Below, piece by piece: positions 1-64,000 of a stretch of 64,000 nt of DNA (the first letter of the stretch is position 1; each line of letters opens with the position of its first letter). The stretch spans positions 70,742,001 through 70,806,000 of the forward strand of contig OX597819.1 in NCBI GenBank assembly GCA_951406725.2, written 5' to 3'. This stretch comes from Octopus vulgaris. Lineage: Eukaryota. The notes beneath the pieces are model-generated. The model was not told the origin of the DNA, made no database searches, and was given only the letters and a program-made list of their open reading frames with translations. The translations under genes were made by a program, and so were the position numbers.

Positions 1-1259
1 GGAGTGCTCAGCCACTTGCCCGTTAATTTCATAAGCAGGCTGTTCCATTGATCAGATTATCTGGAACCCTCGTCGTCGTAACCGACGGAGTGCCATTGTA
101 ATAGGTTTCAGTATTCTTTTAGAAGAGTGCAGCAGACCTACGAAGAGGAATAAAATCCACGTATCTCTCACGTTACGAATCATATCGCAGAATGTCTGCC
201 ACTCCATCTTCCCATATCGGTTTCAAATTTTGGCACAAGGCTGTGACATTTAAACTGACTTGCAAAGTGCGACAGAAATACCTTCCATATTTATAAACGT
301 CCATTGGTATGACGCTTATAAAGTTAGGTAGAGGATAATGATACTATCATGCAGCTATTGTTTTACCGTTTTTCTTTTAGTTACTATCATGGTTTCAAGT
401 ATTGCACAGCGTGCGTTTAACGTAGAAGCATTAATAAAGAATGGTGACTCTCAGTTTTTTTCTGTATTCTTTTCCGATTCTGTAATTTATCTTCGCGAAA
501 TAATTCACCATCCACTTAGCGCTAACAAGGTAGATTATTTAGCTAATTTCCAACACGGTGAGATGTCCTACTTCTTTCGTTGTTTCTGACGAGGAATAAT
601 CTCATAAATCAAATTATTAATTTACTGATACAATTTTAATGCAAAAAATTACAATAGGATACTCATATACAAAGAGAGCTCAAAACGAATTAGTTGAATA
701 ATGATCGGCTTTTCTGAAGAAAATTGAACTCGCATAGCGAGCTGAAATTTTACCAACGAACCACGACCAGACAACGCACACGTTTAAGTGACTGAGTGTC
801 CATTCGCTTAACGGTTTGAAATTTGAACAACATGTATAATTAGACTACACATTAGTGCTGAGGGGGTACATATAAAAGGTTCGTTAAAGTCCACGCAAGC
901 ATTTCATGGGGCTTGAAAATTTCCCCATTTTATATAGAATGCAAGTACATCTCCGTAATATTTCTCGTATTTCTTGCTAAAAATATAAGCATGGATCGCC
1001 AGAAGCAAGACAAAGGAAAAGACGAGTGCGTACACACACACACATACACAAACACTCATACATATACGTATAAGCTTATGTATTAACTATTGATGTAGCG
1101 GCAAAACTTCGTTTCATGCTTTCATATGGAGCTTCGGTGTGGCTGGGAACGGATTACCCCTATACACATATCAGTTACTCTTGTAAGGAACAGCTTGGTT
1201 AGCAAACAGGGCTCAGGAACATATTATATTCGCATATAGAGACCCCCCACTGTATATCT

Positions 1260-1528
1260 CGGACATTGTGAAAAATCTAAAGAACATCTACTTTGGCCAT
1301 ATTTGAAGAAATAGAAGTCTGGAAAATATGACAATGGAAGGAAAAGTAGAGGGAAGTGAATCAAGAGGTAGGCAAAGAACGCAATGGGTGAACAATATCA
1401 AGAGCTGGTTGGATAAAAGAGGCACAAGGCAGCTGGAGGACTGGCTTTTAATCGGGAAGACATTTGTCGTAAAGTCATCACTACGCGGCAGACGTACGAT
1501 CCATGAAGATGAGGACGACGACTGTTAG
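1260..1528 (+). mobile_element. RTE-clade LINE 3' fragment
   Basis: YFGHI.R...MEGKVEGSESRGRQRTQWVNNIKSW. Confidence 0.7.
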
Positions 1529-1571
1529 AAAATTACTATTTTTAAATCTCACAACGTGAGATATTCAGCAA

Positions 1572-1833
1572 CAGTACTTTGTAGTAAAGATTTTTTGCCA
1601 ACATAACATGGCAGTCCCGGTCTAGGACGAATGTTGCTGTAATTTAGCCCCAGGAAACACATCCAGCTGGCTATACGACATGATCTATGTCCCTTGTTCA
1701 AAAATATAAGGACACAGATCGTATCGTATATCCAGCTGGAGACGACGTCGCCTGGGGCTAAATTACAGCAACATTCGTCCTATACCGGGACAGCCATGTT
1801 ATGCTGGCAAACAATCTTTACTGCAACGACTGT
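1572..1833. mobile_element. Foldback MITE (~125-bp imperfect arms)
   Basis: GGACGAATGTTGCTGTAATTTAGCCCCAGG / CCTGGGGCTAAATTACAGCAACATTCGTCC; partial relative at ~19090-19225. Confidence 0.75.
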
Positions 1834-1980
1834 TTATAAGACAAATATAGAAAAGAAACAACTTGAAACGCTCAAACATTTTACTGAAAATTCTGGAAAG
1901 AAAAGCTCTTCTAATTTTCCATCAACGTTAGCGTGTCTTAAGCTGAGTTAGTACGATGCAGATCTGCAGCTGCATGCAAC

Positions 1981-2197
1981 TATTGGGTTGATACATAATT
2001 ATTGCGGCTTTTTTCAACAAATTTTATTCAACAAAAACCATAACAACATGTAACAAAAACATCTTCAATTATTGCTTCCCATTTGCTCGGCAGATTGTCA
2101 GACCGTCATTTAAAGATGTATTTGTTAAATATTGTTATTGCTTTTGTTGGATAAAATTTGTTGAAAAAATCCGCAATAATTATTCACCAACCCAATA
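1981..2197. mobile_element. mariner-derived MITE
   Basis: Ends TATTGGGTTG...CAACCCAATA, long imperfect TIRs, internal DNLPSKWEAII remnant on the minus strand. Confidence 0.75.
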
Positions 2198-2805
2198 GAT
2201 ATCACGTATAAACTTGTAGCAGTGTATAACCGTATGGTTTATATATAATTAAATCTTTCTAATTAATAATAATCCAAAATTTTGGCAAAAGACCAGTGAT
2301 TTTAAGAAATAGGTAGTAATAAATCGATTACATCGATCCCTCAATTTTGCTGTTACTTTATTTCATCGACTCCGAAAGGATGACAGGAATTTGAATTCAG
2401 AGCGTAAAACCGGAAGAAATGCCACTAAATATGTTGTCCGGTTTGCTTACGATTCTGCCAGCTCCCCGTCTTAGTAATTAATGATTTGTAATTAATGCAA
2501 CAATTGAGGCGCGTACATTGCAATGAAGTTATTGTCAACTCCACATGACTTGTATTCATTACTTTGTTTTACGTAACATCTTTAGATAATATCAATGAGG
2601 GTCTGGTTTATTGTAAGGGACAAAGATGGATGCAGTAAATAGGACAGCTGTCTAATTGTGCGTTGTGGATTGTAGAATAAGATGGCTGCCAGAATAACTT
2701 TAGCACTGAACAGATTCTAATAGGGTCAACGAATTTAAGGGGATTAAATCGGATTAGTATACTTGGATGATTAAATTCGTGCATACATATGTAGATAAAT
2801 TGATT

Positions 2806-2888
<83 letters not shown>

Positions 2889-2908
2889 GCATCGCATAAG
2901 CATATACG

Positions 2909-2943
<35 letters not shown>

Positions 2944-3094
2944 GCATACAAACGTACGTGTATTATCATATACGCAAATTACACACTGTGTATATTTTTT
3001 TTTGTGATTCATTGTGTTTGTACATGTGTGTGTATTAATGCACAAACGTGATTATATGCGTGTGTGTATGTGCGTATGAGTGTGTGAGTTAGAA

Positions 3095-3158
<64 letters not shown>

Positions 3159-3365
3159 AAAAAATTATTCGAAATGGCTTCTCTAATAATTTTTCGACTT
3201 TAATAATTAGATGTTTATGAATTAATAATTTACTAAACATCTAAATTATTAAAGTGGAAAAATTATTAGAAAAGCCATTTCGAATCATTTTTATTTTTCA
3301 GATATAAAATACTGAACCAAGAACTTTTCATTTTTAATTCTGTTCTCTCTCTCTTCTTGTTTGTC

Positions 3366-3410
<45 letters not shown>

Positions 3411-3454
3411 TATGCTTATGTGTGTGTGTATGTATGTGTGTGTGTGCATATATG

Positions 3455-3500
<46 letters not shown>

Positions 3501-3742
3501 CGTGTGTGTGTATGTATGTGTATATATATGTATGAATATATATATTTGTATGTATGTATGCAAGTATGTATATGAGCGTAAACGAGCTAGCTTCCTGATC
3601 AAACTGCTTTAAATAATAATAATAATAATAATAATACATACATACATACATGCACACATACATATATATATATGTATTTGTGTGTGTGTGTGTGTGTGTG
3701 TGTGTATAACGGTAATTTTTCATAGCATTTTTCCGATGGCCG

Positions 3743-3803
3743 GATAACTGAAGAGATAGCGGAGGGGATTTCCGCCTCGGCATCCGAAACTCGGAGTTTT
3801 ATC
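3743..3803 (+). ncRNA. Type I hammerhead ribozyme motif, GUU site
   Basis: GATAA-CTGAAGA-GATagcggaggggatttccgcctcggcATCc-GAAA-CTCGGA-GTT-TTATC. Stem I GATAA/TTATC extends via TGGCC/GGCTA, and loop II holds an inner hairpin GCGGA/TCCGC. Confidence 0.75.
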
Positions 3804-3838
3804 ATGGCTACCGAATAATTGTCGTATATTACATTTAC

Positions 3839-3905
<67 letters not shown>

Positions 3906-4093
3906 CATTTACAGATATATATATACATTTTTAAAAAAAATTGAAGTAAAATTGTAAAATGGTGTTTGACTCTCATCAAAAGTAGTAATTTTTAATTTTT
4001 ATTTTACATTTTAAACAAACACCATTTTACAATTTTACTTCAAATTTAAAAAAAAACTATCATTCGATATATTATACAATATTCATATTTTAT

Positions 4094-4183
4094 ATCTCTG
4101 AAGAACAGAAGGGTTGTTTATAAATGCTTATCAATACAGGATTTCATTATAGGGACAACTCTTCTGCGAAACTATCGCAAGAT
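4094..4183 (+). ncRNA. Degenerate hammerhead-like motif
   Basis: ATCT-CTGAAGA-aCAGAAGGGTTGT...ACAACTCTTCTGc-GAAA-CTATC-GCA-AGAT. 12-bp stem II and stem I ATCT/AGAT, but the cleavage triplet has C in place of U16.1. Confidence 0.5.
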
Positions 4184-4519
4184 GCTTAAATATTTAATTC
4201 AAAATTTTAAAATTATCAAATTTATTTTATACATTATATTTATATTTTTATATTTATGTATTTATATATATTTTGAATACAATAATTTCTTTCACACGGC
4301 TATATCGTTATGATGTGTTTAGATATTGATTTTCTTTATTAATAATAATAATATATTATTAAAAAATATATGTATATATCGTTCGTATTAAATATATAAA
4401 TACTTTAATAGTATTAATATTGTTATACAATGGAACACTCAATATAAATTCAGTATAAAATATTCTTATTGAATATATTTACCTAAAGATTTATATATAT
4501 ATATATATTTTTTTTCTCC

Positions 4520-5073
4520 TCTAGTTTCAGCTCAGAGCTGCGGCCATGCTGATGCACCGCCGTTTTGTGCTACACTGTTATTACGAAGAACCTCGTCTAA
4601 TATGTGGCACTTGGTGAAGAATGGAGTTTGATATAGCTACTCTCATTTGCACCTCTTGCCGTGAGGTAGGTTCATCTGGAAGATGTCCAGCTTTGATTTA
4701 AAAACCGCTACATCTACTTTGTGCAAGTTCCTCAGACTCTTTGGGAGAATATTAAAAAGCTGTGGGCCCTTGAAACCCAGGCTGTTGCAGATGCTGGTCC
4801 TGAAGCGTGATGACATTGCTGGGATCTTTGGCACCAGGCAGTGTCGTCCCGTTTTAGCATTGGTGTAGCTTACAATGCCAAAATTTGGCACAATTCCTTC
4901 CAGGATCTTCCAGACATATATTACTGCATACCTCTCCGTCTTCTCTCCAGGGAGTAGAGTCTTAGCTGTTTCAACCTTTCCCAGTAGCTGAGCTGTTGCA
5001 AAGAGACGATCTTCTTTGTGAATCTTCTCTGGATTGCTTCAAGGTCCGCTGTTAATTTTACACTGGTGGGTGA

Positions 5074-5076
<3 letters not shown>
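4520..5076 (-). mobile_element. CR1-like LINE 3' fragment with terminal tail
   Basis: WSP...LEAIQRRFTK..SYWERLKQLRLYSLERRR, FKSKLD; tail GGCGGTGCATCAGCATGGCCGCAG. Confidence 0.8.
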
Positions 5077-5141
<65 letters not shown>

Positions 5142-5299
5142 CTTTAGGTAAACATATTCAATAAGAATATTTTATACTGAATGTATACATACATACATAC
5201 ATACGTACATACATTAATAGATACATACAGTTGTGGACGTCAGCAGCGCAACAGTTGCTAACATAAAGCTAACATAAAGCTGTAGATCACCGAAAAAGA

Positions 5300-5535
5300 G
5301 TTTACCTAGGCTAAATTTTTGAGAAATTTGCAGTTACTCTATCCAGATTACAAGTCCAGGTTTATACCTGTAATTATTGGAACCCTGGGATATGTATCAC
5401 ACTGACTAAGTACCAATCCTGAGAAATTCGGTTTCTCAGAAATAGAAAGGAAAAAGCTGTTTCGAAGCCTACAGAAAAAAGCCATCACTGGAACAGTAAA
5501 AATCTGTAAAACTTTCCTGAAGTTTATCATTTAAG
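5300..5535 (+). mobile_element. RLE-type LINE C-terminal fragment
   Basis: YPDYKSRFIPVIIGTLGYV...TGTVKICKTFLKF. Confidence 0.6.
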
Positions 5536-5950
5536 TATATATAAGCATGTCTAGACATGTAACTACATTGATTAGAAGATGTGCATAAGACAAAACATAC
5601 AAATCTGCACGTGAACTGACTCCAAATGCAGCACATATATACACACATACATACAAAAATACCCTGTTGATGTTGTTGAAATTCCAGAGAAACAGCCTCA
5701 AATCGACTTTGCCTTTCATCCTTACAAAATAATGATGCAATGCTTCCATTGGAATGGTTTCCAACAAGTCAAGGGAAAATAACAAGAAATCAGAATTTGC
5801 TCATTTTGTACGCTTAGGTATACTCAGCAGCTTAGGCGTTAATTCACTTCATTGATCGGATAATTCAGAAGATTGAAACCGACAGAAACCCATTTATTAC
5901 ACACACGCGCACACGCGCGCGCGCATACACACAGACACATACACACACTT

Positions 5951-6024
<74 letters not shown>

Positions 6025-6035
6025 TATTTGTATAT

Positions 6036-6071
<36 letters not shown>

Positions 6072-6258
6072 ATAAATATGCGTGCACACCTACAGATATA
6101 TATATATATATACATGTATGTATGTATGTATGTATATATATATATGTGTGTGTATGTATATATAAGTATATACATAGATATGTATATGTGAGTGTATACA
6201 TATGACGCATATACACACACATATGTATATTCATTTGTACGTATATATATGTATATGT

Positions 6259-6324
<66 letters not shown>

Positions 6325-6926
6325 CGGGTCTCTTGAGTTACGCACAAATATACACACACGTGTATTTGCGAGTGTATGAATTTATGAGAAATTGTGATTG
6401 ATCGAATTAGTGTGCTTGAAACATTGCTGAAGCCATACAATAGCTTAAAAGCTATGTCAAGATTATGGCGGTAAGATTAAGTGCGAAGACGAAACGTCTG
6501 TGTATGCGTTTATATACGTTTACATGTATTTATAAAGTGTTTATGTGTGTTTACACGTATATATATATGTTTTTACATGTGTTTATATGTAATAAAATCG
6601 ATTTATATGTGTTTATATGTACTTATGTGTGTGTATATTTGTTTATATATTGATTCTTTGATCGTTTTCCTCTCACGTCTTCTCTGTCAGTGACAAAATT
6701 ACTTATAAATTGAATGGCGATAATGGAGTAATTTATACTTGTGTTAAAGAATGATTGTTGCTGGTGGTGGTGGTGGTGGTGGTGATAATGATGTGGTTGT
6801 TGTTGTCATTAAGGCCAATGAACTCTCGACAAGCTGCGAACACACGCATATGAAATAACTTACGTATCAACGTAAACTACTTGATACTTGAATACAAAGT
6901 TACATTGATATATAGATATATGTGTT

Positions 6927-7002
<76 letters not shown>

Positions 7003-7620
7003 TATGTGTATATATATATTATATATGTACGTATATATATATGCATGTGTGTATAATTATATACTTATATGTATATGCATACATATATATACATACATAT
7101 ACATATGTTCATATATCCATATGACTATGTATATTTGTGTGCGTACACACACACATATATATATATGTATGCATTAATATATGAATATCCATTCATGTAC
7201 ATTCATCCATATGTACAAACATACATACATACATATACACAACTGTACATACACATATGCATACATACAAATATACTTACCTACCTACATACATACATTC
7301 ATATATACTTACATACACAAATATAGATATATACGCATACATACATGCATACATAAATACATCTATGCAATACATAAGCAATACCCTAAAAGTAACTTCA
7401 AGAGAAAAATCAGAAGTAATGGTTTAAGGTCAGACAGTACCCTCTAAACAATTAAGACAAAAATAATTACATAAAAAGGGTTAAGAGAGCGACACCATAC
7501 GAATGGAGCGTGAACTTCTTAGTGTTTACACATAGACTGAAGACAATTCATGAAAACTAGGAAATGTTAGACGATTGCGTCTCAACAGAGACTTTCCTGT
7601 AGAATATGGTATTAATAACT

Positions 7621-7960
7621 TTAAGAAGACCTTTAAGCAATGCAGGTGAGAATCTTGTAAAAATTATATAAGGTGATATCAATAAATAATGACAAAGACA
7701 AGATTTTGTATCACTCTAAATAGGTTGTTTAATGTCTCTGTTATATTTCGAGGAAGTTTCCTATTTTCTAACATAAGCTAGAAAATAATCTGTCTTATTT
7801 TCTTTCTTATATTTGATAAAGGGAAGCTTTCCCGAAATAAAATAGAAGCAATAAAAAAACCTATGCGGGATGATACAAAATTTTGTTATTGTCTTTATTT
7901 ATTGGCATCACCTAGCATATTTTACCTTATTTCTTACGTTGCTTAACGCCTTCTTTAAAA
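7621..7960. mobile_element. Old foldback / MITE-like palindrome
   Basis: Degenerate arms, e.g. AGGTGATATCAATAAATAA / TTATTTATTGGCATCACCT and ATTTTGTATCA / TGATACAAAAT. Confidence 0.6.
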
Positions 7961-8599
7961 TATTTATAACATTCACTCATTGCAGTGTTTCAGGCAAGTG
8001 CAACACATTATTTACAAGGATGTATTTCATACAAACTTAATAATAATGTCGGTTTTGATAGGAAGTCTAAGATGATTAGCTAGCAGAATCGTTAATACGC
8101 CGGGCAAAATATTAAGCGGCACTTCATCCGTCTTTATGCTCTGAGTACAAATTCAACCGAGGTCAACTTTACCTTTCATACTTTGGGGTCAATAAATTAA
8201 GTACCAGTTGATTAATGGAATTCGATGCAATCGACCTGCTCCTCTCCCAAAACTGCTGGCCCTGTGCCAAAATTTAAAATCAATATAGATTGGAAGTTTA
8301 TAAGATAACTAGTTGACCTCGTACCATCAATAATGACGGATAATTGTATATTTCATATATAAATAAGGTACAAAATAAGGTACATAATCATCACACATAC
8401 ACACATTCACATACTTCCCTTGTACACGCACACACATACACACATATACTCACACAGTTCATCTATCACCCCTTCCTTTCTCTCATTGCTATTACCTTTC
8501 CTCACTCCCTCTCAGTCAAGGATATTACTTCCACTTCTCCTTCACTGAATTGCTATTTTCTCTCCTCCTCCACGTCCGGCGTAATTCTGGACATATAAA

Positions 8600-9230
8600 A
8601 ATACTACTTTTATAACCCACTAATCTATACAAAATACTAAAATACTAAACAGCTCCAATTCCTAAGTCATGTAGAATGTTAGTATATAAGTTTTTTACAT
8701 CAAAGCTGACTAAGCTTGTGTCTTGGTATACTTTCTGGAGGATATAGTTCAGGAATTCCATATCATCTCTGATGTATCTTGGAACTTTTTTACATAGGGG
8801 TTTCAGAATGATGTCTAATAAATTGCTTAGTCGTTGTGTGCTTGAAGCTGGACAAGCAACAAATGGACGTAATTTTAAATCTGTCGGATTTCTTCGACAT
8901 ATCAGGAAGTTTTGCCTTTTACGTTGTTTTGAATTTGTTTGGATTTGTGAACTTTCAGTAATCCATAAAAAATTGCTGGTTTTCATTTCAAAGTTAGGAT
9001 TTCCTTTAGTGTGAGGTTATTTTGCTCCTTTGTCGTCAGGTTACCTACTTTAATCATTGAATTTTTTTCCTCGCATTTGTTGATTTTTTCCTGTAAAATC
9101 CTTCGTCATTCAACTGTTCTAGGATCATAACTTTATAGTGGTTTTTGCCCATGACGATTGCTCCACCTTTGTCAGCTTCTTTTATGATTATTGAGGAATC
9201 TTGTTGTAGTTTCCTAGTTTCCTTAGTGCC
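8600..9230 (-). mobile_element. Penelope-like element reverse transcriptase fragment (disrupted)
   Basis: IIIKEADKGGAIVVM, LKLRPFVACPASSTQRLSNLLDIILKP and LVSFDVKNLYTNI motifs characteristic of PLE RT. Confidence 0.85.
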
Positions 9231-9448
9231 AACAGTTGGTCGGGAGGGATGTTGATCAGAACTACCAGTGTAGTCCTTCTTTTCGTTTTATCAAATATAC
9301 CCAACTATACCAAGGATCTCACACATTTTCCAGTATGTATATATATAGTTAATCCAAACATGAAAACACAAAGAGAAAATACAACAACGCGAGGACGTGG
9401 AACAAATATAATATTATTGGACGCTCAGGAAGGAAGGGAAGAAGGAGA

Positions 9449-9483
9449 GTTTAACGTTTCGAGCGGAGCTCTTCGTCAGAAAC
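9449..9483 (-). ncRNA. Minimal type I hammerhead motif within a ~205-bp short element (9345-9555)
   Basis: Minus strand GTTT-CTGACGA-A-GAGctccgCTC-GAAA-C-GTT-AAAC. Loopless palindromic stem III (ACGT), as in Penelope-type minimal hammerheads. Confidence 0.7.
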
Positions 9484-9591
9484 ATAGGAAAAGGAAAGAG
9501 CCAGAGAAGGTAAGACGAAGGAAAAAAATCGCCAACGGTACACACGTGGTCACATTTTGAATGACCGGAAGGGAATGGGTGAAGCAAAGTT

Positions 9592-9633
<42 letters not shown>

Positions 9634-9710
9634 CATACATATATACATGCATACATACACACATATATATACACGCACATATACACATACACACATCTGT
9701 GTATATCCAC

Positions 9711-10003
9711 TGTTGTATAGTGAAACTGTATACCCCTCCCGGTAAAAAGCCATTATAAATAGACCAGAAGCCGGTCGTCAAGAGAGGGTCAAGAGTCGAA
9801 GAGTTAAGAGCCGACCGTTCTAATCGGTGTCTTGTGGAGTTATCAGTGATAGCAAAACAGAAGTTAATATATTACTATTCCGGTACGAAGAGATACAACG
9901 GTATCTGATGACTAATAACTACTGTGGCTACTAGCGTAAAATAGCAACTACAGTACAACAGCAGTCACACATCACACCAGTGAGAGAAACGAAATTCACA
10001 ACA
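9711..10003 (+). mobile_element. Possible solo LTR
   Basis: TGTTGT...ACAACA termini, internal TATAAATA; no clear target-site duplication. Confidence 0.4.
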
Positions 10004-10006
10004 ATA

Positions 10007-10042
<36 letters not shown>

Positions 10043-10086
10043 TGTATGTATGTATGTATGTATGTATGTATGTATGTACGTATGTA

Positions 10087-10153
<67 letters not shown>

Positions 10154-10594
10154 ATATCTATGTATATGTATGTGTGCATGCGCGCGCGTGTGTAGTTATT
10201 TCCCTTCTACGATATGTGTTCAAACCTCATCAAGATTAATTCTGTTTTCGTCCGTCGTGAGGGTCGATAAAACTATCAGTGGCGCAATTAGATCGATTGA
10301 TCGATACAATCGATCGGACCATACAGTCTCTCACCTCAGACTAAATAAAAGTCAATATCTTTTTTATGGTTATCGCTCTCTGATCACCGATAGATCAATA
10401 AATGAACTCTATTGAACTGCACTTAGTGTATTGGTTGTTTAATGGTAGCAAGACATAGAGTTTGTAACTAGTATTCAGGAAGTGAAATGCTACGAGTGAT
10501 TAGTTTTACTCCTTTAAATGCGTGCGCACGAGCACACATGCACACGTATAAGCATCTACAGACACACTCTCACGTATTAACGCATATATACTCG

Positions 10595-10626
<32 letters not shown>

Positions 10627-10696
10627 GTGACCGCGTGTGTATCGTTGGCAATTTTCTTTCTCCGTCTTCCCTTCCTTGGACCTTTCCTTTTTCTAT

Positions 10697-10729
10697 GTTT
10701 CTGACGAAGAGCTCCGCTCGAAACGTTAA
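10697..10729 (+). ncRNA. Minimal type I hammerhead motif within a second copy of the same short element (10626-10830)
   Basis: GTTT-CTGACGA-A-GAGctccgCTC-GAAA-C-GTT-AAg. Confidence 0.65.
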
Positions 10730-10854
10730 GTCCTCCTTCTTTCCTTTCCTGAGCGTCCAATAACACTATACTTGTTCCACGTCCATCCTCGCGTTGTTGC
10801 GTTTTATCTTTGTTCTTGTTTGGATTAACTATATATATATATATATTTCTAATC

Positions 10855-11053
10855 TAGGCACAAGGCCCGAAATTTTGGGAGAGTGGACCAGTTGATTAGA
10901 ACGACTCCAGTACGCAAATGATACTTATTCTATCGACCCTGAAAGGATGAAAGGCAAGGTCGACCTTGGCGGAATTTGAACTCAGAACATAAAGACAGAC
11001 GAAATACCACTAAGCATTTCGCTCGGTGTGCTAACGTTTCTGCCAGCTCGCCG
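10855..11053 (-). mobile_element. tRNA-derived SINE family A (other copies ~2277-2470 -, 8075-8285 +, 21355-21548 -, 39160-39265 +, 43440-43600 +, 55359-55420 +)
   Basis: Head GGCGAGCTGGCAGAA..GAGTTCAAATTCC; central GCCTTTCATCCTTTC.GGGTCGATA..TAAGTA. Confidence 0.85.
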
Positions 11054-11546
11054 TATATAATATGTATATGTGCGTGTACGTATGCGTATGTATGTCTGCA
11101 TATATGTATGTATGCATGGAGACACACACACACACTCATATGTATATTATGTAGATAGGGTTGAAATCCAAGCTGTGTCCTCTTGAAGCTAGTTTTCTAT
11201 AACGTGTACATTTTTGTGATTCCTATTAGAAAATGAAACATATGTAATGGCGAACAAATAATATTAAAACATTTTCCAGTATCCTGTTTTGATACATACA
11301 TGCACACACACACGCTCTCGTGCGCGCTTAAAGTCAAGAAAGTATTAAAAGTAGGTCTGATAAAGAGTAAAACATTTCATCCTTAATCATTAGCCCCAAA
11401 AAATATAACTCCCGAAGGGCCATAAGCGAAGCAAAATATATTTTGTCCGACTAACGTTTATGATTATCTCTCCCCCCCCTCTCTCTCTCTCTATATATAT
11501 ATATATACACACTTATATCTATTATACGTATATATATACATGTACG

Positions 11547-11578
<32 letters not shown>

Positions 11579-11607
11579 TATATATATACATATATACATA
11601 CATACAT

Positions 11608-11656
<49 letters not shown>

Positions 11657-11733
11657 AAGATATGTTTATAAAATGCACAAACGTATATGCATACATAGAG
11701 ATAGATTCATGGTTGCACACACACACACACACG

Positions 11734-11791
<58 letters not shown>

Positions 11792-11990
11792 TAATCGAGT
11801 GTCTCATGTATGTATGTGTGTGTACGAATGTGTGTCTAGGTACCTGAGTGAATGCTTACGTGTTTTTGTTTATGTGCGAGAAACTGTGTCCGTGTGTGCC
11901 TTCCTATATGTGTAGATGCGGAAGCATGTCTGGGCGAGCATGCACCTGAGTGCATCTGTATGTGTGGACGCGTATACGTGTGTGTGTATG

Positions 11991-12046
<56 letters not shown>

Positions 12047-12490
12047 CTTGTGTGCGCGTGTGAAACAAAGAGCTCATTTGTTATTGATATTCAACATCGA
12101 TACGCTTCAGCCAATCATAAATAAAAAAAATTATATACAACAGAAATGCTATTTAGTTCATTGACCACTGGAAACATCAGCAATGAGAGACGGACTCGCA
12201 GGAGCCAATTGGGAGAAAGAGAATTCAGGATTAACATACAATTATAGAAAGAGAAAATGAAAGCATTTTGTTATAGAAACCGGAAGTGACGACAGGGAAA
12301 TCCCATAATTTCATTTCGATTATATAACTTGAAAATCATATATATAGAACATTCATATAGATTTTTAACGGTTTCTAAATGCATTTTGTCACATATGCAG
12401 ATGCGGATACGATGTAAATAAAGCATCCCTTGTGGCGAATTGTCACCCGAGTTGCGTCTTAGCAAGCATCCGAAGCTCTGCGATAGTCTG

Positions 12491-12711
12491 TACTTGGGGA
12501 TGCTGGGAAGTTCCTAGCTTTAAGGGTAACGCGAAAAGCTTTGTCGGAAGCCTAACCATCTGAGTTCTTTTACAGGGCTTAGAAAAACTGAAGGACCGCT
12601 GCAATAAATGTGTGAATCTGAGAGGGGAATATGTTGAATAAAATCATAATTAATTAATCATCCTGTATTTTCTTTTACCCAAAGCCAACAACTTTTCAGC
12701 ACCCACTAGTA
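12491..12711 (+). mobile_element. mariner-derived MITE (second copy at ~32280-32436)
   Basis: Imperfect TIRs; internal QGLEKLKDRCNKCVNLRGEYVE* mariner C-terminus. Confidence 0.65.
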
Positions 12712-13459
12712 CATGGAATTCTTTTTTTCAAGGAATGAGCAAAATTTAAAGAATGGTTTATAATTTCACACCTATATATGTATAGCGTAGTTAGGTGGGG
12801 GCGGTAGGGGCATTAGGGGTGGCAATTTTAAAGGGGCACTACTTGTGGGTCTGCTGTAGGCAATATGTGTTTTTTGTGGGGTCGATGGGCGGCAAACTGA
12901 AGGGCGGCACACATTCTAGCTATTCTAGTGGCTGAAACTAACAAGGAAACTCTCGCATAGCTACCCAAACGTATCCCTGTGGCTTGTCACTGGTGTTCGT
13001 TGCAGGGTATTTTACATTACAGTGGTGTACCTCACCTATTTCAGAAATGTTCATGCTATCACAAAAAAGTATTACGAATATAAATGTTTATGAAATTATA
13101 CGGGGTTACTATCATCATTTCCGGCGTAATTTACATTCACATTTTTATGGCACAACACCGGGTCATAGTGCTAGTGCATGCATATACAGCAGCGTGCATG
13201 CGCACATACACGCGAGTACTGTCCAAATCTCCGACCAATCACATACAGCTTACTGGCATTCAATTGGCGTATCAAGTTTCGGGCATTTTGATTGGGATTG
13301 GGATAGAAAATTCACAAAAATGTGACTTCTATTGATTTTTTAATGGCTTTGCGGGGTGACTGGGGAAACGTAAAGTTGTGCACAACCACCCTTGGATGGT
13401 TTTGAATGACCATAGAAAGTACGAGCCCTCTAACTGAAAAATTGTGGATTTGTATAAAG

Positions 13460-13495
<36 letters not shown>

Positions 13496-13567
13496 GACAG
13501 ACATTTTGCTGTTTATATATAGAGAGATAACCGTACATTAAACAAATTCAGTGGTGATGGGTCTATA

Positions 13568-13985
13568 CAGGACGCGATTAAGACCCATTGAGGCCCTATG
13601 CACTTAAAAGATTTTTGCCCGCCCCCGATATATATGTAATTTAAAATATAAACAATGATAAACAATAAAATAAAATTTTATTTTTCAAAATGAAACAAAA
13701 CTAACAGTATGACGGAAAATAACGTTTATTCTCGTAAGTTTCGATTTTATTTATATTTAAAAAGTTTTCTACTACTTTTTATAACTGCAAAGTCTCTGAT
13801 CAGGTCTTCTCTATAACACTATGGACGCTTCGAAATTATATTTCCTATCATGTTAACCACTGAAAATACTATTTTAGCAAGTTTAAAGTGATTTCTTTTG
13901 TGCCGTAAACCATTTACTATTTCTGTGGGTGTTCCCCTTTTCTCGATACTCTGAGCATTTTGCTTAATGGTTAATGCAGCGCTGG
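13568..13985. mobile_element. hAT-derived non-autonomous element
   Basis: CAGGACGCGATTAA...TTAATGCAGCGCTG ends; minus-strand EDLIRDFAVIKSSRK resembles the hAT C-terminus. Confidence 0.5.
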
Positions 13986-14450
13986 GTATTCAATATAACA
14001 AACGACCGTTTTGTTATGAACTGAGCTTAAAATCTACCTCATGTAGTTTAACGGCTAAAGCCAAAGGAGGAAAGGAACCTCGTTGTTCCCGAGCCATTAA
14101 TAGACTTACACGAAAAACGAAGAAGACTCTACGACGTCGTTATTCTTACAAGAAATGGCAGGAAGTATTTCTACGAATCTACTCCAAGCAGCGTAATAAA
14201 AAACAAAAAAAAAAAAAAAGAAGTGGGACATTTTTTGCCATTGTATGAATATACTGGAATGTTTTTCATAATAAAGCTGTGCAGTCATTTCTGACCTAGA
14301 GCTAAATAGTGACAACAACGAAGACTGTTTAACCGTGACCTTTACGACAGTCTTTTTTTTTTTAAAGACTGAGTCACAAGATCTCATTTTATTCTTTTGT
14401 CAATATCGTTTGTGTCTGCAGCTATACTTCTTTATCATTATTTTTTTTCA

Positions 14451-14488
<38 letters not shown>

Positions 14489-14613
14489 ACACACACACAC
14501 ACATACATGCTTACATTAGCACACACAAATTCAGAATACAGGCTCTATCTATCCAATTCTCTCTCTCTCTCTCTTATACATACATACATACATACATACA
14601 TACATACATTTAT

Positions 14614-14682
<69 letters not shown>

Positions 14683-14851
14683 TTAAAGGGAATAATTATA
14701 ATCTCCCCTTACGAGGTTTTTCACGCTGACTACTTGATAAATTCTTACAAGGATTATATCCTATTTCAAATATATATATATATATATATATGTCTGTGTG
14801 CATGTATGTGTGTGCATGTATGCATATATATTTATGCATATATATATGTGC

Positions 14852-14958
<107 letters not shown>

Positions 14959-16014
14959 TATATATATACACATATATATGTGTGTATATATAGATATATT
15001 ATATGTATATATAATAAAATATATAATGGTGTGTGTGCGCGGGTGTGTTTATATTAATGGATATTACTGTATCAAGTGCTATGACTCATAGGAGAGATTA
15101 GCCGGTTTCCATGGTGCATAATTAACCGAAATCCCAAATATACCCGTTAAGCGGTACGCCAGTCCACTGTAGAGCTACCCGATTACAGCTGAGTGAATTT
15201 GTGCAACGTGAAATGAAGTGTTTCGCTCAAGAACAACAACGTACCGCCCGGTTTGGGAATCGAAACCACAATTTTACAATCGTGAATGAAACTCTCTAAC
15301 CACGAAGCAACTAACTTCTTTCTTGACTAAAAAATGTTTAAAGCCTCGCTCAATTCTGAAACTTCGAAATATTTGTTTTAACCTCTTAATACATCCCGTA
15401 TATTTTCGTTCAGAGATGTCTAGTAAATATATATTTGGACGAAAATATACGTTCACTGTACTCTGAAGTATTTGTCACATATTTTTAACTCGAAATACCT
15501 CGTTCATGATGTTATTCCCGTTTTCTATCAATAACTTCATAATAAATCATAACTGATCCAAAATAATTTATGTATTTATTCTTCGTTATATACAGATGCA
15601 AAGTAAATAATATTAAAAAATATTTTTTGCTTGGATATTGAAAAAAAATGTTTGTGTTAAGACGTTGAAGGAACAATTCTGTAAACAGATCATATGTAAG
15701 ATTCGGTATTTGTTTTACTGTGCCATCAGAGCGTTGGGAGTCAGCCGGACAATATTCCCGCCTCTATAGTAACCTAATTACAGCCACAAATAAATTGTGC
15801 TTACAGGTAACGCTGTTACGATTGTAACTAAATCAGATAGACTACATCGCGTTATCAGTGGACAAGACACGAACTTTCGATCTATCAGCTGGTTAACTCC
15901 ACTGCTTACGTTTTTGCCCCAGATATAATAAATAATTAAAAAGGTGAAAAAACGAATAAAAATTTGCAGAGAACTCGATGCAGAGGTACAATATGAAAAT
16001 ATACCCTACACAAG

Positions 16015-16103
<89 letters not shown>

Positions 16104-16249
16104 AAGAAGAAGAAGAAGAAGAAGAAGAACAACAACAACAACAACAACAACAACGACAGCAACAACAACAACAACAATAATAATATTATAAAAGATCAGA
16201 CAAAAAGGATGTGTTTATTAATTGACATGAGTATTCCCTGTGATCACAA

Positions 16250-16572
16250 TATAGCCATGTGTTGAGAGGGATTCTTTGGGGTTTTAATAATTCACCTTTG
16301 GAAACATAGGTGTTTCGTTTAACATCCTTAAACAACCCTTATTCAGGGACCTTTTGAGCAGGATGGGTTACTCGACCTGAAAAAAATTCTAACTGGGCCC
16401 CACCTGCAAGGTCATGTGCTGTTTATCTTGATATGGGATCACCATGTCGCACACATGGTTGTGATGCATGTGCCTGGTGTACCCTTATCAGACGGGTAGT
16501 CATGATGGGTATACTGGGTTTTGTATATTTTACCCCAGTGTCACTTTGATGGCATGCACTGCTCTCTCACTC

Positions 16573-16575
<3 letters not shown>
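16250..16575 (+). mobile_element. Non-coding repeat ending in (AAT)n (second copy at ~50880-51330); probable 3' UTR or derivative of a Dong-like LINE
   Basis: Two diverged copies, both ending ...GCACTGCTCTCTCACTC followed by (AAT)n; preceded at 16190-16255 by LLIDMSIPCD. Confidence 0.6.
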
Positions 16576-16637
<62 letters not shown>

Positions 16638-17229
16638 TAATAATAATAATAATAAATGGCAAGTTTGTGTGTTTGTGAATTTGCTACTTTAACTTCCCCG
16701 AGCCTATCCAACAGACCTTGAATAAACTTGACACGTGTGGGGGGATTATGCCCATGCGGTCACTTACGCACTTGGAATTTTTTAAAAATCGGTTTTTAAT
16801 CAGCATCGATTTTTCAAAAATCGTAAAACTTCGGCATATTTCGCACTAACTATCGTGACATCAATTTGACGAAAAAAGTGTGAAATTTGACGAAAAATGC
16901 TTCATGGGTATAAACAGACAGCTTTTTAACGGTAATCTATTTAGCATTTGCTAATTCTTCATTTCAATGCGAATTGTTCTGATTTGCTAAAACTTAATAT
17001 TTCAATTCGTTGTTTTAATTCCACAGCGTTTCAGGTTTTGATTAGGTAAGAGCATTTTATTTCTCAAGCAAATATATATATACATACATATAAATACATA
17101 CATATATATACATACATACATACATTCATACATGCACACATACATACATACATACATACATACATACATACATACATACATACATACATACATACATACA
17201 TACATACATGCATACATACATACATACAT

Positions 17230-17548
17230 ATTTTTTTAATGTTTTGTTTTGTATGGAGAGACCACAGGGGGTAGCAGTATTCGCGGTTTGGCCGTACGAA
17301 GGAGGAGAAATTATGACACCTTGTTCTCTGGACCAGAAGGTTCTGAGGATCCAGGAGCTCATCTTACAAGCTATATCGACTTTATTGTTGATGTGGATAC
17401 TCCAGCTGAGATTGTTGTTAGCGATTACTCCAAGGTCTCTGATATTATTAGCAGCTGTGAGTAGTTCACCTGAAGGAAGAGAGTATGGCTGTTTTAGCAT
17501 AGGCTTTTTTTCCAAAATGCTTCAGCTCAAATTTTCCCTCGTTTTGTT
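17230..17548 (-). mobile_element. CR1-like LINE RT C-terminal fragment
   Basis: IRDLGVIANNNLSWSIHINNKV..WILRTF. Confidence 0.75.
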
Positions 17549-17622
17549 TTTGTATGTATGTATGTATGTATGTATGTATGTATGTATGTATGTATGTATG
17601 TATGTATGTATGTATGTATGTA

Positions 17623-18270
17623 TGACAACAACAAAAATCAACGAGCCACAATCTCTGCTGGTTTGCTTGCTCGTCACCGCTCAACTCATAGACACAAGCA
17701 ACGATTTCTTTACCGAATCGTTACTGGCGACGGAAAAATGGTGCGTGTACATCAATATGAAATAGCGTAAGGAATGGCTTAGCCCTGGTAAACAAGCGAC
17801 ACTGCGTGTGAAACAAGTTGTTCATCAGCGTAAAACGAGGTTGTGTGTATGGTGGGACTGGGAAAGGATTATCTATTACGAAGTGCTTGAACGGAACCAA
17901 ACGGTCAACGCGGAACTCTATGTTCAACAGATGGAACGACTCAACATAGCTATTTAAGAGAAGAGACCTAAACATCAGCATGGAGTTCTGCTGCACGACA
18001 ACGCCCGCCCTCATATCACCAATATGACCAAGGAAGCCATTCAAACGCATGGCTGAGAAGTGCTGCCACACCCGCCGTACTCTCCTGATTTGGCACCAAC
18101 GGATTTCCACATCTTTTGATCTCTTTCAAATGCTATGCGCAGAGTTTCGTTCAATACTGATGCAGAGTTGAGAGCATGGTTGGATCAATTTTTCGAGTCG
18201 AAATCGGGTGATTTCTACCAACGAGGTATTGGAAAACAACAAGGGTGAATACATTATTTTAAATTTAAAA
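17623..18270 (+). mobile_element. Inverted duplicate of the 3' part of the same mariner pseudogene
   Basis: Near-identical reverse complement of ~19655-20303, with the same stop codons. Confidence 0.9.
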
Positions 18271-18323
18271 CCTTATACATACATGCATACATACATACAT
18301 ACATACATACATACATACATACA

Positions 18324-18355
<32 letters not shown>

Positions 18356-18551
18356 GGAGTCACAAGAATTTTTGACTCCTATTTCTAGCAAAGTTGGTGC
18401 TTCTTAGTGCCCGTGTTATATATAATTCTTACATATCTATTTATTTTGTTAATACGGTTTAAACTTGCGGCTACTAACATTGTTATCTCTCGTGTGTAAT
18501 AATATTCTTTATATATTTACACACACGCACACAAACAGTCATAAACACTCA

Positions 18552-18608
<57 letters not shown>

Positions 18609-19328
18609 GCATTTTGAAGAAAAGAAGCTTCCTTCCCAATCACATGGTTCCGGGTTCAGTCCCACTGCATGTCACCTTAGGGAAGCGTCTTCTACTATAG
18701 TCTCGGGCCGACCCAAGCCTTGTAAGTGGATTTGGTAGACGGAAACTGAAACAAACCCGTCGTGTATATATTTATATATGTACATATATTTATGTGTGCG
18801 TCTTTATGTCTGTGTTTGTCCGTCCATCATCGCTTGACAACAGATGTTGGTGTGTTTATGTCCATGAAACTTAGCGGTTCGGCAAAAGTTAACGATAGAA
18901 TACGTAGTAGGCTTACAAAGAATAAGTCCTGGGGTCGATTTGCTTGACTTAAAGCGGTGTTCCAGCATGGCCGCAATCAAATAACTGAAACGTGTAAAAG
19001 AGAATATATATATATATATATAATACAAAAATGGGACAAGAACGCAAAACATCCAGACAGTTAGGCGATACAAAAAAGGGACTAGGTCTATGTAGTAACA
19101 CTACTGAATAGTGAAGCTAATTTTCCAACATAACGTGGCAGTCCCAAATAAGATTATGTTACTATTTTTTAACCCAAGAAAACATCTTTTCCAGCTGGTT
19201 TATCGAGACATGATCTGTGTCCGAGACATTGTAAGTAAGGAGACTTACCGCTCCCTTCTAGCCGTTGGCAGTACCAGCAGACCATACATATTTGTGTGCG
19301 CGCGGGCGTGTACGTGTGTGTGTGTACA

Positions 19329-19378
<50 letters not shown>

Positions 19379-19558
19379 TGAGTGTTTATGACTGTTTGTG
19401 TGCGTGTGTGTAAATATATAAAGAATATTATTACACATGAGAGATAACAATGTTAGTAGCCGCAAGTTTAAACCGTATTAACAAAATAAATAGATATGTA
19501 AGAATTATAAGAAGCACCAACTTTGCTAGAAATAGGAGTCAAAAATTCTTGTGACTCC

Positions 19559-19590
<32 letters not shown>

Positions 19591-19659
19591 TGTATGTATG
19601 TATGTATGTATGTATGTATGTATGTATGTATGTATGTATGCATGTATGTATAAGGTTTT

Positions 19660-20672
19660 AAATTTAAAATAATGTATTCACCCTTGTTGTTTTCCAATAC
19701 CTCGTTGGTAGAAATCACCCGATTTCGACTCGAAAAATTGATCCAACCATGCTCTCAACTCTGCATCAGTATTGAACGAAACTCTGCGCATAGCATTTGA
19801 AAGAGATCAAAAGATGTGGAAATCCGTTGGTGCCAAATCAGGAGAGTACGGCGGGTGTGGCAGCACTTCTCAGCCATGCGTTTGAATGGCTTCCTTGGTC
19901 ATATTGGTGATATGAGGGCGGGCGTTGTCGTGCAGCAGAACTCCATGCTGATGTTTAGGTCTCTTCTCTTAAATAGCTATGTTGAGTCGTTCCATCTGTT
20001 GAACATAGAGTTCCGCGTTGACCGTTTGGTTCCGTTCAAGCACTTCGTAATAGATAATCCTTTCCCAGTCCCACCATACACACAACCTCGTTTTACGCTG
20101 ATGAACAACTTGTTTCACACGCAGTGTCGCTTGTTTACCAGGGCTAAGCCATTCCTTACGCTACTTCATATTGATGTACACGCACCATTTTTCCGTCGCC
20201 AGTAACGATTCGGTAAAGAAATCGTTGCTTGTGTCTATGAGTTGAGCGGTGACGAGCAAGCAAACCAGCAGAGATTGTGGCTCGTTGATTTTTGTTGTTG
20301 TCACTTAAAGCATGCAAAACCTATGCTCCATACTTCTGAACCTTTTCCATCGAGTGAAGATGCTTCTCTATAGCGGTGTGGCAGCATTCCATTTTCTCTG
20401 CCAGTTCCCTTGTCGTTTGACGAGAATTTTTGTGCAAAATTTGGTTTAATCGCTCTTCATTGAACTCAACTGGACGGCCAGAACGAGATGCGTCTTTGAG
20501 GTCAAGATTTCCATTTTTGAACTTGGCATACCAATCACGAGCAGTTCTTTCAGCTATGGCACCCTCTCCATACACAAATGTCACGAGCAGCTTTTGCGGC
20601 CTTAGAACTTTGATTAAAAACAAAAAAAAGGAGGTGTTGAAAATGCTCGTTTTTCTTAACTTGACATTCCAT
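19660..20672 (-). mobile_element. mariner (DD34D) transposase pseudogene, near full length
   Basis: WYAKFKNG..LKDASRSGRP HTH, IVTGDGKW, HDNARPH and YSPDLAPTD motifs; in-frame stops and frameshift. Confidence 0.92.
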
Positions 20673-21229
20673 TTTAATGATCTAACCACACAGCTACGCC
20701 TGCGTCTACAGTAGAAGAAACTCAACTAAGGTACCGCGTAGTGGGATTGAACCCGAGACCACATGGTAGACAAACAAGATTTTTAACTATACAGCCATGA
20801 CTAATACCTTTAGATAATTTATTCTCGTCTATGTTTTGCTCCATGCTCTAATTTTTATATTTTATTTATTTTTTTTGTTGGAATTTCACCTTTAGCTATT
20901 TGGGTTTTCCTTTTTTATCTTGACAATCCTGATCTTTCAATGATGACCTTTAAGAGCTTTGGGAGATGACCTTTTCCCGCCATTGTAATCTCTTTAAAAG
21001 AAACGTTAATAACGAGAAGAATTGTCTAGATTCAGCATAAATCAAACGAGAGAGAGAAGTGGATGGGTTGGTGTGGGAAAGAGTGAAAGAGAGAAAGAAA
21101 GAGAGATGGGACAAGTAAAAAAAATACCGTTCCACCTGGAGATGAGTTGAATGAAGATAATGGGGAAATCTAACAATAGACATGTTAATATCGATTAAGA
21201 ACAGAGCGTTGGCACACTACTACTACTAT

Positions 21230-21295
<66 letters not shown>

Positions 21296-21308
21296 CACTA
21301 CCACTAAC

Positions 21309-21341
<33 letters not shown>

Positions 21342-21554
21342 CCTTTCTATTGGAAGTACAAGGCCTCAAATTTGGGGGAAGGGGTGAAGTCGATTAGATC
21401 GACCCCGGTACCTAACTGGTACTTAATCTATCGACCCCGAAAGGATGAAAGGCAAAGTCGACCGCAGTGGAATTTGAACTCAGAACGTAGCGGCAGACGA
21501 AATACCGCTAAGCATTTCGCCCAGCGTGCTAACGATTCTGCCAGCTCACAAGCC

Positions 21555-21633
<79 letters not shown>

Positions 21634-21657
21634 CAACAACAACAACAACAACAATAA

Positions 21658-22100
21658 TGATTTTATGAGTCAGTGCGAGCATGAGATAGAGAATAGGAAG
21701 CCAGACATAGTTTTAATTGAGAAAGATACCAAACTATGCTGGATCATAGATATAGCATGCCCAGCTGACAATAAGGTATGCGATAAGGAAGAAAGAAAAG
21801 TCGAGAGATATGATAGGTTAGTTTGGGTAGTTTAGGCAGTCGTGGTCGATGAAAAAGGTAGCAGTAGTACCAATAATTGTCGGAGCCCTGGGAACAGTGA
21901 GTAAAAATCTCGAGAAGTACATGGAACAAACAGGAGCTGGAATAAAGGTGGAGCACTTGCTGAAAACAGCACTGCTTGGAACCGCTCGAATACTCCGGAA
22001 GGTGCTCGAAAAGTAAGAGGTGTTACCTTTGTTCGCTGGTAGTGAACAGCTGACACCGTAGTACATCTCCAGCGTTAGAAGCTATGCAAATGCAATGATG
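21658..22100 (+). mobile_element. R4/Dong-like LINE 3' end (restriction-like endonuclease domain) between (AAT)n tracts
   Basis: ENRKPDIVLIEK..CWIIDIACP..KVERY..VVPIIVGALG..ALLGTARILRKVL*. Confidence 0.85.
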
Positions 22101-22109
22101 ATGATGATG

Positions 22110-22225
<116 letters not shown>

Positions 22226-22269
22226 AATAAATAAATTAATTAATTAATTCGAAATAGAGGCTGTGTTAA

Positions 22270-23752
22270 TGAGGCCCAGATGCATATAATCAGGAAAAGC
22301 CTCTGTTGAGTTGAGAATCTCGAGAATAACATAGGTGAAAATTAGCGAATGCGTTGTGGAGGAGAGGCCGGCCAATCAATATAATGTAGAAAACTCCTGA
22401 AAAAAGAGAGGATATAACTGAGGAACAGAGAAACCTCAGGAAAACACTCGAGTATATAATGGTTACAAGAACAGACACCAAGCCGTGAATCTAAGAAGCT
22501 TCGACCGTAACAATGTGAAATACGCGACCCAAATTGTGGATAAGATGTTGAAATACATTCTGACAAAAGATCTAACGGAAACAAGGGACTTGATCAGATC
22601 CGCTTCAGGTTTAGTAGGTGAACTGGTTGGAAAGAAAGAGAGGAAAGTAGATGGTGGAAGCGGAGAATTGAAGGCGATATTCTAACTTTGCCCAAAGATC
22701 TGAGCCGCATAGAAGAGTGGTCCAAAGAGCAATGGGAAAATGGAAAAGAAAATGCAAAGGCATACCTTGATGCGAAGTGCCAAATAGAAGAGAAATGGTT
22801 TAAAACTCATCAAAATCCTAAAACAACACGTGCGGGCTAAAGCATTAAAGTTGCAGCAAACCAGAGGCAGTTTTTTAAGGGCTTATGAAGGAATACAGAA
22901 TATAATACACCCCGTGAAGCAGAAGAAACCCGCTAATTTTGGAATCACATCTAGGAGCAAGAAGTTACGCATAACTGCAGTGCCGAGTGGATTCGTTCCG
23001 TGAAATCCGAATTCCATCACCTGGAGGTTCCGCGACAGGACCATGTGCGCATAACAATATCATTGCACAGATATCAAAACTGCCAAATTGGAAAGCAGTA
23101 GGGCGGGACGGAATTCAAGGTTACTGGTTCAATGTTACTGGTTTAGGTCAATACACAAGAGAATTGCGTTGCAATTAGACAATTGCCTACAGAGCGGTGC
23201 CTTCCCGGAGTGGATGGTTGAGGGAAGAATAACAACATTGTTAATGAAAGATTGGTCAAAGGGCAATGAGGTTGGCAATTACCGACCCATTGCTTGTCTT
23301 AACCTACTATGGAAATTATTAATAGGTATCTTCGCAGGAAAAATATATACGTCCTTGTGGAAAACAATCTACTGATAGTAGAACATAAGGGATGCCAAAA
23401 AGGAGCAAAGGGCACCAAGGACCACCTGTGATAGACAAGGTTATAATGAAGAACTGTTAACGGTACCAAAAAAAAATTATGCATGGCTTGGATAGACTTC
23501 TAAAAGGCTTACGACAAATACTGTCAGATCATAGATGTAGCCATACCAAATGACATGAATGTTGTGAGTAAAGAGGTGGAAAAAATCACTTAGTACTCCG
23601 AATTGAAAGTGGAAATGGCAAGACTGTATGGAATGCGCGAGGGTAATGTAAAAGTGATACCAGTGGTTATCAGAGCGTTTGGCTCAATCCCATTGAAACT
23701 TCAAAACTTCTTAAGGCAACTGGAAATCCCATGCAAGATTAATGTCTTGCAA
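22270..23752 (+). mobile_element. Decayed, internally deleted R4/Dong-like LINE (RT N-terminal part joined to endonuclease domain), followed by (AAT)n
   Basis: LPNWKAVGRDGIQGYWF, NYRPIACLNLLWKL, MAWIDF.KAYD, then IIDVAIP..VIPVVI. Confidence 0.8.
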
Positions 23753-23839
<87 letters not shown>

Positions 23840-24269
23840 TATAATAATAATAATAATATAAATAATAATAATAATAGTGTTATCATGTACCTATTCCGTC
23901 TTGGTATAAAAGATGGGCTACAGCAAATATTCTGCTCAGTAGCAAGGTGTCAGGTGCCGGGTTAACTCTATCATCCAAGGTTCAAGTCTATATGAAGATG
24001 ACTGAACCTTTATTGATGGGCTTTCTGAACAAATAGGGACCGAACTCCCCACCCGGCCCACCGTATCAAAAATGGTTTCATATGAATTTATTTCATTCGG
24101 GATCGGCTAATAAAAAAAGAAACAATGAATAAATGAATGAATGAAAAAAGAGAAACAAACAAACAAACAAGAAAAATGAATGATGAACAAGTGAAAGAGG
24201 AAGAAAGAAAGAAAGAACGAAAGAAAGGGAGAAAGAACAATTGAAAGAGAAAGAAAGGAAAAAGAAAAC

Positions 24270-24354
<85 letters not shown>

Positions 24355-24795
24355 CAGAATGGATGAAAAGCAGAAAGAAAAAAGAACGAAAGGAAAAGAG
24401 AAGAAGAAAGGAAGGAAGAAAGGAAAGGGAAGAAGAGAAGAGAGAGAGGGAGGAAGAAAAGTAATGTAATCTCATAATTTGATCCTAAATGCCGTTCCTT
24501 TTGTGGTTTTAATGATAAGGTTTCTAACAAACAGGGAGCAGGGTGATTTACAAATCGCAGTGGTATTTTGTAGGGTTAGAGCAGCAGCAGCGGTGGCGGC
24601 AGCAGCAGTAGTAACGGTAGTTGTAGAATTTACATGGAAGCGAAATCCATCAGTTTAGCTCTGCTTCGGAAAAAGGGGAAAAATAGATACATGTGGAAGC
24701 ACCTTAAGTATAAAGGGAGAGGAAAGAAAATCAGTCAGATAGATAGAGAGACAGAAGTCACACAGACTGACTAACTGACTAACAGACAGACAGAC

Positions 24796-24881
<86 letters not shown>

Positions 24882-24951
24882 AGAGAGGAGAGATAAAGAG
24901 AGAGGAGAGATAAAGAGAGAGGGAGAGATAAACCGATAGATAGACAGATAA

Positions 24952-24983
<32 letters not shown>

Positions 24984-25391
24984 GGGGGATAGAGCGAGAT
25001 AGATAGAAACATACATACATACATGCATACATACGTACATACATACTACATACATACATACATACATTCAATCATATATACGTATAAACAAACATGCATA
25101 CATACATACATAAGAAGAGTGTCAAATTCTATAAAAGGGCAAAAAAAGGTACAAATAAAAATTCGTATAATCCTTTACCGTTGTTTACTGCTTATTCTAA
25201 ATGCTTAATTCAGAATATATTTCGATAATACAGTAATTAACCACAAAGATTAATATTAAGGAGATTTGAAACAAAGAGGGACAAAAGAAATCGTTTCGTA
25301 CCATCTCTAAAGAAACGAACACGACGAAGGTAGAAGGATTCTCCGGCATCTCATCAGTTAATAAGACAAACGCTATTATTATTAATACCTT

Positions 25392-25490
<99 letters not shown>

Positions 25491-25811
25491 TAATAACAGA
25501 AGGAGGAATTTGGATTATCCCCACGTAGTGAGTTGTAAGGAAAATACGCACACTTACTTAGTTTTAATATAATTTTTAATATATCGACCGGTTTCGCTAT
25601 CGCTATTCATGATATTATATTTTACTTATTTGAATATGTATTTTTTCTTAAGAAGAAATTTTGTCCATGCTGTGTGTGATGATATTTACGAGTGAATGAC
25701 TCCACAAGTAGATGAATAAGGGGAGGTAATCGGTTATCGTTATTATTGTTATTGTTGTGGGTAAGGGAGATAACTGGAGATAACTGTTCAGCTTTCGGTA
25801 ATGGGAGGGGA

Positions 25812-25881
<70 letters not shown>

Positions 25882-25990
25882 TTATTTATTTATATACCGA
25901 CGAAACAAATTTTTAAAACCTTGTTTAGTGAGGGGATTTATATACAGTGATGTAATAGCGAATTCAAATATGTAAAAAGATAAAAGTTTG

Positions 25991-26570
25991 TTATGCGTGC
26001 ATATTAACACGTGTTCTGTATTTTTCAATGTAAAAAGATTCTTTATTTAAACGTTCTTGTGGAGATATTGTGTCTTTGCAATGGTAGAAGGAGAAGACTG
26101 AAAAATTTGGTTTGATGTTATCTGCATGTTTTTCTATATGTTCACTAAAAGGAATTTGCTTGTATTGCGGAAAACGGATTTGCTCTTTATGTAGAGTGGT
26201 TCTCTTTCTCAAGGTCATACTCGTTTGTCCAATATAGTTGTGTCCGTAACTCGAGCAGGTTATTACATAAATTAGGTTCTCAGAGGCACAAGTGAAACTA
26301 GTTTTAATTGTGAACCTCTGTCCTTGTTTGAAAAGGAATTCCGAGCCTTCAAGTTAGTTGGGGCAGGTTCCACAATATGGGCGTCCACATTTTTCAACCG
26401 TTGGTTTCGCGGTTGTTTTGTAAATCTTCGCATTTGTTAGTAGTCTCATTAGCGATTTGTCTTGTTTTTTGGCATTTGATGAGTTTGTGTTTTCAGGATG
26501 TCGTTCATTTTTGGATCACTTTACTAACTAGAGATCCCAAAATGAACGACATCCTGAAAACATAGAAACA
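25991..26570 (-). mobile_element. Penelope-like element C-terminal GIY-YIG endonuclease fragment
   Basis: FTCASENLIYVITC..GHNYIGQTSMTLRKR..HK...ERLNKESFYI. Confidence 0.85.
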
Positions 26571-26641
26571 CACTCGTTAATTTCTCGAGCAGGTTGTGTC
26601 ATTGACTGAATCTCTCTTTGTCGTAAATGATAGGGTACCAG

Positions 26642-26692
<51 letters not shown>

Positions 26693-26795
26693 TCTGTTTT
26701 GTGTTAGCAAAATGTAATACATATACATGCACTCACTCAGACATATTTATCTAGGTATATATGTGAGTGTGTGTGTATGTGTGTATGTGCGTGAG

Positions 26796-26835
<40 letters not shown>

Positions 26836-26959
26836 TATACATACATATACATACATATATATATACACGATTATATATATGTGTATGTATATATATATAC
26901 ATATATATACATGCATATACATACATATATATACACATGATTATATATATATATATGTG

Positions 26960-27005
<46 letters not shown>

Positions 27006-27312
27006 ATGCATGCATATTTATATATTCGTAAATGCATATATCTGAATATGCATGTGTGTGTGTGTACTTGTGTATCCATTTACACCACGGCAATGATGAC
27101 GAGACCATGAAATGGAATGCGTCTGCGAAGCCAAACCTCGGTCATCTGTCGAAGCAGCTTTATGCAGCACATTTCAACTGGTTTTGCCTGTCAAATGCAA
27201 GGTTTGGTTTGTAGTTTATGGCTGTGTCACCATTGCAGTAATGGAGGAAACGAGCGAGCAGATGGTGGGTGATGGATGGCGGCATGTGTCAATCATTGGA
27301 CTGTGTGCGCGT

Positions 27313-27397
<85 letters not shown>

Positions 27398-28430
27398 TAT
27401 GCTGGGTGGGTGTCAGGGTGAAAGACGATGGCAGACGAGAAGTGCAATATGTCGATTTATGACACGAAGCTAACATATTACGAAATCCAGTTCGGAGCCA
27501 AGACTCCTGAGTTGGCATCGACTCCAGAAACGGACGCACAGACGCAGAAACGGACAAACACAGAAACAGACACAGACACACGCACATACATGCATATACA
27601 TAGATACACACATACATACATACATACATACATACAAACAGACAATCGGACTGACAGACAGACAAATAGGTAAGCAGATATATATATATATATTATATAT
27701 ACACTTTCGTGTATTCATATGTAATATATTATATAATATATATATAATGTGTATATATATATGTATATATATGTAAGTATGTATGTATGTATGTATGCAT
27801 GTATGTATGTATGTTATGTATGTACGTATACACACACACATGCCTCACTCGCCGCTGGCTATGACTAACCAGGTTACGCACACTCACACATACGTGCACG
27901 CATCGGTGGTCACCAGTTATGATTAACGGAGCTGCACACACACACACACACACACACATTCACACGTATACACACACACACACACACACACATTTACAAA
28001 CACATTTATGGACGCACAAATAAAGTGCTGTCACTAGTTGCGAGTAACCGTACTTAAAATTATTCCATAAACTTCTCATCTGAGATGTGCCTGTTAGAGA
28101 GTATCTGTCTGTCTGACTGTCTGTCTCATTATCTGTATGTCTGTCTGTCTCTCCCACCCATCTCTCTCTCTGTCTATCTGTCTATCTATCTGTGTACACA
28201 TATATACATATATCTTTGTATACGATGTGTGTCGAATTTATGGAAAAAAGTCCAATAGTTAAAAATGGAGAAGACGAGTCGTTAAAATATATAAGAGAAT
28301 TTTTATTTTATATACATACACCCTTTCAAAATCATCAACTATGTAATTGTTGAATAATTTGCTTAAAATTTCAATTTTAAACTGTTCCGCTCCAGTTTAT
28401 TGAAAGTAATGGCTTTAATGAAATAACCAT

Positions 28431-28501
<71 letters not shown>

Positions 28502-28751
28502 TTGATATATACTTAGCCTTGTTTGGAGAAGCAGGTTAGACAATGAAGCTCTCTGTTGTATCTCAAATAAGCAATAGTGAGTGAAAACGACCCACTGAAT
28601 GTTTAGATTTCATTGGCTGCTAACTACGGGTGCTTCGGAATTATGGGTAAGGAGAGTAAGCATCATAGAAGTGGGTCAATGGAATCGAAATTGATTTGCC
28701 GATATGTGGAAATATTGTCATGTAAATAAGGTAAGAATGACCGGAGCTTAC

Positions 28752-29255
28752 GGTGACGAATACAAAGGGCCGAAACTGGGCTTGTCGAAGGATCTCGGTT
28801 GTAAATTTATTCGATAGGTGCGTAGCTCAGCAATCAGAGAGTCTCTCCAGACCGAACTACTCCTTTTCTGCATTGAACGATCACGGTATGCGGACTTGCG
28901 ATAAAAATGTCGCAGGAAAGAATCACTAAACGGGTAGTTTAAGCCGAACAAAGAACGGAATGGTTGGACAATATCCTTAGTATCTGTCAATCTTTGGAAT
29001 CCAGCCGGAGAATCTGATGCCGTTTGTTTCTGATTGGACCCTGTGGACGAGGTGTCTTACCTCCATGACACTCTCGGGAGTTGTGAGTGGTGAAGATAGA
29101 CGGACGAATGGACTCTTATATCATATTTACTTTACCTTAAAGTCCTCAACTCATTCAGTGAGCTGTAGGGGTGCCATCGGTTGACCAGATATCTTGAGTA
29201 TTTTCAGGGTTGGCGATGCCCGTCCTTTTCGATGTGTGACCATAACTAATTTCTT
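28752..29255 (-). other. Candidate host-gene exon (mostly 5' UTR; possible ATG at 28873 giving MQKRSSSVWRDSLIAELRTYRINLQPRSFDKPSFGPLYSS...)
   Basis: Strong acceptor (TCTCTTCTCTCACTTTGTCTGCTTGTCTTTTTCTCTCCCAG|) and donor (|GTAAGC); unique, GC-balanced sequence. Confidence 0.4.
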
Positions 29256-30240
29256 CTGGGAGAGAAAAAGACAAGCAGACAAAGTGAGAGAAGAGACGAA
29301 TCGAAGCAGTATATTACGGTCTCTTGTTAATTGACCCCGAAATGACGAAAAGCAATGATAGCCACGGTGACATTTAAATTCAAAGCTTTGAGAGCTGAAT
29401 CGATTATGTTCGTAGTGATTTCAAATGGCTTAAACCTTCACTTACAACCTTGTGGCCTTGTGCTAATGCCTAAAAAAAATCAATAATATAAATGACCGAT
29501 GTTAGAAATCGATGGATACTTCATGTTAGTAATAAATATTATAAAAGCTCTCTCTCTCTCTTCCTGAACTGCATAAAGGTAGCGTCATATTTTTTCAGAT
29601 AAAATGCACAAACAGTTATATTCACTTCAAAGTAACAAATATGACTTCACCACTTTGTTATTCTTTATTAAACATAGATTTGTATAGCAAATCTTTAACT
29701 CATTAAATTACTGATCTCCGGTCATAAAAAAAGAAAGTTAGCTTCGAGCAATCCGTAGTAAATATAAAAAAAAAACTTTCAGGGACAATAGTGGTTTATT
29801 GAGACTGAAGGTTGTGGATTTTTTTTCGTGTTGAAGTACGGTAAAGTGAAAAATAGGCGACCAGGGTGCCGGGTATGCGAACAAGAATACAAGAGTTACA
29901 GAATGGAGTTCATCAGATCCTAGGTACATAAGTTTCATAGCGAGGGGAGCCTCAGACGTGATAAATATCCATTCTAATTGAATCTTCCATGTGTTAACGT
30001 GTAACTCCTCACGGCAATGTAAACTTTCATTTGATCAAGATATCATTGGCCTGAAGAAGTAAAAGAAGTTGGTAGGCTGGACCTCCAGCCAGGCCTGAGA
30101 ATGGTGGTGGTGATGGTGAAAAGATGTTTTGCAGGTAAAACATTGGTCTTCTCAAGAACAGTACGATTTGGATAATTGTTATATCCGTTTTGTAGTTTTT
30201 ACTTTAAGAGTTCCTCCTAGCGTGTGGAATTTATGTATAA

Positions 30241-30311
<71 letters not shown>

Positions 30312-30316
30312 TCCAA

Positions 30317-30376
<60 letters not shown>

Positions 30377-30462
30377 TTTGGAGACATAACTAAAAATGTA
30401 ATTGGTTGGACCGCTCGTGTTTTTGACGCCCGAATCGATCTAATTAATTGCATTTCTGACAA

Positions 30463-30538
30463 ACTCTACCGAAGATTTATGGATGCAAATGTAAGTAAAA
30501 CTACATATTGCATTAGTAATGAAACAATTGTATAGAGT
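30463..30538 (+). ncRNA. Hammerhead-like motif with extended stem II and one core change (CCGAAGA)
   Basis: ACTCTA-CCGAAGA-tt..ATGCAAATGTA..TACATaTTGCAT..aat-GAAA-CAATT-GTA-TAGAGT. 6-bp stem I and the same ACAATTGT stem III as the array. Confidence 0.65.
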
Positions 30539-30674
30539 CAATCTATTTTATTCGTTGTATTTCACTTTCCTTCAGTTGAATGTGTGTTGATTCTAGTTGG
30601 AAACGGTTTTTCTGTGGTTGCTTCGGAGCTATTTTTAGCACTAGAGTTATCCACATAGTGGATGTCTCTAATAA

Positions 30675-30740
<66 letters not shown>

Positions 30741-30744
<4 letters not shown>

Positions 30745-32098
30745 GGTATGTAGAAAAATACAACATGGACAAGAACGTATAACTCTTAGAAGACGACACA
30801 ATAAACACGGACAGGACATTCGAAACCCTCAGTCTTCAGTCAAGAACCGGATCATCGTAGTAATTTCGGCTGATTAATCTTGAAATTACTAGATCACGGC
30901 CAGCCCTCCAAGAAAAACTAAGCAACGAGCATTAGAAAAACTAAGCTGGAAGCGTAGATTTCCTGGAAGAAGGATCGAATGCATACGAACACCAGGACAG
31001 CAAAAGGGACAGATATAAAAAAAAACAAAAAACAATAATGGAATACAGAAACATGAAATACAGAAGCATTAACGGTGAAAACAACAAGTGTCTTACGACT
31101 GATAACAAGCAAACAAATTTTTTCTCTGGCGCATTGGAAGAAGCCTTTATAGCGGCGGACGAAAAACAACGATGTTAACACGACGAGGGTCAGGAGCTGA
31201 AAGGCAGATTTCGGCCAACAGTCACGTGACAGAGAAGAGGGAAAGGAAAGAAAGAGAAGCAAAGGAAGAGAGAGAGAGAGGAGGGACAAACGCAACAAAG
31301 AGAGAGAAGAGAGAGAAAGAAGGAATCAGAGAGGAGAAGGGATGGGTGTCGAAGAATGACCTGTGAGTGCAGAGCGAGACAAAGAAATAGGAGGGTAGTG
31401 GAAGACTAGACCATAGAATCAGAGGAAAGAGAAGAGAAAAAGAGGATGAGTAGAGAGAAAAGAGAGAGAGGGGGACAGATCAAGTAAAAATGAGAGAGAG
31501 AGAGAGACAAACAGAGAGTCGTACCAATTATTAAGAATATGTGCTCACATTAATGTTAAGAAGGGTACGGGGCGCCTGGAATATATGTTAAGGTATGTAG
31601 AAAAATACAACATGGACAAGAACGTATAACTCTTAGAAGACGACACAATAAACACGGACAGGACATTCGAAACCCTCAGTCTTCAGTCAAGAACCGGATC
31701 ATCGTAGTAATTTCGGCTGATTAATCTTGAGATTACTAGATCACGGCCAGCCCTCCAAGAAAAACTAAGCAACGAGCATTAGAAAAACTAAGCTGGAAGC
31801 GTAGATTTCCTGGAAGAAGGATCGAATGCATACGAACACCAGGACAGCAAAAGGGACAGATATAAAAAAAAACAAAAAACAATAATGGAATACAGAAACA
31901 TGAAATACAGAAGCATTAACGGTGAAAACAACAAGTGTCTTACGACTGATAACAAGCAAACAAATTTTTTCTCTGGCGCATTGGAAGAAGCCTTTATAGC
32001 AGCGGACGAAAAACAACGATGTTAACACGAGGGTCAGGAGCTGAAAGGCAGATTTCGGCCAACAGTCACGTGACAGAGAAGAGGGAAAGGAAAGAAAG
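30741..32098 (-). repeat. Partial tandem repeat (period 847 bp, ~1.6 copies) bounded by (TA)n; Penelope pseudo-LTR-like arrangement
   Basis: 30741-31257 is near-identical to 31588-32098. Confidence 0.8.
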
Positions 32099-32131
<33 letters not shown>

Positions 32132-32988
32132 GGCATTACTATACATAAATTCCACACGCTAGGAGGAACTCTTAAAGTAAAAACTACAAAACGGATATAA
32201 CAATTATCCAAATCGTACTGTTCTTGAGAAGACCAATGTTTTATCTGCAAAACATCTTTTCACCACCACCACCACCATTTTCAGGCCTGGCTGGAGGTCC
32301 AACCTACCAACTTCTTTTACAGGGCTTAGAAAAACTGAAAGACCGCTGCAAAAGTGTGTGAATCTGAAGGGTAAATATCTTGGATAAAATCATAATTTAT
32401 TGATTCTCCCGTATTTTCATTTACCAGAAGCCGGGAGGTGCAATGGCCCAGTGGTTAGGGCAGCGGACTCGTGGTCGTAGGATCACGATTTCGATTCCCA
32501 GACCGGGCGTTGTGAGTGTTTATTGCGCAAAAGCACCGAAAGCTCCACGATGCCCGGCAGAGGGGTGGCGAACCCTGCTGTACACTTTCACCACACCTTT
32601 CTCTCACTCTTTCTTCCTGTTTCTGTTTTACCTGTATTTGAAAGGGCCGGCCTTGTCACACACTATGTCACGCTGAATCTCCCCACCCCCGAGAACTACG
32701 TTAAGTATCTTGCACGTTAATTTCACGAGCAGGCTGTTCCGTTGATCGGAACTGTTGATCAACTGGAACCCGCTTATACGTAGACCATACGATATACGTA
32801 GAACATAAGCGATAATTGTATGCCTACAGAACCTTTGAAGTAGGGTTGTGTGTGTATGTGTGTGTGTGTGTGTGTATGTACTTATTTATGCATTTATCTA
32901 TCTGTCAATCTATCTATATATTTATCTCTATTTACCTGGTTTTCTATCTATCAATCTAGCAGGATAGCCACGCACACACTATGCTCAC

Positions 32989-33026
<38 letters not shown>

Positions 33027-33735
33027 ACATGTCTGCATGATTACACTAACCCTAAAATGCACACAAATACACATACTGCTAAAAACTCGTACACATGTAC
33101 TTTTTCAGTACCACACCCATACACGTCACCATATTAAAGTGCAACCAAGTGCACTGAAGTGCAACCAAGCTTGACAGTCTTAAAAGAAAAACAAACTGTT
33201 AACTGCAGTGTTGAATGTTTGTATTTGTGTACTTTTTGTTAGTTTCTGTATATTTGCTTTATCGTTAATGCTTTCTTGTTTTAGTTATTAGACTGCGGCC
33301 ATGCTAGGGCACCGCCTTGAAAAGATTTTAGTTGAAGGAATCGATCCCCAGGACCTAACTGCTTAAGCCTGGTATTTATTCTAGCCGTTCTTTTTTGCCG
33401 AACGGCTAGATCTTTCGGGCACGTAAAGAAACCAACACCGGTCATCAAGCGGCAGTAGTGGACAAACACAGAAACACACACAGACACCCCCCACACACAC
33501 AGAAATACACACACACGCACATACACACTCACGTGCATATGTGCGTGTATATATATATCATCTCTTATAATATATATATAAATGTATATGTATATATGTA
33601 TATATGTATATATATATATATAGTTAATCCAAACAAGAAAACACAGAAAAAAAGGGAAAAAAAAGAAAAAACACAGCAACGCAGGACGTGGAACAATTAA
33701 AGTATTATTGACGCTCAGGAAAGAAGGGAAGGAGG

Positions 33736-33770
33736 GTTTAACGTTTCGAGCGGAGCTCTTCGTCGGAAAC
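33736..33770 (-). ncRNA. Third copy of the minimal hammerhead element (33622-33800); core mutated (CCGACGA)
   Basis: Minus strand GTTT-CCGACGA-AGAGCTCCGCTC-GAAACGTTAAAC. Confidence 0.55.
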
Positions 33771-33990
33771 AAGGAGAAGGAAAGATCCCAAGGAGGGAAG
33801 ACAGAGGAGACAATATTTGAGCTGGTGGTGCTTAAGAGATCACATGTTGAAAAGAACAGAATTTGGAGGTAGTTGAAAAATGGTTTTATAATGCAAGAGA
33901 GTTCCAAAAAAAGGGAATGCCTGTGTGTGTGTGTGTGTGTGCAAGATGACAAGTGTGTTTGTGCGTGCGTGTGTGTGTGTGTGTATTTTT

Positions 33991-34039
<49 letters not shown>

Positions 34040-34135
34040 ATATTTCGGAATGGTCATTTTGCTAGTTTAGCCAATAAAAAATCTTGCACAACAAATATAT
34101 AAACGTATATATATATATATATATATATGTATATA

Positions 34136-34301
34136 CTTTATTTAAAGCAGCAGAAAATTCAACAAAATCTGTTACTCTGAGTTTATCGTTGCCGTTCATC
34201 AGACAGTTTTTGCTAGAATTCTAGCAAAAACTGTCTGATGAACGGCAACGATAAACTCAGAGTAACAGATTTTGTTGAATTTTCTGCTGCTTTAAATAAA
34301 G
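34136..34301. repeat. Perfect 166-bp palindrome centred on GAATTC
   Basis: 83-bp arms with no spacer, centre 34218/34219. Confidence 0.9.
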
Positions 34302-34434
34302 CATATTACTTTACCACTGGTATTTGAGTACTCTTTTTTCTACCTTGTTTCATATATATGTATATATAAATATATGTGTATGTATATATATATATATATA
34401 TAATCAAAATAAGCAACAAGATATCAAAAAGTGA

Positions 34435-34520
34435 TGCAGTACAACCGTTCCAAGCGGCTCCATTTAATTGAAGAATGCAATTATTACGTTAATTTAAATG
34501 CAGGGCTATCATCAGCTGCA
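34435..34520 (-). ncRNA. Hammerhead-like motif with extended stem II and one core change (GGAA for GAAA)
   Basis: Minus strand TGCAG-CTGATGA-tAGC..CATTTAA...TTAAATG..GCTt-GGAA-CGGTT-GTA-CTGCA. Confidence 0.6.
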
Positions 34521-34704
34521 CAAATAAAGAGAATTTTTTATTAGTCGGAGGCATTAATATAATTTTACTCAAATACTTCAACAGTGCAAGAAAATGGAAG
34601 AAATCCATGTTGTCGCTATTGTAGCCAGGATAGACTTGGTCCTAGCTTCAACTTAAGTACCTAATTCAACTGGATCTCAATTATTTCTTATATATATATA
34701 TACT

Positions 34705-35293
<589 letters not shown>

Positions 35294-35331
35294 CACACAC
35301 ACATATGTGCATTTATATATGAATATATATC

Positions 35332-35405
<74 letters not shown>

Positions 35406-35665
35406 ATATACATATATACATATACATTTATATAAAATTAAATTTAGGGTCAAAATTGATATTTATCAATTAGAACCAGTGGTCTAGCATATTAAAGAAA
35501 GAATCCGAAGATTAAAATATTTATATATACCAATTAAGGACTGAACACGAAAAGTGGACAGTTATAAGAGATGATAGATAAATACACGCACATATGCACG
35601 TGAGTGTGTATGTGCGTGTGTGTGTATTTCTGTGTGTGTGGGGGGTGTCTGTGTGTGTTTCTGTG

Positions 35666-35730
<65 letters not shown>

Positions 35731-36119
35731 GAGACAGACAGAGACAGAGATAGAAAGTACAAATAAAAGTACATCTAATGACGTAATGTAGTAGGCGTAT
35801 ATAATAAGATGCAAGATTGGCTTTCCACTTAAACTCCGAACTGAAGTGCGACTAAAACAAAAATTGGTGTTTGTAGATGACTATCAGTGGATGGCACTAA
35901 ATGGCTTACCATTGAACAGGTAAATTTATAGTAGAAAGGAAGAATGAAGAGGCAAAATACTGCTATCAATATAGAGCAAGGTATTTATAATTTAAACATG
36001 ATTGTAATATTTGTTACAACAGAGTAATTTGAGTAGAAGATATATAAATAAGGGAGTAAAAAGGTGGGTGCAACGATGGTGTTTAACAGCTGTTTCTAGA
36101 ATAGCTGTCATATAATGCA

Positions 36120-37350
36120 TTCCTGGAACTTCCCACTTCAAATCCCCTTTCCTCAGAACTTTCCAGGAAATCGCCTTCCTTGAAACTTTCCAGGAAATTA
36201 TAATCCTCTTTCCAGGATTTCCGATCCTTCGACTTTTCCAGGAAATAGTAATACCTTTTCCAGAAAGTTCCCATCCTCGGACTTTACCATGAATGAATTC
36301 CTCCCCTTCCTTGCCTTCGATTCCCTCCTCGGAACTTTTCAGGAGGTCGACATCCTCGGAACTTTTCGGGAAATCATAAACCTCTTTCCAGGAAGTTTCC
36401 ATCTTTGGAATTTTCTAGGAAATAGTAATCATTTTCCAGGAAGTTCCTATACTTAAACTTTTCCATAAATGACTCCCTCTCCTTCCTCGCCTTCAATTTC
36501 CCCTCCTCAGAACTTTCCAGGAAGTAGCCTTCCTCGGAACTTTCCAGGAAATTATAATCTTCTTTCCAGGAAGTCACCAACCTTGGACTTTTCCAAGAAA
36601 TAGTCATCCGTCTTCCAGGAAGTCACCATCCTTGGACTTTTCCAGGAAATAGTAATCATTTTCCCAGGAAGTTCCCATCCTCTGACTTTTCCAGGAAGTA
36701 TTCCATCCACTTCAATTTCCCTTTCCTCGGAACTTTCCGGGAAGTCACCTTCCTCGGAACTTTCCAGGAAATTATAATTTGCTTTCCAGGAAGTTCCCAT
36801 CCTAGGACTTTTCCAGGAAATAGTAATCATTTTCCAAGAAGTTATTATCTTCGGACGTTTCCTCCTCCTCTGAATTTTCCAGGAAGTCACACCCATCGGA
36901 ACTTTCCCAGAAATAGTAATCTTATTTCTAGGGAGTTTCCATCCTCGGACTTTTCCCTGAAGGATTCCCTCGGAACTTTCTAGGCAGTCGCCTTCCTTAG
37001 AACTTTCCAGGAAATACCAATCCTATCTCCAGGAAGTTCCTATTCTTGGACTTTTCCAGGAAATAATCATTTTTCCAGGAAGTTCCTATACTCGGACTTT
37101 TCCAGGAATGACTGCCACCCCTTCCACACTTTCAATTTCCCCTCCTCGGAACTTTCTCGGGAATTAAATCCTCCTTCTAGGAAGTTTCCCTCCTCGGACT
37201 TTTCCAGGAAATGGTAATCCTTTTTCCAGGAAGTTCTCATCCTCGGACTTTTCTAGGAAGAACTCCCTCGCCTTCCTCCCTCTAGCTGCACTTCAATTCC
37301 CTCTCCTCGGGACTTTCCAAGATGTTGCCTTCCTCGGAACTTTCCAGGGA
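36120..37350. repeat. Degenerate minisatellite of ~22/27-bp units built on a TTCCAGGAA core
   Basis: More than 20 TTCC(A/G/T)GGAA cores by eye, with recurring ATAGTAATC and CCTCGGAACT spacers. Confidence 0.85.
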
Positions 37351-37384
37351 ATTGTCCCATCTTGCTGGAACCATATGCCTTCAG

Positions 37385-37600
37385 GAATGGCCTTCACCTT
37401 CCCCAGACTTGACTAGCCGGATTTTTTCTTCTGGGAATACCTGAAAGAGAGGGTTTACCTAAAAATAAACCGAGACACTGGTGCATCTGAAGGAGAACAT
37501 CAATAGAGAAATCAGAGAAGTGGGCTCTTAAACTCTTGTGGGTGTTATGGTGCAAGTGTTGGAAAGAGCACGGGCATGCGAAGCGGAAAATGGCTGCCAT
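37385..37600 (+). mobile_element. Tc1/mariner-superfamily transposase C-terminal relic
   Basis: WPSPSPDLT..FFFWEYLKERVY across a frameshift, resembling WPPRSPDL..DFFLWGYLK. Confidence 0.55.
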
Positions 37601-38629
37601 TGAAACCTTGTATACAATAAATCAGCAATTACGTTACTCAAATCATATGATGTGCTCACCATTATACCTTTACCTCTCGCATCCTCCTTCTCTCTCTCTC
37701 TCTCCCCCCACTTCCATCCCTCTTTCTCTACCTTTCTCTTTCACTCACACATACATACACACATACGCACACATTTCTCCTGATCAAGAAAGAAAATAAG
37801 AGAGTAATTACGATAAACAAATGATAATTATAATGAAGCAAGCTGAAGTCACGACACGGGATTACGTGTTGTGTATCTAAAACATCTCTGGTATTACTCT
37901 TTGACAATGTCATCAGAAATAATAGAAAAAAAATAACAAGAAAAAAAGAAATCGGAAAACAATAATAATGAGAATACAGATAAGTAATATGAGATAATTA
38001 TTTTTCTAATAACATAGAATCATCAAAATTAATATAGCTATATGATATATGCTTGTTCATGTGAATGGATTCATATCTATATTCGTATTGTGCTCAATAC
38101 AGAGCAAAACAGCAATGGTGTATAATGAGAACGTTTTATAATGGGTTTGCGATTATAGTTTTGCAAATCACGCTCATACACACATATACACATATAAACA
38201 CATAACCACAGGCATGCACATACACAGAAATGCATTTGCACTCGCATACACGTAATATAGACATATATATATATATATTATATAAAATCCGTTCTGTCTG
38301 TCTGTGCGTGTGTCTTCTAGGATCTCGGACATCCTCCATCTGATTGCGCTCAAATTTGATATGTAGATACCGACGGTATCAGGGCGTGTATAAGTCTTGA
38401 AAAAATTACAAAAATCGATTCCAGGTGAGAATGCGATCGCTAAAGCCGTGGGAATGTGCATTTGTAAAATCGTTTTTCTTGGAATAGAAAAAAGTCTATC
38501 TTTATTTCTTCTTTTGCTGGTGTCTCAAATTTAGGGACGGTCGGACAAGTTGTTTTGAGAAAATTTGGTTTAAATGTTTGACAACTCAGCACCGTCCACT
38601 GGACGGCGGGGGGGGGGGGCATTTTGGTC

Positions 38630-38668
<39 letters not shown>

Positions 38669-38671
38669 GAT

Positions 38672-38743
<72 letters not shown>

Positions 38744-38781
38744 CGTACGCATACAAAGAATATGAAGTAATACTACACTTA

Positions 38782-39076
38782 CAGGTACTGAACCACTTAT
38801 CCAGAATTCATAAAGCCGGGGTTACCAGAAACCCGGCTAGCTTTGAATTTCGCAGGCTGAAGTAGTCTGCCGCGCGGCTATTTTGTTTTGGTTTCCGTGG
38901 CATATGCATCACACGACGCCAGTTCCCCTTTATGTTATACAATTTTGTTGTTTACTTTTCGTTGTTTATTTTATATTTTCGGCATAGATATTTAGCCTGC
39001 GTCCAGAAATCCGGAAAATCCAGAATTCCGGACAACCTCCGGACCCAAGTTTGCCGGATAAGATGTTCGGTACCTG
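38782..39076. mobile_element. TA-flanked Tc1/pogo-type MITE (partial relative at ~53682-53752)
   Basis: TA|CAGGTACTGAACCACTTATCC...GGATAAGATGTTCGGTACCTG|TA. Confidence 0.7.
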
Positions 39077-39110
<34 letters not shown>

Positions 39111-39919
39111 GATAATAATAATAAATGCCCCGATGCAGTACCAGACAGTGGCTTTCATGCTTTCTCTCATCCTTTCAGGGTCGGTAAAATAAGTACCAGT
39201 CACGTACTGGGGTCGATGTAATCGACTTACTCCATTGCTGGCCTTGTGTCAAAATTTGAAACCCATATCTATGATTACGGGCATCGGTCCATTTTATCCA
39301 AAATGGTAAAATAGCCTTCCGATAAATAGAGATCGATGTAAATACCAGACCGAAAATAAATAAGGTCGATATGAACGAGTAAAAATCCCTGAAGCCTTTA
39401 TCCCAGCATGGTCGCAGACCAATGACTGAAACCTGCAAAAGAACTTTAAAAATACATAAAAATACCTCGACCCCCACCCGTCACCATTTTCACTTACATT
39501 TATCTAACTCATTGACCAGACCAGCTGAAACTACCCGTACCAGAAATGAGGCATTGAACTTCCTGCTGCCATCACATTGTTTTTAAAGTTCTAAGGTGGG
39601 CATAAAAATTTCAGCCATTTTGTTTCTTTAGCTGACAACTCGATTTTCTGACGTCCTACACAGTTCATTGTTATTTTCTTAAACAAGGCACTCTACTCAG
39701 TTCATCTTGCTAAGACAGTAGGAAGTTAACCAAACTCCTCTAACTTTTAAATACCTCTAACTTTTAAAGTGAAATCAACTGATATCTTATAAGAATTAAG
39801 AAACTTCGAGGGATACGATGTTTATTATTTTTAACGATGAAACCCGAAGTAAATAAAGCTAAAAATAACAGCATCTCGAATACTGGGTTAAAAAATACCT
39901 TGGATGAAAAAAGTCGAAA

Positions 39920-39990
39920 GCTGTTTGTGGGTCACGAACCCACATCTTTTAAAAACATGTTCAGCGTACTAACTATTACACCAAAGCGGC
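39920..39990 (-). pseudogene. Degenerate tRNA-like sequence
   Basis: A box TGGTGTAATAG and perfect T arm GTGGG-TTCGTGA-CCCAC, 71 nt; acceptor and anticodon stems mismatched. Confidence 0.4.
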
Positions 39991-40297
39991 ACTCCGATCT
40001 TAATTCGTCCATCTTAGAAGCTTTCTTCTCACCTGCAAGGATTGTAAGATGGTTACATTATAAAAATTTGGAAACTTTGAGAGATATAAAGTAAATTATG
40101 TGTAATAATATATCCCGAAGTGGATAAAGCTACAAATAATAGCGTGTAGAATATTGTGTTTAAAAACCCCTTGCGAGGAGTTTTATCCTTATATATCAAC
40201 GGCGTTTCCTTCCTTAAATGCAAGGCATCCTTAAAATGTAAAAATGGAAGCTAATAACGAATTCGATTTTGATACAAATCTTTCATTTTTTTGCCTT

Positions 40298-40392
<95 letters not shown>

Positions 40393-41007
40393 GAGAGAGA
40401 TCGATAGATAGCTTTTGTAAGTAATACTCTATTTCAAGTATATGGTTCTGATTTTTAAAATTGCATTCTCTGACTTAAGTACTTAAAAATTATACCGTCT
40501 GTCTATCTGTCTGATTCTCTTTCTTTCTCTCTCTTTGGCTCTCTGTTTTTCTCTACCTGTTTTTATTTCTTTTTCTCTACTTCTCTCCTTACCTTCCCTT
40601 CCCTTCTATCATTATCTCTCTGCCTGTCTCTTTCTCTCTTTCTCTCTCTCTCAAAGCACACATACATACGAACACATCTTTAAATTTCCTATATATGTAT
40701 GTGTATGTAATTTTATATATATGTATATATTTATATATATATGTATATATATATACGTATTTTTAAAACTACAAATACAAACATACAAACATACATATTT
40801 ACATATATTTATGTGGGCGTACATTTACGTACATACATACGTATACAGCATAACTATCTATCTATCTATCTTTATCAGCCTGTCTTTCTATCTGTCTGCC
40901 TGTCTGTCTGTTTATCTTTCTCTCTGTCTCTATCTATCTATCTATCCATCCATCCATCCATCTATTTATTTATCTATCTATCTATCTATCTATCTATCCA
41001 TCCATCC

Positions 41008-41042
<35 letters not shown>

Positions 41043-41043
41043 C

Positions 41044-41120
<77 letters not shown>

Positions 41121-41385
41121 ATCTACCTATCTATCTAAGCGTGTGTATTTATGTACACACACACCTTTTCTTTTTTTTCCCCATCAGCCTTACCTAATCT
41201 ACTTCACATATATTCCATATCGTCTGCAATTTTATTTCTTCTCAAACATTCTTCAACTTTTCTTGTCTTCTTTTCTTTTTCTCTTCTCTTTTTCTTTATC
41301 TTCTTCATCTTTTAATCTTTGTCTCCAGTTTCACATAATCTCATTTTTCCTTTGATCTTCTTCACATACCTGTCTTTCTGGTATC

Positions 41386-41468
41386 TTCTTCTTCTTCTTC
41401 TTCTTCTTCTTCTTCTTCTTCTTCTTCTTCTTCTTCTTCTTCTTCTTCTTCTTCTTCTTCTTCTTCTA

Positions 41469-41499
<31 letters not shown>

Positions 41500-41739
41500 G
41501 TCCTCATTCTCATCCTCATCCTCATCATCATCATCATCATCAACATCCTCATCCTCATCCTCATCATCATCATCATCATCAACATCCTCCTCCTCCTCCT
41601 CATCATCATCATCATCATCAGCAGCAGCATCCTCATCAGCATCATCAGCATCCTCAGCAGCATCCTCATCAGCATCCTCATCATCATCATCATCATCAAT
41701 GTCGTCATCAACGACACCGCCACCGCCGCTGTCACCACC

Positions 41740-41785
<46 letters not shown>

Positions 41786-42730
41786 CAATCACCGCCGCTT
41801 CCACAACTGCCGTCGTCATCGCCATTATCATCATCATGACCATGGTCATCATCGTTGTCGTCGTCGTCGCATCATCACCATCTTCATCATCACCACCAAC
41901 ATCATCATCATCAGCAGCAGCAATGTCATCGCCGTTACTATCACCGTCGCCGTCGCCACCACCAGTGCCACAACTATCTTCATTGTCGTCGTCGTCGTCA
42001 TCATCATCATCATCATCGTCGTCGTCGTCGTAAACATCCTCATCATCACGACCGCCATTTGCACTCCGTAGATATTATAAATAAGCCCCCTTGTCATAAA
42101 TATATATATATCTCCTTCACATATAGTCTTACATTCTCGCATTCTTGTCTCAGTTCTCAAATCCTCTCACGACCTCCTCCATAAACACCTCACAATTAAC
42201 ACCACCACCACCACCACCACCACCGCCACCGCCACCGCTATCAACGTTTATGCCCTCTACAACCAACACCACCAACACCAACGCCAACACCACTATCACC
42301 ATTCATATTCATCAACCCCACCACCACCACCACCACCACCAACATCGTCAAAACCAAACCATCTCCACCACCGTTAACACTCTCACAATGAACACCACCA
42401 CCACCGACACCACCGCCGCCGCCGACACCACCACTATCCCCATCGTCTCTTGTCAAGTACGACGTTCATTTTCATAAAATTTTGTAGGGATTTTTCTCGA
42501 TTTTTCTTGATTATTCTTGATTTATTTTCTTTTTTCTTTTTTTTTTTTGATTTTCGTTTTAAAGAACCGCCAATAAAGCATCGATGTATTGTTGCCATGG
42601 AAATACGATGAGCAAGAAAAGGTCATGCCGACTCTGCTGTGGAAACTCGACTTACACCACCACCACCACCACCACCACCACAACCGTTGCCACCACCGCC
42701 GTCACCATCACCACCACCACCAACCCCGTC
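41386..42730. repeat. Compound trinucleotide low-complexity tract (CTT, CAT, CAG, CAC, CAA, CGT)
   Basis: Contiguous, strongly strand-biased CNN triplet runs. Confidence 0.85.
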
Positions 42731-42910
42731 GCCACCTCTCTCATCATCTATCTCGTTCAACCAACTGTTGCAGGTTTCATTTTTTTTCTTTTTCCTTCAA
42801 TTTTATTTTTATTATCTACTTCTCTCCAGATCGATACCAAATGACAGTTTGCTCCCGACTATGTTCATAGTATTTCGTTCTAATAAACGGCGTAGTTCTT
42901 GCGCATGCGC
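42591..42910. promoter_or_regulatory. Putative promoter motifs: RFX X-box-like GTTGCCATGGAAAT (42591) and NRF1-type GCGCATGCGC (42901)
   Basis: Near-consensus motifs in a stretch with no recognisable transposon. Confidence 0.4.
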
Positions 42911-43919
42911 TCTAAGTTTCGACAATGTGGATCTCATCTCTTTCTTCTTCTTCTTCTTCTTCTTCTTCTTCTTCTTCTTCTTCTTCTTCTTCTTCTTCTT
43001 CTTTCCATTTAGAAATTCCGAAAGAGCTTAAGCAACAAACTGTGTTTAGCTCTAATATGTATACATGTATATATAAAAATATTTGAAGAGGAATAACCCT
43101 TTATATCAATTAGGACTAAATGATAATGTTTCTTAACGCGGATTATAAAGGATTAACCCCTTTGCTTGCTCGGCCAAAGAGTACTGTTAGCTACCCACTA
43201 ATATCTTTTTCCTTAATTAATATATTTAATCTTGCTGTGATTATTTCTGGTGCTGAAAACACGAGAAATAAGACCCTGCACACACTCACACGCACACTTT
43301 TTTTTTTTGTATTATTATATACGATCATATTTTTGCTTTAAAGAGAAGGGGTTTTCTGTTCATTTAAATAGATTGTATTTTTAGATACGATGCATTTTCA
43401 TCGTAGAATCGTAATCGCGCAGGGAAAATTGTTCAGCAGCATTCCTTTCGACTTTACGTTGAGTTCAAATTCCGCCGAGGATGACTCTGCCTTTCATCTT
43501 TTCGGGGTCGATAAAATAAAGTACCAGTAAAACGCTGGGGTCGGTGTAAACGACTTATTCCGCCTCCAAAATTGCCGGCCTTGTGTCAATATTTGAAATC
43601 AATAATAATTCATTCTAGTTTTGATAAAAGATCAACAATTTTGAGGGGTGGGGTAAGGCGATACCATCAACCCAAGTGTTTTATCTTATCGATCCCAAAA
43701 GAATAAAAGGCAAAGAGGACTTCGGAGAGATTTGAACACATAAAATAAAGAGCTGGAAGGAATCATATTGTTCGACGCACTGACATTTTCAAATTTCAGC
43801 TGTTATCGTCTACGCTATAAACAATACAAGCCATTGGCTTCTTCGGGTTGTTGTATCTCTATATGTGTGTGTAATGAATTGTGGGAAGACTTTTTGCATG
43901 GTAAGGTTCAGGAAAAATA

Positions 43920-44207
43920 ACTGTGGTCACCTTACACTGTAGGGTTAATAGCAGAACTTGAGGTGGTTCAGCGATACTACACGAGGAAGATTGCATCAAT
44001 GGAACAGCTGAGCAACTGGGAGAGACTGAAAGAGCTACGACTCTGCTCCCTGGAGTGAAGACGGGAAAGGTACCAGTGATATACGTATGGAAGATACTGG
44101 AGGGGCTGGTACCAAACTTTGGAATTGAGAGTTATACCAAACCTCGAATTGGACATCATTGCACAGTTCCAAAAGTCCCAGCTCTCTCATCTAAGATGAG
44201 GACCATG
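43920..44207 (+). mobile_element. CR1-like LINE fragment, same family as 4520-5076
   Basis: LWSPYTVGLIAELEVVQRYYTRKI..WERLKELRL..YVWKILEGLVPNFGI. Confidence 0.8.
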
Positions 44208-44486
44208 TACATTTTTTATCCATGGACCCCTTTAATCCCTATATAACTCTAGTGGAGACCCTCGTAGCCATTAAAACACAAAGCCTATTATATGTTTAAA
44301 ATCAAATGTTATTAGGAATTGTATTTTAAAAAATTGTGGCTGTGTGGTAAGAAGCTTGCTTCCCAACCACATGGCTCCGGGTTCAGTCGCACTACGCGTC
44401 AACTTGGGCAAGTGTTTTCTACTATAGCCTCGGGCTGACCAAAGCCCTGTGAGTGGATTTGGCAGACGAAAACTGAAAGAAGCTCG

Positions 44487-44547
<61 letters not shown>

Positions 44548-45416
44548 GTCATCCCATAAGTTCTGTACGATTTTAACTTTTTTTAAAATTGAATGAAATT
44601 TAATAGTATTTTAGAATGTCTAATGGAATTAAAAATTATTTTTATGCATTTCTGTACATTTTAACAAATTAAATATTATTTTACAGAATAATAGAATATA
44701 TATATAAGAGAGAGACGTATTGGTATCCAGAAGACTCTCTTTATGAATGTCCTGAAAATTCCACACAGCTTTGGCTTTGTTGTCTCATTTTATTTAGCAC
44801 ACACACACACTCACACACACACACAAATAAATATACGACGGGCTTCTTTCAGTTTCCGTCTACCAAATCCACTCACACAGCTTTGGTTGGCCTGAGACTA
44901 TAGCAGAAGACACTTGCCCATGGTGCCACACAGTAGGACTGAACCTGGAACCATGCGGTTGGGAAGAAAGCTTCTTACTACATAGCCACACCTGCGCCTG
45001 TGTTACGGGGAAATTTTCTTGTCACACCGCTTAAAAGTATAAAAAAACATCTATTTTTGGCTGTATTACGGATCTGCAAACCAATGTCTGTTTTATTGCG
45101 TCATCCAATAATGCTAAAAAGTAGGTCTTTGATGGCTGCAATTTTTGCTAAAGTTATTAAACCATCGAAAATCATTATGTTTTTGTCTGAGTAAAATTGA
45201 TTCTGTTAATTAAAAGCCAATTTTATAAATCTGACTCTGGGTCACTGTTGACTGCAGAGAATTTACACGGCGCTTACAGGAAATCATTAACCCGTTCTCC
45301 CTTTTTTTATTAAAAACATTTTGTTTTTTGAAATTGAAGTCCATGAATTTTAACTTATCAAAAAAAATGTGTATGTGTGTGTGTATGAGTGTGTGTGATT
45401 GTGTGTGTGTGTGTAG

Positions 45417-45920
<504 letters not shown>

Positions 45921-46560
45921 TAATTTATTATATAGAAGGAGCTTCTACAGGACTAGAATTGTTTCATTCAAGAGAAATCATCAGGAATTTTACTCTGCTA
46001 TGTATTGAGTACCTTATTTACTGTGGTTAACCCCGAATCAACCCGGGACCTACATATATATATATACATATATATATATATCTATATATAAACCTTTGTA
46101 TATATAATTTTTGTCGAGTAAGTCTCTTGTTTCTCAAATTTTCACCTGTGGGTGCACAGGGTGTTCTGGCAAGTTACGATTCTTCCGACCGTCAACATTA
46201 AAGAAGTACATACATACATACAGACATACATATACATATATTGGTACAGGACGTCACCAACAGTATACAACATGAAATACGAAAACAAATGAGTTCAATA
46301 CGCAAACGACGAGAGAAACAAATGGAAAACAGGACAAGTAACACAAAGAACGACCCTTCATCAGTTGTCTGCTGTCTATCTACTCCTCATTTCGAGCATT
46401 GAACGACAATATGAGTCTTCGAAGACAGTCTCTCTCATGAGTACCAAGTCGTTGTTTGTGTTACTTGTCCTGTTTTCAATTTGTTTCTCTCGTTGTTTGA
46501 GTATTGAACTCATCTGTTTTCGTATTTCATGTTGTTTACTGTTGGTGACGTCCTGTACCC

Positions 46561-46623
<63 letters not shown>

Positions 46624-46901
46624 TTAATAAGGGTGAGAGAATTAGACACTAATTTAATAGTATATTTATTCAACACCAAGTGGCCTAGTGCTACGAGAAA
46701 CCTGGATTATTATAATATTTTATAACATATTATAATATTTTTACAAAATAAATATAAGAGAGTGGTCACTATATTGCTCACTCTAGCACCAGTTAATCCA
46801 AAAGGTTTCAACCACGAAAATACATGTTTCCCATGAAAGTCAGTACGACTGTTAGCTCACACGGACAGGGCAAATAAAAAATAACAAAAATACAGATTAT
46901 T

Positions 46902-46978
46902 TTGGGACAATTGTTTCGCTATTAATGAATTAAATGTAATATTACTTACAAAAAATCCATTTGTAGCTCGTCAGCCAA
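46902..46978 (-). ncRNA. Type I hammerhead ribozyme (array copy 1)
   Basis: Reverse complement of the 48954-49030 motif: ttgggacaattgtttcgcta...tagctcgtcagccaa. Confidence 0.88.
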
Positions 46979-47435
46979 GACTATCTGGATGAAATCCACT
47001 CAATCACACGCCAGATATTACCATAACGATAAATACGCGTGTGATTCAATTGATTACATCCGACGTTATAATTCAAATGCCCCAAACAACAGCGCGCCAA
47101 ACTTTCACGGAAAACAAATACAGCATTTAGAAATAAATGCAGCATAATTATAATTAATTAATAAGGGTGAGAGAATTAGATACTAATTTAATAGTATATT
47201 TATTCAACACCAAGTGGCCTAGTGCTACGAGAAACCTGGATTATTATAATATTTTATAACATATTATAATATTTTTACAAAATAAATATAAGAGAGTGGT
47301 CACTATATTGCTCACTCTAGCACCAGTTAATCCAAAAGGTTTCAACCACGAAAATACATGTTTCCCATGAAAGTCAGTACGACTGTTAGCTCACACGGAC
47401 AGGGCAAATAAAAAATAACAAAAATACAGATTATT

Positions 47436-47512
47436 TTGGGACAATTGTTTCGCTATTAATGAATTAAATGTAATATTACTTACAAAAAATCCATTTGTAG
47501 CTCGTCAGCCAA
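47436..47512 (-). ncRNA. Type I hammerhead ribozyme (array copy 2)
   Basis: Same motif, +534. Confidence 0.88.
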
Positions 47513-47969
47513 GACTATCTGGATGAAATCCACTCAATCACACGCCAGATATTACCATAACGATAAATACGCGTGTGATTCAATTGATTACATCCGACGT
47601 TATAATTCAAATGCCCCAACCAACAGCGCGCCAAACTTTCACGGAAAACAAATACAGCATTTAGAAATAAATGCAGCATAATTATAATTAATTAATAAGG
47701 GTGAGAGAATTAGATACTAATTTAATAGTATATTTATTCAACACCAAGTGGCCTAGTGCTACGAGAAACCTGGATTATTATAATATTTTATAACATATTA
47801 TAATATTTTTACAAAATAAATATAAGAGAGTGGTCACTATATTGCTCACTCTAGCACCAGTTAATCCAAAAGGTTTCAACCACGAAAATACATGTTTCCC
47901 ATGAAAGTCAGTACGACTGTTAGCTCACACGGACAGGGCAAATAAAAAATAACAAAAATACAGATTATT

Positions 47970-48046
47970 TTGGGACAATTGTTTCGCTATTAATGAATTA
48001 AATGTAATATTACTTACAAAAAATCCATTTGTAGCTCGTCAGCCAA
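47970..48046 (-). ncRNA. Type I hammerhead ribozyme (array copy 3)
   Basis: Same motif, +1068. Confidence 0.88.
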
Positions 48047-48503
48047 GACTATCTGGATGAAATCCACTCAATCACACGCCAGATATTACCATAACGATAA
48101 ATACGCGTGTGGTTCAATTGATTACATCCGACGTTATAATTCAAATGCCCCAACCAACAGCGCGCCAAACTTTCACGGAAAACAAATACAGCATTTAGAA
48201 ATAAATGCAGCATAATTATAATTAATTAATAAGGGTGAGAGAATTAGATACTAATTTAATAGTATATTTATTCAACACCAAGTGGCCTAGTGCTACGAGA
48301 AACCTGGATTATTATAATATTTTATAACATATTATAATATTTTTACAAAATAAATATAAGAGAGTGGTCACTATATTGCTCACTCTAGCACCAGTTAATC
48401 CAAAAGGTTTCAACCACGAAAATACATGTTTCCCATGAAAGTCAGTACGACTGTTAGCTCACACGGACAGGGCAAATAAAAAATAACAAAAATACAGATT
48501 ATT

Positions 48504-48580
48504 TTGGGACAATTGTTTCGCTATTAATGAATTAAATGTAATATTACTTACAAAAAATCCATTTGTAGCTCGTCAGCCAA
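48504..48580 (-). ncRNA. Type I hammerhead ribozyme (array copy 4)
   Basis: Same motif, +1602. Confidence 0.88.
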
Positions 48581-48953
48581 GACTATCTGGATGAAATCCA
48601 CTCAATCACACGCCAGATATTACCATAACGATAAATACGCGTGTGGTTCAATTGATTACATCCGACGTTATAATTCAAATGCCCCAACCAACAGCGCGCC
48701 AAACTTTCACGGAAAACAAATACAGCATTTAGAAATAAATGCAGCATAATTATAATTAATTAATAAGGGTGAGAGAATTAGATACTAATTTAATAGTATA
48801 TTTATTCAACACCAAGTGGCCTAGTGCTACGAGAAACCTGGATTATTATAATATTTTATAACATATTATAATATTTTTACAAAATAAATATAAGAGAGTG
48901 GTAATATCTGGTAATATCTGGCGTGTGATTGAGTGGATTTCATCCAGATAGTC

Positions 48954-49030
48954 TTGGCTGACGAGCTACAAATGGATTTTTTGTAAGTAATATTACATTT
49001 AATTCATTAATAGCGAAACAATTGTCCCAA
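48954..49030 (+). ncRNA. Type I hammerhead ribozyme (array, inverted arm copy 1); predicted cleavage after GUC at 49026
   Basis: TTGG-CTGACGA-GCTA[caaATGGATTtttTGTAAgtaataTTACAtttAATTCATtaa]TAGC-GAAA-CAATT-GTC-CCAA. Full core, stem I TTGG/CCAA, extended stem II, palindromic stem III ACAATTGT. Confidence 0.88.
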
Positions 49031-49487
49031 AATAATCTGTATTTTTGTTATTTTTTATTTGCCCTGTCCGTGTGAGCTAACAGTCGTACTGACTTTCATG
49101 GGAAACATGTATTTTCGTGGTTGAAACCTTTTGGATTAACTGGTGCTAGAGTGAGCAATATAGTGACCACTCTCTTATATTTATTTTGTAAAAATATTAT
49201 AATATGTTATAAAATATTATAATAATCCAGGTTTCTCGTAGCACTAGGCCACTTGGTGTTGAATAAATATACTATTAAATTAGTATCTAATTCTCTCACC
49301 CTTATTAATTAATTATAATTATGCTGCATTTATTTCTAAATGCTGTATTTGTTTTCCGTGAAAGTTTGGCGCGCTGTTGGTTGGGGCATTTGAATTATAA
49401 CGTCGGATGTAATCAATTGAACCACACGCGTATTTATCGTTATGGTAATATCTGGCGTGTGATTGAGTGGATTTCATCCAGATAGTC

Positions 49488-49564
49488 TTGGCTGACGAGC
49501 TACAAATGGATTTTTTGTAAGTAATATTACATTTAATTCATTAATAGCGAAACAATTGTCCCAA
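49488..49564 (+). ncRNA. Type I hammerhead ribozyme (array, inverted arm copy 2); predicted cleavage after 49560
   Basis: Same motif as 48954-49030, 534 nt downstream. Confidence 0.88.
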
Positions 49565-49782
49565 AATAATCTGTATTTTTGTTATTTTTTATTTGCCCTG
49601 TCCGTGTGAGCTAACAGTCGTACTGACTTTCATGGGAAACATGTATTTTCGTGGTTGAAACCTTTTGGATTAACTGGTGCTAGAGTGAGCAATATAGTGA
49701 CCACTCTCTTATATTTATTTTATATATATATATATACATATTTATATTATTATTTGATTGAACGCCACGCATCCATTTCCAA

Positions 49783-49837
<55 letters not shown>

Positions 49838-49869
49838 CATATGTGTGTGTGTGTTTGTGTGGGTGTGTT

Positions 49870-49907
<38 letters not shown>

Positions 49908-50087
49908 TGTGTGTCTGTGTGTCTGTGGTTGTATGTATGTATGTCATTATTCAGTTTTATTTTAAGATTTCTTGCCAATAGAGAAAGAACCAGTTTTTAA
50001 CCTAGATCTAAGGCTCACTCATTGGAATTTCAACATCAACAACAGGGCATGTATGTATGTATGTATGTATGTATGTATGTATGTATG

Positions 50088-50118
<31 letters not shown>

Positions 50119-50151
50119 GAATGTATGTATGTATGTATGTATGTATGTATG

Positions 50152-50182
<31 letters not shown>

Positions 50183-50223
50183 GAATGTATGTATGTATGT
50201 ATGTATGTATGTATGTATGTATG

Positions 50224-50254
<31 letters not shown>

Positions 50255-51337
50255 GCATTTTCTCTCTTTCTGAATGTGGTACACATAGAGGATGCAAAAT
50301 ATTTATTGAACTCAGCAAATTTTTTCTCAAATATTCATATCGAACCTGATCTCCTTTCTGCTTTTTCATCAAAAATGAAATCCTTATGTCATAATGACAT
50401 ACCTTAGTTCCATAGATTGTCAAAGAATATCGATTTCTTCCAAGGGAAGAAAAAATGTCGACAAATTTGCAAGATCGGATATCGGCAAACTATATTGATT
50501 GCATTGCGTTTTATTTGTGGCTGTGATGATCATAGCAAAATCGATCACGGTGGGATCTGTTGATCAAATGATGATGAACACAAGTAAATAGCGCATATAA
50601 TTCAGATGAGGTCTGGCGCTCTGAAGTTTCTAGCGTCACACTACTGCTTGACTCGATAGAAATAGCAGCCAAATCTCCCTCAAATCAGAACACTTTGTTT
50701 TGATTAACTGGGATCAACGCATATTACATCATGTAATCATGCTGAAGCCGGAGAGGTGGGGCTGGAATAATCTTAATCACAGGTCGGTTCCTGGTGTGTT
50801 GACCAATATGCAACAACAATAACAACACAGTGGTACACTCTATATTAAATTTTTATGGAAATTAATAATAGTAATAATTAATATTCTGCTCAATACCACA
50901 GATTTGCTTGTCAATTGTTTGATCTTAACCAGTTGAGCATGTCCCTTAGTGACGGACGATATGTGCACCTCTGATAATGAGCAGAAGTAGTGAGAGAGCG
51001 TCATAGCCATGTGTTAAGAGGAATTCTTTGGGGCTTGGATAATTCACTTTCGGAAACATGGGTGTTTCGTTCAGCATCCTTGAAGCAAACCTTATTCAGG
51101 GACCTGTTGAACGGGATGGGCTACTCGACCTGAAGAAAATTCTAACTGGTCCCCACCTGCAAGGTCATGCGCTGTTTATCTTAATATGAGATCACCATGT
51201 CGCGCACATATGGTTGTGATGCATGTGCCTGGTGTACCCTTATCATACGGGTGGTCACGATGAGTATACTGGGCTTCGTGTGTTTGTACCCCAGTGTCAC
51301 TTTGGTGGCATGCACTGCTCTCTCACTCAAGAATAGC

Positions 51338-51407
<70 letters not shown>

Positions 51408-53477
51408 TGAGAAATTGAGAAAATGTGGCAAAATTGAGAAAATGTGGTAAAATTGAGAAAATGTGGCATAATTGAGAAAATGTGGCATTCACGTTATTCA
51501 CTGCCGGGTCATAGTGCTAGCGCATGTATATGTGTATATATCACGTGATCACGTGACCGACCAGGCCATCAGATGTTGTTACACATCGCTGGTCACAATG
51601 CGTTTGCATTGTTTTAGCCTTCGAATGACGCCACCCCGCTGGCTAAGCGAGCAGGCCAACAGAAGAAAGAGTGAGAGAAAGTGTGGTGAAAGAGTACAGC
51701 AGGGATCACTACCCCCTGCCGGAGCATCGTGGAGCTTTTTAGGAGTTTTCGCTCAATAAACACTCACAACGCCCGGTCTAGGAATCGAAACCGTGATCCT
51801 ACGACCGCGAGTCCGCTGCCCTAACCACTGGGCCATTGCGCCTCCACATATGTGTATATATATGTGTACATATTATATGTACATCTATATATATATACAT
51901 CTACACATAAAATACGAAATACAAAGTTATATCTTGATATCGCTAGTGATAACAATACTCAAAATATATAACAGACTGGAATTATAAGCCCGTCTCTTGC
52001 AATTTCGATCAATTGTATCTTGTCTTCCCTCTTGTATAGAAGTGTGGCTACAATCCAGCCTACCTCTGCTGCTGGTGGGTGGGGGGCATTTAAAATTTTT
52101 ATCCAGGACGTCCTACGTCCCAGATATAAAGGTAAAAATAAAATATTTCCACTTTGCAAGTTCGAGTCGAGTACTCCCTTGACTCGAACCTTGCTTCTAT
52201 TCTGGCGAATTTATCGCCTCTGTTTAGATATCTTTCATAGTCGCACCAAGACACTTTTCGGTGGTGCTTTCTTCCAGGTGTTCAAGTCTTGTTTTTTTTC
52301 TCTATATTGAATACTTTATAGACTTTTCTTTAATTTAATTTTTTATTATCCATCTGGACTATTCCATTTCTGCATGCTAATTTTATTTTTAATTTATTCA
52401 TGTGAAACCACTTATTCAAGTTCAAGTCATTGATGCAATTTTATACCAAGTTTTACTTTTGTTATGATACGATTATATCATACTCTAGTTTGATTTTAAT
52501 TATTACTTACTACATATAATTCATTTGTTATTATTATTTTTATTGTTAAAGTGAAAGCATCTGACATAAAATAGAGAAATGTTTTTGTTTCACTTTTAAC
52601 ACGTAATGTTGAAATAGTGGAGAAGATATGATATTGATATGGGCTCGCTCTAGGCAAGAAGTTGAACATTTTTTTTTGCCCATGAAACTACATGGACCCT
52701 AAGTAAGGCATGTGTAAAATTTGAATGAAATTGGTTGTGTAGTTCTCAAGTTTTAGGGAATCGTAGTGGAGAAGATATGGTATTGCTGTGGGCTCGCCCT
52801 AGGCAAAAAGTTAAAAAATTGTTTGCCGATGACACTCCCCGGACCCTAAGTAAGGCATGTGTAAAATTTGAATGAAATTGGTTGTGTAGTTCTCAAGTTT
52901 TGGGGAAACACACAGACAGACAGACACACATTCTCAGTTTTATATAGAGAGAGATAACGTATTTTTATCCGTTGTTACATACAATGTTATCTATAAATCT
53001 ATAGATATATTCTATAGCACTTCTATAGATATCTTCTATAGTTTCCCAGCCTATATCAATATGGCCCCAAAGGAGTTCATTGAAGTCTCAGAAAAGTCTT
53101 GGAATTAGATGGAAGCCACAGAATCGATGAAGGAGTTACACAATTACTGCTCTGCGTTTTGTTCTAAAAGTTTACATTTACTAGCCGTAACTCTTTAAAA
53201 TTAATATGATAAGGCATACACACAGACACAAACATATACATACAATGTATTTTCTATATATTAAATTTCGTAAGAAAAAAAAAGGATTCATTTAACACTT
53301 CAATAATAATTTGACATTGATAAATATAGTATTAGGTTAGCATTGAAAAATCTTGTACGAATTAAATATGTTACGGCTTTGTAGTTCACACATCCGGTAA
53401 CAATCTCTACGGGTAATTATCTGCGTCACTTCGTTGAACTTTGGGGCGGCGCTGTAATGTAATGTTTCTGTATAATA

Positions 53478-53592
53478 TGCAACTTGGAGAGGAAATCTTA
53501 ACCGCCAAAGGAGACATATTCTGTCTTTCGGATATATTTGAGAAGATAAATGTGCTGAGCAAACAGTTACAAGGTAAAAATACAAAAGTATT
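53478..53592 (+). mobile_element. hAT (Buster-like) transposase relic
   Basis: DIFCLSDIFEKINVLSKQLQGKNT resembles LAYLADIF.KLN.LN..LQG. Confidence 0.5.
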
Positions 53593-53814
53593 CGAGATGC
53601 CTTTTCCTTCCAGCCCTGAATATTATTGGGGAGAAGCTGCAAGAGAATGACTCTTAGAATAAATTGAGAAATTGCACAACACAGATACCAAACCTCTTAT
53701 CCGGTAACCTTGGGACCGGAGGTGGTCCGGATTTCTGGATTTTCCGGATTTAGTTTCCACAAGACGCCAGATTAAACAGGCGCTGCTTTAGAAATATGCT
53801 AACTTCTTTACTCT

Positions 53815-54215
53815 CTTTACTCTTTTACTTGTTTCAGTCATTTGACTGTGGCCATGCTGGAACACCACCTTTATTCGAGCAAATCGACTCCAAGACTTAT
53901 TCTTTGTAAGCCTAGTACTTATTTTATCGGTCTCTTTTTTTGCCGAACCGCTACGTTACGAAGACGTAAACACACCAGCATCGGTTGATAAGCGATGTTG
54001 GGGGGACAAACACAGACACACAAACACACACACATACATATACATATATACGACGGGCTTCTTTCAGTTTCCGTCTACCAAGTCCACTCACAAGGCTTTG
54101 GTCGGTCCGAGGCTATAGTAGAAGACACTTGCCCACGGTGCCATGCAGTGGGACTGAACCCGGAACCATGTGGTTGGTAAGCAAGCTTCTTACCACACAG
54201 TGACTCCTACGCCTG
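53815..54215 (-). mobile_element. tRNA-derived SINE family B (other copies ~18620-19002 +, 55540-55940 -, 44335-44490 +, 44835-44998 -, 56378-56545 -, 57078-57200 +, 33280-33470 -, 54700-54900 -)
   Basis: TGTGTGGTAAG..CCAACCACATGGTTCCGGGTTCAGTCCC head, CCTTGGGCAAGT, tail CAGCATGGCC.CAGTC..ATGACTGAAAC. Confidence 0.85.
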
Positions 54216-54893
54216 TCCGCACAGCCGCTCCTGCGCCTATTTACACAGCAACTCCTGGAATTTCAAAAACCATAGAACCTGATACCGAAAAGTTTTCAAA
54301 GCATCAACCACTAGTGTCTCACCGTGTCTCACCGTGAATAAATACAGTAAAAAGTTGATATATTCTATTTTAGTTTATTCTGTTTTGCTATAAGATTATA
54401 TTTTTCTGCTCAAAAACTAATCATTTGTTTTAGAAGTTATTGATTTTCTGGGTGTCAATAGAAGTATGTTTTTTTTTTATTATACGTCTCATATAAAAAA
54501 TCTAATATATGAGTCTAAATATATTGTTTTATTGAATCCACGAAATATTTCTGTTTTTATGAAATGCAACAAAAGGAAATAAATGATCAATTAAGAGACA
54601 CCGATATTTTTATGGAATTTATTACGTTAATACTAGAAAACAGATCACCTTTGAAAGAGGATTTTTTGAAATATTTATGCCTTTCTTTCATCTTTTGTCG
54701 TTTACTTGTTTCAGTTATTGGACAACGGCCATGCTTGGGTATCGCGTTGAAGAATCTTAGTCGAATGGACCGACCCCAGTACTTATTTTATAAAGCCTGT
54801 TAATCTATCGGTTTCGTTTACCGAACCGCTAAGTTAGAGTAAACATACTAACATCGGTAGTCAAGCGGTGTTTGGAAGCAAAACAGTCACAAA

Positions 54894-54976
<83 letters not shown>

Positions 54977-55941
54977 TAGCTTAAAAGCCGCTCTATCGGG
55001 CAGCTTTAGCTAGTATATTACTTTTAAACAACTGACCCTGAATGGGAAGATCTGCAAACAGATCTCTGGCTTGTTTGTTGCAATTGCTTCCTCCAGAGTC
55101 ATATCCCAATGATGATCATATTCGTCGCTAAAAGTCATGTGAAAAAGAAATCGCCGAAAACAATCGCAGTAATGAAAACATGGGAATCCAAAATTTCAGG
55201 AATGTGGTCCGGACTAGGCCCGGAATGTCCTTAATTTACTCACTGCGTCAGCCTGATTCCAAAATGGTATGATATGTTGGGCGACGGCCTCGAGGAGTAA
55301 AGTTGAAAAAGTTTGCCACTGACACACTGACACACATTTATTATAATATCATTCTTAAGGCGGCGAGCTGGCAGAGTTCGAATTCCCCCAAAATTTGAGG
55401 CCTTGTGCTTCCAGTAGAAAAGATTTATTAAAGTTGGAAAAATGTGACACACTGACACTCACATTTATTATATTAGATATGTTTAATTTTGGGGAAACTT
55501 TATTTCAGTTAAAATGTATTTTATGTGTGTATGTATATTACTCTTTTACTTGTTTCAGTCATATGACTGCGGCCATGCTGGAGCACCACCTTTAGTCGAA
55601 CAAATCAACCCCGGGACTTATTCTTTGTAAACCTAGTACTTATTCTATCGGTCTCTTTTGCCCAACCGCTAAGTTACGGGGACGTAAACACACCAGCATC
55701 GGTTGTCAAGCGATGTTGGAGGAACAAACACAGATACACAAACATATACACACACATACATATACATATGTATATATACGACGGGCTTCTTCCAGTTTCT
55801 GTCTACCAAATCCACTCACAAGGCTTCGGTCGGCCCGAGGCTATAGCAAAAGACACCTGCGCAAGATGCCACGCAGTAGAACTGAACTCGGGGGCCATGT
55901 GGTTGGTAAGCAAGCTACTTACCACACAACCACTCCTGCGG

Positions 55942-55975
<34 letters not shown>

Positions 55976-57392
55976 AAGAAAGTAAAAAATATAACAAAAA
56001 TGATAGTGTTCAGTATGTTGGCGACAGGAATTTCTCTCAAAGAGACGTGGTTAAACAAAGTTATACGTCATACCCACTCTTTCTCTCTCTTTTATTAATA
56101 CTGCCACTTGTAATACTACTAATTGTAATAAAACATTATCAACTCTCCCTAAATTTCTTTGTCTCTCTTTCTCTCCCTTTCCTTTTCTTTCTTTCTTTTT
56201 CTGTCTGTCTGTCTCTCTCTCTCTGTCTTCACCACCGCCCTCACTGTCTCTACGCCTACTATTACCCTTACCCCACCAAGAGGAATAGTAGGAATGACAT
56301 TGAATAGTGAGAGAGGGGGGTCTAAGTGTGACACACTGAGACACAGAAATTAGTTTTCGCATTTATCATATTAGATATACGACGGGCTTCTTTCAGTTTC
56401 CGTAAACTAAATTCTCTCACAAGGCTTTGGTCGGCCCGAGGTTATAGTAGAAGACACTTGTCCAAAGTGTTACGCAGTAGGACTGAACCTGGAACCTAGT
56501 GGTTGGGAAGATAAGCTTCTTACCACACAACCACACCTGCGCCTATATATTTATTGCTGTTATAAATATTTGTTCAAAAAGTGTTTTTATTACAAATTAA
56601 AACATTCATAGAAATAATTTTAATTCTTTATTCTTTTATTCTTTTACTTGTTCGGTAATTGACTGTGGCCATGCTGGAGCACAGGAAAATTAAATTAGAA
56701 CAAGTTGCTGATGCCATAAGAATTTATAAACTTTCGAAAGAGCGTGAAATTATTTGTTTTTTGTGCGGGGGCAGTGAATCTCGAATCTCATAAAGCTATA
56801 AATAATAGCATGTAAATATGGACTTGAAAATCTATTTTAGGTAGAAGAATTAATATTTAAAATTTCGTTATTATTTGATAAATGTTACAAATTTTATTTT
56901 GATTCATGGTTTTTAATAGTTTTTAAGTGACCATTTATTACAAAATTGAAGAAATTTTTTTTTTCTAAAATAAAGTCTTGTGAGCCACGGAAGAATTACA
57001 GATTCCTAAGTTAGGTGGGGGAGTGGAGGGTGCATGAGCTAAAATGATTGGGATTCTGCTGTTCACATATGTAGAAGCTGGCGTGGCTGTGTGGTAAAAA
57101 GTTTGCTTTCCAACCACATGGTTCCAGGTTCTGTCCCACTTCGCAGCACCTTGGGCAAGTGTCTTCAACTATAGCACTTGTGAGTGGATTTGGTAAACCT
57201 CAACGGATATTTTAAGATCCGCAAAGATCAGAACTGAACTGCAGCTCTTGATGGTCCAAATTGGATATGCAATCTATACGGGTGTCTTTTCAATACATTG
57301 TCTAGTTTAAAAAGCCACATCAGACGCCATGATGCATCTAAGGTGTAAGTACATGCGGTAGTCAGACTCTGCATGGGGAATAGACAACCACC

Positions 57393-57487
<95 letters not shown>

Positions 57488-57511
57488 TAAATAAATAAAT
57501 AAATAAATAAA

Positions 57512-57758
57512 TGCGCCCTTTTAAAGCCAGCCAGGCTCATGGGCCCGGTTTCCCGGTTTCTATGGTGTATGTGTTCCCGAGCTGGACGGGACGCCAGTCC
57601 ATCGCAGCGTTACTCATTTTTGCCAGCTGATTGGACTGGAGCAACGTGAAATGAAGTGTTTTGCTCAAGAGCACAACGCGTCGCCCGGTCCAGGAATCGA
57701 AACCACAATCTTATGATCATGATACTGACACCCTAACCACTAAGCCACTCGCCTCCAC
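57512..57758 (-). mobile_element. tRNA-derived SINE with V-domain-like centre (degenerate copy ~15085-15310)
   Basis: tRNA head, then CTGCGATGGACTGGCGTCCCGTCCAG. Confidence 0.7.
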
Positions 57759-57875
57759 AAAACTTGACTTAAACAGGATTTGAATAATCCTATCAGGTGG
57801 TGCTATTAAGTTAGACATGGCCTGGACCAATCTTTGGTCGAAACATATCTAAGTTATCTAAGTTATCTAAGTATA

Positions 57876-57953
<78 letters not shown>

Positions 57954-58876
57954 TGTATGTATGTGTGTATGTGTATGCGCGCGCGTGTGTTTGTCCCCAT
58001 CACCGCTTATCATCCGATGTTGGTGTGTTTACGCCCCTATAATGTAGTCATTCGACAACAATTCTTCAAGGCGGTGCCCCAGCATGGCCGCAGTTTAATG
58101 ACAGAAAACAAGTATAAGGGGGAGAAATGTATGCGCAGTCATAAACACACGCACGCACGCACACACGCACGCCATACGCAGGCACTATCCACGAGCACAT
58201 GCATACACACACACACACACAAAGGCACAGATGAACTAGTGTAGGGAATAGATACTTGCAGAAGCATAGATGAAATATTTCTCTTATGGATTTGTGTATC
58301 TAAGCGTTGAGTGTATATATTTGTGTATATCAGCGTCGAAGTTCATGTGTGTTTGTTCATTCGTGCGTCTGTTTGTGTATAAGATACAAAGAATTCTAGA
58401 TTTCGTGTTTTCCATGAAAAAAGAAAGAAAGAAAGAAAGAAAGAACGAGAGGGGAAATGATCAAAATACGCACGTATACACATACAAAACGCTCACACAC
58501 ACACACACACTCGCCGACAAACATATACATCAACACGCACACTCATTCACATTCATATAGATACACCGCAGCAACACACACTGGCGTGCGTATATGGAGA
58601 CATGACAAGCACACATCCGAATTAACCTTGAAATGATGAAGAAAGCAAGAAATAACCCAAAAATGTTTGACCTAAATATTCACTCCAATCCTTCGGAGGG
58701 AATGATGAGAAATATGTAGAATTCCTTTAACGACACAATCCAGAATCTGAGTTCGTCGTTGCATTTGTATCGTCTGTCGTCTGCAAGGTAACAAAGGAGT
58801 CTTGTCACTCTCGCGGGGTAAGCCGTGTCGTGTTAACAATTTAAAACAGGGAAGAAGAAAGGCAAACAAATATGTA

Positions 58877-58997
<121 letters not shown>

Positions 58998-59153
58998 AGA
59001 GAGAGAGAGAGAAAGTGAGTGAGGGGAGAGAGAGTGAGGGAGAGAGGGAGAGAAAAAGCGATGGGAGAAGGAGAGAGACATGCACAAATAAGTACGGGTC
59101 TGCGGAAACACATATATATATACATACACACATACACACACATATACATATAT

Positions 59154-59227
<74 letters not shown>

Positions 59228-59297
59228 ACATACATACATACATACATATGTATACATATATATACAAGCATATCTATTTATCTATCAATTTCTCTCT

Positions 59298-59337
<40 letters not shown>

Positions 59338-59362
59338 CATATATATGCTAATGTGTGTATGC

Positions 59363-59393
<31 letters not shown>

Positions 59394-59450
59394 CATACAT
59401 ATATATAAAGAGAGGGAGAGAAGGGTGGAGAGAAAGATAGATAGATAGAC

Positions 59451-59508
<58 letters not shown>

Positions 59509-59510
59509 GC

Positions 59511-59549
<39 letters not shown>

Positions 59550-59554
59550 TAGAT

Positions 59555-60972
59555 AAGTTTCTTTATTGGCCACACAGGGCTGCACATAGATGGAACAAGT
59601 TACAAGGTAGAACTTTTCTTTTGGGGGATGAAAAAAACAAAAAACGAAAAACAAAAGAAACAATAAAAAAAGGTGGCGTAGGTTTTCGATCAAAAGGGAT
59701 CGTAAAATGGAAAAAAGAACAAATAAAAAGAAAAGAAAAAAGGAAGAGGAACAAAAGGAAATAAAATGAAAAAAGAAGAAAAAAGAGGAAAAAAAGGGGA
59801 AGAGGAAAAAAAAACATCAATAGGGATCGTGTATCACAGTGTCATGATGTATGGTGTAAAGGGGAAAGCAAGTAAGGTTTATCCGTGGGAAGAAAAGCCT
59901 ACGAAAAAGACCACGGTAACCTTGGTCAATATTGTTATATGTTACCACATTTGTTTGCAAGTGGGTAACCCTCTGTTTTCAATTTCTGGGTTCATAGGAC
60001 TATGCTCAAGGTGGCTTCGTCATTCATACGTGCCATCCTTGCTACATTCACCCATCTTTTTTTTAAACATTCGCTAGACAAAACTTGCCTCTCTACTCTC
60101 ACTTTCCTTTTCAAGTGGTACTTGAAGAAGTTGATGAGAGGTTGACCAGAGAGGAAAGTGTTTGTCTCCAATCCTTTCAGATGCGTCCACCAGATACATT
60201 CTTTCTCCATAGCCACAAGGATGATGAAAATAGCTCTTCCTTCCCGTTTGAAGGAAGGAGGCGTGACAATATTGACGATAGACTCAGCTGATAAACCGAC
60301 TCGTCCCACACGTGACAGCAGTTGTTCGACATAAGCCCACAGGTCGGAAACTGTTGGACACTGCACGAGTGCGTGCATAACGGTTTTGTCGCTCTGACCG
60401 CATCTCGGGCAGGTCGGCCCCGTGTTTCTCGAGCCGTGTCTGTAGAGCTTATCCCGAAAGGGTAGCGCTTCTCGGTAGCACTGCCAGGCCAGGGATCTCT
60501 GGAAGTTGTCCATGACCCGAAAGTCGTCCCGAACAGGCGGGTCAGGTATTCCTCGTCGACGTCCAGGTTCGCCCCGAGCCCGTCGTCGTACCTCCCCTCC
60601 ACTAATCCCCTATAGAATACTTTGGTTGTGATGGAGTCACTCAAGGTTGACCCAGGACGGCAGAGTTGCTTGAGAGCAATGCGACACTCGCGGTGCCATT
60701 CGCCCTTCCTCGGCCTCTTTTTGATCCACGATTGCAGTTCGGTCATGGAGACGAGCTGCGGGAAGGCGTGCCTCACAAACGGCGACCACACCTGGTCACC
60801 GTCGTCTACGAAGAGCCTGAGATGTCGCAGTCTCAGCGCGTGTCTGCGCATCATCAATCACGGCATGCCCAGTCCTCCTTTTAACGGGTGTTGACAGCAA
60901 ATGGATCGCCTGACCATCGGGACGCATCCTTTCCACAAGAAGCGAAAGAGAATGCGTTCTAGTTTGGTGATA
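59555..60972 (-). mobile_element. 5'-truncated Tx1/L1-clade LINE (ORF2 C-terminus plus 3' UTR) in a (GATA/GACA)n tract
   Basis: [14 protein letters not shown], zinc knuckle CPRCGQSDKTVMHALVQC, AATAAA at the 3' end; frameshifted. Confidence 0.85.
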
Positions 60973-61003
60973 GGCAGACAGACAGACAGACAGACAGACA
61001 TAC

Positions 61004-61071
<68 letters not shown>

Positions 61072-61139
61072 GGACAAACAGACAGATAGACAGGCAGACA
61101 GATAGGCAGACAGACAGACAGACAGACAGACAGACATAC

Positions 61140-61210
<71 letters not shown>

Positions 61211-61839
61211 CATAACAAACAGCAAACTGTATTCAATTCGCTTCGAGCCTAGCTGGTTGAAAGTCCCTGAACGAAGCTGCACAGAAAATTATGCACGGTT
61301 GCATAATGAATTGCATATACTCTGTGCAGTGGAAACACGTTCGTCATAACCATAAAAATATGGTATGTGCAATTGTAAAATATAAGGGAATAAATTTTGA
61401 GGACATACCAGTCTCCATATTCTCTATCGTTATAATTATTGCTAATATACACTCCAGATATAATTACCCACCAGTGAAGCGAATACTGAATACCCCATCG
61501 GAGAAATTTACGGCGTGAGTGACAACCCCAAGTAGGCATAGAAGTTAAATATTAAATGATACAGTCAGCTGTTACATGGAACATGATTGAGAGCTACCAC
61601 AGTATCCGCCCGGATCATATATCTCCTTAAACACACCACCCACACACACACACTTACACACATACATACGTATATATATATATATATATATAATTTTAAT
61701 TTAGGGTATCTAAGAGATACCCCCACGCTGGAAATAGCAGCCAAAACTTGACTCTAAAACCACATTAAATGTTCATACAGCACCAGGAGAGAAGACAAGA
61801 GACAAAATGAACTAGTAAAACAAAAAAAATTACTGGTTA

Positions 61840-61898
61840 ATTCCAGATCCCGGATTTCTGACTCTGCGTAAGAAATGTTCTGCCTTCATCAGTGGAAT
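61840..61898 (-). ncRNA. Type I hammerhead ribozyme motif, AUC site
   Basis: Minus strand ATTCCA-CTGATGA-aGGC...GTCa-GAAA-TCCGGG-ATC-TGGAAT. 6-bp stem I and near-palindromic stem III. Confidence 0.72.
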
Positions 61899-62184
61899 AT
61901 ACTCAGATGGCACATAAATACAGATATATATATATATATACAATATACGAATACATACATATACGAACGTATATGTAAGTACTCGTATGTCTTCTCTCCA
62001 GGTGTTGTATGAACATTTAATGTGGTTTTAGAGTTAAGTTTTGGCTGCTATTTCCAGCATGGTGGTATCTCTTAGATACCCTAAATTATAATTTTAATAA
62101 TAATTATTACCTTTGAAGATATTTATTCCCATGCTGGCCACCTGATAAGATCGGTATTTAAATAACGATCTTATCCTTATTAAT

Positions 62185-62250
<66 letters not shown>

Positions 62251-62328
62251 CAATTATGAAGATAAACAAATTAGACACATCAAATATATTACGTATATTA
62301 GATACATCAAATACAAAATATGTTTATA

Positions 62329-62570
62329 CTAGTAGAAAGACCGCCCTCCGGGCAGCTTTCTGCTAGCCACTCGAATATATTTCTATATTTGATTCCCAAT
62401 TCTAATAATTTTAATGATATTTTGCGTCTAATTATTTCTTTGTATAGTAGTGCTCACTTGCTTAGTAAATATTGCTTTCATTATTTTATCAGTCATAATC
62501 TCTCTCTTTTTTAAAGAGTCAATCTGTTATATACATTTATCATTGATAATTGGTAGAAATTACATAGGTG

Positions 62571-62659
<89 letters not shown>

Positions 62660-64000
62660 GGATGGATGGAGGGATACACACACATACACACACAAAAGTC
62701 TGGTGCTGTGAGAATACATGGGAATGACGCTTCCTGACTTTTTCAAATATACCCAAATTTAAAATGATCTAATATAACGATATTATTCATTCGGTATGTG
62801 TTGAAATATTCTAAAACAATTTAATTCCACACATATATTACTTTTCATATAATTTATTTGTTAGTTCTATTTACTGAAACTTGCTAAAAGCATATTTTGC
62901 TTTAAAGTAGTATCTCCTTGTAGACACAGTTTTCAGTAATCATGCTGTTTCCATTTCTCTCAGCCAATATTTTTACATTAGCCTTCTTTCGAACTCTAGA
63001 TAATGCAACATACAGCTGACCATGTAAGAAGAATTGTGTCGGAAGATATATTCCAATTTGTTCAAAAGTCTGTCTGTGTTCCTTGTTGCACGTCAAGGCA
63101 AAAGCTGGCTTGACAGGAAATTGTTTGTGTGTAAATGTGAATGGAAATTCCATTACCTGAGATACATATGTTGTTCTTAGGATTATCAGAGTTGATCCTG
63201 CATTAGGACCAGAAGCAACTTCAGCCTCAATAACATGATCATATAAACTGACATTGATGTAGTGTGTGCCATTGCAATGTCCATTAGTAGCATCTAAATT
63301 TCTCAGAAGCATTATGCATCATTTCTTCTTCAGTTTGAGAATATGTGGTGGGAACCCTGATGGTGTAAGTTTGTTGATAAACTCGATTGGGTACAGAGTT
63401 TCCTTATCAACTGTATCTGAGCTTCTGTATATTTTTAGCTCACCAGGGACCCTGTTCAACAGAAAATCCTTCACAAATTGTGCTACTTCCTTTGCTGGAG
63501 TAACAATGGTTCTATTTGCAAGCCACACAGGGTTTGTGAAGTTATTTTTGAGGTCAGCATATACAAAATCACATAGATCTGAAAGAGTACCATTTTCAAG
63601 GCAAAGTTCATTGGGTAGTTTGATTTTGAATTCACCTAGGCTTTTTTCAACAGAAATGTTACCATTTCCTACATCAAGAAGGTAATTAGCATACTCTCTT
63701 TCATCAAAATGACCGTCTGTAAGAAGTCTTAGATTGGTTGTCAACTCCACTACTTCCACATGATTGCAAAGAAAAGATCTCTTTAGTGTTGCATCAACTA
63801 TTTGTATCTGACATCATTATTTTGAAGTAGAATATTCTCCTCTTACGATACCCTAACTAGTCGGTCATTGTAGCGGAAAAAAATCATGTTTACATCTCCG
63901 TGCATATTCAGGCATCTGTTTCAGTCGCTTTACCCTGGTTTCATCCGATTCAGTTGCCCATCTTTCTTTCTGCCGTTGTGCCTTTGCTGCTAAATTTTCT
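62329..64000 (-). mobile_element. Helitron remnant: PIF1-like helicase C-terminal half (62902-~63810, frameshifted) plus 3' hairpin-CTAG end
   Basis: LLDVGNG, PSGFPPHILKLK, MLLRNLD..GHCNGT, QFPVKPAFALTCNK, HGQLYVALSRV. Terminal hairpin AAAGCTGCCCggaGGGCGGTCTTT followed by CTAG|T at 62332-62328. Confidence 0.9.

What the first reader, a model, noticed from the sequence alone, without database searches (positions are those of the whole stretch)
48881..49721. Twin-priming-like 5' inversion shows the multimer probably inserted as one retrotransposition event
The direct arm ends with AAAATAAATATAAGAGAGTGGT (48881-48902). The outer end of the inverted arm (49700-49721) is its exact reverse complement, so both breakpoints fall in the same 22 nt of the monomer. 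The central junction has TGGT microhomology and a 10-nt duplication (GTAATATCTG twice, 48901-48920). This is the geometry known from twin-primed L1 insertions, and inverted 5' segments are also typical of Penelope insertions. It implies reverse transcription of a ~5.8-mer template (uncleaved multimer or rolling-circle copying of a circle) primed from AT-rich target ends.
Basis: partly seen in the sequence, partly recalled or inferred. Interest (0 to 1): 0.78.

Follow-up and report, generated by a model that had tools for sequence, protein, structure and literature searches.

The report
Ribozyme repeat inserted from both ends
This is one copy of a repeat family with a predicted hammerhead ribozyme; nearly all of its two-armed copies point back to back and end at two fixed, different positions, likely because a Penelope-type retrotransposon enzyme copied one, probably circular, RNA from both ends of a cut in a TA repeat.

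Summary
The sequence facts are exact, but the 22-nt 'in-phase' overlap is chance. The array is a 534-nt hammerhead retrozyme: 4.28 units on one strand, 1.52 on the other, inside (TA)n. The genome has at least 855 exact ends of one type (monomer position 291) and 410 of the other (161). In 48 of 49 resolved two-armed loci one arm ends near 291 and the other near 161, never the same end twice. Inner junctions are random: 4 of 48 are 'in phase', 4.6 expected. So 49721 is a fixed family end, not an L1-style internal priming site. Both arms share one haplotype (25 of 26 loci; 6.8 expected), and arms reach 15 units, so one event from one template is likely, probably by repeated laps of a circle. Two young autonomous Penelope-like families in this genome show the same architecture with 40-46-nt offsets; here the offset ('tail') is 130 nt. 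No partner element with matching sequence was found. The junction, the empty site and the RNA circle are unconfirmed. Verdict: a new variant of a known kind, and useful evidence that Penelope machinery moves animal retrozymes.

The parts
46615..48902 (-). Arm A: 4.28 head-to-tail units of the 534-nt monomer in ribozyme sense; 3' (outer) end at fixed monomer position 291, inner end at 140
48909..49721 (+). Arm B: 1.52 units in ribozyme sense; inner end at position 417, 3' (outer) end at fixed position 161
48899..48920 (.). Central head-to-head junction: 4-nt microhomology TGGT and a 10-nt duplication of the start of arm B; the duplicated piece carries this locus's own allele (T at position 423)
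46615..46744 (-). 130-nt 'tail' (monomer positions 162-291): present at the end of arm A, absent from the end of arm B
   Evidence: compare
48881..48902 (-).
49700..49721 (+). Monomer positions 140-161 at the fixed outer end of arm B
49492..49560 (+). Predicted type I hammerhead core (CUGACGA, long stem II, GAAA, 2-bp stem III in palindrome ACAAUUGU, GUC cut site)
   Evidence: motif definition recalled; Rfam gave no hammerhead match at E<=1
48958..49026 (+). Predicted hammerhead core, arm B first unit
48508..48576 (-). Predicted hammerhead core, arm A
47974..48042 (-). Predicted hammerhead core, arm A
47440..47508 (-). Predicted hammerhead core, arm A
46906..46974 (-). Predicted hammerhead core, arm A
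46561..46614 (.). Left (TA)n target remnant
49722..49736 (.). Right (TA)n target remnant

Best explanation
The array is one copy of a non-coding 534-nt repeat with a predicted hammerhead ribozyme, whose two back-to-back arms end at two fixed sites 130 nt apart; it was likely inserted in one event by a Penelope-like reverse transcriptase-endonuclease that would cut both strands of a (TA)n tract and extend both ends on one, probably circular, RNA. Shown: the fixed ends (291 and 161), their strict one-of-each pairing, the (TA)n flanks, random inner junctions, one haplotype per locus, arms of up to 15 units, and the same architecture in two autonomous Penelope-like families of the genome. Inferred: a protein dimer loads on one RNA and starts one DNA end at site 291 and the other at site 161; each polymerase runs a random number of laps, displacing the other's cDNA; the two cDNA 3' ends are joined by end-joining with microhomology or short templated insertions; second-strand synthesis completes the insertion. 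Untested: transcription, self-cleavage, circularisation, and which Penelope family supplies the enzyme.
For: Fixed, paired ends: 27 of 28 two-armed loci among the 40 best hits and 21 of 21 resolved two-armed loci in a second sample of 40; 0 of 49 carry the same end twice. On contig C1 all 13 close pairs among 101 exact ends (72 A, 29 B) are A+B and face outwards. Ends abut TA-rich tracts. Arms share a haplotype in 25 of 26 loci; permutation mean 6.8, maximum 15 of 10,000. Of 156 variants at sites covered 3 or more times, 81 are in every unit of the locus, 63 single, 12 in a subset; 6 are private to one locus yet in all its units. No variant lies within 5 nt of the predicted cut in 156 passes, and one substitution in 83 more: no scar of template jumping between linear monomers. 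Arms reach 12.8 and 15.1 units, and either arm may be the longer (lengths uncorrelated, rho -0.02). Autonomous controls: a family with RT plus C-terminal GIY-YIG (775-aa frame) has ends at 677 and 717-723, one of each in 7 of 7 two-armed loci with both ends in view, in (TA)n, with both arms often covering the same ORF; a second family (781-aa frame) has two ends about 40 nt apart. Literature: head-to-head inverted truncated copy, 30-40-nt tail at one end, (TA)n targets (PMC8557442, PMC3846280); a purified Penelope-like protein cuts and extends both strands and starts at two internal RNA sites that define the tail, and is predicted to be a dimer (PMC11167929).
Against: No autonomous element with sequence similarity to the monomer was found: no hit at E<0.01 in 50 GIY-YIG loci, best E 0.08 in 44 loci, 4 of them also among the 50, and no such element beside 33 unpartnered ends. 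The 130-nt offset is three times the 30-46 nt seen in print and in the two local families. Twelve substitutions recur in a subset of units of a locus (0.06 expected by chance), one of them here (396C>T in the two outermost units of arm A); a single unmodified circle does not predict them. One locus (L177) has a catalytic-core change (U4 to C) in 5 of 5 units, and inherited changes are not depleted in the ribozyme (4 of 64 in 38 positions, 4.6 expected; the stem positions were only roughly placed), so a need for self-cleavage is not shown. A ends outnumber B ends 855 to 410, and 18 of 33 loci picked by one end have no detectable second arm. A common haplotype fits two RNAs from one source locus as well as one RNA. 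One two-armed locus (L051) has ends at 70 and 164.
Confidence: 0.62

Rival explanations
1. Same Penelope-type double priming at two fixed sites, but on a linear, uncleaved multimer transcribed from an existing array, or on two RNA molecules from one source locus (dual priming). No circle is needed; long arms come from long source arrays or later tandem expansion.
For: Ribozyme mutants still serve as template in vitro and unprocessed RNA was the main substrate (PMC11167929). A core-mutant template was inserted at L177. Variants shared by a subset of units (12 cases) would be inherited from a mosaic source array. A deletion between the arms is invisible modulo 534 nt, so phase alone cannot exclude it. 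The autonomous 4.3-kb family shows the same geometry with no circle shown.
Against: New variants become fixed in all units of a locus (81 of 156; 6 private), which needs a one-monomer bottleneck followed by amplification. Linear copying with 5' truncation shortens arrays each round, yet arms of 12-15 units are near-identical inside (L162: no subset variants in 16.5 units). Two independent RNAs do not by themselves explain 0 of 49 same-end pairs.
Confidence: 0.27
2. Classical L1-style twin priming: one end primes at the RNA 3' end, the other at a chance internal site, and the first cDNA stops near that site, giving the 22-nt in-phase overlap.
For: The window geometry taken alone fits: overlap of 22 nt, 4-nt microhomology and a short duplication. 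Both arms come from one haplotype.
Against: The 'internal' site is fixed at 161 in at least 410 ends. In-phase inner ends are not enriched: 4 of 48 against 4.6. No poly(A) tail. Both arms often cover the same sequence several times.
Confidence: 0.04
3. Self-priming fold-back on an antisense template (proposed for Penelope elements in PMC3846280) makes the head-to-head arms.
For: Head-to-head arrangement; 6 of 48 loci have both inner ends within 15 nt of each other, 2.8 expected (P 0.058).
Against: 42 of 48 junctions are not symmetric, this one included (140 against 417). It does not explain two different fixed outer ends each joined to (TA)n.
Confidence: 0.04
4. A later DNA-level inversion inside a plain tandem array, or an assembly chimera.
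For: The junction and the empty site are not confirmed by reads.
Against: The same two-ended architecture at 48 loci, with one breakpoint always at position 161 directly against (TA)n and no flank carried into the junction; junctions are asymmetric, unlike read fold-backs.
Confidence: 0.03

Closest known systems
Non-LTR retrozymes of animals (Cervera and de la Pena 2020, PMC7229834; Li, Clavereau and Pollet 2026, bioRxiv 10.64898/2026.07.22.740005)
   Same: Tandem, non-coding, AT-rich monomers each with a type I hammerhead; dispersed multimers; proposed circle template giving tandem cDNA; proposed link to Penelope-like elements.
   Different: Monomer of 534 nt, above the 150-400 nt quoted in a review but within the 51-972 range of the preprint. 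Neither main text describes inverted arms or fixed ends: 'inverted' 0 times in PMC7229834; 'inverted' once, in a reference, and 'tail' 0 times in the preprint. The preprint leans on local tandem amplification; here unit number appears to be set at insertion.
EN+ Penelope-like elements (Penelope/Poseidon, Neptune, Naiad): inverted pseudo-LTR plus 'tail' (PMC8557442, PMC3846280, PMC11167929)
   Same: Head-to-head inverted 5'-truncated arm, tail at one end only, (TA)n targets, two internal start sites; seen also in two autonomous families of this genome.
   Different: No ORF; tail of 130 nt instead of 30-46; both arms are multi-unit; no similarity to the pseudo-LTR of the local families tested.
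Non-autonomous Chlamys elements such as MRC1 (PMC8557442)
   Same: Non-autonomous Penelope-type passengers that form multicopy head-to-tail insertions.
   Different: Those resemble their autonomous partner at the 3' end and belong to a clade without canonical hammerheads; this one has a hammerhead and no identified partner.
L1 twin priming and dual priming (as described in PMC2837659)
   Same: Both target ends prime cDNA; inverted arms joined at their truncated ends with microhomology.
   Different: No poly(A); the second priming site is fixed; the first arm does not stop at it; the arms overlap in sequence over several units.

Membership tests
Non-LTR retrozyme | Tandem monomers each holding a type I hammerhead | tested here: met
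   Six identical cores at 534-nt spacing; stems I and II fold as expected, z -3.3 and -3.7. Rfam gave no hammerhead match at E<=1; the motif definition is recalled.
Non-LTR retrozyme | No protein coded, no LTR/PBS/PPT, low GC | tested here: met
   Longest ATG frame 54 aa on the circularised monomer; GC about 0.32. PBS and PPT were not searched for.
Non-LTR retrozyme | Dispersed multimeric copies | tested here: met
   At least 855 exact A ends and 410 B ends genome-wide.
Non-LTR retrozyme | Self-cleavage and accumulation as monomeric circular RNA | not testable with these tools
   Only assembled contigs were on offer; no holder on record as RNA.
Penelope-type insertion | Inverted 5'-truncated copy joined head to head | tested here: met
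   28 of 40 best-hit loci; 22 of 40 in the second sample, one of them unresolved.
Penelope-type insertion | Two fixed 3' ends, a 'tail' at one end only | tested here: met
   Ends at about 161 and 291, one of each in 48 of 49 loci; tail 130 nt against 30-40 nt in print.
Penelope-type insertion | AT-rich or (TA)n target | tested here: met
Penelope-type insertion | Sequence relation to the pseudo-LTR of an autonomous element | tested here: inconclusive
   No significant hit in the GIY-YIG/PLE loci fetched; only 150 of 6136 GIY-YIG candidates were scored.
Autonomous Penelope-like element | RT plus GIY-YIG ORF | tested here: not met
   No ORF over 54 aa: a passenger, not an autonomous element.
L1 twin-primed insertion | 3' poly(A) tail | tested here: not met
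   Ends run straight into (TA)n.
L1 twin-primed insertion | Variable internal priming site, with the non-inverted arm ending near it | tested here: not met
   Site fixed at 161; in-phase 4 of 48 against 4.6 expected.
L1 twin-primed insertion | Target-site duplication | tested here: inconclusive
   Cannot be delimited inside (TA)n; no empty allele in hand.
L1 twin-primed insertion | Microhomology at the inner junction | tested here: met
   Of 28 junctions: 11 overlap by 1-4 nt, 6 blunt, 11 with extra bases; boundaries from k-mer mapping, so approximate.

The most novel reading that the evidence does not exclude
A Penelope protein dimer loads on a single circular retrozyme RNA at two staggered sites, hands one site to each end of a double-strand cut in (TA)n, and both polymerases run round the same circle for several laps. 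The number of tandem units is thus written at insertion, in both directions. Scattered recurrent substitutions within a locus (three A positions in L161, two of them in both arms) would be repeated misreadings of modified bases on that one RNA molecule.
Probability: 0.4. Interest if true: 0.75.

Novelty: new variant of a known kind. Interest (0 to 1): 0.55.

Why it matters
Which enzyme moves animal retrozymes, and whether their tandem arrays come from copying a circle or from later DNA amplification, is stated as open in a 2026 preprint. How Penelope elements make inverted arms and tails is also open. This young family leaves hundreds of near-identical insertions with the Penelope signature, which ties retrozymes to Penelope machinery by insertion anatomy rather than by similarity. 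The strict one-of-each pairing of ends is a rule that any model must meet, and a 534-nt RNA with two mapped start sites is a small substrate for an in vitro test.

Tried and rejected
In-phase geometry as a sign of twin priming: rejected. Rfam scan: only microsatellite-driven microRNA and snoRNA matches below their thresholds, no hammerhead. Sequencing runs: 20 of 24 listed runs hold most of the monomer under three species labels; no RNA holder listed, so nothing follows on expression. Laying four runs on 46150-50050: contigs collapse on the repeats, both flanks are repeats, and neither junction nor empty site could be judged. Search for the autonomous partner by nucleotide similarity near GIY-YIG hits and beside unpartnered ends: nothing. 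Two loci whose ends lie 8.8 kb apart proved to be pure arrays, not coding elements. Primer pairing as the sole reason for the two sites: not supported, other TA-like 12-mers of the monomer score higher. Purifying selection on the ribozyme: no signal, low power. The allele 423T looked private to the window (absent from 39 other loci), but L168 shows no T>A change there on another haplotype, so only the whole haplotype is unique among loci seen. Earlier findings of the scan: none returned.

Full report
Observation. The array is 46615-48902 (4.28 units of 534 nt) followed by an inverted 48909-49721 (1.52 units), between two (TA)n tracts. The window lies on contig C6 of a 2.8-Gb, microsatellite-rich genome; I did not identify the species.

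What the monomer is. Each unit carries CUGACGA, a long stem II, GAAA, a 2-bp stem III within the palindrome ACAAUUGU and a GUC site: six identical cores in the window. The region folds with stems I and II as a type I hammerhead needs (z -3.3 and -3.7). The motif definition is recalled; Rfam did not detect it. The circularised monomer has no ATG frame over 54 aa. The ribozyme strand is minus in the long arm and plus in the short arm, so the arms are joined at their truncated 5' ends and point outwards. I number the monomer from the base after GUC.

The family test. A search of the own genome gave 217 matches from the best 40 of 1048 candidates; I fetched these 40 loci, the window's own included. 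This sample favours young, long copies. Twenty-eight have two head-to-head arms; in 27 one arm ends near 291 (site A; range 285-292, one at 238) and the other near 161 (site B; 150-161), and one locus (L051) ends at 70 and 164. Ends abut TA-rich tracts. Exact end-plus-TA patterns occur 855 times for A and 410 times for B, with 0 for the reversed controls. On C1, where both lists are complete, all 13 pairs within 15 kb among 101 ends are A+B facing outwards. I fetched a second sample of 40: 18 of 59 unpartnered A ends on C1, 15 of 16 unpartnered B ends, and 7 loci chosen as pairs. Among the 33 chosen by one end, 14 had a resolved second arm, all of the other type (A 277-291, B 145-161); 18 had none detectable and one ran off the fetched stretch. 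In all, 48 of 49 resolved two-armed loci are A+B and none is A+A or B+B.

The in-phase claim fails. Inner ends are uniform round the monomer (Rayleigh p 0.52 and 0.91, 27 loci). The A arm's inner end lies within 25 nt of 161 in 4 of 48 loci; 4.6 are expected. The window is one of the four. So 49721 is a programmed terminus and 48902 a random stop. Arm lengths are uncorrelated (rho -0.02, 26 loci; medians 1022 and 625 nt); either can be the longer, up to 12.8 and 15.1 units. Of 28 junctions, 11 overlap by 1-4 nt, 6 are blunt and 11 have extra bases, so the window's microhomology and short templated duplication are ordinary end-joining marks (inference).

One event, one template. Seven sites separate subfamilies. 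The two arms agree at all shared sites in 25 of 26 loci; the one miss is a 1-nt deletion at such a site; shuffling gives 6.8 (maximum 15 in 10,000). Two of the 28 two-armed loci were not in this count (L051, two non-A ends; L054, 29-nt arm not aligned). Of 156 variants at sites covered three or more times, 81 are in all units of their locus, 63 in one, 12 in a subset; 6 are private to a locus and in all its units. In the window all units of both arms carry T at 423 where the 39 other first-sample loci have A; L168 appears to have T on another haplotype. No variant lies within 5 nt of the cut site in 156 passes, and one substitution in 83 more. Fixing a new variant in every unit needs a one-monomer bottleneck followed by amplification, which a circle read for several laps gives directly (inference). 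Against a clean circle model: 12 substitutions recur in a subset of units in 57 loci (0.06 expected); 10 are in non-adjacent units and 3 span both arms; gene conversion, a mosaic linear template, assembly error or misreading of modified template bases could each do this. L177 carries a core mutation in 5 of 5 units, and inherited changes are not depleted in the ribozyme.

Which machinery. GIY-YIG hits in the genome (148 matches from 150 of 6136 candidates) led to two young autonomous families with RT and C-terminal GIY-YIG (the RT scores lie just under the Pfam cut-off). One has a 781-aa frame and two ends about 40 nt apart, one of each in the two two-armed loci among 16. The other has a 775-aa frame, a 4271-nt unit and 75 further copies listed at 100% over 573 aa; among 21 loci, all 7 two-armed ones with both ends in view pair end 677 with end 717-723, in (TA)n, often with both arms covering the same ORF. 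This is the retrozyme's architecture with a shorter offset. The monomer has no significant similarity to either, so the partner is not identified.

Mechanism. Most likely a Penelope-type protein cuts both strands of (TA)n and extends both ends, starting one at site A and one at site B on the same RNA; each runs a random distance, round a circle if the template is one, and the cDNA ends are joined. The steps shown and inferred are separated under Best explanation. I give 0.62 to this model and 0.27 to the same double priming on linear RNA. That Penelope-type machinery made the insertion in one event I put near 0.9.

Literature seen. PMC11167929: parts 1-2 of 4, the whole main text: both strands cut and extended, two internal start sites define the 30-40-nt tail, dimer predicted, ribozyme cleavage not needed in vitro, no difference in start site between strands in bulk. 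PMC8557442: passages: inverted truncated copy, tail often at one end only, (TA)n targets, non-autonomous multicopy Chlamys. PMC3846280: passages: tail on one inverted pseudo-LTR, self-priming proposal. PMC7229834: passages: retrozymes as circles, tandem cDNA model, mobiliser unknown. bioRxiv 10.64898/2026.07.22.740005: parts 1-3 of 5, abstract to discussion, and a word search: retrozymes related to pseudo-LTRs, mechanism open. PMC11722881 and PMC2837659: passages. Searches for a prior description of retrozyme insertions with inverted arms or fixed paired ends found none; the library lacks most subscription papers, and I did not see the supplements (the insertion model figure of PMC7229834, the preprint's tables), which may bear on this.

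Verdict. Real feature, right conclusion, wrong evidence. The inverted arm and tail are known Penelope hallmarks and retrozymes are known; new are their combination in a retrozyme family, the 130-nt tail, the strict pairing counted over dozens of loci, and multi-unit arms with one haplotype. New variant of a known kind; interest 0.55.

Noticed in passing
L141-L160, L117 (e.g. G000:C7:64291500-64301490): Very young autonomous Penelope-like family: two ORFs, 775-aa RT/GIY-YIG frame, 4271-nt unit, 75 further copies listed at 100% over 573 aa; head-to-head insertions in (TA)n with paired ends 677 and 717-723. No CUGANGA core in the first 1500 nt after the stop.
   Followed up: partly
L101-L116 (e.g. 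G000:C6:133342500-133352490): Second autonomous Penelope-like family: upstream frame of about 479 aa, 781-aa RT/GIY-YIG frame, two 3' ends about 40 nt apart, (TA)n targets.
   Followed up: partly
L161:516-9315: 16.4-unit retrozyme locus with three substitutions at A positions (193, 285, 335) that recur in scattered, non-adjacent units, two of them in both arms; unexplained.
   Followed up: partly
L177: Retrozyme locus with the catalytic-core change U4 to C in all 5 units of both arms.
   Followed up: no
window 46236-46566: High-copy element with 119-nt inverted arms (94%) directly left of the array's (TA)n; MITE-like or another head-to-head passenger.
   Followed up: no
window 45471-45780 and 51524-51848: Two copies, about 95% alike, of a roughly 300-nt dispersed repeat on either side of the array, 6.05 kb apart; probably a SINE-like family.
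   Followed up: no
window 44335-44990: Inverted arms of 164 nt, 84% complementary, 328 nt apart.
   Followed up: no
window 36140-37260: Degenerate tandem array built of 27- and 49-nt units around a TTCCAGGAA motif, with higher-order periods of 98, 176 and 220.
   Followed up: no
L042, L043, L052 (5' flanks): Single arms ending at 161 have a few bases at the other side that read as the inverted 291 end, as if the second arm stopped after a few nucleotides.
   Followed up: partly
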